From assembly GCA_965249555.1 (NCBI GenBank), contig OZ252243.1, positions 1,920,001 to 1,984,000 on the forward strand: a stretch of 64,000 nucleotides of DNA. The letters run 5' to 3'. The translations under genes and the position numbers were made by a program. Below the pieces are notes generated by a model. It was not told the origin of the DNA. It did not search any database and was given only the letters and a program-made list of their open reading frames with translations. The stretch's first letter is position 1. Each line of letters begins with the position of its first letter. Of the stretch, positions 1 through 64,000 are shown one piece after another. This DNA comes from Nitrosopumilus sp. Lineage in GTDB: Archaea; Thermoproteota; Nitrososphaeria; Nitrososphaerales; Nitrosopumilaceae.

Positions 1-9
1 CCCCAATAT

Positions 10-426
10 TTGTCACTTGAAGATTCTGTTAACATGGCAAAAAAAATTGGAGGAGAAAATCATGGATTCAAATTCATTCAATTGCCATTTAACATGCATT
101 ATGATCAAGCATTACTTGGAAAAAATCAATTACTTGGAACTGAAAACGTGTCTGTTTTAGAAGCAGCTGTAAAATTGGGAATAGGTGTTTTTACTAGCGT
201 GCCATTTATGCAAGGACGTTTGTTGGCACCAGGTGCAATGCCTGAATTCAATGAGCTAAAACCATCTTCACGTGCTTTACAATTTATTCGCTCATCACCT
301 GGAGTTTTAGCTCCATTAGTTGGTCAGAAATCATCTGAGCATGTTTCTGAAAATCTTGAGATAATGAAAATTCCACCCATGCCTGAAGATGAATTTTTAA
401 CACTAGTCAAGAAGCTTACTTCTTAA
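10..426 (+). CDS. Aldo/keto reductase family protein, C-terminal part (truncated by window edge)
   Basis: FIQLPFN...LGIGVFTSVPFMQGRL and ALQFIRS...PLVGQKSSEHVSENL match the AKR C-terminal pattern. Confidence 0.75.
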   Translation: MSLEDSVNMAKKIGGENHGFKFIQLPFNMHYDQALLGKNQLLGTENVSVLEAAVKLGIGVFTSVPFMQGRLLAPGAMPEFNELKPSSRALQFIRSSPGVLAPLVGQKSSEHVSENLEIMKIPPMPEDEFLTLVKKLTS

Positions 427-494
427 CCTGATCTCCATGTTTGAAATTTTGAAGAAAGATATTAAATGAGTCCCCCTTAGGAAAAAAGAGTAAT

Positions 495-863
495 TTGTCC
501 GCCAAGATTTATGATTATACGAAAATCTGTAATTCCATCTTATCTATTGATCCAAAAATTCGATTTGTAGGGGTGATTAATGAACGAGGTCGATTAGTTG
601 CAGGTGGAATGAAAGATAATGTTGAACCTCTGGAAAGTGAAAAAGATGATGAAATGATTTTCATGGAACTTGCATTACGTGTTAAAATGAGAAAAGAGTT
701 TGATAAACAACTTGGCCCTGTAAATTTTGCTATGGCTTCTCGTGAACGCGCTCTTGCAATTAGTGCAATAATTAATGATGATATTTTGTATGTAGTATCT
801 GAGCCTGATACTGATTACGGTTCTCTCCCAAAAAAAATTCTTGAAATCATTCACTCTAAATAA
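495..863 (+). CDS. Roadblock-like thaumarchaeal protein (DUF6659-like)
   Basis: IRFVGVINERGRLVAGG...RKEFDKQLG motif; paralogs at 54025 and 58809. Confidence 0.7.
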   Translation: MSAKIYDYTKICNSILSIDPKIRFVGVINERGRLVAGGMKDNVEPLESEKDDEMIFMELALRVKMRKEFDKQLGPVNFAMASRERALAISAIINDDILYVVSEPDTDYGSLPKKILEIIHSK

Positions 864-1116
864 ATTCTGTTTCCACTTTTGGGACTTTATGATCTTCTTA
901 ATTAATAATAGCGATCGACGATTATTGACATGTATTGGAATAAGAAATTAGATGGTGATTATTTAGCCATGGTGGAACTAGAGAAATTGGCTCTTTAGTT
1001 GAAAAATCTGTTAACTGTGGCAATACAGAACTTGCGCCTTCAGATATAGAACATATTTTAAAAATGACATCTGATGTTACACTTCGAGTAAAATCCAAGT
1101 CTCCCGAATTAACTGT

Positions 1117-1371
1117 ATGAATTATTGTCATGATAGACATACTCCAATATACAAAATAAAATACAAACCAACTATCTTTAGAGGTGTTTCTTCTGAATGG
1201 GCTGTCTGTGAAAAATGTTTTGGAAAACCAGAATTTTTTGGGTCGATAAATGAAATTGAATCAATTATTTCTGTACACAATTCACAAGAGATTCGATTCC
1301 AAATTGAACATATGGCAATTATGACCAAAACAATTACTGAAAAAATCAAAAAAACTCTTGGAATAAAATAA
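1117..1371 (+). CDS. Hypothetical protein with CxxC
   Basis: 84-aa ORF, WAVCEKC. Confidence 0.55.
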   Translation: MNYCHDRHTPIYKIKYKPTIFRGVSSEWAVCEKCFGKPEFFGSINEIESIISVHNSQEIRFQIEHMAIMTKTITEKIKKTLGIK

Positions 1372-1425
1372 TACTAGAATCCAACCTACCTGAATCTATA
1401 AATATAATTCATATGAGAAAAATTT

Positions 1426-1572
1426 ATGCCAGTAGATCCTGTTTGTGGAATTGAACTTGATGAATCTTTAGCATTACTTCATGACCATAATGGACAAAAA
1501 TTCTATTTTTGCTGTAATGGATGCAGACGAATTTTTATCAAAAAACCTCGTAAATATAAAAATAATGTTTAG
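1426..1572 (+). CDS. YHS/TRASH metal-binding protein (48 aa, not in ORF track)
   Basis: Hand translation MPVDPVCGIELD...KFYFCCNGCRRIFIKKPRKY: DPVCG and YFCxxxC motifs. Confidence 0.85.
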   Translation: MPVDPVCGIELDESLALLHDHNGQKFYFCCNGCRRIFIKKPRKYKNNV

Positions 1573-2519
1573 ATGGGAAAAGCTCCACACATTCTACAAA
1601 ATTTTGAATTTTTAACTTCATGTTTACAATAGGGGCAAGTATTTTTTGCATGGTTATCCACAGGTGATCCAAATAATTTCTTAAAAATTTCATAGTAATA
1701 CATTGATTCGCTACTTCTGATAACTACCCCATCTTCTTTTTCAGTGATTAGTTTTTTTTCAACGAATTTTTCTTCCTTGATTACTGAATTAAACAAATTT
1801 GTAAGTCCGGCAGTTCCTGATCCATCTTGCATTGCTGATTTTTCTCTCCATGCAATCTGTTGTGGGATATATTTTTCAAATGTCTTACGTAGAATCCATT
1901 TACCATGCCTTTTTCCTTTCTCATTTTTTACTTTCAAATTGGTTGGAATTTCTTTAGCTAGTTTTACAACTGCATCATTTAGAAAAGGTGACTCGATGGT
2001 TACTCCCAATGCTTTCCCAATTTTTTGTGTCGGGAAATGCATTATCGAGCAAATTCTTTTGATCTCTTTTTCTAATTCGTCTTCTGGTTTGTTTATTAAA
2101 AAACTATATCCTGCAAATAACTCATCAGATCCATCTCCTGTGATGATGGACTTTTCACCATTTACTTTTGCCCATTTTATTGCTAGATACATCACAACAT
2201 TATTGCGAATCTCAATATCGTTGAAGTTCTTTAAAATCTTAATCGTATCTTCAATTGCCTCAAGAATTGTTGTGGTCTTAACGTTGTAAATTGATAAAGG
2301 CAGTTGCATTTCTTTTGAAACCATTTGACAATAAGTCAGATCTGTTGAAACAAAATCTTCAGTAATTACTGCAACCGTCTTTGGTTTTCTTTGTTTTAGA
2401 AAATATGCGATGATTGAACTATCTAATCCCCCAGATAATGAAATCAAATTTGATTTACAGGCATTGCACGATTCTTCTAAAATTCTATAAAGATTTTTGG
2501 AGACTGGGTCCAATATCAA
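1569..2519 (-). CDS. Asparagine synthase C-terminal-domain protein
   Basis: LSGGLDSS PP-loop, TGDGSDELFAGY, KWILRK; C-terminal Zn ribbon. Confidence 0.85.
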   Translation of the reverse strand: MILDPVSKNLYRILEESCNACKSNLISLSGGLDSSIIAYFLKQRKPKTVAVITEDFVSTDLTYCQMVSKEMQLPLSIYNVKTTTILEAIEDTIKILKNFNDIEIRNNVVMYLAIKWAKVNGEKSIITGDGSDELFAGYSFLINKPEDELEKEIKRICSIMHFPTQKIGKALGVTIESPFLNDAVVKLAKEIPTNLKVKNEKGKRHGKWILRKTFEKYIPQQIAWREKSAMQDGSGTAGLTNLFNSVIKEEKFVEKKLITEKEDGVVIRSSESMYYYEIFKKLFGSPVDNHAKNTCPYCKHEVKNSKFCRMCGAFPI

Positions 2520-2623
2520 ACGTATAGTTTTGAAATTAAAATAGCTATGCCTAATGATTCTTTTGTGACTAATTCAGCTTATCATTGTAAACTTTAAATT
2601 CTTTATAGCGTGATTGAGAATTA

Positions 2624-3040
2624 ATGCTACTCCCTGCTGAAATTGAATCTAAAACTCTAATTCCTGCATTACGAGCAATTCTTGCAAAAAAACTTGCTGA
2701 AGATCATAACATTAGAGAAGATGAAATTTCTAAAATGCTTGGAGTCACTCAAGCCGCAATTAGTAATTACATTCGTGGAACAAGAGGTGATCCTTCTTTG
2801 ATTGCAAAACTTTTAGCAGAAAAACAAGTTGCAATTATGATCAATGAACTAAGTGATAGCCTTTCATCAGATATGGCTTATACTCCATCCAATCTTTCAA
2901 AATTTATTGGTCTTTGCAATTATATCAAATCTAGTTTGTTGATATGTGAGATACATCATAATCTAGAATCAAACATAGATGAACAAGTATGCAAAGAATG
3001 TGAAAATATGCTTCTTAAAGGTCCTGGAAGCGTTTACTAA
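2624..3040 (+). CDS. HTH transcriptional regulator
   Basis: EISKMLGVTQAAISNY HTH; C-terminal Cys/His cluster. Confidence 0.8.
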   Translation: MLLPAEIESKTLIPALRAILAKKLAEDHNIREDEISKMLGVTQAAISNYIRGTRGDPSLIAKLLAEKQVAIMINELSDSLSSDMAYTPSNLSKFIGLCNYIKSSLLICEIHHNLESNIDEQVCKECENMLLKGPGSVY

Positions 3041-3345
3041 ATTTTATTTAAAATAATTTTGATAGTCGATGTCATCCTGCCAATACCTGCAGCTGCCACT
3101 GTATCGAGGGTGATTTTTTGAACTTTGGAATTTCCTTTTAGCATTTTTTCTGTAATGATATTTGCAACTGCCACTGCATTTGGAATTGAATTTCCATTTG
3201 CTTTAAGAATAACTTGATTTTTGCTTCCCAGTATAGATAAAACATCAATGGTTGATTGCATTACAGGGTCATTTCCAATAGTTATTATGGTTTCCTCAGA
3301 CTTGTTGGTCTGCTCTTGACCATATGGTTCATTTGTCTCTTCCAT
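3037..3345 (-). CDS. Alba family DNA/RNA-binding protein
   Basis: VILKANGNSIPNAVAVA...TSTIKIIL resembles the Alba fold. Confidence 0.75.
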   Translation of the reverse strand: MEETNEPYGQEQTNKSEETIITIGNDPVMQSTIDVLSILGSKNQVILKANGNSIPNAVAVANIITEKMLKGNSKVQKITLDTVAAAGIGRMTSTIKIILNKI

Positions 3346-3402
3346 GAGCATTATTCAACAACCAGCAATTTTTTGTTCTTTTAAGTTTTATCGATCAATG
3401 AT

Positions 3403-3951
3403 TCATTTTTCAAAGTAATCAATTGGAATGTTCTGATAATCTCCATTTGGAAGCACTCTTCTGATTGTGATTGGAATCACTCTTTGTTCAAGTTCTTCCA
3501 TTGAAATATCCAATGAAATCCTTGCGGTTTTTGGAATTGAAATGAATGGCGGTGCTCCTAAAGACAACTGCAATGCTCTTGCCCCCATAATTCTGGCCTT
3601 TTCAAATCTTGTTAATGTTGGTGGCCCAATTGTGATTTTATTTTTTTCACAAGGAATCTCCACTGGATCATGTTCTACTACCTTTTCGACAACTTCTCTT
3701 CCTTCGATTGTGTCTATTCTTTTTTGAAGATTTTCTTGTTCTTTTTCAGTTAATGGGTCTGCACCTTTTTTCTCAAATAATTTACGATAAGTATCTAGTG
3801 CCTTTGTCAGTCCTGCATTTTCTTCTGTCTCTTCATTAACAACTTCGGTTTCTGGAGATTCTAACAATTTAGTTTCTTCAGCATTAGGCAAGTAACAAAA
3901 TTTTCTTAAAACGTTATATATTCTAATCATTTTAAAGTACGAATTGGGCAC
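3403..3951 (-). CDS. rpoK: DNA-directed RNA polymerase subunit K (Rpo6); true start probably ~3890
   Basis: PTLTRFEKARIMGARALQLSLGAP...IPITIRRVLP. Confidence 0.92.
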   Translation of the reverse strand: MPNSYFKMIRIYNVLRKFCYLPNAEETKLLESPETEVVNEETEENAGLTKALDTYRKLFEKKGADPLTEKEQENLQKRIDTIEGREVVEKVVEHDPVEIPCEKNKITIGPPTLTRFEKARIMGARALQLSLGAPPFISIPKTARISLDISMEELEQRVIPITIRRVLPNGDYQNIPIDYFEK

Positions 3952-4330
3952 ATCTTCAGTCTCACGAAAACAATTAATTTTGGAAATTCGAGGAAAGGCA
4001 AAGATTTCATGTGATCTTAAACGTCATTTGTCTCCTCGAACTGTTGGAACTATAATGAGATCTTTGCCATTAGAGGGACATGCTCATCTCTTAGGAAAAA
4101 GTATTTTGTATTTTGAAACTACAGTTGATTCTGGAATTGAGAGAGCACGATCTGAATTCAAGAAAGGCGATGTTGCATTTTTACCATCATCTGGAAGCAT
4201 CTGTTTTTTTACCAATAATGTAACATCTGGTAAAACTATGACGCCTATAGGAAAATTAAGTGGTAACATTGATGCATTAGATGATGTTAAATCTGGAGAT
4301 GTATTTCATATCTATGAAGAAACTACCTGA
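3944..4330 (+). CDS. Cyclophilin-like fold protein
   Basis: SPRTV...LPL...GDVAFLPSSGSICFF pattern. Confidence 0.7.
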   Translation: MGTSSVSRKQLILEIRGKAKISCDLKRHLSPRTVGTIMRSLPLEGHAHLLGKSILYFETTVDSGIERARSEFKKGDVAFLPSSGSICFFTNNVTSGKTMTPIGKLSGNIDALDDVKSGDVFHIYEETT

Positions 4331-4623
4331 TACAAATGATGTCCTGAATATCCACCAACACATTTTACAATTCCTTTATTGGCAGATTCTTTTAGAAATG
4401 CATTTGCTGCAGAAATTTTGACTCCTGTCTGTCTTGCAAGATCTTGAACTGTGACTACTTTGGAGTTTTGAATAATTTTCATTGCTTGCTGTTCATTTAC
4501 CATAACTGTGATCTCTGCTTTTCTTGGACCTCCTTCACCTTTGTCTTTCCTTCCTTTTTTTGAGTCCTTTGTATTTGATGACTTGTCTTTCTTTGCTGTA
4601 GTTGGTTTTTTTGCTCCGCCCAT
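4312..4623 (-). CDS. rps25e: 30S ribosomal protein S25e
   Basis: Lys-rich N-terminus MGGAKK and winged helix VVTVQDLARQTGVKISAA; ATG at 4623. Confidence 0.85.
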   Translation of the reverse strand: MGGAKKPTTAKKDKSSNTKDSKKGRKDKGEGGPRKAEITVMVNEQQAMKIIQNSKVVTVQDLARQTGVKISAANAFLKESANKGIVKCVGGYSGHHLYQVVSS

Positions 4624-4746
4624 AGTTTGAGAAAAAAATATTCCTCTTATAAACGATGAACCATCCTTTTGAGTTACCATTTTATCAAAAATTCAAAAAA
4701 TTCTAATTATTTTCAAATATAAATAACATCTCAGTCATTTGATTAT

Positions 4747-4959
4747 ATGGGAATTATATCAAAAGGTGCAAAATGCAATGTTGATGGATGTGACAAAGAT
4801 GGCACTCGTTCTCTAAATACAGCTAAAGTTGAACGTGCCGGACTTCGAGTAAATTCCACAGGCAAAAAAACAGTTCTTTGCAAAGAACACTACAAAGAAT
4901 GGAAAAAAGAATCTAAAGATGATAGAGATCTTGAACGTGCCCGTTATGACAAGTTTTAG
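4747..4959 (+). CDS. Small Cys/His hypothetical protein
   Basis: CNVDGC...LCKEHY. Confidence 0.65.
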   Translation: MGIISKGAKCNVDGCDKDGTRSLNTAKVERAGLRVNSTGKKTVLCKEHYKEWKKESKDDRDLERARYDKF

Positions 4960-6119
4960 TTTTTTGATCTCTTTATGTTAACTGCTGGATTATTGAAATA
5001 GTCGCTACTCAATTTATCATACATCTTGCCTAATTTCTTGTAAAGTCGTTTGGGTTTTCTTGCTTTCTGATTACTTAGAACATATAATGCAAGAATTGGA
5101 AATGCAATTGTCGAATCAGTATAAACTGTTATCAGTCCCTGATCTGAATGTCGAACTTTGCCCCAACTTTTTCCTTCTTGCAGTGTTGCACCAGATAATC
5201 CTCCTGTGTCTGGTCGTGCATCTGTAATTTGAATAACGTAATCTTGCCCTCCATCATCCCTTCTTAGTATTTGATCTAATAGAGGAGCTGTTTGCTGAGC
5301 CGTGTTCTTTGGTACTCCTCCACCTAGTTCTAAAATTCCTGATTTTTTTGAATTATAAAGAATTGCTGCTTGTTCAATAATCTCTCTAACAAAATCTAGA
5401 CTGAATATCTTATTTTCTAGTCTATGAACTACCAAATTCAATGCTAATGATGAATCCTTTATTGTGGAAATGTATACTGGAACATCATATTCATATGCCG
5501 CTGCAATGAAACTCTTTTCAGGATGTTTTGATTTCTCTTTACTTTTCTTTCCCATCAAATTACAAAATTCTGCAGTTGTAAATGGCTTGTCTTGAAAGTC
5601 TGATTCAAACATTTTCTGAATAACTTGATCTTCTGCTTCCAATGTTTCATAAAACTTGATGTATACATCTCTGATTCTGACAATCTCATTTTCATACAAT
5701 TTTCCATCATCAACAACAGAACTTCCTTGTTTAACAGGTAATCCCCATGCAAAATGATCTTCATGATAGACGTTAGCCCCAGTTGTAATAATCCAATCTA
5801 CGAATCCTCTCTCGATTAATGTTTTAATGATTCCTCCAAATCCAACTGGTGTCATTGCACCAGCTACTGTGAGACAAATTGTTGCATCTTCTTTGATCAT
5901 TTTGGCATAAAGTTTTGCCGCCTCTCCAAGTTTTCTTCCATTATATCCTGAACTTGCAAATACATCAACCAAATCCTCAATAGTCATATTTTCATCTAAT
6001 TTTATGTGAGGAATGTCTTTACCATGAAATTTGTGTGGATCCACTTTTAAAAAATAACTTTTTGCTATAATTAATACTTGCGCAAGAATTCTTTTACATA
6101 TGATATTCTGAACTTTCAA
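4956..6119 (-). CDS. Deoxyhypusine synthase family protein (start likely GTG ~6044)
   Basis: TGANVYHE, ELGGGVPKN, QITDARPDTGGLSGATLQEGKSWGK. Confidence 0.92.
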   Translation of the reverse strand: MKVQNIICKRILAQVLIIAKSYFLKVDPHKFHGKDIPHIKLDENMTIEDLVDVFASSGYNGRKLGEAAKLYAKMIKEDATICLTVAGAMTPVGFGGIIKTLIERGFVDWIITTGANVYHEDHFAWGLPVKQGSSVVDDGKLYENEIVRIRDVYIKFYETLEAEDQVIQKMFESDFQDKPFTTAEFCNLMGKKSKEKSKHPEKSFIAAAYEYDVPVYISTIKDSSLALNLVVHRLENKIFSLDFVREIIEQAAILYNSKKSGILELGGGVPKNTAQQTAPLLDQILRRDDGGQDYVIQITDARPDTGGLSGATLQEGKSWGKVRHSDQGLITVYTDSTIAFPILALYVLSNQKARKPKRLYKKLGKMYDKLSSDYFNNPAVNIKRSKN

Positions 6120-6160
6120 GCAAACATTACTTATGTATGAATAACATATACTGATACTAA

Positions 6161-6493
6161 ATGACTATCGTTGATTTGCATGATCCACAGCGAGTAAATA
6201 GAACGCCTGATGATGTTGAGGTTTTACTCTCCTCTGGAGATTTTATTCAAGACGGATTTAGAATATCTAAAGTTGAATTACGTCTTTACAATGAAAGATC
6301 TGATGAAAAGTTGGGAGATTATTCATTGATTACCTCTTTTGTTGAGACTGACAAGGGTTCTATTGAAATGATTTATGATGAAGGATTCCGTGGAAAAAAA
6401 CCTCTTTTCAGAGCGGCTGAATTTCTTACTTCTAATTTAGGAATATCTGCACTGATTTTACGCTCAATTATCTCACTACGTGAAAAAACATAA
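6161..6493 (+). CDS. Hypothetical protein
   Basis: 110-aa ORF preceded by TATA-like sequence. Confidence 0.6.
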   Translation: MTIVDLHDPQRVNRTPDDVEVLLSSGDFIQDGFRISKVELRLYNERSDEKLGDYSLITSFVETDKGSIEMIYDEGFRGKKPLFRAAEFLTSNLGISALILRSIISLREKT

Positions 6494-6974
6494 AACATTC
6501 TCATGAATTTCTGTAATTTCAATTACAAACAACTTGTTTTATTACATTTGTTCCTAATATTTCTGAAATGAGTTTAACTTCACAGACCTCAAAGTCTGAT
6601 AACGTATATGATAATGAAATGCACAAATTAAACACTGAACTACAAATCGCATTATTGAAATGGAAACTAAGATCCTTCAAGAAGCCATGCTGTGGAATAT
6701 GCACTAAAAGCACTTGGAAATCAATAACCATGAAAATATCTTATTTTATTGGGTTTTTGGCTATGTGGAAAAACTATATTAAACTAAATTAGTTATTTCA
6801 AAACATGAAAAGAAACTCTGCATTTGGTCATTGGACAGAAGAGGAAACAAACTGGTCAGAAAAAGACACTGCTTTCATAGATGCTACTATAAACAAGAAA
6901 AACAATGGAATTCCTACTAATCTTAAAGAAATAAAAGAGCTTCATGAATCACTATCTTATTAGATGGAAATCAT

Positions 6975-7374
6975 GTATGTATCAAGCACTTGGATGTATA
7001 TCATCTCAGAAAACATGTTTGATTCCCTTCTTCCATGTCTCAAAGCATGTGAGACTGAGATCATCCTCATGCCCTGACTACTCATCTGCCCGCGAACATT
7101 CCTCTGCATCACGCACTTTGGAATGGAATTCTCTGCATCATTGTTAGTTGATGGAACATCACCATACATGACAAACGTAAACATGCTGTTCCTTGTAGTC
7201 TTTAGCTTCTTGCCAAACTGAACCATCTCCGTATCACCTTTCAAATATCGTGTAATGATACGGTCTGTTTTAGTAAATTATTCTTGTACCTTTCTCGCTG
7301 TTTTATGCAATGATTATTAGTTGATCTTGGATCTTTTTGTGTAAATTGATTTGTGCGTAAAGGTTGATACATAC
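6975..7374 (-). mobile_element. Internally deleted IS66-like element remnant
   Basis: ORF 6960-7244 has the IS66 TnpC C-terminal motif VPSTNNDAENSI; GTATGTATCAA at 6975-6985 is inverted at 7364-7374. Confidence 0.7.
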
Positions 7375-7507
7375 TGTAGTTATTGTTTTTAAAGAAATAC
7401 TCGGATTTGTACGTAATTGATGTTCTGATCATTTAAATCATTATGACATAATTTTGTGTATGTCATCAGTTTAAAATTTTAAATATGTATATTTGGTATT
7501 ATAATCA

Positions 7508-7597
7508 GGTGGGTAAAGTCTCTTGAGCAATCAAGAGGATCTTGACCGAATCAATGATGCCTATTTGGATAGGATGGGAGACAGGTCAAGAGTCACC
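7508..7597 (+). ncRNA. Candidate structured small RNA
   Basis: Stems CTCTTGA-GCAA-TCAAGAG, TCTTGACC/GGTCAAGA, CCTAT-TTGG-ATAGG, GGTG/CACC; TTTAAATA ~25 nt upstream. Confidence 0.5.
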
Positions 7598-7842
7598 AAT
7601 TAATCTTATCTAATTTCTTACGATGATTTATTTTATTTGAAATCATATCAAAGTATGTTGAATCTTTATGTGTGATTTTTCTCTGCGTTGAAGGTAAAAA
7701 ATTCTGATGACTTTGGACTAAATCCCACATCTCATGTTTCATCAATGTACACTGAAATACATGTCATAACCTATGACATTTCTCCAAGTTTAAAAATTAA
7801 TTTACATTTTCTTTGTTTATCTGAATCATATATCAACAAATC

Positions 7843-7889
7843 GACTCTTGTCAATCTAGGTGATCTGACATAGTTAATGCTCAAAAGTT
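7843..7889 (+). repeat. Degenerate solo copy of the IS6-like left end
   Basis: GACTCTTGTCAATCTAGGTGATCTGACATAGTTAATGCTCAAAAGT matches 19754 (reverse complement) and 21976. Confidence 0.8.
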
Positions 7890-8226
7890 AAATAAACAAA
7901 TATCTAGACATGGAAGATCAAGTCCATGTGGGATCCGTTTTATTTAACAAGATATTAATTATAATGTATTGAGAAATGAAAGCATGATTAAAGAATTAGA
8001 TGATACTATTTTTGAACCAAATATGCGAGGTTTACATAGCCCATATCTTTATTTTACAGGTTATAACATAAATCAAAATATGCAAAATGACCGTATAAAA
8101 AAAATAGATACATTAATCAATGAAATAGATAACATGTTGAATAATTGAGTGCTTTTAGAAAAGATTATGAGAATAAAATTAACTGAAGATTAAAAAATAC
8201 AACAAATCAAAGGTGAATATTCATAT

Positions 8227-8869
8227 GTGTTAGATATTGGAATTGAAAAAGTATTAGATGCTACTGAAATAGATTATGCTTCTGGCACTGATTATGAAAA
8301 AGATACTCTAAAACAACTCTTAATTCAAGAAGAATTAAAATGGGAAAAAATAGAAGAGTATGATCGTAAAGCAAATCATGATGAAGATTTGAAAACACAA
8401 TCTTTCAGTTTTATACCAAAAGCGCATGCTTCTCACAATAGTTGTTCAACCATGCCGTTTGTAAATATATTCAAACAAGTAACCGTTGATATTAACGGTC
8501 AAGATGGATTTGAAGGTGGAAATCAATTGTATAATGTTGTAAGAACTACAATGTCTGATTGTTCAGTAAAATACACACTATCATTCTTAGATGAGGATCA
8601 TCCAAATTCTTGGGTTTGCTGCATATGATCAAGTAAGATTGCATACATATGACAGAATCACAGATGTGGAAGTATTTTATGTTCAATCTTCAGGAATATT
8701 TTTTGATGATACTTGGAGTGATGGAGACGATTTCTTTGTGTGGTTCGGACCACATGGAACAACAACGAAACCATTTTCTTCCACTGTTTATGTAAGTAAT
8801 GCTTGGAATCATAACTTTGATGTTATAGATGAAAATCCTAGTATGAGTAAATTCACATGGTTGTCCTAA
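8227..8869 (+). pseudogene. Frameshifted acidic protein, probably secreted (ORFs 8227-8628 and 8591-8869)
   Basis: Two overlapping ORFs that read as one protein across ~8615; further fragment upstream at ~7985-8148. Confidence 0.55.
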
Positions 8870-9138
8870 TCCCTTCTTTTTTTATATATCTTAAAAAATC
8901 TCTGTCTGTAATTCAGATCTTATTTTCTAGTATCATTTTATTTTTTATTATTAATGCTGAAACTTGGTTTTTTGGTCAGAAATTTAGCGGTGTTGAAGCT
9001 TTTTCTATCAATGGAACAATTGGAATTGTAGGCATTATAGTTGGTATTGCACAGTGGAAAAACATTACAAAGTCTGAAATGTTTTTAGTTGGATGGTATG
9101 TTACTGTCTTTTTTTGGTTTGCAGGTAATAGACTATGA
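8857..9138 (+). CDS. Small multi-pass membrane protein
   Basis: About three hydrophobic segments; overlaps the upstream stop. Confidence 0.55.
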   Translation: MVVLIPSFFIYLKKSLSVIQILFSSIILFFIINAETWFFGQKFSGVEAFSINGTIGIVGIIVGIAQWKNITKSEMFLVGWYVTVFFWFAGNRL

Positions 9139-9175
9139 GTGATTTGTTAGATAACTGAGGGTTGGGAGAATATCA

Positions 9176-9413
9176 TTACCCTTGTTGTATTTCAACAAAA
9201 CAATCTAGATTTTCATCAAATTTCAAATTAACCATATCTCCACCCATAGAAACAAAATCAGAAACCCACACACAAGGACCAGCCAAATTACCATGAGTTA
9301 TGAAATTAATAATTAATTTTAGATTGATTAGAAAAACAATACACAGTATTACCAATAAAAGTAAACCAAAAATAAAAAAGAGAAGTTTAAAAGTTATCAT
9401 GCCACCAATGAAC
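9176..9413 (-). CDS. Small membrane protein
   Basis: Hydrophobic LLFFIFGLLLLVILCIVFLI; overlaps the stop of 9387-10289; start uncertain. Confidence 0.5.
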
Positions 9414-10289
9414 ATAAGGTCCCCACCAAAAGCTTGGCCATGAATAACCCAAGACTTCAGGATTTGGTTCATTTTCAGTAATTATATAATTATAGCTATA
9501 TGAGCTTATGATAGCTTGATCACGGAATGATCCATCATTACAATTTCCAGGAGAACCAGAAGTTACAACAGATGCAAAGTCATAAGGTCTAGAAGACTCG
9601 TCAGAAAAAGTAGCATAAGACGGAACCATGTGGTATCCATTTTGATACAGGTTGTATTGTGCAGCATACAATGCACTAAAACCAGATATGGTTGTAGGTG
9701 TAGAATCTGCAGGGTGAGGATTTTGATAGTTTCCACCACAAACTAGATTGGAATTACTGTTACTGTGATGAATTGTATGTATCGGATATTCAGACACACC
9801 AAATGCCGAAACAATTGGAGTAACATAATTAAATGTTGTAAAAGTAATTTCATTTACTTTATTTACAGAATCAGATTGTGTTTCAAATAGAGATTTGAAT
9901 TTTCCATTTTCAAATTCATATAATGCTTGATCTAGAGCATCTCTATTTGTTTCAAATTCATCTACTTGACCAGTAGAGCCACTTGTTGCAGCAGTCATTA
10001 TGTCATTATTATGAACTGCAAAATCATTTGCAATATCAATGTCTAGTTGTGACACATCATAATCTTCGACTGCATCTATGATGTCAAATGTGATGTTTTT
10101 ATTTTCATCATAAATTACATATGTCTCCATTACTCCAAAAGAGTGTTCAATTTCTTCTAACGTGTATGTTTGTATTGGTTCTATTTCATCTGAACCACCT
10201 GGTATTGTCTGTGCAGTTACACCATTCATTCCTGCTGGAACTAATAGTATTGCCAACAATAGTATTTTCAATGTCATTGTACTATACAC
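9387..10289 (-). CDS. Secreted acidic protein with Trp-rich C-terminus
   Basis: Signal peptide MTLKILLLAILLVPAG..TA; ends EPNPEVLGYSWPSFWWGPYVHWWHDNF. Confidence 0.7.
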   Translation of the reverse strand: MYSTMTLKILLLAILLVPAGMNGVTAQTIPGGSDEIEPIQTYTLEEIEHSFGVMETYVIYDENKNITFDIIDAVEDYDVSQLDIDIANDFAVHNNDIMTAATSGSTGQVDEFETNRDALDQALYEFENGKFKSLFETQSDSVNKVNEITFTTFNYVTPIVSAFGVSEYPIHTIHHSNSNSNLVCGGNYQNPHPADSTPTTISGFSALYAAQYNLYQNGYHMVPSYATFSDESSRPYDFASVVTSGSPGNCNDGSFRDQAIISSYSYNYIITENEPNPEVLGYSWPSFWWGPYVHWWHDNF

Positions 10290-11018
10290 GGCACCTTGTT
10301 ATAATAAAATTGATAATGACTTGCGGTATGCCTCAAAATAATAAAGCAGTTTATGGCAATTTGCTATCTTACAAAGTATACGTGATGCCTGCAGCCCACA
10401 AATTGTACAGTTACACCAATAAAACAAAATCAAAGCACCAAAAAAGGTTCTATTAGATTTACGGGATCTATCCAAACTGCTGCAAACTTGAGGCTCTGGT
10501 CAATCTACATTTAATCCAATTAAATGAAAGTCTTTATGAGTGGGACAGGTAGTATGTTCCCATCTCTGAAGTGGATTTTTTGTTTGTGCAACATTTGTGA
10601 TAAAGTGTTGTAATCTCCATTTACCAAGTTCTGATATGCCTTCTTTTTCTTTTAAAAAATCATTCTCATACTTTATACTAATCCAAAATAATTTTTTAAT
10701 TCCTTAAATTTTCATTATGCCTTGTAAAATTGTAAGAGGTATAGTTTTGGATTTTAGAGATTGCTCAACTCTTTTTGTATGCTCATCCTTCCATTCTGGT
10801 GCATAACCTAATTTTGTATCCATCTTTTTGATCATCTATTATTACCTCCATTAAGCTATACATTAGTAGATTAAAAAGAATTCGACTCTTGGCACTGTTA
10901 AGTTGACGGGTGCCGTCAGCAAACACCAATGCCAAGAATGATTGGTACAGATATGATGGGAAAATTATTAAGAAATATGAAAAATGTAGATCTCTCAAAG
11001 TCTGAATGAGAATAATGT

Positions 11019-14000
11019 CTAAAATTTATCCAGTCCTTTTTCTCCAAGAGACTCGTCAAATTTTTCAGGAGTGATAAACATTGCACCCACTAGCTTTAGT
11101 TCAGGTTCCTGTCTCTGTCCTTCCTCTCTGGCCTTGACGGGGGTTGTCTCTTCCTGTATTCCTATAAATCCACCCAATTTTTTTATTCCAGTTATCAGAC
11201 TCGTCATATCTTGACTTCGTTGATATTCTGAAAGTAACGAGTTCAAATCATCAGGCCACTGTCGCAGATATTCTGACTGTATAATGTTGATTGTCTCTTT
11301 GCCCTCATCTTTGATAATTTTCCCTTCTAATATTGCATCCAACACAACCTTGCATACAGCATCAACATTTCTGTCATGCTTTTGGCGTTTTGTACTGTTA
11401 CTATTTTTGGCATCTAATGACACTGTATCATTTTTTTTCTTTATTGCCTCTCGTGCCTTTTTATCTATTTTTAATAACAGTTCAAATGATTTTTGATTAT
11501 CTTCACCATCCATTGGAAGATGAGTAAAAGTATCTTTCATGCAGGAAGCAAGACGTATTACTTCAGAATCATCATCAGGCACCGCTGCCTTGTCTGTCTT
11601 GAAATCATAACGTACAAAATATACACGCCATTCTGGTTTTTCTTGCAGGTATGCCAGAACCGTCTTTTGACTTTCTCCTTTCTTACCGCTACGTCTTCCT
11701 ATTGGAATATCTTGAACCGTCTCCATTCCCTTTTCCTTGATGAACCGTCCAAGCTCATTAATTGGCGATAATGCCGGCATTACATCGGATTCTTTTTCCA
11801 TTTTTTGGATTAGTTCATCAGAGCCATCCTTACCTGCAAGTACCTTGATTCTCTGCATGGCACCATTGAACTGTTTTGGGGTGGGGGCTTCTCCCAATAT
11901 CTCTGAATCTCCTCCAATTACCTCATCTACAACATGTATCTTGTCTAACAATTTTCCCATCAATCTCAAAATATCATCCAGTTCCTTGTCCGGATAACAT
12001 GCTCTTGTATGAATCACATCATATGTGCTAGTAAGTCTGTCAATTCTGCCTGTTCTCTGGACAATTCTCATCGGATTCCAGGGAAGATCATAGTTAATCA
12101 CATAGTTGCAGTCTTGAAGATTCTGTCCTTCTGCCAAGACCTCAGTTGATATCAGTATGTCTATCTCTTTTTCTTCCAGTGTGTCACCTTCTGGCAGATT
12201 TGCTTTGGGCGAGAATCGTCGGATATACTTTATTCTTGTATCCTGGTTTGTGTTTCCGGTAATGATTTGGATAACATTGTTTGGGAATTTTTCTTCTAGT
12301 TTTTTTGTAATGTATCTGGCAGTTGCAGTATATTCTGTAAATATCAAGAGTTTTTTGCTCTCATTTTCCAATACTTTTTCCCTTAGGATTGTTTTTGTAA
12401 CCTCGTCAATCTTTGTGTCAACTGTTATCTTTTTGACCTCCTCTAGTAGGTTTTCCAATATTTCCAAATCTTTTTGCATGTCTTGTTTTAGAGTTTCAAT
12501 ATCGTAATTTCTGCTAATCTTTTCTTTTGGGATATCTTCAATTTCTTTGAGGAAAAACTTCATCTTTTCATCCTCATCTGTATCCGTACTTGGATCCTCA
12601 CCGGATTCTGCAGAACTCCATTTTGCAATTATCTTGTTAAAGTCTCCAACTCGTAGGATTTTTCCCTCATCAAACACTTTTTTGATATATGTGTAGAGAT
12701 TCACTTTGTTCTCAATGCTTATTCTTACTGCCTCTACGCTGCTCTCAAATCTTTTTAATAATAATATGACTTGAAGATGTCCTACTGCCCTGTACTTGTT
12801 TCTCTCTTCTTCAGTTAGGCTTGTGTCATACTTGTCTATTCCATATGGTGCCATTGTTAATCTGCCAATATCATCTAATATCTTTTGAAAAATATTTCCA
12901 AACAATTCAGAAAGACTATACTCTATCGAAGAATATTGATGATCTGGAAACTTTATTTTTTTACCCTCTATCTTGTCATCCTTATACACGTCTTTGATGT
13001 ATGACCTAGTACGCCTAACCATCACCATATCTAGTAATTGCTCTATCTTTTCTAATCCCTGTGCAAGATCCTTGTTTGTCGCATCCCTCATGTGTTTGTA
13101 CAGGTCTGGTATTCCAATTTGACGAGAAAAGTAATCATCATTTCCGCCTGTAATTATTGATAATTGATAGTACAAATCCATCAGAGAGTTGTTAATTGGT
13201 GTCGCAGTTAGTAATATTGCCTGCTTTCTTTTTCCAACACTCATTAATTTCATCAGATTCTTTCTCCTGTTTGCACTCTTTGTTCGAAAGTTTTGGGACT
13301 CGTCAATTAGTACCAGATCAATATTTTTATATTTACCAAGTGTCTCTATAATCTCTTCTCTGCCAAGTGACTCCATTGTCAGCATTTCCCGGACATTGAT
13401 GTCCACTTCTTTTAGTTTCTCCTTCCACATGCTGTTTAAAACCTGGGATGGTGCAATGAGCAGAACCTTTTTACCCTCTTTTAGTATTTTTTGCCGTACC
13501 ATCTCTATTCCGATATTGGTCTTGCCAAGTCCTGTTGCATCTGCAATTATAACCCCGCCAAATTCTGATACAATGAACAGTCCTGCCTGTACTGCATCAT
13601 GCTGAAATTTTGTTAGCACCTTGTTGCTTTTTGTATCCTGTTCAACTTTTTCAAGCAACGGCCTGAACCGCTCAAAGAGCATCTTCATGTAAATCGGGTA
13701 TGGTTCGGATGGAGTGCCAAACTTTGACTGCCTTAGGACATCGATTAATTCCTGTTTTTTATCATCTGCATTATCCCACATTCTATCAAACCATTCCCGG
13801 GTAGCCTCTGTGACTCCTGGCTGATACAGTCCTGCATTTAGCTCATAATTCTGGGTCATTCCGCCTGCTGTAAAGTTACTAGAGCCGATAAAGACCGAGT
13901 TCTCTCCAAATATGTAGCATTTGGAGTGATTGAACCTGTTTCCACCAATACGGACCTTGATGTTTTCTTTCTCCAACAAATTGATCAAGGCAGTTGTATC

Positions 14001-14327
14001 GTCTTTATGCTCTACTGTAAGATCAGTATCATCAAGACTTGTCTTTAGTGATTTCATTTTGATAAATTCTTCATGCTGTTTTACTAATTTTTCAAAAGAG
14101 CCTTCCATAGGCAATATTGCATCCTTGCCAAGCAGCAATCTCAACTCAAATGACGGGTCTTTTGCTGCCTTGTCTAGTTCCTCACGAAGCATGCCATACC
14201 CTCGCACATCAAAGTATCCAGTTGAGATATCCAACTGTTTGACAAGTGGAATTTCTGAATTGAGAATTTTCTGCATGGTGATATCTTTCGAGTTATCGAT
14301 GATGTCTTTTTTAATTCTCTTGCCCAT
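11019..14327 (-). CDS. PLD-nuclease / SNF2-type SF2 helicase fusion
   Basis: N-terminal HSKCYIF...GSSNFT (PLD HxK), ADATGLGKT, DESQ, TATPINN, EGQNLQ, QRTGRIDR. Confidence 0.9.
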   Translation of the reverse strand: MGKRIKKDIIDNSKDITMQKILNSEIPLVKQLDISTGYFDVRGYGMLREELDKAAKDPSFELRLLLGKDAILPMEGSFEKLVKQHEEFIKMKSLKTSLDDTDLTVEHKDDTTALINLLEKENIKVRIGGNRFNHSKCYIFGENSVFIGSSNFTAGGMTQNYELNAGLYQPGVTEATREWFDRMWDNADDKKQELIDVLRQSKFGTPSEPYPIYMKMLFERFRPLLEKVEQDTKSNKVLTKFQHDAVQAGLFIVSEFGGVIIADATGLGKTNIGIEMVRQKILKEGKKVLLIAPSQVLNSMWKEKLKEVDINVREMLTMESLGREEIIETLGKYKNIDLVLIDESQNFRTKSANRRKNLMKLMSVGKRKQAILLTATPINNSLMDLYYQLSIITGGNDDYFSRQIGIPDLYKHMRDATNKDLAQGLEKIEQLLDMVMVRRTRSYIKDVYKDDKIEGKKIKFPDHQYSSIEYSLSELFGNIFQKILDDIGRLTMAPYGIDKYDTSLTEEERNKYRAVGHLQVILLLKRFESSVEAVRISIENKVNLYTYIKKVFDEGKILRVGDFNKIIAKWSSAESGEDPSTDTDEDEKMKFFLKEIEDIPKEKISRNYDIETLKQDMQKDLEILENLLEEVKKITVDTKIDEVTKTILREKVLENESKKLLIFTEYTATARYITKKLEEKFPNNVIQIITGNTNQDTRIKYIRRFSPKANLPEGDTLEEKEIDILISTEVLAEGQNLQDCNYVINYDLPWNPMRIVQRTGRIDRLTSTYDVIHTRACYPDKELDDILRLMGKLLDKIHVVDEVIGGDSEILGEAPTPKQFNGAMQRIKVLAGKDGSDELIQKMEKESDVMPALSPINELGRFIKEKGMETVQDIPIGRRSGKKGESQKTVLAYLQEKPEWRVYFVRYDFKTDKAAVPDDDSEVIRLASCMKDTFTHLPMDGEDNQKSFELLLKIDKKAREAIKKKNDTVSLDAKNSNSTKRQKHDRNVDAVCKVVLDAILEGKIIKDEGKETINIIQSEYLRQWPDDLNSLLSEYQRSQDMTSLITGIKKLGGFIGIQEETTPVKAREEGQRQEPELKLVGAMFITPEKFDESLGEKGLDKF

Positions 14328-17300
14328 TTTGTTTCTCCTCTGGTTTTTGTTTTAGTGTTGATATGTCGGAATTAAGATCATAATATTTCATAACCCGTTT
14401 GTACACCTCACCATAAAATCTTCGCATATGTTCATTTCTATCTGAATCTGATAGTTTTGTATAGTTTACATTATTGGATAGTTCGTCTTCTGAAAAGGAA
14501 TTTTTATCGGATTTAAAATTTTGTAATATACTTTCATATTCACTTTGTGTTAATCCGTATTGTAGTGCCGATAATGCATCAATTTCGGATGTTATTTCTA
14601 TACGGTTAATCAATTGCAAATTCTCAACATCTTTCTTAGAAATAGAAAACACATCGGCCATATCTTCATGCCATGTTTCAGAAAGTGTGAGCATTGCACT
14701 TAATTTGGATATTTTCTTAGCTATATCACTTGTAAAATTTTCTGGTACTGGTGTATCATACAAATGATATGTCTCAACATGTTTGTCAATTTTGAGTCTT
14801 ATAATAAAATCAAATGTGGTAGAATTGAATATTCCGCATAGATATGCATTGAGTTTATGATAATCAGAAGAAATTTCAAACATACCAATACGTGGTATTG
14901 CCATATAGGTGGCTATTGTTGTAAATACGGATTGTGGTATGATACATGAGATCATTGTCCGTGTATTGCTAGTTCCGCTAACGTTTCTATACACAAGTCG
15001 TGGATTGTCGTGGATTTCTTTACTCTGACTATTAAATTTTGCAATAGTTTTAACTCGTGTTAATGTTTTTTTAACGTCTGCACGATATTGCGGTGTAGAA
15101 TAATTATGAATATGTTGATGAAAGTTTTTTGATTGAAATACTGGCCAACCTCCTTCTTTAATGAGTAATTTCCTATCTTTTTTCTCTCCCATGTTTAATT
15201 CTCTACCTAAATCGACTTGCCAAATTTTCATGTCTTCGAGCCTAGGATGTAATGCATATAATTTCTGCATTATTTCATAATCTTTTTGATTTTTGACTTC
15301 ATAAATCAATGACATTTTTGGGGATAATTCATTAATCTTCTTTTTAGATAAAACTAATGATTTATTTTCCAAATTGTCCAATTCATCTAAAGTTTGCAGA
15401 TAAAAGGCAGCAGGAAATTTATCAGAACCTTTAGAATTTTGAACACTTAAGAGAGCAAATCTATAAGCAGAATGAATTGGAAAAATCTTTTTTCTATTTT
15501 CAAAAATACAAAGTGATTTTATGTTCTTTGTTAGAAAATGTTTTCTTAATGCAGTAGCCCCTCTTGAATTTGCTATTGCAGATGGCATCACCATTGAAAA
15601 CATTCCACCGGGTGCCAATACCTGTAATGAACGTTCAATAATTATTCGATACAAATCAAAATCAGTGTTCTCACCCAAACCCCCATGGTTTTTATAAAAT
15701 TCTCTTTTATCATCAAAACCTTTTTTGTATTTTTTATATTCTTCATCATATTTTTTTCGTGTTTTTTCCTTATCTTTGGTAGATTTGTCCCTGTATTCGA
15801 AATCTAAATTCCCAAAAAATTCATTGTTATTGGGTCTTACTTTATCCCAAGGGGGGTTCCCAATTATCAAATCAAACCCTCGTCTTGAATCAGTAAATGC
15901 ATCCATCATTGCTAATTCCCATTGGAAAAATCTATAGGTATTAGATTTGTTACGAATGTTTTGAATTGTTAACTTTTCGTCTTGATTCATATCTGCTCCT
16001 AAAACCACATCAGAGATTCGTTTAAGATAAGCTGGAATATTTTTTTGTGCTTTTTTTGGTATAATATCATTATCCATTTTTAATGCAGTTATTGTGTCGA
16101 GCATCATTTTGTGTGGTCTAATTTGTTTCATGTATTCGGCATAGGCGTTTTTACTATCTTGTACTTGACCTACCGTAATATCTGAATTATGCCCCACAAG
16201 AGTGATAAATTTGGAAGATTTTTCAGGATCTTCAATCCAATTATCAAGACTTTGTTCTGTGGGATTTTTTAATTCATCAAGACGTACTCCTATTGTGGAA
16301 TCTCCATTTTTGATATGATGATCCATGTATGTTAATGGAACACCTATTGCAAAGGAATCAAGCCATAAGGATAACTTTGCCAGATTTACTGCCATTGGGT
16401 TGAGGTCAACTCCAAATATACATCGCTTCATTATTTTGCGTTTTAATAATACGTCATGAGTGAGAAGATTTTCATCTATTGTGATTTTATTTTTCTTTTG
16501 CTCTGCAAGTATTGTCATTCTATCTGATTCAATCTCTTCTAATAATGGATGCCCAGGGTATGTCTTGAGTATATCAGTTGCCCACATGGTAATTCTATTC
16601 AAAGATTCTACAAGAAAATGCCCACTTCCCATTGATGGGTCTAATACCTGTATGTCAAGTATTCGATCCATACATGTTTTCAAATCTTTTTCATTCTTAC
16701 TTTTTTTATATTGTTTCACATCTTCTGCAATTAATTTTTCACGTTCATCAAATATGGGATTCAATCCCTGGTTTACTAGAAATGTTACAATCTCATCTGG
16801 GGTGTAAAAGCTGGCTGAGGTCTTTCGTGATACAATGCCCCCTTTTGATGCAAGATACAGGTCATTTTTCTTGTAAGAGTACGTTGCATCCTTTTGCGTT
16901 TTTATCTCTCTTACTCCCTTTGAATCTTCAAGTAGCATGATGTCTTTTTCAGTCTGACGTGGACTGAATTCCATCAAGGTCTCAAAGATGTTCCCTAAAT
17001 GTCTGACACTAAAATCTGCATAATCTATTGCCCCTCCATCATCTTCCAAAAGACCATAAAGTGCATTTACAATAAACTTGTTCCCAATTGATATGTCGTC
17101 AATAGATGGGTCTTTTTTAAACAAATCCCCGTTGTATTGTGGAAGATTGTGTTTCTGGCTTCCGTTTCTTATTCCATCAAACAGAACAAGTAGAGCCTTC
17201 CAACACTCATCATCAGTATTTTTTTCAAAAGAATCAAGATGGTTCCGAATTGATTGCAGTGATATTGGCTTGTATTTTGCATCTCTAGTGGGTAAAAGAT

Positions 17301-18378
17301 TTCTAGATTCAGCATATGCCAAGAACCATATGCGGTACATTATTTTCAGAGAGGTCTGTTTTGCTGATTCCAATTCCTCACTTGTAAATGTCTTTTTCAT
17401 GTCATGCTCAAGAACACCCTTTACAATATCCAAGAACAGTCCATCCGGACTCATTATATTATCTGAAAGATTTTCCTCTATCTCTTTGGCATAGTTTTTG
17501 CCCTCTTCAAAGAATGAATCAATATCCCTTTTCTCACCTATTTTTTCAAATGATGCCGCACCAAACAACATTATGAGATATTTTGTAATACTGTCCTGTG
17601 CAGAGTCTAGTGATATCTCAAAATAATTAGTACTCGATGCGGAAATTTTGGCAGAATAAAGTCTCCATTTTTTGCCATTAGTAAGTATTGCCCACTGTGA
17701 TTCACGTAATGTGGCAACTGCAATATAGCTTGGGGCGACCTCTGTTTCATTTTTTCTAATGCTGAGATTGTCCTGATCTGTAACAGTTATGGATACTGTT
17801 TTGTCAAAATATGGACCAGAATTTGAAATATCCCAACCCAATTCAAAAAGCAGTTGTTCTGTATCTCCTATCTTTTCTTTTGCATTCCCTAGTTTGTCGT
17901 CAACATTTTGTCGTGTGTCTGTAAATATTCTGTTACGTAGATAGTGGGTAGAAAATAATCCCCTGTTTACAAAATCTCCTGTGGCATTTGATATTTTGTC
18001 AATTAATGTTCGGATTGCAAGCTGTAGATCAATATCATCCTGTGCGCTTTCCATGTTTGTTGATTTTAAAATGTTCGTAACACGTTGATATTCTGAATCA
18101 TTTTCCAAAGATATAGTGTAACTTTGATCTAATGATTTGAAAAATAAGATATTTTTTTCTTTTAAAAATATAATACATGTGTTGAAATTTTTTGTCTGTT
18201 TTTTTACTTCTCGAACATTTTTTGGTCCGCTTTCAACAAATATGATCGGAACTTTTTTTGACGGATTTAGATGATTAAGACTGTAGCAAAGCCATTCTTT
18301 GTGAAGTGGTGGTTGTATCTCTCGTTTGGTATCAAGACTGACTCCCATTGAGGCAAATAATGTCTCTTGTGAAGACAA
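14311..18378 (-). CDS. Type IIG / Eco57I-like adenine DNA methyltransferase with C-terminal target-recognition region
   Basis: PQYNGDLF, FYTP, motif I VLDPSMGSGHFL, motif IV GNPPW; WAILTNGKKWRLY in an REase-like N-terminus. Confidence 0.9.
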   Translation of the reverse strand: MSSQETLFASMGVSLDTKREIQPPLHKEWLCYSLNHLNPSKKVPIIFVESGPKNVREVKKQTKNFNTCIIFLKEKNILFFKSLDQSYTISLENDSEYQRVTNILKSTNMESAQDDIDLQLAIRTLIDKISNATGDFVNRGLFSTHYLRNRIFTDTRQNVDDKLGNAKEKIGDTEQLLFELGWDISNSGPYFDKTVSITVTDQDNLSIRKNETEVAPSYIAVATLRESQWAILTNGKKWRLYSAKISASSTNYFEISLDSAQDSITKYLIMLFGAASFEKIGEKRDIDSFFEEGKNYAKEIEENLSDNIMSPDGLFLDIVKGVLEHDMKKTFTSEELESAKQTSLKIMYRIWFLAYAESRNLLPTRDAKYKPISLQSIRNHLDSFEKNTDDECWKALLVLFDGIRNGSQKHNLPQYNGDLFKKDPSIDDISIGNKFIVNALYGLLEDDGGAIDYADFSVRHLGNIFETLMEFSPRQTEKDIMLLEDSKGVREIKTQKDATYSYKKNDLYLASKGGIVSRKTSASFYTPDEIVTFLVNQGLNPIFDEREKLIAEDVKQYKKSKNEKDLKTCMDRILDIQVLDPSMGSGHFLVESLNRITMWATDILKTYPGHPLLEEIESDRMTILAEQKKNKITIDENLLTHDVLLKRKIMKRCIFGVDLNPMAVNLAKLSLWLDSFAIGVPLTYMDHHIKNGDSTIGVRLDELKNPTEQSLDNWIEDPEKSSKFITLVGHNSDITVGQVQDSKNAYAEYMKQIRPHKMMLDTITALKMDNDIIPKKAQKNIPAYLKRISDVVLGADMNQDEKLTIQNIRNKSNTYRFFQWELAMMDAFTDSRRGFDLIIGNPPWDKVRPNNNEFFGNLDFEYRDKSTKDKEKTRKKYDEEYKKYKKGFDDKREFYKNHGGLGENTDFDLYRIIIERSLQVLAPGGMFSMVMPSAIANSRGATALRKHFLTKNIKSLCIFENRKKIFPIHSAYRFALLSVQNSKGSDKFPAAFYLQTLDELDNLENKSLVLSKKKINELSPKMSLIYEVKNQKDYEIMQKLYALHPRLEDMKIWQVDLGRELNMGEKKDRKLLIKEGGWPVFQSKNFHQHIHNYSTPQYRADVKKTLTRVKTIAKFNSQSKEIHDNPRLVYRNVSGTSNTRTMISCIIPQSVFTTIATYMAIPRIGMFEISSDYHKLNAYLCGIFNSTTFDFIIRLKIDKHVETYHLYDTPVPENFTSDIAKKISKLSAMLTLSETWHEDMADVFSISKKDVENLQLINRIEITSEIDALSALQYGLTQSEYESILQNFKSDKNSFSEDELSNNVNYTKLSDSDRNEHMRRFYGEVYKRVMKYYDLNSDISTLKQKPEEKQNGQEN

Positions 18379-18411
18379 TTAGAGGTCTCCAACTTTGAGC
18401 AGATTTCGGTG

Positions 18412-18470
18412 ATTGGAAGAAGGAATTGGAAGAAGGAATTGGAAGAAGGAATTGGAAGAAGGAATTGGAA
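18412..18470. repeat. 13-bp tandem repeat (ATTGGAAGAAGGA) x4 plus partial
   Basis: Perfect units at 18412, 18425, 18438, 18451, partial at 18464. Confidence 0.95.
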
Positions 18471-18806
18471 TTGAGTGTCAGTCATGCAATGGGGGCTTAA
18501 GTTAGCCGATATTTTAATCCCATGGAATCAAATATGATGTATGATTTCCATACATGAATAATTCAAATTTTCCTCTGTTCATCCTTTACCCTCTTCATCT
18601 TCTGTATCATCTCATCCCTCTTACTTTTTAAAAGACTGTATTCGTATTGTAATGCGGTTTTTTTGGACTTTGCAGACACCTCAGGACCTCAATATTTCTG
18701 TACAGTCTTGCCATTTTCAAAATATTCAAAGTAGGTGTATTTTTTCCCGTATTTTCTTAGATTATACCTACCATGTTAATTTAAAAAATACATATCTTAT
18801 AACATG

Positions 18807-19319
18807 TTATTTTATTCCTATCGGGGCTTGACTTGCAAATGTCACCTTCTTTTCAAATGGGGTCTTGCCAAAACGAATCCATGATCGAACATTGGAATTA
18901 AAGAACCATGTAAAGCCAATGGATGTAAGAATATTGCAGATATCCCTCCATTGTTCTGATTCAAGCCATCCCTTGGGTTCCACTTTTATGACATCACCAC
19001 TAGCAAAGACAGATACACAATCGTTGTAATTTCCAAGTTTCTGGGTTATCTTTCTATTCTCTGAGACATTCTTGCTTGCAGCCATTGGGATTAATGTGTG
19101 ATATTTTCCAGCAGAGACATCGTCTGTGATTGGTTTTAGCGTATCTACATACATCTTTATGATTTTAGAAAATTTTTGAACCCAGATAATAATCGTATTG
19201 TGTGGAATTGGAATATTGTGAGAGAAATTTATGTGATCTGAGGCTTTGCGATATGACATGCCAGACATTACCATGTTAAGGGAAGATGTAATTATTTCTG
19301 GCGTATATTGTCTTCTCAA
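18807..19319 (-). pseudogene. IS6-family transposase fragment (HTH part, DDE core missing) fused to unrelated C-terminus
   Basis: YTPEIITSSL...GMSYRKASDH...HNTIIIWVQKF resembles IS6/IS240 N-terminal HTH; no DDE core follows. Confidence 0.7.
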
Positions 19320-19322
19320 AAC

Positions 19323-19685
19323 CTATCTCAGTTGAGACAAATCTTCTGTTGCACGACTTGCACTTGTTTTGATGATTTCTTGCCTGCCTTTGTGTACTTT
19401 GTGGTTCCTCAGTTGATACAGGCAATCACATGCTGTATTGGTTCTTGAGGAACCAGGCACCACCTGTTTTGGAATAGTTGGGACGATAATTTTGTATTGT
19501 TTTATGACCTCAAGTATGTGATCACATAATTTATCATCAGAGCCTACTCTGATGGCATCAAGAAATTCTTTACATGTGCATGTCCATGAATTAGGATTCT
19601 TTCTATTTCTTTCTGCAACATATGATTTGTGTAAATAGTTTGATGTGACAATGAATCTAGGGGTTTTTTCAGGGGGGTCGGGCAA
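19323..19685 (-). pseudogene. SWIM zinc-finger N-terminal transposase fragment
   Basis: WTCTCKEF...LCDHI (CxC...CxH), directly inside the terminal repeat. Confidence 0.65.
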
Positions 19686-20053
19686 TTCGAATAAGATCCA
19701 TATTTGAGACTTTTGAGCATTAACTATGTCAGATCACCTAGATTGACCAGAGCCGTGTTGGTTCATCCTCAAAGAGTAAATAACCAATCTATTTTTAGTT
19801 TATTTTCTTTTTTGTATTTTTCATAATTCAATCATACCTAATTCCCTTTTGTATTATTTAGTATGATCTAGATGTGGTTACATTTCACAAATAACAATCA
19901 CAGTAATAATACATATTATTTATGATAAATTTGACATATAGTAATTAAGATAATATTATTGAAATTTTGTTATTTAGTTTAATCTCCAATAGTGAGTTAA
20001 TAGCCTCAAACTCCTAGTATTCATTTTAATACGAATCTGTTTTTTCAGAATAT

Positions 20054-21850
20054 GTGAAATTATTTAGTATTGTTATGTTTGTTTTAGGTTTTTCTTTATT
20101 TGTAACAACTCCAATTTTTGCAACAATAGACAATCATACACTAACAGGATATGATCAAAAATCAACAATTCAAATAGAGTTTGATAATAATCAACTAATT
20201 CGATATTCTTTAGAATTTTTAGATGGCGATTCTAAGCAAATAAATCTAACACAAATTGATCCAAAATTCAAAATAAAAGATGATAGATTTTTTGTGATTG
20301 ATAGGGCAAACGGACTTTTTATTATTGGAAAAAACATAGAAGATAAAAAATGGATTATAATATCAAAAATAAAACTTGATTCAGAAAAAATAACTAAAAG
20401 ATGGATTATAGATATTGAACCAACAAAAAAGATAACTGGACAGCGTGATTTGTTGGCAGAAAACGATAATAAATCAAGTCTAATAACTGAAAATTCATTT
20501 AAAAAATCTCAAAACTTGGACAAGTATAAGAAAATAGATGAAGCTGAAAGAATCCATCAAGAGAAACTGAAAAGATTAGAATCTCAAAATAATAAATTAT
20601 CAAAAACAGAAATGGAAGCAAGTTATAGTAAATATGAAGAATACAAAAAAACAATTTTTGATAGAGATGATGATAGACCTAAACCAATAGTTGATTCAAA
20701 AAATCAAGATGATATAGGATCTATGAAATTATTTTTATCATTGCCAAAAACTGTAGAGCATAAACAAAAATTAGTTTACAGTGTTTTAGTAACTGATGAA
20801 ACTAGAGGAAAATTTGAATCAAGTTATAATTCGTTTGTTGGTAATGGTATAGTTGATGTTATTATTTCTAGTGTGATAAAAAATCCTCTAAATGTTGTCC
20901 TGCATGAATCAGATGGTGCTACTGATTCTAATGGTCTGTACAGTGATTCTTTCATAATACCTGATAGGTCAACTACAAAGGGGAAATACATTTTAGAAAT
21001 TAGTGCTACCAAGTCCATAGATGGAACTATACTAAAAGAGAGTTTACAAAAGAATTTTTTTGTCAATTCTGTTCATCAATCTGATAATACAAGACCATAT
21101 TCTATAATAAAAGATGTATTGCCCATAATAACTATGAATCAAACAATACCAATTCTAGGCAATTTGATCAGTACCATTAAGATAGAATCTTCAAAGATTA
21201 ATGCTACACATTTTAAGAGTAATGGTGGTGAAATATTTTACCTTGCCTTAAACAATCAAACTGAATATTCTAAAGATGGCGAATATAACAAACTTGAAAT
21301 AACTGCATTGCCCTATGATACAAAAAATTTTGATCTAACAAATTTTGATACAACACACTTTAAAAATTCTGATGATGTCTTTCATCGTATAAATGATACA
21401 GGAGACATAGAAACTTGGAATGGTGAAGAGTACATATTTGCGCCTAACTATACAGGATATCAAAAGATCAATCATGCACAAGCACAATTTTTCTTAAAGG
21501 ACACAGACATAGCTGATTATACAGTAACAAAATCAGAATGGCATTTAGATCAAACTGTGAAAGTTCAACTAAATGGAAGTGCTAGTTGGGATAGTGATGA
21601 TCCTTTTAGTTCTTTAGAATTTTTATGGAGTATTGTAAATCCTGAAAAAAACAAATACGAAATAGATAAATCACAACTTACAGGAGCAACACCTACAGTT
21701 GATCTTAATGCTGAAGAAAAAGAAGTATTTTGGTTTGAATTGACTGTAAATGATGGAAGAAAGGATGACAGAACCCCTGCTTTGATGAATGTAACCATGT
21801 ATAATGGGACAATCTATGATTCAAATTTTGTCTGCAAGTACTGTAAGTGA
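20054..21850 (+). CDS. Secreted protein with Ig-like and C-terminal PKD-like domains
   Basis: Signal peptide; GATDSNGLYSDSFIIP..GKYILEISA; VQLNGSASWDSD...FLWS...FELTVNDG. Confidence 0.7.
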   Translation: MKLFSIVMFVLGFSLFVTTPIFATIDNHTLTGYDQKSTIQIEFDNNQLIRYSLEFLDGDSKQINLTQIDPKFKIKDDRFFVIDRANGLFIIGKNIEDKKWIIISKIKLDSEKITKRWIIDIEPTKKITGQRDLLAENDNKSSLITENSFKKSQNLDKYKKIDEAERIHQEKLKRLESQNNKLSKTEMEASYSKYEEYKKTIFDRDDDRPKPIVDSKNQDDIGSMKLFLSLPKTVEHKQKLVYSVLVTDETRGKFESSYNSFVGNGIVDVIISSVIKNPLNVVLHESDGATDSNGLYSDSFIIPDRSTTKGKYILEISATKSIDGTILKESLQKNFFVNSVHQSDNTRPYSIIKDVLPIITMNQTIPILGNLISTIKIESSKINATHFKSNGGEIFYLALNNQTEYSKDGEYNKLEITALPYDTKNFDLTNFDTTHFKNSDDVFHRINDTGDIETWNGEEYIFAPNYTGYQKINHAQAQFFLKDTDIADYTVTKSEWHLDQTVKVQLNGSASWDSDDPFSSLEFLWSIVNPEKNKYEIDKSQLTGATPTVDLNAEEKEVFWFELTVNDGRKDDRTPALMNVTMYNGTIYDSNFVCKYCK

Positions 21851-21975
21851 GTTTGATAAAAAACCTGACATGTATAATGGAACAATCTGTAATTCATCTA
21901 TATGTTAACAATGATTAATCTATATTTGGTTTAAAATTTGAGATTCTTGAAAACTCATCCAGTAATACAATTTTA

Positions 21976-22400
21976 GGCTCTGGTCAATCTAGGTGATCTA
22001 GTATGGATAATGCTCAAAAGTGACAAATATGGATCTTATTCTAATTGCCTGACCTCCTGAAAAAACCCCTGATCAAAAGTGATATAAAAAATTCCTGAAT
22101 ACTATCAGAATTCCCCAAAATATACACTGTACAATTTTGGTGATCCGGACTCAGAATTCTAAAACAGACGTTTCTGATCTTTCTTGATATGCTTTTTGTT
22201 TTTACCAGTAGGTTTTTTGGGATTTTTAGAAATCTCAGCTCTGCATTTATGACAGTTTGGCTGTCAGACCACCATGCAAAAGTCTGCCTTGATGGATGTG
22301 TTGCATTGCGCATAAAGATAAGAACTTTTTTTATCGTTAATCACAAAACACTTGTTTTCTGCATTTGATAAAAGAGTGTGAATTTTTTTCTGATCAATTT
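21976..22400 (+). mobile_element. Second, decayed IS6-like left end
   Basis: ~95 bp similar to reverse complement of 19660-19754, including the TTGCC start region of the SWIM ORF, followed by stop-ridden sequence; right limit approximate. Confidence 0.7.
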
Positions 22401-22533
22401 CAGATAAAAATTCAGGTTTTTTACTGCATGGGGATATTATTGGTTTTAATTCTGTAGTGGATTGTTCTAGTCAAGTACTTTAGAATGATAAAAGCGATTT
22501 ACATCTTTTATACTACCAAATATTTTGAATTCT

Positions 22534-23000
22534 TTAGTACATGATCATCTCTTTGATTTTGTTTGTAGTGGGTCCAGTTCCATGGAGCAGTTGCATTTTC
22601 TCAGATTTTGATCCTCCTTCTGTAACAAATGGAATTTGATTCCACATCTCAGAGAGAGATGCTTTTTTGATTTCCATATTGTCAATTCTTTCTTGCTCTT
22701 GTTTTACCAGTGTCAAAATAGCTTGTCTCACACTTGATGCAAAATACTTGGCAGGATACGACATTTCAGATGTGACTAATCCCATACTTTACAATGAATT
22801 TACAATATGACATGTTTCAGTTCTGGGAGTTTGAGTTCCCTTTGATATTTCCAATGCTGTCCTTGAATCGTATTTTCCCAGATAGATGAAAACCCTGCTT
22901 TGATTAGAGGTCAATCCAAAATAGATCAACTCTTTCTTAATTTTCTCAAGAATGATCTGATGTCTATGAAATTCTGTTTCAGAATTATTACCAAATAGAG
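22534..23000 (-). pseudogene. TrmB-family regulator with internal stop
   Basis: Hand translation FGLTSNQSRVFIYLGK...TALEISKGTQTPRTETCHIVNSL*SMGLV; in-frame TAA at 22789-22791; start approximate. Confidence 0.75.
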
Positions 23001-23298
23001 AGATTGTTTCTGGCTTTATGATTGCTCCTTCATGTTATACTATACTGGTAACAGTTGGAGCGGAAATTTTTATCAATAATGAATTCATTTATGGAAAACA
23101 ATCGATTAAACCTATACCGCAATTAACATTCGATAATCTTGGATGATAGTTCGCTTTTATCCCTTGTTCTTCATGTATATTGAAACTGATGCATTTTCCA
23201 AACTATTGACCAGCATTGAAAAAATCAGGCTCAAAAAAAAATTCAATCTTATCTATTTTTTCATAACACTTAATTCAATTGTGTTTTCAGTTTGAAAT

Positions 23299-25165
23299 TG
23301 TGCGTATATTGCAATTACACTGTGACAGCATCGAGTACACTCCGACAAAAAAAGAGATCAAGATGGCCGAAGATATCAAAAATCCTGAACTCCAAAGACT
23401 TGAGGAAGTTGTAGTTGCGTTTGTTGCAATAGAAGACGGCGATGATTCTTCAGTAGCACAAGATGCTATTTCTCAAATAAAAAATTCTATGGAAAAAATT
23501 GGTTGTAAAAGATTATTACTATACCCATATGCTCATCTTAGTTCTAATCTTGCAAAACCTTCTACTGCAATGGCACTGCTCAGCGAGATGGAGACTAGTG
23601 CATCTGAGCTTGAGGTATCCCATTCCCCATTTGGTTGGACTAAATCTTATACAATACAGGTAAAAGGACACCCTCTAGCTGAAAGCTCCAAAGTTGTAAC
23701 AAAAGATTCAGCAGATTCCAAAAATGAAGAAATTACATCCAAAGCCCTAAAAGGCGAATCAAAAATTCGTTCTTATTGGAAGATAATGTCTCCTGATGGA
23801 ACAATGACCAACATTGCTGATTTTAATTTTGCAAATCATAAAAATTTAGAAATTCTAGCAAAATATGAATCAGCAAAACAACGTAGTGTGGATGAATCTC
23901 CACCGCATGTTGCATTGATGAAAAAAATGGCAATTGCAGATTATGAACCAGCCTCTGATTCTGGCAATATGAGATTTTATCCTAATGGCCGTTTGATAAA
24001 ATCTTTGATTGAACGCTATGTGACTGATAGGGTTAAAGATTATGGTGGATATGAAGTTGAAACTCCAATCATGTATGATTCAGAACATCCAAGTATGGTT
24101 AGTTACTTTAATCGATTTCCAGCAAGACAATACAATATTGATTCCGAAGGCAAAAAACTCTTTTTGAGATTTGCTGCTTGTTTTGGACAATTCCTTATGG
24201 CCAACCAATATCAAATGTCATACAAGAATCTGCCATACAAACTCTATGAGCTTACCCGATACAGCTTTCGACGAGAACAATCAGGCGAGCTTGTTGGCTT
24301 GAGACGACTCAGAGCATTTACGATGCCTGACTGTCATGCGTTCTGTAAAGACTTGGACCAGGCAGTAGATGAGATTATGCTAAGATTTGAATTATCTCAA
24401 AGTGTACTTTATGAACTCGGAATCGATGAATCTGATTATGACATGGCAATTAGATTCACTGAAGACTTTTACAATGAAAATAAATCCGCAATTGAGAAGT
24501 TGGTAAAAAAACATGGCAAACCAGTATTAGTTGAAATGTGGAAAGAAAAATTCTTTTACTTTGTGCTAAAATGGGAGTTTAATTTTATTGATAATTTGGG
24601 AAAGGCATCTGCTCTTTCCACAGATCAGATTGATGTGGAAAATGCCGATAGATATGGAATTGAATTTGTTGATGAGAACAACAATAAACAACACCCAATC
24701 ATTTTGCATAATTCTCCAAGTGGCGCTATTGAAAGAATCATTTACGCGTTACTAGAAAAGGCAGCAAAAGACTCCAAAGAGGGAAAAAAACCACAATTTC
24801 CATTATGGCTAGCCCCAACACAAGTCAGAATAATTCCATTAAAAGAAGAATTTAATGACTTTTGTGAATCATTGGCTGATAAAATCTCTCTCAATAATGT
24901 CCGTGTGGATATCGATGATAGAAATGAAAGCATTGGAAAAAGAGTCCGTGAAGCAGAAAAGGAATGGATAAGATACATCTTGGTAATTGGTGAGAAAGAA
25001 GTAAATTCTGAAAATTTGAGTATTCGTGACAGAATGATTGGAGATGTCAAAGAATTATCATTTGATGATTTCTTAAATGAAATAAACAAACAAACTAAAG
25101 GAAAGCCTTTCACTGGTTTGAATTTACCAAAACATCTATCAAAGAGACCTCAATTAATGGTGTAA
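23299..25165 (+). CDS. thrS: Threonyl-tRNA synthetase (archaeal type)
   Basis: RILQLHCD editing domain, YPYAHLSS, LRFAACFG, FRREQSGEL, PLWLAPTQVR; GTG start at 23299. Confidence 0.97.
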
Positions 25166-25168
25166 AAA

Positions 25169-26044
25169 ATGAGCTATACTGATCTCTATATGAACAAAAA
25201 TCCTTTGCTTACATCCTCTAATGAGGATTCTGAGCCTGTAGCAACTGTATTTGGTGTTCCATTTGATGCCACTCATTCTTACAAACCCGGTTGTAGATTT
25301 GGACCTGATGTGATTCGTGATTCATTTAACAATATCGAAGTTTTTCATCCCGAATTTCAAGTAGATGTGGAAGCTGTGCATATAGAAGATTTAGGAAATA
25401 CACGTCATACTGTAGTTGCATCTGAGATGATTGATATGATTAAAAAAATTACTGCTGAGCTTGTAGCAAAACAAAGACAACTTTTCATTTTGGGTGGTGA
25501 GCATTCAATTACATATGGCACCTATGCCAGTTTTCCAAAAGAAACTGGGTATGTTGTGTTTGATGCTCACTATGATTTGAGAGATGAATTTGCAGACATA
25601 AAATTAAGTCATGCCTCTTATCTTCGACGAATTGTTGAGGAACGAGGTCCTGAAAATATCTTACATGTTGGTGCTAGGGCATTTGTCAAGGAAGAATTAG
25701 AGTTTCTTATAGAAAATAACATCAAAACAATTTCTGATAAAGAAATCCGAGAAGGAAAAGGGCCTCAACTTCTAAAAGATCATGTGTCTACTTTTAATGC
25801 CGTTTATTCTAGTTTTGATCTTGATGTGTTGGATCCTGCATTTGCTCCAGGTGTGGGCAACCCCGAAGCTGTAGGTATTTCATCTCGAGAATTGTTTGAC
25901 TTGATTCACTCTTTTGAGGAAACTAAGATGATTGGTGTGGATATTATGGAACTTAATCCGTATCATGATAATGGTTCAACTGCATCTCTTGCAGCCAAGA
26001 TAATGTCCACTTTTATTGCCATAAATTTGTCGCAGAATAAATAA
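25169..26044 (+). CDS. speB: Agmatinase
   Basis: GGEHSIT, DAHYD, DLDVLDPAFAPGVG ureohydrolase motifs. Confidence 0.93.
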   Translation: MSYTDLYMNKNPLLTSSNEDSEPVATVFGVPFDATHSYKPGCRFGPDVIRDSFNNIEVFHPEFQVDVEAVHIEDLGNTRHTVVASEMIDMIKKITAELVAKQRQLFILGGEHSITYGTYASFPKETGYVVFDAHYDLRDEFADIKLSHASYLRRIVEERGPENILHVGARAFVKEELEFLIENNIKTISDKEIREGKGPQLLKDHVSTFNAVYSSFDLDVLDPAFAPGVGNPEAVGISSRELFDLIHSFEETKMIGVDIMELNPYHDNGSTASLAAKIMSTFIAINLSQNK

Positions 26045-26154
26045 TGATTATTCCTGCGGATGCAAGTTTACATTAACGATAATACTGGTTTTGTAAATTT
26101 TGACCTCGTTTTATTCCTGCTCACTTTATTAGCTAGTAGTGTTGGGATTATCTC

Positions 26155-26727
26155 GTGTTAAATAATCTCCGAGATACTCTCGCCCCAACACTTGAAAAGA
26201 TTGGCAAAGGATTTGCATCAACAGGATTGTCTCCAAATTTTTGGACATGTGTTGGTCTTGCGTTTGCATTGATATCTGCAGTAGTGTATGGTTTGGGGAT
26301 TGAATTTGGATTAATAATTGGAGGTATGCTGTTACTTGTTTCGGGATTCTTTGATATGGTGGATGGACAGGTAGCAAGAGTTACAGGCAAGACTTCAAAA
26401 AAAGGATCTTACTTTGATTCTATGTTTGATAAAATTGCTGAAGTTGCAATATTTTTAGGAATTTTAATTGGCGGATATGCAGAACCGTATCTTGTACTAC
26501 TTGCAATTACTCTATCATTGCTAGTCAGCTATGCCCGAGCAAAATCTGATGCTATTAACATAAAACTTCAAGGAGTGGGTATTGGTGAAAGAGCAGAAAG
26601 GCTTTTGGTAATTGCCATAATCGGAATAATCGGTTTTATGGAATATGCAGTAATAATTGTGGTAATAATTGCTGGAATTACTTTGATTCAAAGAATGGCT
26701 GTAACTGCTAAAAACATTAAGGAATAG
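26155..26727 (+). CDS. CDP-alcohol phosphatidyltransferase
   Basis: DMVDGQVAR...G...DSMFD motif. Confidence 0.92.
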   Translation: MLNNLRDTLAPTLEKIGKGFASTGLSPNFWTCVGLAFALISAVVYGLGIEFGLIIGGMLLLVSGFFDMVDGQVARVTGKTSKKGSYFDSMFDKIAEVAIFLGILIGGYAEPYLVLLAITLSLLVSYARAKSDAINIKLQGVGIGERAERLLVIAIIGIIGFMEYAVIIVVIIAGITLIQRMAVTAKNIKE

Positions 26728-26729
26728 TA

Positions 26730-27017
26730 CTATCGAAGTTTTCCACGTTTTCTTCTGTTATCTGCTGATCTGATTTTAAGAATCTTAAAGTGAATTGCAC
26801 ATGAAATACAATACCATTTCAAAACTGTTGGCGAAGCAATGTATGCGCCTTGTGCACGTAGCTCTTTTGCCAATGTGTGCTCTACTAGGTTTATCCTGCC
26901 TGTGACTTTTTTTGCCTTGTCTTTTGGAACTGTTTGTCCACAATTTGTACATTGGACAGTTCCTGATGAGCCTTTTCCTCCTTTAGTACGACCTCTACTT
27001 GCACGTTTTAGTGGCAT
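26730..27017 (-). CDS. rps26e: 30S ribosomal protein S26e
   Basis: VQCTNCG..VPKDKA...YCISCAIH. Confidence 0.95.
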   Translation of the reverse strand: MPLKRASRGRTKGGKGSSGTVQCTNCGQTVPKDKAKKVTGRINLVEHTLAKELRAQGAYIASPTVLKWYCISCAIHFKILKIRSADNRRKRGKLR

Positions 27018-27199
27018 GAAAATAAAACCAATTTGCTTACTTATATTCTTGTGGACTAGAAATTTCTACTTATACGAATGAGTGGAGATCACCCAAAAAA
27101 TATCAAGATTTTATCAAAAATAATGTGTCTATCTACTTTTGAGTTAGTCGAGACTTGGGCATAATGATTTACAAAAAAACCAAAACTTTTCTCTAACAA

Positions 27200-27750
27200 C
27201 AAAGCATTCTTTTCACAATCCTTGGATTCTCACTTTTAATTACACAGTTACAATACACTGCCAACTGATACGCCAGCACGCAAATCAGCACGAATGATTA
27301 TATATTCTCAAGTCCTTTCACCAGAACTGTTCTAATGCTAAACGTATCCTTGATTGTCTCAAAGAGTGCTTCAATTGATATTTTTCTCTGAGAATATAAT
27401 TTCCGACCAACTGCTGAATTGCAAAACCCTGTCAACTTTGTTCTGTTTGGTGGCGTAGAATGGTATTTTTTGACTGGACAGATCAATCTCATGGCATTAT
27501 TCTTAGCTGACTCGTATGGTTTGGAATCATCATATGCCGGATCACACCATATACTATTCATCAATCCAGAAAGTGACTCTCAATTTTTCATATGGCTTGA
27601 CATCATGAACATTTGCAGCAGTTACACATGGCAGATAATGGAACAACTAGTCTTTCCTGTACTGCAACTTCTGTGTAGTTTGTATCCATACACCATAGCA
27701 ACTGTTAACTGTCGGTTGATATATAATTCAAAACGCTAGTAAGAAATGAG
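27200..27750 (-). pseudogene. DDE transposase remnant (IS4/IS5-like superfamily)
   Basis: CDPAYD...YSQRKISIEALFETIK (YREK-like motif) in 27298-27564; flanks disrupted; limits approximate. Confidence 0.7.
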
Positions 27751-28059
27751 CTATTCTAGTTTATCAATTCTATTACTTAATGTTTCTATTCCTTGACCAT
27801 TTGCAGTTGCAATTTCAATAACATTATCTAGTTTTTTATTCATAGTATCTAATTTTGTGCAGTTGATAGCAACTTGTTCTTTCAGTCCTCTAACTTCATT
27901 TTTTACTTCTGAGGATTGTTCTCTTAATCCACTAACTTCATTTTTTACTTCTGAGGATTGTTCTCTTAATCCACTAACTTCATTTTTTACTTCTGAGAAT
28001 TGTTCTCTTAATCCACTAACTTCATTTATCAGTTCATCTGCCCATTGGGGTTTTTCCAT
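27751..28059 (-). CDS. Coiled-coil protein with 14-aa tandem repeats
   Basis: EVKNEVSGLREQSS repeats encoded by near-perfect 42-bp units at ~27890-28027. Confidence 0.7.
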   Translation of the reverse strand: MEKPQWADELINEVSGLREQFSEVKNEVSGLREQSSEVKNEVSGLREQSSEVKNEVRGLKEQVAINCTKLDTMNKKLDNVIEIATANGQGIETLSNRIDKLE

Positions 28060-28074
28060 ATTGTATGAAGTTCA

Positions 28075-28356
28075 TTACACTTTATTAAGTTTAGGTGATT
28101 GGGTACCTACTGCCCCTAGATTATTATGGAATATTTCACAAAAATAATGGATGGATTTTGTATCATTTGCAAAAGGTTCTGTCATTTCTCTTGCAAATGC
28201 ATCAAATCTGTTTTGCAGGTTCATTGCATCTGATTGTCTGATCAGTAAAGTTCCCTGAATGCTTTGGTTCTTGTCCAATTCTATAATCTCTGCATCAGAT
28301 ATTAATTTCTGTTCTAACTGTGGAACGTTCAATGAAATTTTATCTATGATATGCAC
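28075..28356 (-). CDS. Hypothetical protein
   Basis: 93-aa ORF co-oriented with neighbours. Confidence 0.45.
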   Translation of the reverse strand: MHIIDKISLNVPQLEQKLISDAEIIELDKNQSIQGTLLIRQSDAMNLQNRFDAFAREMTEPFANDTKSIHYFCEIFHNNLGAVGTQSPKLNKV

Positions 28357-28571
28357 ATTTTACAACACCTGTTCCAAGGTCAAACCCTATCTTTACCATG
28401 CCGTAAAAATATCAGATTAATTCAAGGTATAAAATGGGTTTGAAGTTATTCTACCTTCTCGTGTTTTGATTTTGACTGGGTATCATGGTATATTCTGACA
28501 ATAGAGGCGGTAAGAGAACTGAACATTCCCCATTTTTGGAACGAGCAACTAGGTGAATTTTATTTTAAACT

Positions 28572-28678
28572 ATGAATCTTTTTCCATTAAAAATCTCAAT
28601 ATCGACTATCCTGGTACAGATACATGCACATCATTTTCACTAAATGAATCTTTTTCCATTAAAAATCTCAATATCGAC
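28572..28678. repeat. Exact 35-bp direct repeat separated by 37 bp
   Basis: ATGAATCTTTTTCCATTAAAAATCTCAATATCGAC at 28572-28606 and 28644-28678. Confidence 0.9.
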
Positions 28679-29595
28679 CCAACAATATCCCTAAAATGAT
28701 CTTCTCCGAATCTATTATTCTTCTGAAATAATTTAATTATAATTAACATGCCTTCATCTTTTTTATTATTGTCTAGTATGGAAGATGATTTGCATTCCAT
28801 CAATCTTCCATTATGTGGATCTTGATATTCATTTAGTACTGTTATAATCGCATATCTATCTGACCGTTCTTTATCATTTGGTACAAAATTTTCTGGGGAT
28901 ATTAAAAAATCTGTTTTAGTATTAAAACTCCGATCATTTATTTTAAAATATTCTTCTTCTACCGTGCATGTATACTCTTTATCCCCTAATGTAAAACCAA
29001 ATCCACTGTTTATTGGTTTTGTCAATATGCCCTCAGATTCAATATTTAGTCTGAAATACTCACGTATTACGTCTCTTGAATTTGCTTTATCTTTATCCTT
29101 ATATTCTAAACTTATAGGTTCATTAAGAAATTTTATAATGTAATTCATATCTGAGATAAATGCATTAATTTTTCTTGGACATGAGATTTGTAAAGCATTC
29201 ACATATGCTTCATTGTCGTTTTTTCCTGATATGTATCCACGAATAATACTTGTAGACATGTAGGAGATTGGCGTGTCCGTATCTGTTATTCGTATTAGGA
29301 CGTGTTTTTCCATTGGATCATTGTTGCTTGCTGAAAATGTGTTTTGACATATCAAAATATCTGCTCTTGGATCAAATTTGGTTCCAAGTGATGGTAATTC
29401 AACACTATATTTTATTTCTTCATTAAAACACCTATATTTTTTGTTTCTAAGTATGAAATAAAATCCATCCTCATCACTACCATGTTTAATATTATTATAA
29501 CTAATATATTGCCATTTTCCAAATTGATCTGGTTCTTCAATATATTTTTGAAAAATTGTAACAAGATCTTTTATTGTAATATCTTTTTCAGACAT
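28606..29595 (-). CDS. Hypothetical protein with internal domain duplication
   Basis: 329-aa ORF; halves share GFxFxL..KxYxC..E...xDxLI. Confidence 0.65.
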   Translation of the reverse strand: MSEKDITIKDLVTIFQKYIEEPDQFGKWQYISYNNIKHGSDEDGFYFILRNKKYRCFNEEIKYSVELPSLGTKFDPRADILICQNTFSASNNDPMEKHVLIRITDTDTPISYMSTSIIRGYISGKNDNEAYVNALQISCPRKINAFISDMNYIIKFLNEPISLEYKDKDKANSRDVIREYFRLNIESEGILTKPINSGFGFTLGDKEYTCTVEEEYFKINDRSFNTKTDFLISPENFVPNDKERSDRYAIITVLNEYQDPHNGRLMECKSSSILDNNKKDEGMLIIIKLFQKNNRFGEDHFRDIVGSILRFLMEKDSFSENDVHVSVPG

Positions 29596-29662
29596 GGCAT
29601 TATAATTTAATTAATAAATATCAATGTTATCCTATTTGGAATTGTGTATTTTTACATACTTT

Positions 29663-30010
29663 TCATTGGTATATGTGGCAGTAGTGTAAAGAAGTGTAAA
29701 GAAATCTGCTATTGCCATACCAAACTGATGATGATTCCATGACAATATTGGCATGAATCGGTATGTCTGTAAAATGGTTCTTGATTGATTCATGAGTGTT
29801 CTCAACTTTTATGTTTTGTAATATCTTTCCGTCATTATCCATTGTTGCTACTTGAAGAGATTCCTTGTGCAAGTCAATGCCAACATACATGCCCTTGTCT
29901 TTTTTTGCCCTAATCTGTTTCTTTGGACTTTTCTTGGAATACGATGGATTACGAGTCCTGGATCTGGGTTCATTTTTTATGCTATCTGAATTCCTTCTTT
30001 TTGTATTCAC
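29663..30010 (-). pseudogene. Truncated IS110-family recombinase (DEDD/RuvC-like N-terminus)
   Basis: MYVGIDLHKESLQVA...IVMESSSVWY then truncated. Confidence 0.85.
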
Positions 30011-30021
30011 ATATAGTTATT

Positions 30022-30133
30022 TTATCATCTCAGAAAACATGCTCAATCCCCTTGGTTTCCCGTGCCTCAAGGCATGCAAGAAAGACGGAGATCATCCTCA
30101 TACCCTGATTTGTGCGTGAAGGTTGATACATAC
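30022..30133 (-). mobile_element. Miniature IS66-like remnant related to 6975-7374
   Basis: 30022-30108 resembles ~6999-7078; GATTTGTGCGTGAAGGTTGATACATAC matches 7348-7374 with one mismatch. Confidence 0.7.
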
Positions 30134-30389
30134 TTTTCATACTGTTAAATTCTTCCTGGGTTATTTCGCCTTTGACAAATCTGGTCTTAAGAAGTGTCAT
30201 TGGGTTTTCGGCAACTTGGACATTGGAAATAGGTTTGCTGGTGTCCTCTTTATTTTCCTTTACTTCTTTGATTTTATCACGAATGTAATTGTATAAAATT
30301 TCTGCCTAGTCTTTTGGTATTACAACAATTGTTCCTTCTGCATTTCGTCCTCAAATGGCCATATTATGACCAGCCTTTGACATCTGTCA
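30134..30389 (-). pseudogene. SHOCT-domain protein remnant
   Basis: Hand translation ENPMTLLKTRFVKGEITQEEFNSMK; stops upstream. Confidence 0.55.
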
Positions 30390-30539
30390 TTCTATGTAAT
30401 GAAAACACCCGACGCGCAACACGAATAAGATCCTTATTGAGTATATTCGATTTGGTAAATCCGAACCCGTGAAGGTTGTAAATATTTATCAACATATACA
30501 AAACAATATGAACATGGAATATTGTGGGGGTAATGAGAA

Positions 30540-32400
30540 ATGACGAAGAAAATTAATAAAGAATCTGTAAACATAATAGATGAGAAAATATCTATTTTAA
30601 AGAAAAACTTTCCTGAATGCTTTATCGGGGGGGGGGGGGTTAAATTTTGATAGACTTAGAAACTCTTTAGGGGATCTGGTGGATACGGGGGATGAAAAAT
30701 ACACATTTTCTTGGGCTGGTAGGAAAGACACATTCGAAAATATTCAGACAACTAGCAAGGGAACACTTATTCCAGATAAATCTGAATCTGTAAACTTTGA
30801 TGATACGGAAAATCTTTTCATTGAGGGTGATAATTTGGAAGTCTTAAAATTATTGCATAAATCATTATTTCAAAAAGTTAAAATTATTTACATTGATCCC
30901 CCATACAATATAGGTAGTGATTTCATCTACAAAGACGATTTCAAAAAAGGTGTAAATAATTATCTGGAGCAGACAAATCAATCAAAAGACGGAATAACAT
31001 TAACCACAAATCCAGAAACATCTGGACGATTTCATTCTGATTGGATATCATTTATGTATGCAAGATTGTTTGTGGCTAAAAATTTACTTTCTGATGATGG
31101 TGTGATCTTTGTATCTATTGGTGACAATGAAGTTCATAATTTGAAATTTATAATGAATGATATATTCGGAGAAGAAAACTTGATATCAGAAGTTATTTGG
31201 CATAGCAAGTACACTACGTCAAATGATAAAAAACTCATATCTACACAGCATGAATATGTCATGATTTATGCAAAAAATATTCATAGAGCAAATTTCAACC
31301 TATTGCCACGTACAGAAAAAGCTGACAAGGATTACAAAAATCCAGACAACGATCCTCGTGGAAAATGGAAGCCCACACCAATACATGCAAAGAGTGGTAA
31401 AAATAATATAAAATATAATTTTACTAACATACGCAAGTTTGACGGCAAAAAAATACCCTCTTTTGTTTGGTCTGCACCAAAAGGAAGATATCCAAGATAT
31501 AGCAAAGAAACACTGGGAAGACTTGAGGCAGACAATAGAATAAGCTGTGGTATAAATGGAACAGGTGTGCCTAATTCCAAAACTTTTCTCAATGAAGTCC
31601 AACAAGGAATGGTATCAGGGTCTTTATGGAAATATGAGGATGTGGGACATACCCATGGAGCAAATGAGGAATTATCCGATTTGATAGGTAAGGGTGTTTT
31701 TGATAATCCAAAACCTGTGAAATTAATTAAAAGAATATTACAGTTATCAACAAATTCAAAAGGTAATGATATTGTATTGGATTTTTTTGCTGGCTCTGGA
31801 ACCACCGCACACTCTGTATTGGGATTAAACAAAGAAGATGGTGGAAATAGAAAATTTATTTGTGTTCAAATACCAGAAACAATAGAGGATGAACTAGAAA
31901 ACAAACCCACAATAGATTTCTTAAAAGAATTAAAAAAACCCATGAATATTTCCGAAATATGCAAGGAAAGAATAAGACGTGTTATCAAGAATCTAGATTC
32001 AAATCAGGGATTCAAGGTATTCAAACTTGCAAAATCAAACTATAACATCTGGGAGAATTATGATGGAAAAGACCAAAAAAAATTAAAAGAACAGATGAAA
32101 ATATTTGCGACCCCATTAATTGAAAAATACAAGGATATTGATGTAATTTATGAATGCATAATAAAAGAAGGGTATAATCTGAACAGTAAATTGGAAAAAT
32201 TAACTATCAAACCAAACACCATATACAAGATATCAAATGATGATAAAATATTCTATCTGACATTGGATAAAATAATAAAACTTGATAGTGTGGAAGAATT
32301 GGAACTTGGTAAAAACCAAACTTTGTTTTGTTTAGATTCATCACTGGATGACAGTATGAAGATGAATTTATCAAAACAATGTACACTGAAAACAATATAG
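30540..32400 (+). CDS. mod: Type III R-M methyltransferase Mod, frameshifted at a G13 tract
   Basis: NLFIEGDNLEVL, IYIDPPYN, VLDFFAGSGTT; the N-terminus from ATG 30540 (KISILKKNFPECF) joins the main ORF only if the G tract loses one G. Confidence 0.9.
30627..30639. repeat. Poly-G homopolymer (G13)
   Basis: TTTATC-G13-TTAAAT in strongly AT-rich context. Confidence 0.95.
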
Positions 32401-32401
32401 A

Positions 32402-34984
32402 GTGAATATTATGGAGATAGAATTTTTATCAAATCTTGACTTTCAATTAAATGCCATAAAGTCAACCGTATCCATTTTTGAATCTCAGAAATTTAAAAGG
32501 GACACTTCTCTCCTGATGGGGGAAATAATTTCAAATAATCTGAATCTAACAACACCACAAATACTAGATAATATAAAAAAAATCCAAGAAAGAAATAATA
32601 TTGATCTAGTTAAAGAATTAAAAGGAATGAATTTTTCAATAGAGATGGAAACTGGGACAGGCAAAACATATGTTTATCTTAAAACAGTATTTGAATTGTA
32701 TCAAAATTACGGGTTCAAAAAGTTTCTAGTAATTGTACCCTCTGTTGCAATACGAGAGGGGGTGATCAAAACTCTACAAATGACACAAAAACACTTTAGA
32801 GATATTTATGATAAAATCCCTTATGATTATTACGAATATGATTCAAAGAAAATCAATCAAATCAGGCAATTTGTAAGATCTAATGATATTCAAATTATGA
32901 TCATGACGATTGACTCTTTTAATAAAGATAATAACATAATGAATCAAGCACAGGACAAACTAAATGGTGAAAAACCAATACACGTGATAAGCAAAACAAA
33001 CCCAATAATGATATTGGACGAGCCACAAAACATGGAAAGCGACAAAACCAAAGATGCGATATCTAACATGAAACCGTTATTCACATTAAGGTATTCTGCA
33101 ACTCATAAAGATGTTTACAATCTTGTATACCGTCTCAGCCCAGTTAATGCGTATAACATGAATCTTGTGAAAAAGATCGAAGTTATGTCAGTAATTAAAA
33201 ACAACAAATTTAACCACTTACTTATCAAATGTGAAAAAATTATAGCTGAAAAGAAAGGAATCAGGGCAAAACTATCGCTTAATAAAAAAACTGAAACGAA
33301 TTACAAAGAAAAATTATTTGTGATTAAAATTGAAGACGATTTGGAACAAAAAACCAACAATCCTGAATATAGTGGATTCATAGTATCTGAAATTGATGCA
33401 AAACGTAATTTTATCAGATTTACAAATGGAATCAAAATAAAGCTTGGTGAGGGGGAGGGCACAGACAGAGAAGAAATAATGAAAAACCAAATTAGGCAGA
33501 CAGTAGAAGAGCACTTTGAAAAGGCCGTGAGATTGAAGAAAAAGGGAATAAAGCCACTATCATTGTTTTTTATAGATAAGGTGGACAACTATGTCCCAAA
33601 AGATGGGTTCATAAAAAAAACATTTGAGAATTCATTTGATAAATTAAAAAAGAATTATCCACAATTTAAAAATTTGAAGGCAAAGGATGTTCACAAGGGA
33701 TATTTTTCTAAACGAAAATCAGATAGTGGAATGGAGAATGATAAAGAGGTATTTAATTTAATAATGAAGGATAAAGAAAAATTAATCTCTTTTGAGGAGC
33801 CAGTTCAGTTTATCTTTTCACACTCAGCACTAAGAGAAGGGTGGGATAATCCAAACGTGTTTAACATCTGTACACTAAATCAGACGAAATCTGTAATCAA
33901 AAAAAGACAGGAAATAGGGAGGGGGATGAGACTGCCAATAAACCAAGAGGGGGTAAGAGTCCATGGAGACCAGAATATTTTGTCTGTAATCGCAAATGAA
34001 CACTATGCAAATTATGCGAAAACACTTCAATTGGAATATGAGGAAGAATATGGGTATGGAAATTCCCCTGGAATTCTTGATAGTTCAGAAAGAAAAACAC
34101 TGAAATTAAAAAAGGGTTTTGAGTTAAATCCTGAATTTCAGAAACTTTGGAAAAAAGTATCAAAAAAGACAAAATATGCGGTATCTATTGACACTAAACA
34201 TCTGATAAAGTCATGTGTGGAAAGGATAGACTCGTCTGTTACCGTGTCCCCAATCAATATCGATATTATAACTGCAACGCTGTCGGTAGTAGGAGATGAT
34301 TCAGAGGTAAAAGTGGACACGGATATTGTTGGAATGGGTGGTGATAAGTTTGAAACACAGTTTTCAATTCCCAATATTATTGAACATTTAGCCAACGATA
34401 CAAAATTAACACGTAATACCATATTATACATATTAACAAAAACCAGTAAACTTAATCAGATTTTTTTGAATCCACAATTTTTCATATCCAGAATATCAGA
34501 TATTATAAAAGATGAATTGAAAAATTTTCTGGTAAATGGTGTAAAGTATCAAGAAATAGAAGAATGGTATAAGATGGAATTGTTTGAAGATATTATAACC
34601 CATAAAGAGGTTGTTTCTGTAAAACACTCCATATATGAGAAACTGATTCGTGAATCTGATGTTGAGGAAGGGTTTGCCGTAAGCCTCGACAAACAACCCA
34701 ATGTCAGATTATTTACAAAATTACCAGATTGGTTCAAAGTGCAAACTCCAATTGGTGGTTATAATCCTGACTGGGCTATTATGTTAAATGATATGGATGA
34801 ACATAAGAGATTACGTGAAAAACTATACCTTGTGTCTGAAACAAAGGGAGCCATTAGCCCCAGAAGCCGTTCAATTGATGAGAATGACAAGATCAGGTGT
34901 GCCAGGAAGCATTTTGCGGAAATTGACACAAAGTATGATGTAGTAACAAGCATCGATGACTTTCTAAAAAACCTCAAAAATTAA
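32402..34984 (+). CDS. res: Type III restriction endonuclease Res
   Basis: METGTGKT, DEPQ, RYSATH, LREGWDNPNVF, QEIGRGMR, C-terminal YNPDWA...ETK nuclease. Confidence 0.95.
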   Translation: MNIMEIEFLSNLDFQLNAIKSTVSIFESQKFKRDTSLLMGEIISNNLNLTTPQILDNIKKIQERNNIDLVKELKGMNFSIEMETGTGKTYVYLKTVFELYQNYGFKKFLVIVPSVAIREGVIKTLQMTQKHFRDIYDKIPYDYYEYDSKKINQIRQFVRSNDIQIMIMTIDSFNKDNNIMNQAQDKLNGEKPIHVISKTNPIMILDEPQNMESDKTKDAISNMKPLFTLRYSATHKDVYNLVYRLSPVNAYNMNLVKKIEVMSVIKNNKFNHLLIKCEKIIAEKKGIRAKLSLNKKTETNYKEKLFVIKIEDDLEQKTNNPEYSGFIVSEIDAKRNFIRFTNGIKIKLGEGEGTDREEIMKNQIRQTVEEHFEKAVRLKKKGIKPLSLFFIDKVDNYVPKDGFIKKTFENSFDKLKKNYPQFKNLKAKDVHKGYFSKRKSDSGMENDKEVFNLIMKDKEKLISFEEPVQFIFSHSALREGWDNPNVFNICTLNQTKSVIKKRQEIGRGMRLPINQEGVRVHGDQNILSVIANEHYANYAKTLQLEYEEEYGYGNSPGILDSSERKTLKLKKGFELNPEFQKLWKKVSKKTKYAVSIDTKHLIKSCVERIDSSVTVSPINIDIITATLSVVGDDSEVKVDTDIVGMGGDKFETQFSIPNIIEHLANDTKLTRNTILYILTKTSKLNQIFLNPQFFISRISDIIKDELKNFLVNGVKYQEIEEWYKMELFEDIITHKEVVSVKHSIYEKLIRESDVEEGFAVSLDKQPNVRLFTKLPDWFKVQTPIGGYNPDWAIMLNDMDEHKRLREKLYLVSETKGAISPRSRSIDENDKIRCARKHFAEIDTKYDVVTSIDDFLKNLKN

Positions 34985-35759
34985 ATCTGATGTTAAATAA
35001 ATAATTTATTCTGCTTCCTAAGATGGTATAATTTCTTTAAAAAATATTTCATAAATTCATATTACATTCATTGGTAAGTGATATACAAAACAACAACTTA
35101 ACAGTAAAAACCTCTAATTAGGTCAGTCCTGTTGAATCCTCTCTACTCAATCCTGAGAAGATCATGATTTCATGTCTACCCTATAACCCAACAGTGCCCA
35201 CATGGCAAAATACCTTTAAAACCGACAGGTATTAATTCCATCCCTCGAATGGAACACCCACTGATTCCATCCCTCGAATGGAACATTTTGTTGAAATCAT
35301 GGAAATTTGGGAAATCACTCGAAGATGGAACAGTGTAAAGATCCTCACCTAACACCCACAGATGCAACAGAACCAATAAGGAAATAGATATAATTAACTT
35401 GGAAGGGGTTGATTCGAATAGTGAAGTCAAATTGTTCTGAAACTGTTTCAATTTCTTGGCATGGATAAAAATATCCAATTGTCTTCAATAGTCTTTTTTA
35501 CAAATCCCCATGCTTGGTCATGACAGGTTTTTATGATGGTATTATGTAATTAAATTAATGGATGAACCAAAATTGAAGACAAGCACATTTGGAGATAATT
35601 TTGTTGTTACTGAAAATGAATCCATTGCAATTTTAAAAAAAATAACCAGTAAATATAGTTAATTTTTGTATCACTGTTGTAGAAATAATGGCTTTTCAGA
35701 TATAGTTGTGATAAAAACAATGCAAAAAACTAAATCTGCAACATTTTGAACTAAAAGAA

Positions 35760-36629
35760 ATGAAATTAGCAGTATTTTCTCATTGTGCAATTGATACTAT
35801 TACCATTGATAATTATAATTATGAACAAATTGGTGGTTCTGCCTGTTATTGTGGAATTACTGCAAGACAGTTCAAATTTGATGTAGATTTGTTCACTAAA
35901 TTTGGACCTGATTTTCCAAAACAATATCTTACTGAAAACAAAATCAATTTCATAAATTCTGAATCAGAAAAAAACACTACCAAATTTGCTATTTCTATTA
36001 ACGGCTCAGATAGAACTCTTAAACTTGAAAATGAATGTGATGCAATTGATTACTCTAGTGTTAATGCTGATGGACATATAGTTAGTCCTATTTATCACGA
36101 AATTTCTTATGATACTTTAAAACAAATCAAAAATGATTCTAATTTCCTCTTTCTTGATCCTCATGGTTTTATGAGGAAAAAAGATTCTCAAAATAATATT
36201 GTTTTAGAAAATATCAATCTTGATTTATCAAATGTTAATGCAATAAAGGTTAATCCTGAAGAAGCTCAACATATTGTTAATGGCACCAATGATGAAATCA
36301 TGTTGGCATTACAGAAAAAAGGAGTTGAATACGTATTGCTTACAAATAAAACTGACGTGTCTCTTTTGGTAAAAGATAAAATCTATTCCATTACTCTTCC
36401 AAATAAACAAATTCATGATACCACTGGAATTGGTGATATTTTTTGCTCAGCATTTTGTTGTACTATGCTTAAAGAAAAGGACTTTTTATGGGCATTATGC
36501 TTTGCTGGCGGTGCTGCTCAAGCTGCACTTGAATCAAAGAATGTAGGCTTGCAAAAGATTCCAAGAAAGGGAACCATTCAGACAAATGCCTCTTATTTTT
36601 ACAATTTGTTAAAATTCAGAGATTTGTAG
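35760..36629 (+). CDS. PfkB-family carbohydrate kinase
   Basis: GGSACY; DTTGIGDIF. Confidence 0.88.
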   Translation: MKLAVFSHCAIDTITIDNYNYEQIGGSACYCGITARQFKFDVDLFTKFGPDFPKQYLTENKINFINSESEKNTTKFAISINGSDRTLKLENECDAIDYSSVNADGHIVSPIYHEISYDTLKQIKNDSNFLFLDPHGFMRKKDSQNNIVLENINLDLSNVNAIKVNPEEAQHIVNGTNDEIMLALQKKGVEYVLLTNKTDVSLLVKDKIYSITLPNKQIHDTTGIGDIFCSAFCCTMLKEKDFLWALCFAGGAAQAALESKNVGLQKIPRKGTIQTNASYFYNLLKFRDL

Positions 36630-36669
36630 TGCGTTATTTTTTTATTATACTAAATAGTTTATCATTTCT

Positions 36670-37668
36670 GTGCAAATAGGAATTTATGGTTCTGAAACTA
36701 CAGATACTGCAGCAAAGACAATTAAAAAAATTCTAGAGGAATCTGGAATCAAATCTTTCCAAATAACAAAATCAAAGGGTAAACAAGCTGATTGCGTTAT
36801 TGTTTTGGGAGGAGATAAGGGAGTTAGAAATTATTTTCATAGAACTTTTGATACTGTTTCTCCTGTGTTGGGAATTAGTGAAGGTGAGGCAAGTGGGTTT
36901 CTGGCTCAAATTGATCTTAGGGAATTCTCATCTTATGTCAATGTCTTAAAAAAACAGAAATACACTATTGAAGAAGTTCCACGACTTGGTGTTAAAATTG
37001 ACGGAAAAAATGTATATCCTGTTCTTAATGATGTTGCAGTATTTTCTTCAAAGAGTGCCATACTGATGGAACATACACTGCGAGTAAATGGAGAAGAAGT
37101 TTGGCACGATAACAGTGATGGAATAATTATCTCTACTCCAATTGGTTCATCTGCATATTCAATGTCTGCAGGTGGACCTGTTTTGTTTCAAGATTCGGCA
37201 GTATTTGAGATAATTTCTGTAAACTCTCTTGATGTGACTCGTAGGCCAATTATTGTATCAAATGAAAGCTCAATTGAGATTGATGATATCTATGCAAGAC
37301 TTCATTGCGAAGTTGTTCTTGATGGTTTGGAGCGCTACAAGGTAAACAAGACTGTTGAATGCACAAAATTCCTTCCTTCTGCAAAAATCATTAGACTCAA
37401 AAAGGATTTCACTGCAATTTCGGCTCTTGCCAAAAAAGTTCATCTTGCTGAAGAGTTACTTAGCATGCCTCCAAGCTCTAAACTGCTTCTAAAGACATTA
37501 GAGTATGAAGGAGCATTGACTCAAAAAGATCTTGCAAACAAAACTTTACTTCCTGCCAGAACTGTTAGATTGGCGCTAAGCCATCTTTTGAAAAAAGGCT
37601 ATGTCAAAAAGAAAGTCTCCATTAGAGATGCTAGACAAAAAATCTATGAAATATCAAAGATAAAATAA
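36670..37668 (+). CDS. NAD kinase with C-terminal winged HTH
   Basis: GGD, LND, DGIIISTPIGSSAYSMSAGGP; LTQKDLANKTLLPARTVR HTH. Confidence 0.9.
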   Translation: MQIGIYGSETTDTAAKTIKKILEESGIKSFQITKSKGKQADCVIVLGGDKGVRNYFHRTFDTVSPVLGISEGEASGFLAQIDLREFSSYVNVLKKQKYTIEEVPRLGVKIDGKNVYPVLNDVAVFSSKSAILMEHTLRVNGEEVWHDNSDGIIISTPIGSSAYSMSAGGPVLFQDSAVFEIISVNSLDVTRRPIIVSNESSIEIDDIYARLHCEVVLDGLERYKVNKTVECTKFLPSAKIIRLKKDFTAISALAKKVHLAEELLSMPPSSKLLLKTLEYEGALTQKDLANKTLLPARTVRLALSHLLKKGYVKKKVSIRDARQKIYEISKIK

Positions 37669-37918
37669 TTTTTTTTTAAGAACTCTCTTTAGTAATTTTA
37701 TCTATGTGCGATGTATCGTTTCTTGTTGCTTCATTAATCCTTTTTTGATTTTTTTTAAAACAATCCTCAGAGCAAAAATCTTTAATTCCTATCTTATATT
37801 CATTATTACACTCATTACACTTTGCCAATTTTTCTTCTCGTTGGTGCCGGATTGAATTTTAGTCTTATTTAGTTAATTACTCAAAGTCCCATTTTTGGGA
37901 GTTTTGTTATGGATGTGA

Positions 37919-39520
37919 TTATTTTTCTGAGGCTGCTTTGATAAATGCAGTAAAAGATTCCTCAGGAAATCCTGGCCTGCTGTTAAATTCTGGGTGGAAT
38001 TGAACTCCTAGATAGAATTTATGTGATGGAATTTCAAGCATTTCCATTCTTTTTCCTCCATCACTTTCAGCTGAAAATATTAATCCATTTTTTTCAAATT
38101 CAGGAATATACTCTTTATTGATTTCATATCTGTGTCTGTGACGTTTACTGATGGTTATTGTGTTGTAGATTTTTTGTGCATTTGTGTTCCCTTTAATTGT
38201 TATATCGTTTGCACCTAATCTAAGCGAACCACCCATGTCTGAAATATTTTTTTGTTCTGGAAGTAAATCCACAACAGGATTTTTTGCATCAGCTTTAATC
38301 TCAGACGAATTTGCATCTTCTAGATTTAAGACGTTTCGTCCAAATGCAATTGCTGCTAGCTGGAATCCAAAACATATTCCAAGATATGGTATATTTTTCT
38401 CACGTGCATAATTTGCAGTTTGAATTATTCCTTCAGAGCCTCTGGTGCCGAATCCCCCTGGAACTAAAATTCCATCATAGTTTGATAGTGTGTTGTAATC
38501 TGTTATTGATTCAGAATCCATCCAGTCAATATCTATTGATTTTCCTATTTGTGCACCTGCATGTTTTAATGCATGATTTACACTCACATAGCTGTCAGCA
38601 AGTGTCACATATTTTCCAACCATTACAATCTTTACTTTTTGGTCTTCATGATTGATCATGTTATTGGCAATCTCATTCCATTTATCCCAATTTGCTGAAG
38701 TGTTTACCATTCCAACCTTTCCAAACTTTGTAAATATTGAATCCATAATTCCTTGGTCATAGAGCATCTGTGGTACTTCGAAGATTGACTTTGCATCATG
38801 ACACGATAAAACATCTCTTGTCGTTACATTTGTAAACATACCAATCTTCTTCTTTGTTTTTTCTTCTAATGGTAATGTGCATCTAACTGCTAAAAAGTCT
38901 GGTTGAATTCCTATTCTTCTTAGTTCTTGGACGCTATGTTGTGTTGGTTTGGTTTTTTGCTCTCCTACTACATCAAGTGATGGTGCCAATGTTACATGTA
39001 CAAAAATTACTCCTTGCGGTCCCTCTTCTATTCTCATTTGTCTGAGTGCCTCTAAAAATGGTAATGATTCAATATCTCCAACTGTTCCTCCACATTCTAC
39101 TATCAAAAAATCTAGTTGCTCATCTTCTGTAATCTTTCTAATTCTTTTTTTGATTTCATCAGTTATGTGTGGAATTATCTGAACACATGCTCCTAGATAG
39201 TTCCCTTTCCTTTCTGCTTCAATTACTGAAGAATATACTTGTGCAGTTGTAATATTGTGGCTTTTTGGAATATCTTGGTTTAGGAATCTTTCATAGTTTC
39301 CAATATCCATGTCACATTCACCTCCATCCTCTGTTACGAAGACTTCGCCATGTGCAACTGGATTCATTGTTCCTGCATCATAGTTTAGATACGGATCTAT
39401 CTTAACGCAGGAGACTTTTTGATCAGCTAATTGTAATAATTTTGCAATCGAGGAAGTTGTTACACCTTTTCCAAGGCCAGACATCACACCACCTGTGACA
39501 AAAATAAACTTCGTCTGCAC
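37919..39520 (-). CDS. pyrG: CTP synthase
   Basis: [31 protein letters not shown]. Confidence 0.98.
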
Positions 39521-39726
39521 ATTAATGAAACAAGTATCTGTCTTTTGTATGTTTTGCCTATTTTTGCTTGAAATTGAGTGTATGGTTTCTTACTCTTAAT
39601 GCTCTAAATCTTCAATATTTGAGATAATCGCGATCTTTACGATTGTAAAAAAAATTGCCTGTTTTTTTAACAAGTTTTAGATATTTCTGGAGCTATTTTT
39701 TTATCTTTCCTTGTATATTGTATAAT

Positions 39727-39808
39727 GAGAACCTCTAGAATGGTGGTCATCACTAAGACTCCCCTCCATGGCAGTTTGTATACTTGACCCCACTCTCTAC
39801 CGGCTCTT
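39727..39808. ncRNA. Candidate structured RNA between trpA and pyrG
   Basis: GC-richer extended hairpin: GAGAACC/GGCTCTT, TAGA/TCTA, TGG/CCA, GGTCA/TGACC. Confidence 0.45.
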
Positions 39809-39816
39809 AATTTATC

Positions 39817-40617
39817 TTAAAGAATTGTTTGTTTTTTTAGACTTTTTGTAAATGATGCAATCTCTGATTCTAGTTTATTTTGTGGAGTTTTTTCAATTAA
39901 TTTCAAGTATGCACTGCCAACAATCACTGCATCTGCTCCTACCTTGATGTATTTTTTTACATCCCCTGGAGTTGAAATTCCAAATCCTACACCAACAGGA
40001 GTTCTCCCCTTGGTTTGTTTTTTAATATCTTTGACTGCTTTTATTGTGTAATTTTTAACTCCTGTTTTAACCCCTGTTGTACCATAAACTGCAACAAGAT
40101 ACAAGAATCCAGTTGATATTTTGGCAATCTTTTGTATTCTTGTCTTGTTAGTGTTTGGAGATACTAGAAATATTGTATCTGCATTATTTTTAGCAGCTTT
40201 AAGATATTCTTTTGATTCCTCAATTGACATATCTGGAAGAATGAATCCATCAATTCCAGCTTTTTTTGCCTCTGAGATAAATTTTGCATACCCCTTGTGA
40301 TACAAGATGTTGGTGTATGTCATCAATACTAGTGGGATGTCTGTTTCTTTTCTGATTTTTTTTACAATATTGAAAAATTTGTTAATTTTAGTACCTTTTT
40401 TGAGTGATGCTGTACTTGCATTCTGAATTACTGGTCCATCAGCTATGGGATCTGAAAATGGAAAACCTAGTTCTATGATATCTGCTCCCCCCTTTACTAG
40501 CCCTCTTACAATTGAAATGGTTGCTTTTTCATTTGGAAATCCTACCATGATGTATGATATCAGAGCCTTTTGATTTTTAGTCTCAAGTTCTATGAATTTT
40601 TCTTTAATCCTTGACAT
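39817..40617 (-). CDS. trpA: Tryptophan synthase alpha
   Basis: [18 protein letters not shown]; VGFGIS. Confidence 0.97.
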
Positions 40618-41791
40618 TTCTCTTCAAATAATTTTGTACTTCTTCAACGTCTTTGTCCCCTCTTCCAGAAAGTGTTACAACTATTGATTCTGATTTCTTT
40701 CCTTTTCGTGCTACTTTGATTGCCTCAGATATTGCATGAGCTGATTCAAGTGCTGGAATAATTCCTTCTGTTCTAGTTAGCATTAAGAATGCATCAATTA
40801 CTTCTGCATCAGTAGCTGAATGATACTTTATTCGTTTTGTGTCTTTATAGTATGAATGCTCTGGCCCAACACCTGGATAGTCTAATCCTGCTGAAATACT
40901 GTGCGTTTCTGTAATTTGTCCCTCATTATCTTGAAGTAAATATGTCATCATGCCATGTAAAACACCTTTAGTTCCAGCTGACAATGTTGCTGAATGCAAT
41001 TTTGATTTTAATCCTTGACCTGCAGCCTCTACTCCAATTATTTCAGCATTGGAATCAACGAGTGGATAAAATGTTCCAATTGCATTTGATCCTCCACCAA
41101 CACATGCTATTACACTATCTGGAGTTTTGTTAATTTTTTTCATCTGTGATTTAATCTCATTTCCAATGACACTTTGAAAATCTCTAACCATTACAGGATA
41201 TGGATGTGGACCAACTGCTGATCCTAATAGATAGTATGTTGTTTCTACATTAGTTATCCAATCACGAATTGCTTCATTAATCGCATCTTTTAGTGTCTTT
41301 GAACCTGAATTTACTGGATAAACTTTGCAACCAAGTAAATCCATTCGAAATACATTTAGCTTTTGACGAATTGTATCCTTGTATCCCATGTATACTTCAG
41401 CCTTCATTCCTAAGGCAGCACATGCCATTGCAGTAGCAACACCGTGTTGTCCCGCACCTGTTTCTGCAATGATTCTTTTCTTTTTCATCTTCTTTGCAAG
41501 TAGGACTTGACCTAGTGTATTGTTGATTTTGTGTGCTCCTCCATGAAGTAAATCTTCTCGTTTGAGATAGATTTTAGCACCGCCTAGTTTTTCTGACAAA
41601 TTTTTTGCATAGTATAATGGAGTTGGGCGTCCTGCATACACTTTGAGATAATAATCTAGTTCTTTTTTGAAATTTTTGTCCTCTTTGAATTTAAGATAAT
41701 TCTCTTCTAATTCTTCAATTGCGGGAACTAGTGTTTCTGGAATGTACTTTCCACCAAATTCTCCGAATCTACCATTCTTAGGATATCTCAA
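40604..41791 (-). CDS. trpB: Tryptophan synthase beta
   Basis: [16 protein letters not shown]; GGGSNA. Confidence 0.98.
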
Positions 41792-42567
41792 TATGCCCTC
41801 GCCAATTTTCTAACTTGTCCTTCGATATTATCGCTTTTCATAATACTTGAGCCTATTAGAAAAGCATCTGCTCCAGACTTTTTTAAATATTGAATATCCT
41901 CAACAGTCCCAATCCCACTCTCTGATAGAACTGGTCTTGACTTTTCGTATCCTTCAAGAACTGTCTCAGTAGTTTTTAGATCAATTTCTAATGTGTCTAA
42001 ATTTCTGTTGTTAATTCCAATAAGATCAGATTTTGTTTTCAATGCATTTTCAAATTCCTGTTTTGTATGAACTTCAAGGAGAATTTTCAATTCTTTTTTG
42101 TGAGCATACTCAATAAACTCATCAATCTCCTTGAGAAATCCTTGATCAAATAATGATTGAATCAATAAAATGTAATCTGCACCAATTTTTTTTGCAGCAT
42201 CTATTTGGATATTTTCTATCATGATGTCTTTCATCAATAATGGAACATCTACTGCTTCTCTAACTTTTATGAAATATTCTGGTGAACCATGAAATAGATT
42301 GGGTTGAGTAAGGACTGATAATGCTTTTGAGCCTCCTGCAATCATCTGTCTTGCTATACTTGCAGGGTCTGTTAGGGTTCTGATTTTCCCAAGAGATGGT
42401 GATGCAAATTTTATCTCAGTTAAAAGTGTCGGATGAGGATTTGTCTTGATAATGTGAATAAGGTCTTTCCTTGATTTTTCCAGATTTACATCTATATCGT
42501 ATGTTCCATCATCAATTGCTGTTTGTGAATTAGTTACCAATCTTTTTAAAATATTCTCAGCCATCAT
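41788..42567 (-). CDS. trpC: Indole-3-glycerol phosphate synthase
   Basis: [25 protein letters not shown]. Confidence 0.96.
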
Positions 42568-43604
42568 ATTATCTCCTTTAATTTTGAAATGTTTCCAGCA
42601 TCTGTCACAAAGTTCTCCAAAGTCTTGAATGCTTTTCCATCTTTAATTGTGTTTAGTGCAATCTCTACTCCTTCTTCAAAATTATTTGCAATATTTGAAA
42701 TAACTAATCCTCCAGCTGCATTTAGTGCAGTAGTTTCAATCATTGCTTGATTTGCAGTATTATTTAGAACTCCTACAAACGATTTGATTGCATCATCTTT
42801 TGTTTTAATCTGAATATCTTTGAGTGACGATTTGTGCAATCCTACAACTTCAGGATCAATTGCATTCATCAATACTTTGTCTTTTCTTAAAATACACACT
42901 CTATTAGTTGCACTAGTGGAGAATTCATCCATTCCATCATCCGAACGTACAGTCATAATGTTTTCTCCACCTTTTCTTTTTAGAATTGCAGGTAATCTAT
43001 CAAGGTAGTCAATTGAAAATACACCAATTAGTTGATTTTTAACTCCAGCTGGATTTGAGAGTGGACCTAAAAGATTGAAAGCAGTTCTTTTGCCTAGTTG
43101 TCTTCTAGCTGGACCTACATGTTTCATTGCTGGGTGAAACTTTTGTGCAAACATGAAACAAATTTTATGCTTTTCTAAAATTTGTACAATTTGTGATGGT
43201 TCTTGATTTAGATCATATCCAAAATACTCGAAAATATCTGCACTTCCAGACACTCCCGAACTTGAGCGATTTCCATGCTTTGCAACTATTCCTCCGGCAG
43301 CAGCTACTACAAATGATGCTGTAGTTGACACATTGAATGTCTGAAGCTTATCACCACCTGTGCCGCACATGTCAATAATGATTCCAGCATTTTTAGGCTC
43401 AATTTTTAGAGATAATTCCTGCATTTTATCAAGCATCCCAAGTAGTTCATCATCCGTCTCTCCTTTCTTTGCTAGATGGGATAGAAAATCTGTGTTCTCT
43501 TGGATATTTGTATTTCCTGAAAGAATGTCTGTCATTACATTGTTTATCTCATCATATGTCAAGTCTGTCTTTTCTTCTAATTTTTTAATTAAATCTGAAA
43601 TCAT
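42564..43604 (-). CDS. trpD: Anthranilate phosphoribosyltransferase
   Basis: CGTGGD, KHGNRS..GSAD. Confidence 0.97.
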   Translation of the reverse strand: MISDLIKKLEEKTDLTYDEINNVMTDILSGNTNIQENTDFLSHLAKKGETDDELLGMLDKMQELSLKIEPKNAGIIIDMCGTGGDKLQTFNVSTTASFVVAAAGGIVAKHGNRSSSGVSGSADIFEYFGYDLNQEPSQIVQILEKHKICFMFAQKFHPAMKHVGPARRQLGKRTAFNLLGPLSNPAGVKNQLIGVFSIDYLDRLPAILKRKGGENIMTVRSDDGMDEFSTSATNRVCILRKDKVLMNAIDPEVVGLHKSSLKDIQIKTKDDAIKSFVGVLNNTANQAMIETTALNAAGGLVISNIANNFEEGVEIALNTIKDGKAFKTLENFVTDAGNISKLKEII

Positions 43605-44191
43605 TTTTCTTTCACCTGTAAAATAAAATTTTCTAGAATTTTTTTACCTTCTCTAGTCATTATTGATTCTGGATGAAATTGCACTCCGACAATTAGATAA
43701 TCTTTGTGTTTTATTGCCATAATTTCTCCATCATCAGCAGCAGTAGCTGTTACTTCTAATACATCTGGAATTACTGTTTTGTCTCCTACAAGACTATGAT
43801 ATCTTGTTGCTCTAAATGGATTCTTTACATCTTTGAATAGTTTTGAATTATTGTGATTCACTGGACTAGTCTTTCCATGTCTTACACATCCTGCATTTGT
43901 AACTTTGCCCCCAAAGGCATGAATGATTCCTTGATGTCCAAGACATACTCCAAGGATTGGTGTAGTTGCTCCCATGTCTTTTATCACATCTGAGCACACT
44001 CCAAAGTATTTCTTCTCTTCTGGAGTTCCAGGACCTGGAGAAATTATTATTGCATCATAGTTTCTCTCTTTGATCTCATTTAATGTGATTTTGTCATTTC
44101 GGATTACATCTGATTTTACTCCAAGCTCTCCAAGGTATTGTGCAATGTTATACACAAACGAATCGTAATTATCGATGATTAAAAATTTCAT
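43601..44191 (-). CDS. trpG: Anthranilate synthase component II
   Basis: IDNYDSF, SPGPG, GVCLGHQ, QFHPES. Confidence 0.96.
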   Translation of the reverse strand: MKFLIIDNYDSFVYNIAQYLGELGVKSDVIRNDKITLNEIKERNYDAIIISPGPGTPEEKKYFGVCSDVIKDMGATTPILGVCLGHQGIIHAFGGKVTNAGCVRHGKTSPVNHNNSKLFKDVKNPFRATRYHSLVGDKTVIPDVLEVTATAADDGEIMAIKHKDYLIVGVQFHPESIMTREGKKILENFILQVKEK

Positions 44192-45537
44192 TTTGTTGCC
44201 TCCTTTAATGCTTGGAGCATTGCGCCTGCTTTGTGTTCCGTTTCTTTGAATTCGTATTCTGCAATGGAATCTGAAACAATTCCTGCTCCTGATTGAACAA
44301 ACCCTTTGTTCCCATCAATGAATATGCTTCTAATTGCTATTGCAAAATCACAGCATCCATTAAATGAGAAATATCCAACAGCTCCTGCATACGGACCCCT
44401 TGCTTCAGTTTCTAATTCATCAATTATTTGCATTGCCCTGACTTTGGGTGCGCCAGATACTGTCCCTGCTGGAAATACTGCCTTGAATGCATCAAACATG
44501 TCATTTTCAGGCGCCAAACTACCTACTACGTGTGTAACTATATGTTGAACATGACTAAACTGCTTTATCTGCATTAGAGATTCTGGGTGAACTGTTCCAT
44601 ACTTGCATACTCGACCTATGTCGTTTCGTCCCAAATCAACTAACATTGTGTGCTCTGCTAATTCTTTTTCATCATGCAGTAATTCGTCAGCTAACTGTTT
44701 GTTCTTTTCATCATCATCTGTTATTTTCCTGGTTCCGGCAATTGGGAAAGTCTCTACTTTGTCATCAGTAATTCTAACTAACATTTCAGGAGATGCACCA
44801 ATGATTGTTTTGGGGCCTTGTTTTAGATGATACATGTAAGGTGATGGATTTAGCTTGCGTAATGTTTTATATAATGTTAGATTATCGCCCTTATTTTCAA
44901 ATGCAAATTTCCTAGATAAAACAACTTGGAAAATATCTCCATCGTGGATTAATTTTTTTGCCTTGTTTACAATATCTGAAAATTTTTCCTCATTCATGTT
45001 TGGTATTACTTCTGATGAATGAAAATCTCCAAATGTATCATCGCCTATCTTTAGCTTATCAAATCTATTTTCATCATGATAAAAGTAGAATAGTTTTTTG
45101 TATAAATTATCATATAATATTCCATCATCATAAATTCCAAACTCCATTAGTGGTTGTGGTGAATTGTGAGTATCAGGGATTTGCTCAACTAGTCTTATTG
45201 CATCATAGTTCACTACTCCTACTGCTCCTCCTAAATATCGATAACTTTGATCATCTGATTTTCCTAAGAGTTTTTTTAATTCTCCAAATGGGTCTGTAGT
45301 TTGTACGGTTTCAGTATCTCCACCTCTGAGAATCTCAACCTTATCTGAATACCCTTTGAGAATTATTTTTGGATCAAATCCCATTACTGACGTTTCTGCT
45401 AGTACTTCAGGACCAGTTAATGATTCAAAGAGAAATGAATGTGAATAGTTTCTTGAAATTTTATTGTAAATTTGAAATTGGTTTTCAGATAAATCTAGGG
45501 GTATTACTTTTGCTTGAGAGTTTCCAAATGTGTTCAC
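44188..45537 (-). CDS. trpE: Anthranilate synthase component I
   Basis: GDIFQVV, PIAGT, EHTMLVDLGRND, GAPKVRAM. Confidence 0.96.
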   Translation of the reverse strand: MNTFGNSQAKVIPLDLSENQFQIYNKISRNYSHSFLFESLTGPEVLAETSVMGFDPKIILKGYSDKVEILRGGDTETVQTTDPFGELKKLLGKSDDQSYRYLGGAVGVVNYDAIRLVEQIPDTHNSPQPLMEFGIYDDGILYDNLYKKLFYFYHDENRFDKLKIGDDTFGDFHSSEVIPNMNEEKFSDIVNKAKKLIHDGDIFQVVLSRKFAFENKGDNLTLYKTLRKLNPSPYMYHLKQGPKTIIGASPEMLVRITDDKVETFPIAGTRKITDDDEKNKQLADELLHDEKELAEHTMLVDLGRNDIGRVCKYGTVHPESLMQIKQFSHVQHIVTHVVGSLAPENDMFDAFKAVFPAGTVSGAPKVRAMQIIDELETEARGPYAGAVGYFSFNGCCDFAIAIRSIFIDGNKGFVQSGAGIVSDSIAEYEFKETEHKAGAMLQALKEATK

Positions 45538-45688
45538 CCATAGACAAAATTTTAGTGGTTTATTATTTAAATTGAATAGTAGGTTTTACTGACACTGATT
45601 TTGTCTAAAATGATTGATTTTGTAGGCGTGTAACAATTACGGTATAGTACGGTACCTTTATATCATATTTGATCGTAGTGCAATTACC

Positions 45689-45877
45689 ATGCAAGGAGTA
45701 AATCAGGCAATTATTCAAGATATGCAGATTCTCAGAAAATCACAGTATACTACATCTGTCTCTAAAGTTGAATGCTATGTTTGTGGCAAGGGATTAGAAG
45801 ATGGCCATAGTATAACTGCCAAGACATTGCCTCATGGAATAGTGTTATTTTGCGATGTTCATTATTCATTACAATAA
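45689..45877 (+). CDS. Small Zn-binding hypothetical protein
   Basis: CYVCG...FCDVH. Confidence 0.6.
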   Translation: MQGVNQAIIQDMQILRKSQYTTSVSKVECYVCGKGLEDGHSITAKTLPHGIVLFCDVHYSLQ

Positions 45878-45921
45878 TTGACCATAAACGCGATTATGTA
45901 CTAGTTCATACTATCTAGAGT

Positions 45922-46597
45922 ATGGGTATTCAAAGGAGTTTACTAATTTTTCAAAATTCATTAAAATCAAAAAATTCTGTAAAAACTCACACATATCTTT
46001 TACAAAACTTTATGAAATTTTACAAAATATCTGATTACAATTCTGTAGTTAACATCGAAAAAAAAACTTCAAACAATGATTGAAGATTATGTAATGGAAT
46101 TAAAAGATAAAATATTCCCAAATTCAATTTCAACTTACGCTAATCCGATTAAGACTTGGAATCAAATGATATTGATCTTAATTGGATGAAAATCAAAAGA
46201 CCATAACCCTGTTATGGTAAAGCGTTCTGGTTCTTCTGCATATTCTACTGAAGATGTAAAGAAAATGCTAGATGTTACAACAAAAATTCGAAACAAAGCA
46301 ATCATTCACTTTATGGCTTTCACTGGTTTTTGAATTGTGGCATTGCCTGATTTACAACTAAGACACATTAGAGATATGCCATTAGGCTGTAAAATGATTA
46401 CAGTTTATGAGGATTCAATAGAAGAGTATCAGACTTTTTTAACTCCTGAAGCAAGTAGTGTTTTAGATAATTACTTTGATCAAAGAAGAAAGAGTAATGA
46501 GAATCTGACAGACAAAGACAAGGGTAAAGAACTTTTTTCTTTAACATCCAGAGGTTTGGTAGAATATGAAAAAATAAAAGAAAAATTCAATCTTTAA
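45922..46597 (+). pseudogene. Degraded tyrosine recombinase/integrase
   Basis: Multiple frameshifts; YSTEDVKKML...RNKAIIHFMAFTGF*IVALPDL with TGA (46331-46333) at the box I Arg position; C-terminal catalytic half missing. Confidence 0.8.
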
Positions 46598-46637
46598 GTC
46601 AGTTTGTTGAAATCTTTTTTAGAATAATTGTATTTTA

Positions 46638-47174
46638 TTGGCATTAAACATTACAATCATTATCCAACTAGCAACACAACCGTTAATATTTTCATTATTA
46701 CAATCTAATGAGTTGAGAAGACGTGTTTTCAAATTAGAAGAACCGTTTAGAGAAATTATGGAGAAAGACATAGCCAAGAAATTCACTAGTGAATTATTCA
46801 CTGCATGTGGAGCAACTCTAGAATCACTATTTAAGTACGACAACAAAGACAACACACATGTTTGGGTTTATGATGCCAATGATGAAATTTTAGCTGTATT
46901 AGTTTTTGAAGATTTAGGAAAAGAATTTCATATAGTTGGCGTGTCTAATAATTTTGCAATAAATGAAACTATTTTAGATGATGCAAAACCAGGCGGTTCA
47001 TTGTATCTGGTTATGGAAAATTTTGCCATCGATATGGGTGTGAAAAAAATATTTCTGGAGTCAATTGAGATTAGAACTGACTATTGGAAAATAATGGGAT
47101 TTAATTCAACAGGTGATCCAAAGGATGGAAAATTTTGCAAATTATTCCCTATGGCGAAGGAACTTAAGCAATGA
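46638..47174 (+). CDS. GNAT-family acetyltransferase (start may be downstream)
   Basis: GVKKIFLESI...YWKIMGF C-terminal GNAT pattern. Confidence 0.65.
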   Translation: MALNITIIIQLATQPLIFSLLQSNELRRRVFKLEEPFREIMEKDIAKKFTSELFTACGATLESLFKYDNKDNTHVWVYDANDEILAVLVFEDLGKEFHIVGVSNNFAINETILDDAKPGGSLYLVMENFAIDMGVKKIFLESIEIRTDYWKIMGFNSTGDPKDGKFCKLFPMAKELKQ

Positions 47175-47373
47175 TTTCTTTTTTTGTCTCAGGAGTATAA
47201 TCTGGCATTGGTTCCATAGAATGGATTTGTTTTAAAACAATTTGAATCTCTGGATCATTTCTAAGAGTGTTTTCAAGAAGTTGTGATTTACTTTGTTTTA
47301 ATTTAGTAGCCAAAATTCCAATTGCACTAACTAAATCTCCATTGAATGTGTATGATTTTGCGATTTTTGTCAT
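47164..47373 (-). CDS. Ribbon-helix-helix protein
   Basis: MTKIAKSYTF...LATKLKQSKSQLLENTLR; ATG at 47373. Confidence 0.65.
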   Translation of the reverse strand: MTKIAKSYTFNGDLVSAIGILATKLKQSKSQLLENTLRNDPEIQIVLKQIHSMEPMPDYTPETKKEIIA

Positions 47374-47607
47374 ACTATTATATGATATATATCGCATAAA
47401 TATACTACTGTTAGGCATAAATGTAAAAATTTCTGTTTTTATATAACAAATAATTTCATGCATGAAAAACCAAATAAATCGATTAGTAGAAACCCAAAAG
47501 ACTATTTGCTTCAATTTCAACAATAATCAATTTCAAAATAATCGCGAATTATTGATACAATTGGTACTGTTAACTTTAGATTTTCCTCCATTGCATCATT
47601 ATCGTTT

Positions 47608-47832
47608 TTGAGTTGTTTTTGTAATGGCACTAAGTGGAGATTTGAAATGGATGAACATCAAAGATCTATTACAGATTCTTTAGATAAACCAAAATCAAAA
47701 TGGTTATCAATGTCATCAAAGTATGTTGGAACTTGTGTGCAATGCAATGGGGTAATTAATCAAGGTGAATCAATCTTATGGAATAAAGAGAAAGGTGCTA
47801 AACATGAGGACTTGTCCTATACTTTTCACTGA
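47608..47832 (+). CDS. Small hypothetical protein with CxxC
   Basis: KYVGTCVQC..I..GE.I.W. Confidence 0.5.
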   Translation: MSCFCNGTKWRFEMDEHQRSITDSLDKPKSKWLSMSSKYVGTCVQCNGVINQGESILWNKEKGAKHEDLSYTFH

Positions 47833-47959
47833 AAGCTCCAAAACAATAATGTTATTTTTTTAATAAGTTAAATTCCTAAAAGGTTAGAATAATATCTGGA
47901 TTCTAAACAATAACAACTTGATAGTGAACCTTATAGATCATTAATACTGAAAAAATTAC

Positions 47960-48175
47960 ATGGTAGATCATGTTCATGTTTGGAGAAAAAAATTGAGACT
48001 GCGAGAACTTATGGATATTACAAATCAAGAATTAGAATCAGGCAAAAAAATTACTGTAATTAATGAAATATTAGATATACAAATGCAAAAACGATGGAAC
48101 TTGGTTAGTACTAGAAAACAACACCTTGATGATATAAAGAAAATATTGGCAAATCAATATGTTTTAGTGATTTAA
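47960..48175 (+). CDS. Hypothetical protein
   Basis: 71-aa ORF. Confidence 0.55.
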   Translation: MVDHVHVWRKKLRLRELMDITNQELESGKKITVINEILDIQMQKRWNLVSTRKQHLDDIKKILANQYVLVI

Positions 48176-48207
48176 AATTTTAATTTCTGGTATCTAAATA
48201 AATTCAA

Positions 48208-48609
48208 AAGATTGAAGTTTTTGGGTTTGTCCTTTACTCTGTCTTGCCATATGCATCGACATGTAACACGACAATAGGATGTTGTGGAATCTTCAATCTT
48301 CGTTAATTATATGTTATATTAAATGATAAACTAGATCAACAAAATTATGTATATTTGTACATATTTAACATAAATTATAAACAAATATTAGACTTGTATG
48401 ATATATACTTAAATTTCATTTCTACGTATTTGATATAACGAGGATCTATCAAACTGCTAAGAAAATCCATCAGAATTTGAAGGATTCTAATGGAAAACTT
48501 TGAAGAAGCAGAAAGATAGGGAAAAAGGAATACACAAAAAAAGATGGAAGCATCTAAAATTCAAAAGTGTATTCCAATTAATCCTCGTTTCCTAATTCGA
48601 TATTTTTTT
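48208..48609. ncRNA. Non-coding structured cassette, copy 1
   Basis: Diverged direct repeat of 53551-53933 with conserved, covarying stems. Confidence 0.7.
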
Positions 48610-48943
48610 ACAAATTTGCAACAAATTGATAAATTATGACAGAACCTATCACTATTCCAACAATTGCACCAATAATCATCCCAATCTTTTTGAGTTTTTC
48701 TCTTTTTTCAAATTCAATATTGGCTTTTCTTTTTATTTCTGAGTGATGTTTCTTACAACGGAATTTGCCTTCATATTCCTGAAATCCTTTTCCCCCACAT
48801 TCTTCACATCTTCTTTCATTCGTGGTGGTTTTTTTGAGTTTTTCTTTTTTTACTACCGGTTCTAAATCTATGATCGCCTTTTCTTCATTTAGCATCTTTT
48901 CAGCTTTGTCTTCTGCAGTTCTTTTTTTTGGCTCATCTGTCAT
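48608..48943 (-). CDS. Hypothetical membrane-anchored Zn-finger protein
   Basis: CEECG...CKKH and C-terminal TM helix. Confidence 0.6.
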   Translation of the reverse strand: MTDEPKKRTAEDKAEKMLNEEKAIIDLEPVVKKEKLKKTTTNERRCEECGGKGFQEYEGKFRCKKHHSEIKRKANIEFEKREKLKKIGMIIGAIVGIVIGSVIIYQFVANL

Positions 48944-49241
48944 TAAATCAACCTTGATAGAACTTTTAGTGATTTAAAAATTTTAAAAATCTAAAACTAT
49001 GAAAAGAGTAGTAATCTTTAACTGGAATTTATGATATTTTTTACTAAATGAACAAGACTGAGAAAAATATATCAAATGAGATTATGAAAGAGCATTCCAG
49101 ATTATTAAACGATTTAGATTCTGAAAAAAACTCTCCAATTATACTAGAAACAAAGAATTCGAGTAAAAAATATCCATAACTGTTGGATTTTAATTTGGAT
49201 AATTTATGCTAGATTATCTTGATAATTCTTTCTTAATCTAA

Positions 49242-49508
49242 TCAAGCCATCTGAGCCGGAGCCTGTCCATCATATCCCTGTTTTTTGTGTATAGAGTCAA
49301 TTACTGACCTTGTAAATCTATCAAAGTCTTCATTTTTCATAGAATCAATGACTTCATCTACCGTTTTATTCATGTCAATTTCCTTGCATCTGCGGTCTGC
49401 CTCAGAACAATAAAACTCGATATAACTTTGAATATAATCATATTCTGGTCCTTGAATTCCTATTTCCAACCTTCTTCTACTTAATCTCTCTCTCCAGGTT
49501 TCACTCAT
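49242..49508 (-). CDS. Hypothetical protein
   Basis: 88-aa ORF. Confidence 0.55.
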   Translation of the reverse strand: MSETWRERLSRRRLEIGIQGPEYDYIQSYIEFYCSEADRRCKEIDMNKTVDEVIDSMKNEDFDRFTRSVIDSIHKKQGYDGQAPAQMA

Positions 49509-49560
49509 TGAATCACCATTGATACTACTTTATCGCATTTAAAGAAAATTATTTTTTATT

Positions 49561-50226
49561 TTACTTTATAACCTCATAGAACTGATTGAGACGTTGAGTC
49601 AGTAAATCCTTGTAATCTTCCGTTCTTTTTATGAATTCCATTCTTGTATTTTTCTCACTGCTTACTAGAATTACAACTTGTTTTACTTCAATTCCTGTTA
49701 ATTCTTTGAACATTTCTGAATATGCGGCACCTTGAATAAAATGATCAGTCATCCATTCTTCTTGCTGATTACTTCGTTTTGTTTTATAGTCTATTATTGA
49801 TAATTCTCCATTGTATTTGGCAATACAATCAGACATTCCTGCCAGTTTCATTTTTTTGCTATACAGTCTTAATTCAATTCCATGAATGTCATTGATTTTT
49901 TGTAAAAATGGAATTAGATTATTAAAATGAGCAACTGACAATAGTCTGACCTCGTCAGTTTGTGTTATTTCATTTAGGTGATTTTCAATTAATTTATGAG
50001 TTTGAGTACCTATTATTGAAGATTCTTCTGTAATATATTGAGCAGCTATCTCCTGCTCTTTCCAATTTTGTAGGCTTTGTTGTTTTTCAGCAGACATTGT
50101 TTTGTGTAGTATTGTTGTAATTGATGGAAAAATATCCCCATCTGGTGTTTGATAGTAATGTGCATCATCTTTTTCAATTAATTCTGCTTGTTGAAAATTA
50201 ATTGGAATGTGATTAAACATGTGCAT
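49561..50226 (-). CDS. PD-(D/E)XK exonuclease (phage-type)
   Basis: PSITTIL, GTQTH, AGMSDCIA, IIDYKT, QGAAY. Confidence 0.88.
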   Translation of the reverse strand: MHMFNHIPINFQQAELIEKDDAHYYQTPDGDIFPSITTILHKTMSAEKQQSLQNWKEQEIAAQYITEESSIIGTQTHKLIENHLNEITQTDEVRLLSVAHFNNLIPFLQKINDIHGIELRLYSKKMKLAGMSDCIAKYNGELSIIDYKTKRSNQQEEWMTDHFIQGAAYSEMFKELTGIEVKQVVILVSSEKNTRMEFIKRTEDYKDLLTQRLNQFYEVIK

Positions 50227-50299
50227 CTTGTAAATTTGTTATTTCAGTGTAATTTTAAACTCTTTATTTCTAATTTGTTAAAATTCAAGTATTCCGATC

Positions 50300-51514
50300 T
50301 TAATTTTCTTTGAATCTAGCAGCTTCATCAGAGCCACCAGTTGCATTACCTTTGCTGTAGGAATGCGCTCCAACTCCTGCCAAACTTCCACCCTTTACAA
50401 TTAGATATTCATCCCGTATTGGTTTGTCATCAAGCCAACACTCCAAAATCTCCCTAACCCCTGATGCATATCTTGTCTGAGCAGAAAGTGATGTTCCAGA
50501 AGTGTGAGGAGTCATGCCATGATTTGGCATTGTTCTCCACGGATGATCCTTTGGTGGGGGTTGTGGAAACCAAACATCCCCTGCATATCCTGCTAATTGT
50601 CCTGTCTCTAGTGCTTTTGTCACAGCATTTCTGTCACAAATTTTCCCACGAGCAGTATTTACTAAATATGCCCCATGTTTCATCTTGCTAATCAATTCTT
50701 CATCAAATAGATTTTCAGTCTCTGGATGAAGCGGTGCATTAATTGTAATTACATCACATACCTTTACCATCTCCTCTACACTTTGGTGAAATGTCAATCC
50801 AAGTTCTTTCTCAGTTTCTTCAGGTAATCTATGTTTATCAAAATAATGAAGCTTGACATCAAATGGTTTCATTCTCTTTAGTACGGCCAATCCTATTCTT
50901 CCCGCAGCTACTGTTCCAACATTCATTCCCTCTACATCGTATGACCTTGATACACAATCCGCAATGTTCCATCCATTTTTGATTACCCAGTTGTATGATG
51001 GGATGTAGTTTCTTACCAATCCTAGGATCATCATTACAACATGTTCTGATACACTGATGCTATTGGAATACGTTACCTCCGTTACTGTAATGTCATTATC
51101 CATCGCTGCTTGCAAGTCTACATGGTCAGATCCAATTCCTGCTGTGATTACCATCTTTAGCTTTGGTGCCTTTGCAATTCTTTGAGCAGTAAGATAAGCT
51201 GGCCAGAAAGGCTGTGATATTGCAATGTCTGTATCTACTAACTCTTTTTCAAATACCGAATTTGGTCCGTCTTTGTCAGATGTTACAACATAAGTGTGTC
51301 CCCGCTCTTCTAAGAATTTTCGTAATCCCAGTTCTCCTGAAACACATCCTAAAAGTTCTCCTGGGTTAAAATCAATTTTTTCTGGAGTAGGTGTACTTTG
51401 GCCACCAGGATAACTTGTGATCTTTGGAATATCTGTTCTTGCATAATTTGGTGGGAACTTGTCTTCTGGGTCATCATATAATACACATAATATCTTTAGA
51501 TTTTCTTTACTCAT
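50300..51514 (-). CDS. fdh: NAD-dependent (metal-independent) formate dehydrogenase
   Basis: LCVLYDDP, ISQPFWPAYLT, AGIGSDHVDL, AAGRIG, NTARG, GDVWFPQP, MTPHTSG, HSYSKGNATGGS as in Pseudomonas sp. 101-type FDH. Confidence 0.96.
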   Translation of the reverse strand: MSKENLKILCVLYDDPEDKFPPNYARTDIPKITSYPGGQSTPTPEKIDFNPGELLGCVSGELGLRKFLEERGHTYVVTSDKDGPNSVFEKELVDTDIAISQPFWPAYLTAQRIAKAPKLKMVITAGIGSDHVDLQAAMDNDITVTEVTYSNSISVSEHVVMMILGLVRNYIPSYNWVIKNGWNIADCVSRSYDVEGMNVGTVAAGRIGLAVLKRMKPFDVKLHYFDKHRLPEETEKELGLTFHQSVEEMVKVCDVITINAPLHPETENLFDEELISKMKHGAYLVNTARGKICDRNAVTKALETGQLAGYAGDVWFPQPPPKDHPWRTMPNHGMTPHTSGTSLSAQTRYASGVREILECWLDDKPIRDEYLIVKGGSLAGVGAHSYSKGNATGGSDEAARFKEN

Positions 51515-51639
51515 TTCTCTAGACTTGATGAAATCCTAAACCTGTAAATTAACTTGATCCTCCTAATGAAAAGTTGATTTAGCATATTTTGTATGCCAGA
51601 TTTTTTGTTTTCCAACATGCTTAAGTTCATTTTTTTCTA

Positions 51640-51843
51640 ATGGCATGCATGGATAATCCAACTGAAATCAACTCTGTATATTGGAACGAAAAAAAAAAAT
51701 CATGGGCACACAAGCTGATTCAAGTTGAAGAATATCACGGATTTGAGGAATGTCAGCAATGTCGTAGACCCATGTCCCATAATATCAAAACAGATGGAGA
51801 ATTCAAAGTCGTCTATGTGGAATGTGGATGCTCAAGGCGATAA
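51640..51843 (+). CDS. Small Zn-binding protein
   Basis: CQQC...CGC. Confidence 0.6.
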   Translation: MACMDNPTEINSVYWNEKKKSWAHKLIQVEEYHGFEECQQCRRPMSHNIKTDGEFKVVYVECGCSRR

Positions 51844-51983
51844 TCCAATTTCAAGAAATAATGGTGATTCATTAGAGACAGGCATACATTCGGCTGCAAA
51901 GCTTTATGCCAAATTACACCCCACAGAAGAAAATGCAAAAATAAGAACGAATGAATTTAAAATGAAATTGGTAGAATAGAGTC

Positions 51984-52223
51984 ATGTTTTACCCTTTTTC
52001 TCTTGTTAAAGTAGTATTGAAAAATATAGGGTTTGAAATAAAAGAAGATGATGACGGTGTACTGTCATTTATTCACAAAACTACAAACCAAGAAGTGTTA
52101 ATAGGCATAGACAAGGAATTAGGATCAAATTATCTAAGAAATAAAATGCAAGAAATTAATTTACCTTTTGATTATTTTCATCATCTTACAGAGACCGTCA
52201 AAAAAATAAGTGATAATAAATAA
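51984..52223 (+). CDS. HicA-like fold protein
   Basis: VLKNIGFE...FIH...V.I...KELGSNYLRNKMQEINL spacing; no canonical GSH. Confidence 0.45.
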   Translation: MFYPFSLVKVVLKNIGFEIKEDDDGVLSFIHKTTNQEVLIGIDKELGSNYLRNKMQEINLPFDYFHHLTETVKKISDNK

Positions 52224-52227
52224 AATC

Positions 52228-52542
52228 TCAATCCTTTTCAAATCCTTTACTAACAAAGCCATTTGTTACATGCAAAAATGAGCCTAATCTCATGGCAGCC
52301 TCTTTAGAAGACAGTCTTTTAATGCGATCTTCAAGTTCCTGAATAGTCATTTCTCCTATTAGTTTGGTTTTATCCTCATCATCTCTATGATGAATATCCT
52401 CTAAGATGGTTACTAACTGAGAACGACAAATGTTCATGAGATGTCTCATCAAGATTAAACATAGGTCAGGTACCCCATCTTTAGCAGGTCTTTTAATAAC
52501 AAAATCACCACACAGATGGCAATTTGTTTTAAAATCACTCAT
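52228..52542 (-). CDS. Hypothetical protein
   Basis: 104-aa ORF with CHLCG. Confidence 0.5.
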   Translation of the reverse strand: MSDFKTNCHLCGDFVIKRPAKDGVPDLCLILMRHLMNICRSQLVTILEDIHHRDDEDKTKLIGEMTIQELEDRIKRLSSKEAAMRLGSFLHVTNGFVSKGFEKD

Positions 52543-52664
52543 GGTGATAATATTATAACCTCATCTGAAAATATGATCTACTTCTAGTCAAAGGGTGGTT
52601 TACTAGTATATCAATTAAAAAATTTCCAACAAGCTTAAATCTTCATGCTCATTCTTGAATTTAA

Positions 52665-53219
52665 ATGGGATTAGACGTTTTTGATGCTATCGCATTAACT
52701 ATTCATGCAAACAACGACGAAATCGTAAGTAAAACAACAATACAGAAATTAATTTACTTTCATACGGTTACAATCAAGAATTTAGACATTTCAAACTATA
52801 CTCATTATTTCTATGGCCCATTTAATCGAGAAGTATCAGCTGCATTAGAAGACATGTCTGAATTTTCATATATTGATCAAAATATTATTTCAGGATACTA
52901 TGAAACTTACAATTACAGGTTAACATATAACGGAATCAAATATGCTGAAACCGCAATGGAGAAATATTCTGATGAATTCAAAACAATTTCTAAAACTATC
53001 GAGATATGTAAAGAATACTGCGAACTAAAACCAACACCACTATCATATGCAGCAAAGGCACACTATATTTTAGCAAACTCAAAAGATCAATTTAAAGACA
53101 AATATTTAGCAGAAGATGTAAAAATAATTGCAAAAGATTTTGATTGGAATATTTCCACAGAAGATGCATTAACTGGACTCGCACTACTTCAAAACCTCAA
53201 CCTTGTCTCTACCTCATAG
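52665..53219 (+). CDS. YwgA/SocA (Panacea)-like winged-helix protein
   Basis: KTTIQKLIYF...FYGPFNREVSAAL...YRLT..G. Confidence 0.7.
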   Translation: MGLDVFDAIALTIHANNDEIVSKTTIQKLIYFHTVTIKNLDISNYTHYFYGPFNREVSAALEDMSEFSYIDQNIISGYYETYNYRLTYNGIKYAETAMEKYSDEFKTISKTIEICKEYCELKPTPLSYAAKAHYILANSKDQFKDKYLAEDVKIIAKDFDWNISTEDALTGLALLQNLNLVSTS

Positions 53220-53376
53220 TTATTTTAGGTCCAAAGCAATCAGAGATCCGCTTTATGGATTCATTGATCTTTCTGAATTAGAAACTAAAGTAATAGATAC
53301 TGAAATTTTTAGAAGGCTGCAGTTTATCAAACAACTTAAAAGACTGAAATCTTCAACAAATCTCCCAAAAGATTGA
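53203..53376 (+). pseudogene. Truncated HD-domain (YwfO/SAMHD1-like) phosphohydrolase
   Basis: Hand translation KAIRDPLYGFIDLSELETKVIDTEIFRRLQFIKQL, then breaks off. Confidence 0.8.
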
Positions 53377-53471
53377 TGGGTTTTAGAATCATTTACAATA
53401 ATTCCAATGTTAACAGGCTCGTTTCTTACTGGGTCTGGAATAAATCTTGCAACAACAAAACTATACGTCAT
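53253..53471 (-). pseudogene. Truncated DUF3037-like protein
   Basis: YSFVVARFIPDPVRNEPVNIGIIV N-terminal motif. Confidence 0.7.
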
Positions 53472-53550
53472 ATCTGTTACCTTTGATTACCGCCAAGTGG
53501 TAAATGGTCTCACAATTCTGCAAATTCATCAAAACTTTCATAGAAATTTA

Positions 53551-53933
53551 GAAGAGTGAATCTTTTGGAATTGTCCTTTACTCTGTCTTGCTGTATGCAT
53601 AGACATGTAACACGACAATAGGATGTGTGGTGCTAACTTCAATCTTCATTGATTTTATGTTAAATTGAATGATAAACTAGATCAATCATATTATTTACAT
53701 TTGTAGTAATTTAACATAAAATTATAAACAAATATTAGGATTATTTCAAGAAATACTTAAATCTAATTTCAGCATATATACACTGACGAGGAACTATCAG
53801 ACCTGTCGAAATTCAAAGAGAAAACTTTGAGGAGGTAGATAGATAGAAAAAAAGGAAAACACGAAAAAAGATGGAAGCATCTAAAATTCTAACATGTTTT
53901 CCAGTAACCTCGTTTCCTAATTCGTTATTTTTT
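53551..53933. ncRNA. Non-coding structured cassette, copy 2
   Basis: Homologous to 48208-48609. Confidence 0.7.
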
Positions 53934-54024
53934 GACAAACTTATATGAATATATTATAATCATAAATTTTTGTTTAAAGTATCCAATACATTTAATTTCT
54001 TTTCATGCGTATGCTATTCTACAC

Positions 54025-54402
54025 ATGTACAAATCAGTGAATCTTCTCGAATACAAATTATATCATAGAAAATGTGATTTATTATTACAAGAAACAGAAA
54101 TTAGATTTGCAGGATTCTTAGACACTATGGGTAATCTCATCGCTGGAGGATTCAGAGAAGGTGTAACACCACTTAATGATGAATCAGAAAGGATCAAACT
54201 TCATATGGAAACTCTTCTACGAGTAAAAACAGAACAAGACTTTGATTATGACTTGGGAACTGTCGAGTACTCTGTTTCACAAAGGAAAAAAGTTATCACA
54301 TTTACTTTTGCATTTGATAGTAAGGTACTATTTGTATCAACAGAAACAAATGTTGAAATCGAAAAGACTGCTCAAAAAATAATAAAAATTTGTAGTATTT
54401 GA
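54025..54402 (+). CDS. Roadblock-like protein (DUF6659-like)
   Basis: EIRFAGFLDTMGNLIAGG...FDYDLG. Confidence 0.7.
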   Translation: MYKSVNLLEYKLYHRKCDLLLQETEIRFAGFLDTMGNLIAGGFREGVTPLNDESERIKLHMETLLRVKTEQDFDYDLGTVEYSVSQRKKVITFTFAFDSKVLFVSTETNVEIEKTAQKIIKICSI

Positions 54403-54426
54403 TTTAAAGTTGATAAATATTTTATT

Positions 54427-54732
54427 CTAGTCTCCACATACTTTTCCAAATTTTTCATAAAATTGTTTTACATCTTCAATGTTATCTAAGACTTGGTTGA
54501 TATTTGTATCTGGAAATCTATTATCAAACCATTCTTTGTATTTTAAATCATTAGCATACATGTCATTATAATATTGACCTCCTTTACTACTATTATAGAC
54601 ACATAATGTGAAATCATCTATCTGTCTTAACTCTGGATTTGCACTCTCAATTTGCTCAATTGCCTGATTTACTTCATCAAGTTTATTTTGTATTTCTGAT
54701 AAAGTATCTGGCAGAGACTGTTTCATCATCAA
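54427..54732 (-). CDS. Hypothetical protein (hydrophobic N-terminal part possibly upstream in another frame)
   Basis: 101-aa ORF. Confidence 0.45.
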   Translation of the reverse strand: MMMKQSLPDTLSEIQNKLDEVNQAIEQIESANPELRQIDDFTLCVYNSSKGGQYYNDMYANDLKYKEWFDNRFPDTNINQVLDNIEDVKQFYEKFGKVCGD

Positions 54733-55113
54733 TATCTGAAACCATTTTTTCCATAGATGCTAAAGTCATTATTGTTCCTGTTGCAATAATTACGATCACA
54801 GCAATGATTACAATAATTATGATCGGTTTCACATGTTTTCTACATTAACCTAAGAATTAAGAATTACAAGATATTCGTGCTTCATAATTCGGCAAACTCA
54901 TCATAAATAAGAGGAATCAGAGAGAACACCTTGGTATAATCATCAGCATATCTGCTGGAATTCTCAAATTATAAAACGCTTTGAAAAAAATAAAATCATG
55001 CTCTATTTGATCGCAATTAATCTAGGCACAAATTACAAAAATTTCTTTAAGTAGAGTGTAATTATTTTTCATTCTGATTTTTTATCTCGAGTACAATTCT
55101 AACCATTTCATCG

Positions 55114-55214
55114 AGTCAGGAGTACCTCGCGGTGTTATCTGGAAGGGCCCAATGCTCACATAAACTAGTTAATGCGTAACAGAGCCTCCAAACTAAGGAG
55201 ACTGACTTTTTTTT
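55114..55214 (+). ncRNA. Candidate structured small RNA
   Basis: AGTCAG/CTGACT closing stem, GCTC/GAGC and CTCC/GGAG arms, T-tract after, TATA-like sequence ~30 nt upstream. Confidence 0.5.
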
Positions 55215-55284
55215 AGATCAAAAATTATTGTTAGGGTAATCTTTGTTCTAGGTTTATTTGTCTCCTATAAAGTAACTACTATTA

Positions 55285-56412
55285 GTGAACGTGAAGATTA
55301 TCGTAATTGCATTATCTGTAGTAATGCTGGGAACATTTGTTTTCCCTACTTTTGCACAGCAGTTCAAAGAACCAAATTATGATATACGTGGGGGAACCAT
55401 TTTGGGCTTTGAGATCGATTCTGAATCCACATCGCTAATAATCGCACTTGATGCTAGAGCCCGTGGAGAATTAATCATAACACTGCCTCGGAATTTAATT
55501 GATGCAAGAACTGGTTCTGAGGATATTAATTTTGAAATCTTTGTTAGTGGTTTGAAACTTAGTTCATATGATGAAGAAATAACATCTTTTGATAGAACAG
55601 TTACAATTCCATTCAAACGATCAAACAATGAATTAATAATAACTGGAACAAAAATTTTCAACCAAGTATCAACTACTCCAATTACTAAACCACAACAAAT
55701 AGAGCAAATAATAGAATCTGAATTAAGAAAAGAAATTCCTGAAGGTAATGCAAAACTCTTGATATTCTCTGATACCCAATGGTCTGGTGCAATGGAATCA
55801 TCGAGTTTTGAATATGCCGAAATAGCTGGTCAAGGTGATAAGAGTGTCATTTTTGGGTGTGAATCCTCCTTTGGTCGTCAGGGAGTTTTTGGTGCAAAAA
55901 TTGAAAAATTAACACAAGATGGTTATGTGCGACTTGTTGTAATACAGAATCAAGAAATATTATCTCAGGGAACAACTGTGGCAGAATTTGGTGATGTACT
56001 AATCAATGGTAATTGTTTTTCAAGTTTTAGTGCTGCTCCTGGTGGAGGATGTTTAATTGCAACTGCAACATATGGTACAGAACTAGCACCACAAGTACAA
56101 CAACTACGAGAACTTAGAGATAATCAGTTACTCCAAACAGAATTAGGAACATCCTTTACAGAATCATTTAACGAATTTTACTATTCTTTTTCACCAATTA
56201 TAGCAGACTATGAACGTGAAAATCCTGTTTTCAAAGAAATGGTCAGACTAGCAATTACCCCCTTGATTTCATCACTATCAATTTTGAATTATGTTGATAT
56301 GGATTCAGAAGAATCAGTGCTAGGTTATGGAATTTCATTGATTCTACTAAATATTGGAATGTATGTTGGAATTCCAGCTGTAGTGATTGTTGGGATTAGA
56401 AAAAGATTCTAA
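55285..56412 (+). CDS. Secreted CFI-box-CTERM domain protein
   Basis: Signal peptide; GGGCLIATATYG...VQQLRELRD; C-terminal TM. Confidence 0.85.
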   Translation: MNVKIIVIALSVVMLGTFVFPTFAQQFKEPNYDIRGGTILGFEIDSESTSLIIALDARARGELIITLPRNLIDARTGSEDINFEIFVSGLKLSSYDEEITSFDRTVTIPFKRSNNELIITGTKIFNQVSTTPITKPQQIEQIIESELRKEIPEGNAKLLIFSDTQWSGAMESSSFEYAEIAGQGDKSVIFGCESSFGRQGVFGAKIEKLTQDGYVRLVVIQNQEILSQGTTVAEFGDVLINGNCFSSFSAAPGGGCLIATATYGTELAPQVQQLRELRDNQLLQTELGTSFTESFNEFYYSFSPIIADYERENPVFKEMVRLAITPLISSLSILNYVDMDSEESVLGYGISLILLNIGMYVGIPAVVIVGIRKRF

Positions 56413-56484
56413 AACATCCAGTTATCCTGAAAAAATCACCATACCATAGTATAATTATACCTAATACCTAGTGAATAGTGTAAT

Positions 56485-57345
56485 TTGTCTAGATATGAAA
56501 ACCCCAAAATCAATGTGAATATGGGAGCAGCCAAAGGAGTTATGATTGGCATTGTTGTATTAATTATAATTGGAGTAGTAATTGCTTCTGCAGTCCAAAT
56601 TGTAGATGCAGGACATAGAGGTGTTTTGCTACACTGGAACGCAGTTGATCTTAACGTTCAACCATTAACTGAAGGGCTGCACTTTGTAATGCCATTTGCA
56701 GACTCTGTGGTTCAAATGGAAATTAGAACATTGAAATTTGTAAAGGCGACATCATCTGCTTCAAAAGACCTTCAGACAGTATCCACTGAAATCACAGTAA
56801 ACTATCATCCTGCCCCCAACTCTGTTAATAAATTATTCCAATCAGTAGGATTAGACTATGAAAATAGAATAATCACGCCAACTGTCGAGGAAGTTGTAAA
56901 ACAAGTTACTGCAAACTATAACGCAGAAGAATTAATCACAAAAAGACCTCAAGTAAAGTCAGACATTGAAGCAGAAATTAATACCCGTTTAACTAAATTC
57001 GATATAGTTACAGAAATTGTATCAATTACTGACTTTCAATTTTCAACATTATTTGCTCAAGCCATTGAATCAAAAGTAGAGGCAGAGCAAAAGGCATTCA
57101 AAGCAGAAAATGATCTTAAAAGAATTGAGGTAGAGGCAAGACAACATGCAGCGCAGGCCGAAGGTATTGCTGCAGCAAACATTGCACAAGCAAATGGTGA
57201 AGCCACAGCAATTAGAATCATCAATGAAGCACTCTCATCTAATCCACAATATTTGGAATGGCTAAAAACACAACAATGGGATGGAAAATTACCTCTTGTA
57301 GTTGGTGAAGGTGGAACACCATTTATTGCAATACCCACTCAATAA
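56485..57345 (+). CDS. SPFH/prohibitin family protein
   Basis: VDAGHRGV, EGLHF, SKDLQ, AIESKVEAEQ. Confidence 0.92.
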   Translation: MSRYENPKINVNMGAAKGVMIGIVVLIIIGVVIASAVQIVDAGHRGVLLHWNAVDLNVQPLTEGLHFVMPFADSVVQMEIRTLKFVKATSSASKDLQTVSTEITVNYHPAPNSVNKLFQSVGLDYENRIITPTVEEVVKQVTANYNAEELITKRPQVKSDIEAEINTRLTKFDIVTEIVSITDFQFSTLFAQAIESKVEAEQKAFKAENDLKRIEVEARQHAAQAEGIAAANIAQANGEATAIRIINEALSSNPQYLEWLKTQQWDGKLPLVVGEGGTPFIAIPTQ

Positions 57346-57363
57346 TTTAATTAAAATTTTAAA

Positions 57364-57669
57364 CTAATTCTTTTTTTCAGTATTTGATTTGTCTCTGGTT
57401 GCATCATACATTGAAAGAAATTGATCAGGCTCATGTTGTCTGTAACGTTTTTGAAGTTTTGATATTTCTTTATCTGAAATTTTCTCGCCCTTACTTGCGT
57501 GAAATTCTTTTATGATTTGAAATTGGGTTTTTTTAATATTGAATTCTTTTAGAGTGGCATTCACTGATCTATTACACATAATATCCTTAATTAGAAAACG
57601 ATATACCAAATAGCCTGAGATTCCTACAATGGAAACTATTGTTAGTGGTATAATGATAAAAATTACCAT
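57364..57669 (-). CDS. Membrane-anchored hypothetical protein
   Basis: N-terminal TM helix. Confidence 0.6.
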   Translation of the reverse strand: MVIFIIIPLTIVSIVGISGYLVYRFLIKDIMCNRSVNATLKEFNIKKTQFQIIKEFHASKGEKISDKEISKLQKRYRQHEPDQFLSMYDATRDKSNTEKKN

Positions 57670-57823
57670 ACTTTTTTACTGATTTACTTGGTATTTCATT
57701 GTATTTATTGCAAATAATTTGAGGCTAGAATTATTTTTTTTTAATTACTAAATAATTAGATGAAGCTAATTAGTTTGATCTAATTTTCATACAGTTTAAA
57801 TCAATTATTGATAATATTTCTAT

Positions 57824-58000
57824 ATGAAAAGTAGTTCATGCAGAATGTGTGGCGAAGAATTAGAAGTAAAGAAAAAATGTGATATTTGCAATCAAGCTAA
57901 TCAGTTTTTTTGTCATAGTTGTGGACATGTAACTGAAGAACAAATTCATAATCAGTGTACAATGGTAAGTTTTGGTCATACATTGCTTAATCTAACATAG
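57824..58000 (+). CDS. Small zinc-ribbon protein (58 aa, not in ORF track)
   Basis: Hand translation: CRMCG, CDIC, CHSC, HNQC. Confidence 0.7.
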   Translation: MKSSSCRMCGEELEVKKKCDICNQANQFFCHSCGHVTEEQIHNQCTMVSFGHTLLNLT

Positions 58001-58015
58001 AAAATATTTTTTAAA

Positions 58016-58366
58016 TTATTCATTCCATATTGGCTGTGTTTTAAGCCATGCAATCAAATCTACATATAATTTACTCTTTTGCATGCTTAATGCAGCAATT
58101 TCAAGATTAGTTGATGATTTGACAGTTTTTGTATATTTTTCATATTTTGAAAAAACTATCTTATCTAGATACATCTCGTTTTGCATCTCTTTTTTTGCCA
58201 ACTCTTCAGATTCACTCATGGCGAAACTTGCAAATAAAACCCCATCAACCCAATATGTTGTACTAGCTTCTAATGAAGACATCATTCCTATGAGATCATC
58301 TAGGCTTAGTTTTATCATATCTCGAACAAAAATTCGATCATATGGTTTATGGATAAACTCTGTCAT
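58016..58366 (-). CDS. Hypothetical protein
   Basis: 116-aa ORF. Confidence 0.6.
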   Translation of the reverse strand: MTEFIHKPYDRIFVRDMIKLSLDDLIGMMSSLEASTTYWVDGVLFASFAMSESEELAKKEMQNEMYLDKIVFSKYEKYTKTVKSSTNLEIAALSMQKSKLYVDLIAWLKTQPIWNE

Positions 58367-58435
58367 GAAATTTGTTTTTTATAGAGTTTAATGAACATTT
58401 GGAAATTTAATAACTAGTTTTTTAGAAATCATCTC

Positions 58436-58672
58436 ATGACTGAAAAACCTAATGATTCCTCTGGGTATGATCTGTTTGTAACAGAATTTCCAAAAAAGGG
58501 TCTTGGCATAATTGATTATCTTCAAGGCAGAGTCCATTTTGCTTTACTTGATCAAATGAAATTAATGACAACATCTGGAATGACACAAGCAAAAATTAAG
58601 GAAACGATTATTGCTAATGTGAATGAAATAATAGAAAACTTTGATCCACAAAAAGAATCAAAAAGTCATTGA
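58436..58672 (+). CDS. Hypothetical protein
   Basis: 78-aa ORF. Confidence 0.55.
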   Translation: MTEKPNDSSGYDLFVTEFPKKGLGIIDYLQGRVHFALLDQMKLMTTSGMTQAKIKETIIANVNEIIENFDPQKESKSH

Positions 58673-58808
58673 TTTCATTTTTGCTGATTCTGCCATGATG
58701 ATTTTGTGGCATTTACAATAGCAGTTAGTATGTGGCATATCGTTATCGTTTCTGTATTTGCATTCTTTTGTGTGCTCAATCATTGACAATTTTTAGACTC
58801 ATGTTGTG

Positions 58809-59201
58809 TTATGCTAAAGTTGGGTCACGGCTCAGTATGTTTAGTATGTGCTCAACAATCTGTTTTTGACCTCCGCTATGAAGGTCTGTTCGTACTTGAT
58901 CAGAACCCAAACTAACAAAAATTAGATTGTCTTCTCCTAGAGGAAAAGTCATTCTTGTAATCTTTTCAAATGCTGCTATTGCATACAATCCCTTTCCAAT
59001 TTTTGGACTCAATCCCTTTCTTCCTTTCCATGCACTAGCTGCTCTTTTGAGCGAGGATTCAGTCTCTTCTGGAGATAAATAATTTGCAACCTCTGGACGA
59101 TGATTTGTGGCAAGTATATTTCCTTCAATATCTGCAATTATACTGTGTCTGATGTTAGGGTCTGAGTCCATTATCTTCTTTAACAGATTTCGGAAATTCA
59201 T
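58809..59201 (-). CDS. Roadblock-like protein (DUF6659-like)
   Basis: DPNIRHSIIADIEGNIL...KIGKGLYAIAAFEKITRMTFP. Confidence 0.65.
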   Translation of the reverse strand: MNFRNLLKKIMDSDPNIRHSIIADIEGNILATNHRPEVANYLSPEETESSLKRAASAWKGRKGLSPKIGKGLYAIAAFEKITRMTFPLGEDNLIFVSLGSDQVRTDLHSGGQKQIVEHILNILSRDPTLA

Positions 59202-59631
59202 CTTATCTTCTATGGTTGTATATTACTTAAGGGATCTCCAAATTTTCACTTTAAAAAAAATTCCTTTAATGAATATCATGAATTAAAAAATAATCACCTT
59301 CTAAATTTCTAAGGTAATTCATTACTGTTTTTTGATTTTTCTTTACACCAGCAGTTAGGACTGCATTCAGAGGTAAAATCTGACATTTTATTCATCTGAA
59401 ATGAGCCAAGAAAGCCCAATTACTTCTTCCCATGATGGTTGATAATTTTTATTTTGCATGCTTTAGTTTGTTAAATTTTCTATTTAACAAATGTGAATGA
59501 TTCATCAGTATCAATGATATGAACAATTCAGTAGTGATTCTTTATATTGAATTTCAATTATTTTTAGTACCCGACCATAAATGGTGATGATTCAAACTTC
59601 CATGAGTTTTGAATCTCATCATTTTCTAATT

Positions 59632-60108
59632 CTAACTAAGTAAATTTGCAGTTTTTTCATAAAAAAATTCCTGCTTTTTCAAATCTTTTTCAGAAATAGT
59701 CCTGCATTTTCTCATAGGAACCAGTCTAGAAATTTGTTCATATGTACTCATATCTATGATGTCTGCAGCATACGCAATTTGCAAGAGTGGTGGTCTCTCT
59801 TCAATCATTGGTTTTACTTGCTCATATCCGCTGCTTTGTTTCATTCCTGTTCTGAATAATCCAATATGCTTATCACTTTTCGATATTTGGGGATCTTGGT
59901 AACAACAAATTGCATATTCATCCTCCTCTTTTTCAATAATTGTTAATCTGGTGAATCTCTCACTCCAGTCTTCAATCTCTTTGGCAATAGAAATGGCCTC
60001 TTTTTTATCCTCAAATACGGTTGTAACAACAAATCTATCTTTTTCATATGCCCATGAAATTCCAAAATTTACATGCCAATCAATTTCAAATGTCATGTAT
60101 TTGATCAA
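59632..60108 (-). CDS. Hypothetical protein
   Basis: 158-aa ORF. Confidence 0.6.
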   Translation of the reverse strand: MIKYMTFEIDWHVNFGISWAYEKDRFVVTTVFEDKKEAISIAKEIEDWSERFTRLTIIEKEEDEYAICCYQDPQISKSDKHIGLFRTGMKQSSGYEQVKPMIEERPPLLQIAYAADIIDMSTYEQISRLVPMRKCRTISEKDLKKQEFFYEKTANLLS

Positions 60109-60165
60109 AAAATTAACAAATTAATGCTTTCGAATTTTATTTATACATATTATACAAAAAAAGAA

Positions 60166-60303
60166 TTAAGGTATGGTTGATAATGGCATCATTTCACAAT
60201 CACACTTTTCTCTTTTTCCGCAATATGGACAATTACAGTCACAATAAAGCAATGCCACTCCGCATGATCCGCACTTTGTGTATTCCGCAAAATCATCTCT
60301 CAT
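60166..60303 (-). CDS. Cys-rich 45-aa peptide
   Basis: Hand translation MRDDFAEYTKCGSCGVALLYCDCNCPYCGKREKCDCEMMPLSTIP. Confidence 0.65.
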   Translation of the reverse strand: MRDDFAEYTKCGSCGVALLYCDCNCPYCGKREKCDCEMMPLSTIP

Positions 60304-60512
60304 TACACTTACCTCACATGTCTTCTTATGGTAAACAAAATTGATAAGTTACATGTTGAAATTATAAAAATTAGTTTTATTTTTACATGTTAATTAAACA
60401 AATGTTTGAAGAATGATGCAAATTTCTTTTATATCTTGAGGCTGACATAATACTGACGCCTTCGTTTAGTGGTCTAGGCATGCTATAAACGATCACTACT
60501 CCAAGACGTCGC

Positions 60513-60662
60513 TTAATCATGTTTTTTTAATAATGCTTCTTCAGGTGTTTTTTCTTTGTTTGATTCCCAATGCCAACTGTGATGTTTTTTCCAATGTTTA
60601 TCTGATTCTTCAGTAGTTGGTTCTTTTCCAAGTGGGCTTCCACACAATTTACACTGTTTCAT
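60513..60662 (-). CDS. Small C2H2-like protein (49 aa)
   Basis: Hand translation MKQCKLCG...HWKKHH. Confidence 0.6.
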   Translation of the reverse strand: MKQCKLCGSPLGKEPTTEESDKHWKKHHSWHWESNKEKTPEEALLKKHD

Positions 60663-60779
60663 TTTTTGAATCCTTGGGTTTTCTCTTTTTTGGTTTAATT
60701 ATAGGATGACATTGTACAGGAAAATTTTCATCATTATCCATTTACTAGAGTTGTAAGTTGTACAAAATTAAGAGTTTGG

Positions 60780-61118
60780 TTATTTTCTTTTTTTCTTAAA
60801 GGATCTGAATTTTTCTCTCTTCCTTTTTCTTTCTAAATTCATAATAGAATATGTATTTCCAATTTCACAAAGTTTCATTTCCCCTGTAAATTCATCATGG
60901 GTTGCCTCTAGTGAACTCTTAGACAATAACTCTCCTATGATATCCCATGATTTGCTTTCTGAAATTTCAAATTTATACGGAATTGTTGAAGCTTTGGTAA
61001 AAAAACCACTCTTTGAATTCCTTAAAATAAATAATTCAATTTTTTGCTCTATGCTCAAAGAAGGTTCTCTCTTTTTGAATTTTCTAAATGGTTTTCTTTC
61101 TGACAATGTTTTTTCCAA
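60780..61118 (-). CDS. Basic hypothetical protein
   Basis: 112-aa ORF. Confidence 0.55.
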   Translation of the reverse strand: MEKTLSERKPFRKFKKREPSLSIEQKIELFILRNSKSGFFTKASTIPYKFEISESKSWDIIGELLSKSSLEATHDEFTGEMKLCEIGNTYSIMNLERKRKREKFRSFKKKRK

Positions 61119-61141
61119 TATTTTCTAGTATTTTAGCTAAA

Positions 61142-61732
61142 TTATTTGGAATGCAATGTATCTGGATCGTTATTTCCAGGCAAATATTTGTCTCCAAGAT
61201 TGAATTTCATTTTTTCATCAAATTCTTCTTGAAGTCTTGTAAGATAGATTTCAGCTTCTGTCTCGTCTTCTGGAATTCCTGTATCTACATCATAATTGAA
61301 ACCAGTTGCTAAATGATAAAATTCCTCAAAGAATTCTTTACAATCAATAACATCTGCCTTGGTATCTACTGACATTACCAAAAAATCATTTTCTATTCTA
61401 AAGTTGAGACAAATCTCTTCATCAATCATAGTATCTGCCAAAACTGCCATCAGATATGGCATATATTGTCCCTCTAACTTGTCTTGTCCTTTATTTGCAA
61501 TCCATAATTCATTACCGTCTGATAAATAATCAAAAGTTCTGACTATCAAATCCCTGATATCTGAATCAGGGTATGCTAGTTTTGAATTCCATGATTCTGT
61601 ACTATACTGCTCTGGCTCTACATACAATACATCAAATCTCAAATTTTCGTTTAGTTGTTCAAATTCCCATACCTGTTTGTTGGTCCATATGGGTGAAAAT
61701 TTTTCTATTAATTTTTTTGTTATTTGATTCAA
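61142..61732 (-). CDS. Acidic hypothetical protein
   Basis: 196-aa ORF. Confidence 0.6.
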   Translation of the reverse strand: MNQITKKLIEKFSPIWTNKQVWEFEQLNENLRFDVLYVEPEQYSTESWNSKLAYPDSDIRDLIVRTFDYLSDGNELWIANKGQDKLEGQYMPYLMAVLADTMIDEEICLNFRIENDFLVMSVDTKADVIDCKEFFEEFYHLATGFNYDVDTGIPEDETEAEIYLTRLQEEFDEKMKFNLGDKYLPGNNDPDTLHSK

Positions 61733-61773
61733 TAATTATTTCTTATCTACCTGTTGTTTAATCTTATCCTGAA

Positions 61774-61980
61774 TTAATTATTAATTCCTGATTTAAGAAA
61801 TTCTAGTGTACATTCTGCAAGTTCTTTGCCAGAGTGTTTTTTGATTTTATGTTTACAATTAGGACAAATGCCTTTCTCTTCTTCTGCAAATTCTTCTCCT
61901 ACTTGTTTCATGCAACACTCCATTAATTCTGTTGTTGAATGGGATTCCATTGCAAGCTTGCAAGTTGGACATTCTGTCAT
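61774..61980 (-). CDS. Small protein with duplicated CxxC-x5-H-x7-C motif
   Basis: CPTCKLAMESHSTTELMEC and CPNCKHKIKKHSGKELAEC. Confidence 0.65.
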   Translation of the reverse strand: MTECPTCKLAMESHSTTELMECCMKQVGEEFAEEEKGICPNCKHKIKKHSGKELAECTLEFLKSGINN

Positions 61981-62495
61981 ATTTTTCTGTATTAACTGTT
62001 AATAATATATATTTCATTTTTTAAAAATTTCAATATAAATATATCAAAATTTCAAAATAAATTACGATGTATATGTAATAATGATGTAGTTTTTGAAATA
62101 ATAGATGAGATTGGATGTGATCATGGATCTCATGTTGTAATTCAATGCCCTCATTGTGAAGAACTTTTTACAGTAGACAAAAAGTGTTCTGCGTTTCAAA
62201 ATATTTTTGAATTGTTAAAAAATAACCCTGAATTATCACCTGAACAAGAAAAATCAGATTACTTGTCAAATTCTCACTTGTTTTGAAAATTTTGGCCACA
62301 GATGAATTGGTAACCAATGCCGTATTGAGATTACCAACATCCCTTCAACATTATGGCAATGTTTTCTCTCTAAATTAACTCTTAAAATAAAAAAAGTATG
62401 TTAAAATTGATTCAAGTAATCAAAAAATTCAATCCAGCCTAGGTTCCATCATTTTGATAGAAAGTTTTAGTTATCAATGTATTCTTGTTTGATTA

Positions 62496-63398
62496 TTGAA
62501 GGCAGTTTTTATGGCAATTCTAGTAATAGCTATAATTGGCTATATGTGGTATGCTGACCTCTTACCATTTGATTCCCCAACTACCTCAATTGGATTGTCT
62601 CCATCTGTTGAAAATATTCAACAAATTTCTAATGTAATTATCCCAAGTGACAATAAAATTATCTATTACTCCTTTGAAGATGTTCCGTCAATACCTGATA
62701 AGCAAATTCCTGTTAATGCATTAAAAAAAGCAATTGCATCCTGGGAAGCAATTAACCCTAATTTGGAATTTATCCAATCTGAAAACTCTAACATGGAGAT
62801 TCGATGGCAAGTCTATGCGTCCTCAACTCATACTGGAGTTGCAACATGTAGTTCTGTGTTATTTGGAATTCTAAGTCACTGTGTATTGGATATCTCTGTT
62901 GGTGTTGAGGATTGCAATGGTAATTTTATTCAAGACGATGAAAATATGGTGACCAATATTTTGATGCATGAGATTGGCCATGCACTTGGATTAGGACATA
63001 CTAGCGAAACTGGTCATTTGTTGTATTCTACTCAATCACCTCAAATTTCTTTTGATGCTAAAGGATATGCAATTCCTGACAGATTTGAAGAACTCTACAT
63101 TGGTCAGAAAGCCATATTGGAACAAGAAAAGGAAATTCGCGCAGAAATTGAATCACTTGATATCAAAATATCACGTGATCAATCACAATATGATGAATAT
63201 TATAAACAATATGAATACTATGAAGGAAAAACACTTCCTCCTGATGAATATCAAAAGGCACAAAAAATTCTAAGCAAGATAACTAATGAGGCTGAAAAAA
63301 TCAATGCAATGATTGATCAACAAAATCAATTAATTGATCAACTCAATGAAATCATCCTTCAATTAGGATGTAAGCCTAATTTTGACATTAAATCATAA
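62496..63398 (+). CDS. Matrixin-family (metzincin) metalloprotease with coiled-coil tail
   Basis: N-terminal TM/signal; HEIGHALGLGH. Confidence 0.88.
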   Translation: MKAVFMAILVIAIIGYMWYADLLPFDSPTTSIGLSPSVENIQQISNVIIPSDNKIIYYSFEDVPSIPDKQIPVNALKKAIASWEAINPNLEFIQSENSNMEIRWQVYASSTHTGVATCSSVLFGILSHCVLDISVGVEDCNGNFIQDDENMVTNILMHEIGHALGLGHTSETGHLLYSTQSPQISFDAKGYAIPDRFEELYIGQKAILEQEKEIRAEIESLDIKISRDQSQYDEYYKQYEYYEGKTLPPDEYQKAQKILSKITNEAEKINAMIDQQNQLIDQLNEIILQLGCKPNFDIKS

Positions 63399-63810
63399 TT
63401 ATCCAAACAACAGAATGAAACCTACAGCTAAAGCTGCTATTGAAATTCCCATTGTAACATAAAATTTCATATTCATGGAGATTGCTAAAATCTACTGAAA
63501 TTAATAGTTTAGAAATTGGAAAGCAAGCAAATCTGATATTATATTGCATCGATTCTTTGGGAATTACGTACAAATATCAAATCCGCAAACATCTTGCTTC
63601 CAATATTTCTAATTTACATCATCAAAAATTCTTAAAATAAAACATGTCTTGAAATTTGGTTAATTTGGGTTGAAAAAATTATCCTGTTTTAATTTTTCAG
63701 AAAAATCGAGCCTACATTTCATTGAAAATATTGTCTTAGGCGTGAGTGTGTGTTCAAATTGCACAAACAATTTCTTTTAGTTGAACTGGACTTACCTTAA
63801 TCGAGTCATC

Positions 63811-63877
63811 TGTTTGACGGCGTACCTACGTTTGCCTTAACAGACCATACCCTAGAATTCATTATAGCCGTCAAACA
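63811..63877. ncRNA. Candidate structured element
   Basis: Perfect 11-bp stem TGTTTGACGGC/GCCGTCAAACA. Confidence 0.4.
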
Positions 63878-64000
63878 TCTTTTATTATAACAAAAAATTT
63901 TTCAATTCCTATATCTATTAAAAATCATATGATAATAGTATGTAAAGGAATTCAAAAGAACCATCGATTAGAAAAATGCCCATTTCTTTATGATGGTAAT

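Follow-up and report, generated by a model that had tools for sequence, protein, structure and literature searches.

The locus described here raises the question of whether an archaeal type III modification gene, interrupted near its 5' end by a run of thirteen guanines, is a broken gene or a gene that is switched off. Repeat-driven switching of restriction-modification (R-M) and surface genes is regarded as a distinctive trait of bacterial pathogens adapted to a host, and modH of Helicobacter pylori represents the poly-G type of phase-variable type III mod gene. A survey of 3805 type III mod genes, with a tract threshold of at least 9 for mononucleotides, found that 662 of them contain repeats (Atack et al. 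2018; PMC5909438); in its main text, as far as accessible, the term "archaea" is absent.

The gene lies on a 64,000-nt stretch of a Nitrosopumilus sp. genome (the window, equivalent to C1:1920001-1984000 of host genome G000; positions without the prefix C1 are those of the window). The host genome consists of a single contig of 2,230,439 bp, is 99.97% complete and has a G+C content of 34.4%. An archaeal amoA gene is present (AmoA match, E 1.5e-117), which confirms that the host is an ammonia-oxidising archaeon, as an initial annotation of the window had assumed.

Reading frames of the mod gene

Translation from the ATG at position 30540 gives MTKKINKESVNIIDEKISILKKNFPECFIGGGGVKF, after which two stops follow: the 29 residues encoded by the 5' part of mod (30540..30626, plus strand) lead into four glycines, VKF and the stop codons. 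The frameshift point is the G13 homopolymer itself (30627..30639, plus strand), which occupies codons 30-34. The rest of mod (30640..32400, plus strand), comprising 586 codons and a stop, is located one base off the start frame and reads (...GGGGLNFDRLRNSLGDLVDTGDEKYTFSWAG...) without interruption from the tract up to the stop at 32400, and no other stop or frameshift was found over these 586 codons. Since the start frame and the downstream frame are one base apart, a tract of G12, G15 or G9 would join them, and the gene is out of frame at G13 and G14. At G13, mod is OFF. The initial annotation had put forward this arrangement, with thirteen guanines behind the ATG, an OFF state at that length and a frame restored by G12 (or G9/G15), and direct inspection of the sequence and its translations bears out each part of it.

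A read-through protein (P0002) was built by a four-letter step in which ATCG is read as I, which is equivalent to G12. It is 619 residues long, stop-free and collinear with its homologues. In the ORF list the gene appears as GTG 30679..32400 (573 aa), and the copy in the protein collection (P0003) has the same form, also of 573 aa. The gene thus displays an intra-ORF repeat that is long enough to slip, the mononucleotide threshold being at least 9, and it is otherwise intact and restorable by a change in repeat length, two properties that characterise a contingency locus.

Type III identity and genomic surroundings

The part of mod that follows the tract matches the N6_N4_Mtase family (PF01555, E 6.2e-36), and P0002 is homologous to the solved type III Mod 6k0w_B (E 4.3e-68 over residues 15-523) and to the EcoP15I Mod 4zcf_A (E 3.1e-58). 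The motif DPPY (residues 119-122) is located ahead of FAGSG (residues 415-419), and both motifs are invariant or nearly so in an alignment of 40 Mod sequences, so that motif order as well as homology to solved proteins agree with a type III Mod. The adjacent res gene (32402..34984, plus strand) starts 2 bases past the mod stop and is open over 860 codons from the GTG at 32402, with an ATG three codons further in. It combines a superfamily-2 helicase domain (ResIII, 1.2e-16) with a C-terminal endonuclease domain (RE_endonuc, 4e-30), as is typical for type III systems, and matches the type III R-M endonuclease model NF012027 at 2.1e-86 with 290.7 bits, which is under the equivalog cut-off of 564. 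Both the assignment of mod to type III and the claim that res is intact, which had been made from the window sequence, are therefore upheld.

Upstream of mod, a short IS110-type transposase fragment was found on the opposite strand (29663..30010, minus strand); its match to DEDD_Tnp_IS110 is weak (E 6.9e-06, 26.4 bits vs a cut-off of 29) and suggests that the mod-res pair sits beside mobile-element debris. No tRNA genes were found within the 64-kb window, and hence no tRNA-linked island boundary is present in it. The distribution of type III mod in the genus is patchy, with matches at E <= 1e-60 in nine of 106 genomes, the host counted. Between the IS110-like fragment and mod, positions 30105-30135 contain a core of about 20 bases with up to 39 copies in the genome; in public sequencing runs this core has an enormous summed depth and many differing continuations, and it is a short dispersed repeat.

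The Mod N-terminus and the site of the tract

Homologues covering at least 97% of P0002 account for 107 of the 120 listed, the 13 with lower coverage including the 573-residue version encoded in the window and several others of some 428 residues; the best matches are 68%, 66% and 59% identical. When the first 110 residues of P0002 were aligned with P0004-P0059 (n=56), all 56 homologues shared one N-terminal pattern, which extends to either side of the tract position and reads M.KK.SKES.NI..EKI..LKK.FPECF before the tract, and the solved type III Mods align starting at residue 14-15 of P0002. Judged by these alignments, the 29 codons before the tract encode the true, conserved N-terminus of Mod, and the proposal that read-through restores a typical Mod N-terminus found support in every one of the aligned homologues.

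At the tract itself, the homologues carry F-[ST]-E-G-[KI]-[IL]-D-F and the host Mod F-I-G-G-G-G-L-N-F; relative to the homologues, a G12 allele encodes one residue more and a G9 allele a protein of equal length. GGG is absent from the first 90 residues of all 119 homologues, and the tract is consequently regarded as a novelty specific to the host lineage. The comparison of orthologous mod genes for tract presence and length, which the initial annotation had suggested, could be made in part: it reached back to a closest homologue that is 68% identical and tract-free, and met no GGG among the 119. The tract replaces a glutamate at position 31 that is at least 90% conserved among 40 aligned Mods, so that even an in-frame Mod might be impaired. 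In an AlphaFold model of P0002 (mean pLDDT 83.1, pTM 0.77), helices 12-23 and 36-43 belong to a small sub-domain at the N-terminus, and residues 29-33 between them are non-helical; the tract-coded glycines are thus modelled in a loop, where a variable glycine run is plausible. A start at GTG 30679 would cost 46 conserved residues, which correspond to this modelled sub-domain.

Tract length in public sequencing runs

Three public runs of one study, X1 and X2 from one sample and X3, were available in the form of contigs. One of these runs matches almost identically along the full stretch; this study may be the assembly's own source, and its runs are accordingly not treated as independent of the assembly. 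A fourth run, X4, which shared little with the stretch, gave no contig over it, and the public runs listed included none of RNA. A contig of 3675 bases in X1 crosses the whole tract and has one guanine more than the assembly (G14). The contigs of X2 break precisely at the tract, the left one ending at position 30626, and G14 is present on the right one. X3 contains two short, separate unitigs for G13 (depth 50.2) and G14 (depth 64.9), flanked by contigs with depths of 1022 and 632. Against the G13 of the assembly, X1 and X2 thus read G14 and X3 reads both lengths; the three runs are contigs of one study, for which homopolymer error is possible. No G12 or G15 allele was present among the contigs of X1-X3, a form of data in which rare variants are dropped, and the two lengths that were seen are both OFF.

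The length of the mod tract is thus unsettled or variable, as it differs between data sets and within X3, and the split between G13 and G14 could be a read or assembly error at a long homopolymer. A uniform G12 in all accurate reads had been named beforehand as the outcome that would speak against a switch; the public contigs read G13 and G14 instead. Metagenome contigs were scanned for two exact patterns, the left flank of mod plus G8 and the surface-gene leader described below plus G8, and no copy from another strain was found.

Long G/C runs and giant surface-protein genes

A first-order model predicts 0.0007 G/C runs of 13 or more in the whole host genome. The run lengths are bimodal: the genome contains 51 runs of length 6 and 7 of length 7, vs eleven that reach 8 or more, with lengths of 8, 9, 10, 10, 11, 11, 11, 11, 12, 12 and 13. 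Of the ten runs of at least 9, eight lie at the 5' end of a gene that encodes a surface protein or belongs to an R-M system.

Five of the genes concerned are paralogous. Measured from stop to stop, the giant surface proteins that they encode have 1579-1948 residues; they contain fn3 and bacterial-surface Ig-like domains and are identical in their 15 C-terminal residues. Their 5' regions are 94-97% identical, and all five contain a pure G run within the signal-peptide codons (MNKMLFNALV-GGG-VVLFAISLLASAEA). Three carry G11 and are in frame (C1:499852, C1:1798981 and C1:1833927); the other two are out of frame, one with G10 (C1:2133085) followed by 1941 open codons, and one with G12 (C1:2178472) followed by 1619. 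Across the five genes, 1563-1941 open codons follow the run, and ON and OFF lengths co-occur among these paralogues, at different loci. Further members of the same leader family are a giant gene at C1:708997 with G12 in its 5' coding part, out of frame, for which G10 or G13 would fit, and a giant gene at C1:46418 with G11 about 60 bases upstream of the start and a duplicated leader. A 4014-codon paralogue with the same leader (near C1:527060) has a TTG start and a run that is broken by an A (G6-A-G4), and from its sequence it looks like a locked, presumably locked-on, version. The 5' region of the surface genes had no DNA match in any of 80 congeners.

Several other runs were observed. The G9 at C1:2051566-2051574 lies in a region of small ORFs only, and the G8 at C1:343400-343407 is in frame within a 382-residue protein that has a signal-peptide-like start and no Pfam match. 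An intergenic G10 (C1:1551230-1551239) is located between a TFB gene and an ABC-ATPase gene; the orthologous site after the TFB stop carries C10 in congener G082 and C11 in congener G032, and its tract length thus varies.

Repeats in Type ISP genes and the multi-locus pattern

Two paralogous Type ISP R-M genes, each with Mrr_cat_2, ResIII, ISP_coupler, N6_Mtase and Type_ISP_C domains, contain dinucleotide repeats. One carries (GA)16 (C1:78938-78969) and would be in frame with 17 or 14 units; the other carries (GA)24 (C1:123184-123231) and would be in frame with 23 or 26, so that both genes are one GA unit short of or beyond the frame. Each repeat splits the Type_ISP_C specificity domain, with profile positions 1-163 matched before it and 159-340 after it.

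Among the eight clean coding cases (the five surface genes, mod and the two Type ISP genes), three are in frame, which is about what freely drifting lengths would give, and a second lesion is absent from all five out-of-frame genes. The repeat-bearing R-M genes, namely mod and the two Type ISP genes, are all three OFF in the assembly, as would also be the case if defence genes were decaying in culture. Taken genome-wide, the repeat pattern has the look of contingency loci and fits poorly with the ordinary decay of pseudogenes in a genome that is rich in A+T. The similar repeats in other R-M and surface genes, which the initial annotation did not have, lend indirect support to a switch at mod and carry more weight than the mod tract by itself.

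Mismatch repair and related genomes

A profile search of the complete host genome for MutS domain V (PF00488), MutL (PF01119) and NucS_C (PF01939) gave no match; as controls, the same three profiles gave matches in 11, 11 and 6 of 14 reference genomes, respectively. On the analogy of repair-poor bacteria, slippage products in long runs would go uncorrected under these circumstances.

Of 81 genomes of the genus, 43 contain runs of ten G or C. Most genomes of at least 1.9 Mb have many such runs and most small ones have 0-2; the counts are of overlapping windows and include some matches at contig ends that are probably artefacts. Several G/C runs of congeners directly precede signal-peptide-like ORFs (loci L021, L031 and L043). 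A tract at the 5' end was found in three of 14 mod-homologue genes when 106 genus genomes were searched. Both mod homologues of the congener G031, L012 and L014, are located a few kb apart on one contig (C69) and have poly-C tracts of C10 (approximately 3304-3313) and C12 (approximately 1490-1501), respectively, at most 5 bases from the expected 5' end; in L012, an ATG lies upstream that is not in register with Mod when the tract is C10. The position of these tracts differs from that of the host mod tract, which indicates an independent origin.

A probable slippage-driven contingency locus and its alternatives

We consider it probable, with room for doubt, that the G13 tract makes mod a slippage-driven contingency locus that is currently OFF. 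According to this explanation, polymerase slippage during replication would change the number of guanines at codon 30 of mod and, as genes for MutS, MutL and NucS were not found, the change would probably escape correction. Lengths divisible by three (G12, G15) would give a full Mod of 619 or 620 residues and with it type III methylation and restriction; at G13, G14 and other lengths, translation would end after about 35 codons and no Mod would be made. Res must form a complex with Mod for cleavage, according to the accessible part of a review (PMC10609329). As Res depends on Mod for DNA recognition, the OFF state is expected to be harmless, methylation and restriction being switched off together. 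The slippage rate, the reversibility and the benefit of such changes are inferred. The initial annotation had proposed a slippage-based ON/OFF switch of methylation and restriction: the anatomy of the locus, its OFF state and the parallel loci speak for this proposal, and the in-frame allele that it calls for was missing from X1-X3, where only G13 and G14 occur.

The most serious alternative, which we nevertheless regard as unlikely, is one-way inactivation, with mod as a young pseudogene in which an indel at a mutable G run was an accident rather than the turn of a switch. All mod lengths seen (G13, G14) are OFF and the three repeat-bearing R-M genes are all out of frame; moreover, the patchy occurrence of type III systems (9/106 genomes) and the adjoining IS110-like fragment are what dispensable, horizontally moving DNA would show, and the tract has overwritten a conserved glutamate. 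Against an accident of this kind stand the 586 codons of mod and 860 codons of res that are free of a second lesion, a condition shared by the OFF surface genes (1941 and 1619 open codons) and by both Type ISP genes. An accidental indel would further have required that a G12-13 run arose at a place where none of 119 homologues has even GGG, in a genome that has hardly any other long G/C runs, those present being concentrated at the 5' ends of surface and R-M genes.

Two other explanations would dispense with the OFF state altogether. Mod might be made from G13 or G14 by RNA-polymerase slippage, by ribosomal frameshifting or from a start at GTG 30679, the last of which the initial annotation had listed as an objection to its own reading; we rate this possibility as improbable. 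Transcriptional slippage on long homopolymers does occur in bacteria, and a 573-codon ORF opens at GTG 30679 and is the form recorded in the protein collection, but the 46 residues that this start would lose are conserved in 56 of 56 homologues, include two modelled helices and belong to a region common to the solved Mods. A miscounted homopolymer, with a true tract of G12 or G15, mod ON and G13 as an assembly or polishing error, appears very improbable. Long homopolymers are error-prone on every sequencing platform, and the assembly (G13) disagrees with the contigs of X1 and X2 (G14); however, no contig has G12 or G15, both lengths seen are out of frame, and G14 stands on high-depth contigs in two runs. 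The three paralogous surface genes that were assembled in frame with G11 likewise argue against a miscount, since they indicate that the assembly does not systematically break such tracts.

Comparison with known phase-variable systems

[quoted passage not shown] It resembles the modH type in having a G run of at least 9 in the 5' part of mod, a length-dependent frame, an adjacent and intact res gene, and several repeat loci in the same genome. Unlike these systems, it belongs to an archaeon and a free-living chemolithoautotroph, and its tract occupies the site of a Glu-Gly pair that is conserved in homologues.

At the level of the genome, the closest parallel is Campylobacter jejuni. That species is not known to have MutS/MutL-type repair, and canonical mismatch repair was likewise not found in the host genome; both also have a low G+C content, rare long G/C runs that are concentrated in surface-structure and R-M genes, and a mix of ON and OFF states. 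C. jejuni NCTC11168 has 29 poly-G/C tracts of at least 7, as stated in the accessible part of the source (PMC4965091). The host, which has about 10 tracts, differs in its domain of life and in not being host-associated. Its runs are located in the signal-peptide codons of genes for giant fn3/Ig-like secreted proteins, whereas the targets in C. jejuni are glycosyltransferases.

In the literature searched, outside which most subscription journals lie, no description of a repeat-switched mod gene in archaea was found, and no relevant report of phase variation in ammonia-oxidising archaea or Nitrosopumilus; the statement of the initial annotation that such a switch was not known to be described in ammonia-oxidising archaea accordingly agrees with the search. 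In their accessible parts, two reviews of archaeal R-M mention phasevarions no more than in passing or among their references (PMC10609329, PMC11033074), and a homopolymer survey of 2010 took in 18 archaeal genomes in a statistical manner (PMC2831843). A preprint (10.1101/2025.10.21.683753) states, in the text accessible, that contingency loci have been described in archaea and cites its references 13-15, of which reference 13 concerns bacteria and reference 14 repetitive elements and human disease.

Implications for the biology of the host

Beyond mod, the host genome looks organised around repeats of this kind. We tentatively propose, at a little less than even confidence, a multi-locus phasome in which about a dozen repeats stochastically toggle at least five giant surface proteins and three R-M systems, of which one is type III and two are Type ISP; it apparently extends to a larger-genome subgroup of the genus. 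In this repertoire mod would be one of about a dozen genome repeats, the others gating the two Type ISP and several surface genes. The combination suggests population-level bet-hedging, most plausibly against viruses, the most likely benefit under pressure from viruses being a switch in defence and in surface exposure. A phasevarion, in which mod would drive an epigenetic regulon, is at most a possibility.

If true, the phasome would be the first multi-locus contingency repertoire in the Archaea and in a free-living chemolithoautotroph, and would imply that virus pressure, and not animal hosts alone, selects for such switching. The accessible part of a 2025 review treats the restriction of multi-locus phase variation to pathogens as an open question and archaea as unexplored (PMC11868660). 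This question could be tested in an ammonia oxidiser that can be cultivated and has about a dozen candidate loci. The finding also bears on how homopolymer "errors" in such assemblies are handled and on how archaeal methylomes and defence repertoires are read, as "pseudogenes" that contain repeats may be switched-off genes, and it bears on how marine or soil nitrifiers cope with their viruses.

Follow-up and report, generated by a model that had tools for sequence, protein, structure and literature searches.

Ammonia-oxidising archaea of the family Nitrosopumilaceae account for a large share of marine nitrification and, to our knowledge, their RNA biology beyond the universal RNAs appears little charted. 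Archaeal box C/D sRNAs carry terminal C and D boxes that form a kink-turn, together with guide regions complementary to rRNA or tRNA. A lineage-specific RNA has also been described in marine group II archaea: Tan1, an abundant ncRNA of 229 nt, was found through its expression, and the passages of the paper drawn on here give its function as not known and describe only six homologues (PMC5069720). By that description alone, the RNA presented in this work resembles Tan1 in being structured, non-coding and restricted to one lineage of planktonic marine archaea, and differs from it in belonging to another phylum, in being shorter and in its strong covariation (PMC5069720). Within the literature covered (listings and abstracts, with passages of PMC5069720, PMC6563490 and PMC13475601, subscription-only papers and supplements lying outside this scope), no such RNA is described in these archaea.

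The RNA occurs in two copies in the window, the whole 64-kb stretch of DNA analysed here at its full length, which belongs to a complete Nitrosopumilus genome. Taken together with its homologues, it very probably represents a family of stand-alone structured RNA genes.

Two copies and their common fold

Copy 1, which bears an additional hairpin on its P2 arm, scores 104.6 and 105.3 bits with the covariance models of two successive rounds (R1 and R2, respectively), and copy 2, which is near the family consensus, scores 153 and 139.6 bits. The two match each other with E = 1.1e-88, so their likeness is not due to chance, and covariance-model searches of the complete 2.23-Mb genome found no further copies, even at E ≤ 5. 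Copy 1 folds with −44.7 kcal/mol (z −4.56; none of 200 shuffles equally good) and copy 2, in the same three-armed layout, with −34.2 kcal/mol (z −2.69; 3 of 200 shuffles equally good).

Each RNA is contained in a longer duplicated module (Table 1). The two module copies are 77% identical overall, with ungapped blocks at 74–91%, and include ~240 nt of conserved DNA 5′ of the RNA. The initial annotation had paired 48437–48609 with 53786–53933 as a duplication of ~170 nt; the homology of the pair stands, with the start of copy 2 now placed at 53785, and the length holds for the RNA part, but the real repeat unit, upstream DNA included, measures ~420 nt. The parts listed in that annotation were all recovered in both copies: the ACGAGG/CCTCGT closing stem, the CTATC/GATAG arm, the second arm with its AGATG-GAAG-CATCT cap, the upstream ATACTTAAAT motif and the trailing oligo-T. 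The compensatory T-A to A-T swap that it reported in the second arm is real as well, the pair being U-A in copy 1 and A-U in copy 2, and it is seen again in the family alignment, where this position is A-U in 50, G-C in 5, U-A in 4, G-U in 3 and otherwise composed in 1 of the 63 distinct homologues.

Table 1. Features of the two module copies and genes of the surrounding island (window coordinates)
Feature	Copy	Position	Strand	Remarks
Whole duplicated module	1	48200..48617	+	~420 nt: upstream hairpin block, promoter region, RNA, T-run
Whole duplicated module	2	53544..53942	+	~420-nt repeat unit
Upstream block with hairpin	1	48222..48282	tentative	block 48222–48300; G-U pattern favours minus
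Upstream block with hairpin	2	53566..53626	tentative	block 53566–53640; counterpart of the copy-1 block
Near-palindrome TGTATATTTGTA	1	48348–48359	+	~85 nt upstream; putative regulator site
Motif AAACAAATATTAG	1	48379–48391	+	~55 nt upstream; promoter region 48348..48391
Near-palindrome TTTACATTTGTA	2	53694–53705	+	promoter region 53694..53738
Motif AAACAAATATTAG	2	53726–53738	+	promoter region 53694..53738
TATA-like box ATACTTAAAT	1	48405..48414	+	TTAAAT ends 22 nt before closing stem
TATA-like box ATACTTAAAT	2	53753..53762	+	family-wide hexamer
Three-way-junction RNA	1	48437..48609	+	~173 nt
Three-way-junction RNA	2	53785..53933	+	~149 nt
Closing stem AACGAGG / CCTCGTT	1	48437–48443 / 48583–48589	+
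Closing stem GACGAGG / CCTCGTT	2	53785–53791 / 53908–53914	+
First arm CTATC / GATAG	1	48446–48450 / 48515–48519	+
First arm CTATC / GATAG	2	53794–53798 / 53842–53846	+
Second arm GGAATACAC / GTGTATTCC	1	48527–48535 / 48567–48575	+
Second arm GGAAAACA / TGTTTTCC	2	53854–53861 / 53895–53902	+
Cap AGATG-GAAG-CATCT	1	48542–48555	+
Cap AGATG-GAAG-CATCT	2	53869–53882	+
T7 run	1	48603–48609	+
T6 run	2	53928–53933	+
Phage-type Cas4-like PD-(D/E)XK exonuclease		49561–50226		phrog_298 E 7.1e-58; Cas4-like E 2.7e-8
2-hydroxyacid-dehydrogenase-family enzyme		50300–51514		island gene
Protein like the DarG C-terminal part		52665–53219		E 5.6e-9, far under curated cut-off
DUF3037 N-terminal fragment		53253–53471		in island; faces DarG-like region

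A BLAST search of 201 genomes from the same family, with the 421-nt module as query, gave matches in 27 of them, counting this genome and G093 (unpublished; a weak partial match), the 3′ half of the RNA being the best-conserved portion. A structure of seven helices (P1; P2, P2b and P2c; P3, P3b and P3c) was written from 21 sequences aligned by MAFFT, and two rounds of covariance models yielded 65 matches, 63 of them distinct. The fold is a three-way junction closed by P1, in which GACGAGG pairs with CCUCGUU. The first arm is built of P2, P2b and P2c; P2 pairs CU(A/G)UC with GA(U/C)AG and bears a distal extension whose size varies between a 9-nt loop (genus g17) and ~100 nt. The second arm comprises P3 (GGAAAAC with GUUUUCC), P3b (CGAA with UUCG) and P3c, a 5-bp stem with a 4-nt loop. 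The strands at the junction are short, A-rich and variable in length and sequence. Identity of at least 90% is reached only close to the junction: P1 has ACGAG...CU.GUU, P3 has GGAA.A...UUCC, and in P2 the pairs at both ends qualify. These positions are paired, and unpaired stretches show no conservation common to the whole family. The narrow taxonomic span of the family could account for part of the sequence constancy seen in P1 and P3.

The structural selection proposed in the initial annotation was confirmed when covariance models were built and searched against related genomes, the 63 distinct homologues (65 in all) showing changes on both sides of base pairs in all seven helices, in 28 of 39 pairs and 146 cells. 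In this model-fitted alignment, of a type biased towards the modelled structure, 95.1% of cells pair, against 39.4–50.4% with slid partners, and the observed values were reached by none of 500 shuffles. The MAFFT alignment (n = 21), which was fitted to no model, is therefore the fairer control: 91.7% of its cells pair, against 40.6–47.6% when partners are slid by 1–3 columns, 14 of its 41 pairs are changed on both sides, and again 0 of 500 shuffles attained the observed values. RNAalifold on its own recovers P1, P2c, P3 and P3c (23 pairs, 8 of them with compensatory changes). The 3′ tail might instead pair with the 3′ strand of P2 and the junction; this alternative, judged by eye, was discarded, as it lacks covariation support. 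Two copies look damaged: L017:62-214, on a short contig, has a broken P1 3′ strand from which point its sequence diverges, and L051:813-961 has a degenerate P1 5′ strand and lacks the TATA-like box.

A shorter subfamily, of ~120 nt, forms P1 from AACGAGA with UCUCGUUG and differs in the tip of P3. The short form is located 35–41 kb from the long form in four genus-g1 genomes (G218, G211, G301 and G170; g1 is the genus of the window) and 120 nt upstream of it, on the same strand, in G217, and it is found alone in some genomes (G210, G235 and G206). L204, L206 and L190:1260-1380 are among the loci concerned. In G208 (L199:1640-1760, minus strand), a short-subfamily RNA directly follows the homologue of a 67-aa zinc-ribbon ORF, which in the window lies between the two copies (51640–51843) and has no RNA after it.

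Promoter motifs, upstream region and neighbouring genes

In 61 of the 63 distinct homologues, a TATA-like hexamer, TTAAAT or a close variant, ends 21–24 nt before P1, the distance being exactly 22 nt in 50; L051 is one of the two exceptions, and one locus has too little upstream sequence for full judgement. Going by archaeal promoters, such spacing would put the transcription start on the first P1 base or on its neighbour. On the 3′ side, P1 is followed by a T-rich tract, of T4 or longer in 50 homologues and of T5 or longer in 30 of the 63. From these motifs, transcription is predicted to start at or next to the first P1 base and to end at the T-rich tract, and the product would be a discrete trans-acting RNA of 113–197 nt (median 144). 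The fixed spacing of the box, the T-rich tract and the changing, often convergent neighbours support the reading of each locus as a putative stand-alone gene. The initial annotation had already proposed a stand-alone ncRNA under structural selection, and both elements of that proposal are supported, the second by the covariation; besides giving too small a repeat, it had missed the variable island described below.

On its 5′ side, the long form in genera g1, g22 and g17 keeps two more motifs, the near-palindrome (TGTATATTTGTA in copy 1, TTTACATTTGTA in copy 2) and AAACAAATATTAG; both are missing from the short subfamily. The near-palindrome may be the site of a regulator, and the RNA would then be made conditionally. 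A profile of the promoter region built from 30 homologues matched only the two loci in this genome (next match at E 0.095), so no regulon can be deduced from it; plain motif counts were uninformative in this respect.

Still further upstream, ~165–230 nt before the RNA, a strongly conserved block accompanies it in 11 genus-g1 loci. The hairpin of this block has two compensated pairs in one relative, and the G-U pattern and the hairpin with its U-tract fit the minus strand. The block is possibly a second small RNA, transcribed divergently from a control region shared with the first. A tiny minus-strand ORF over it (26 and 34 aa in the two copies) was rejected, relatives having a stop after 11 codons.

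The genes around the RNA vary and have no relationship from one locus to the next. Considering flanks within 1.5 kb, the largest cluster of real neighbour proteins comprises 5 of 35 loci, and the flanking proteins, as read from their sequences, presumably include ones of uracil-DNA glycosylase, dehydrogenase, nuclease, transporter and HEAT-repeat types. DUF6659 genes stand nearby in 8 of 62 loci, in addition to copy 2, a proximity that, for a multi-copy family, seems to reflect lineage synteny.

Distribution and the variable island

With R1, the RNA was found in 18 of 151 genomes of the family: 8 of 9 in genus g17, 7 of 9 in g22, 1 of 9 in each of g1 and g20, and none in the other 23 genera. 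R2 found it in 22 of the 41 genomes of genus g1, and in 17 of the 29 of high quality. In a class-wide sample, 31 of the 80 genomes from the family had it and 0 of the 70 from eleven other families did. Judging from these searches, the RNA is limited, among the genomes sampled, to four genera of the Nitrosopumilaceae, with 1–3 copies per genome. Several complete genus-g1 genomes are without it, and since this holds for about half of the complete genomes of the genus, the RNA is dispensable. In a scan of contigs with a looser pattern, L078 (Nitrosarchaeum) was the only archaeal record among the matches listed to be confirmed by R2, with 87.9 bits, and chance matches in unrelated bacteria were listed with it. 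A gapped 21-base pattern picked out three stretches in IMG/VR, none of which matches R1 at E ≤ 1, so that they are regarded as chance matches, and neither 50,697 phage records nor 72,556 plasmid records contained a blastn match.

Both copies lie inside a variable island of ~9.2 kb beside trpE (window ~45,880–55,030). This segment is missing from the relative G209, in which ~140 nt take its place and join the trpE flank to the following shared block, and it is filled differently in G317, G207 and G309. At the same place, G207 has a copy-1-type module and the exonuclease gene, and nothing that matches 51844–54868. The island of G309 contains the block 48603–51863 and a copy-2-type module with a DUF6659 gene, and nothing that matches 45876–48602; its homology to this genome resumes at 48603, the 3′ end of copy 1. 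Because the copy-1 type occurs alone in G207 and the copy-2 type alone in G309, this comparison, made at the level of sequence, shows the two copies to be distinct module lineages joined in a mosaic and not a recent tandem duplication.

In addition to the genes in Table 1, the island contains many ORFs without a family. The protein resembling the C-terminal part of DarG is followed by a 57-aa N-terminal fragment without a family match, which we take to be from an HD-domain protein. ORFs at 45922–46597, considered as integrase remnants, found no support in Pfam, PHROGs or NCBIfam. A 12-nt direct repeat, ATTACAATAATT, is present at 45868 and 54807; it is weak and could be a chance occurrence. 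In G207 and G309, an element of ~150 nt (L215:2509-2650; L214, reverse strand, ~1190-1335 of the turned locus) occupies the left island border. It ends in a hairpin whose two strands bear the words of P1 the other way round, a T-run comes next, and it has a 9–10-nt word in common with the 3′ tail of the RNA. It was rejected as a member of the family, with a model E value of 2.3, and it is missing from this genome.

Two observations concern the DNA next to the island. The segment 55043–55213 contains a TATA-like CTTTAAGT and a T8 run (55206–55213) and has more G+C than its surroundings; it is single-copy in this genome and ~72–76% conserved in G209, G218, G317 and G213, at differing places. By its sequence features it could be another small RNA gene; its plus-strand fold is no better than those of shuffles (z 0.68), and it has no Rfam match. 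In the 375-aa ORF at 55285–56412, the 3′ part (56041–56413) is repeated at 70–84% identity in many places in every relative examined, which suggests a multi-copy C-terminal domain family.

Proposed role and relation to known RNAs

The explanation towards which we lean, with some reserve, is that each copy is an independent small-RNA gene of an uncatalogued family, whose product acts in trans and whose junction probably serves as a platform for protein binding. Only the junction-proximal pairs are near-invariant, and the junction strands and distal arms vary; this pattern points to a platform for a sequence-specific RNA-binding protein, and makes a seed for base pairing or a pocket for a small molecule less likely. 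The RNA would then be part of a ribonucleoprotein or act as a protein sponge, the U-rich 3′ tail might be a site for an Sm-like protein, and the extension of P2 would be a variable module. Taken on its own, the platform mechanism is tentative and may well prove wrong. Against the explanation as a whole, no gene is consistently adjacent to the RNA, DUF6659 genes being close by at no more than 8 of 62 loci, besides copy 2, and an island with a phage-like exonuclease and an antitoxin-like gene also fits a mobile or defence link.

Such a link would tie the RNA to mobile or defence islands, where it might help to maintain or regulate a cryptic element, serve as an integration target, or act as a toxin–antitoxin or defence RNA. 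The ~9.2-kb insertion that holds both copies and is missing from G209, the mosaic formed by the islands of G207, G309 and this genome, with G309 homology restarting at the end of copy 1, the phage-type exonuclease, DarG-like antitoxin-like protein and gene fragments, and the patchy, multi-copy distribution all agree with it. However, the nearest tyrosine-integrase match is at least 63 kb from the RNA in 5 of 5 complete relatives, the window has no integrase match (PF00589), no phage or plasmid record matches, the three viral-contig stretches are unconfirmed by the model, two groups of relatives have the RNA at a constant position among ordinary chromosomal genes, and the copies are whole genes, unlike the partial duplications left by integration; we consider the link improbable. 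An insertion-sequence end, which the initial annotation had named as a possible counter-finding, or an attachment site was likewise rejected, there being two copies only, 77% alike, both complete genes, with no PF00589 match in the window. Somewhat less improbable, though still unlikely, is a base-pairing sRNA in which the junction is only a scaffold and the C/U-rich 3′ region, formed by the P1 3′ strand and the UUUCCUAUUUCG tail, blocks translation by pairing with mRNAs at their purine-rich ribosome-binding regions. The tail is invariant in most genus-g1 copies and nearly so, between variable flanks, in those of the long form, and a promoter of its own with an apparent regulator site is what many trans-acting sRNAs have. 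Yet the tail is not family-wide, the 3′ flanks being different in g17, g20 and the short subfamily, and what is conserved throughout the family is paired, not single-stranded.

A cis-regulatory leader, either a riboswitch-like aptamer or a protein-binding leader controlling the gene downstream, has very little to recommend it. Three-way junctions are frequent in aptamers, and a same-strand gene begins 100–280 nt past the RNA at some loci; but the downstream genes are unrelated between loci and convergent in at least 11 of 35, copy 1 among them, a T-rich terminator-like tract comes directly after the RNA, and conserved helices with variable junction strands are the opposite of what known aptamers have. 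The loci do not occupy a constant place upstream of a co-oriented, conserved class of genes. Scarcely any credence can be given to a small-protein gene, or to a type I toxin with an antisense RNA. Both window copies do contain the candidate frames, a plus-strand one of 25–31 aa with its AUG in the cap hairpin and a hydrophobic minus-strand one of 27 aa (MLPSFF...), and the minus-strand peptides are similar. Nevertheless, the AUG is kept in only 17 of 65 homologues on the plus strand and 21 of 65 on the minus strand, being lost through compensated changes in the cap stem; lengths and frames differ, the same conserved bases falling in different frames in copy 1 and copy 2, and the Phe-rich peptide simply results from the A-richness of the sense strand. 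Short hypothetical ORFs annotated on either strand of the locus are accordingly probably spurious.

A bolder extension of the trans-acting ribonucleoprotein reading, speculative and rather unlikely as it stands, is that the ~420-nt module is a portable cassette of two divergent small RNAs that share a palindromic control region and are shuffled between hypervariable islands. The junction RNA would be a ribonucleoprotein subunit specific to these ammonia-oxidising archaea, a counterpart of Y RNAs or of the vault, possibly involved in stress or virus defence. Should a dedicated protein partner exist, a new archaeal ribonucleoprotein would be opened up.

Comparison with catalogued RNAs agrees with the statement of the initial annotation that the RNA could not be matched to a known family. 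The Rfam check that it proposed (Rfam 15, 4227 families, whole window, gathering score) gave nothing on either copy, and at E ≤ 10 in 47800–54400 it returned 5 weak chance matches, none over either copy. ARAGORN found 0 tRNA or tmRNA genes in the 64-kb window. No Rfam C/D-box family overlaps the copies; by eye, their 5′ end is unlike the C-box consensus and their 3′ end has no D box before it. A kink-turn reading was dropped after inspection by eye. The hammerhead ribozyme resembles this RNA in having three helices round a junction, and in some copies, including copy 2, the bases running into P1 are similar to its core heptamer. This candidate was rejected, because the first three bases of the heptamer are not conserved, the stretch is paired in P1, and no Rfam ribozyme matches; other small self-cleaving ribozymes were set aside on the same lack of an Rfam match and on junction strands that vary in length and sequence. 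5S rRNA is alike in size and in its three-helix topology with a closing helix made from the two ends, but the RNA described here is dispensable and patchily distributed. The 5S model (RF00001) does not match the copies even at E ≤ 10, and a normal 5S rRNA gene is present elsewhere in the genome (G000 608988-609107, 76.7 bits).

The likeness to Y RNAs and to YrlA, the partners of Ro60 (Rsr), is the one from which the idea of a protein platform derives. These are paralogous small RNAs with a sequence-conserved closing stem formed by their ends, variable upper modules and a U-rich 3′ tail, all of which have their parallels here, whereas a tRNA-like module and a conserved neighbouring protein gene are absent from our loci. 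TROVE/Ro60 (PF05731) has 0 matches in the complete genome, in a search whose control was positive in 2 of 14 control genomes; as no such gene is present, the likeness is only an analogy.

Orphan structured sRNA motifs such as RF02984 (DUF3800-X RNA) are comparable in another way. RF02984 itself gives the sole Rfam match in the window at gathering score (7507–7598; 46.7 bits, the score required being 38.2), where the first internal loop is enlarged by an insertion of 22 nt. Motifs of this type are, like the RNA presented here, short, stand-alone, backed by covariation, narrow in range and defined by sequence, and the new RNA differs from them in being a three-way junction of 113–197 nt with an archaeal promoter motif of its own. 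Having a TATA-like box, a T tract, covariation and no conserved ORF, it would belong, on sequence features, to the general kind of stand-alone archaeal small RNA genes. Backed by covariation and having a promoter motif, an apparent site for a regulator, paralogues and subfamilies, it is fit for an Rfam entry, as a new family within the known kind of stand-alone structured small RNAs.
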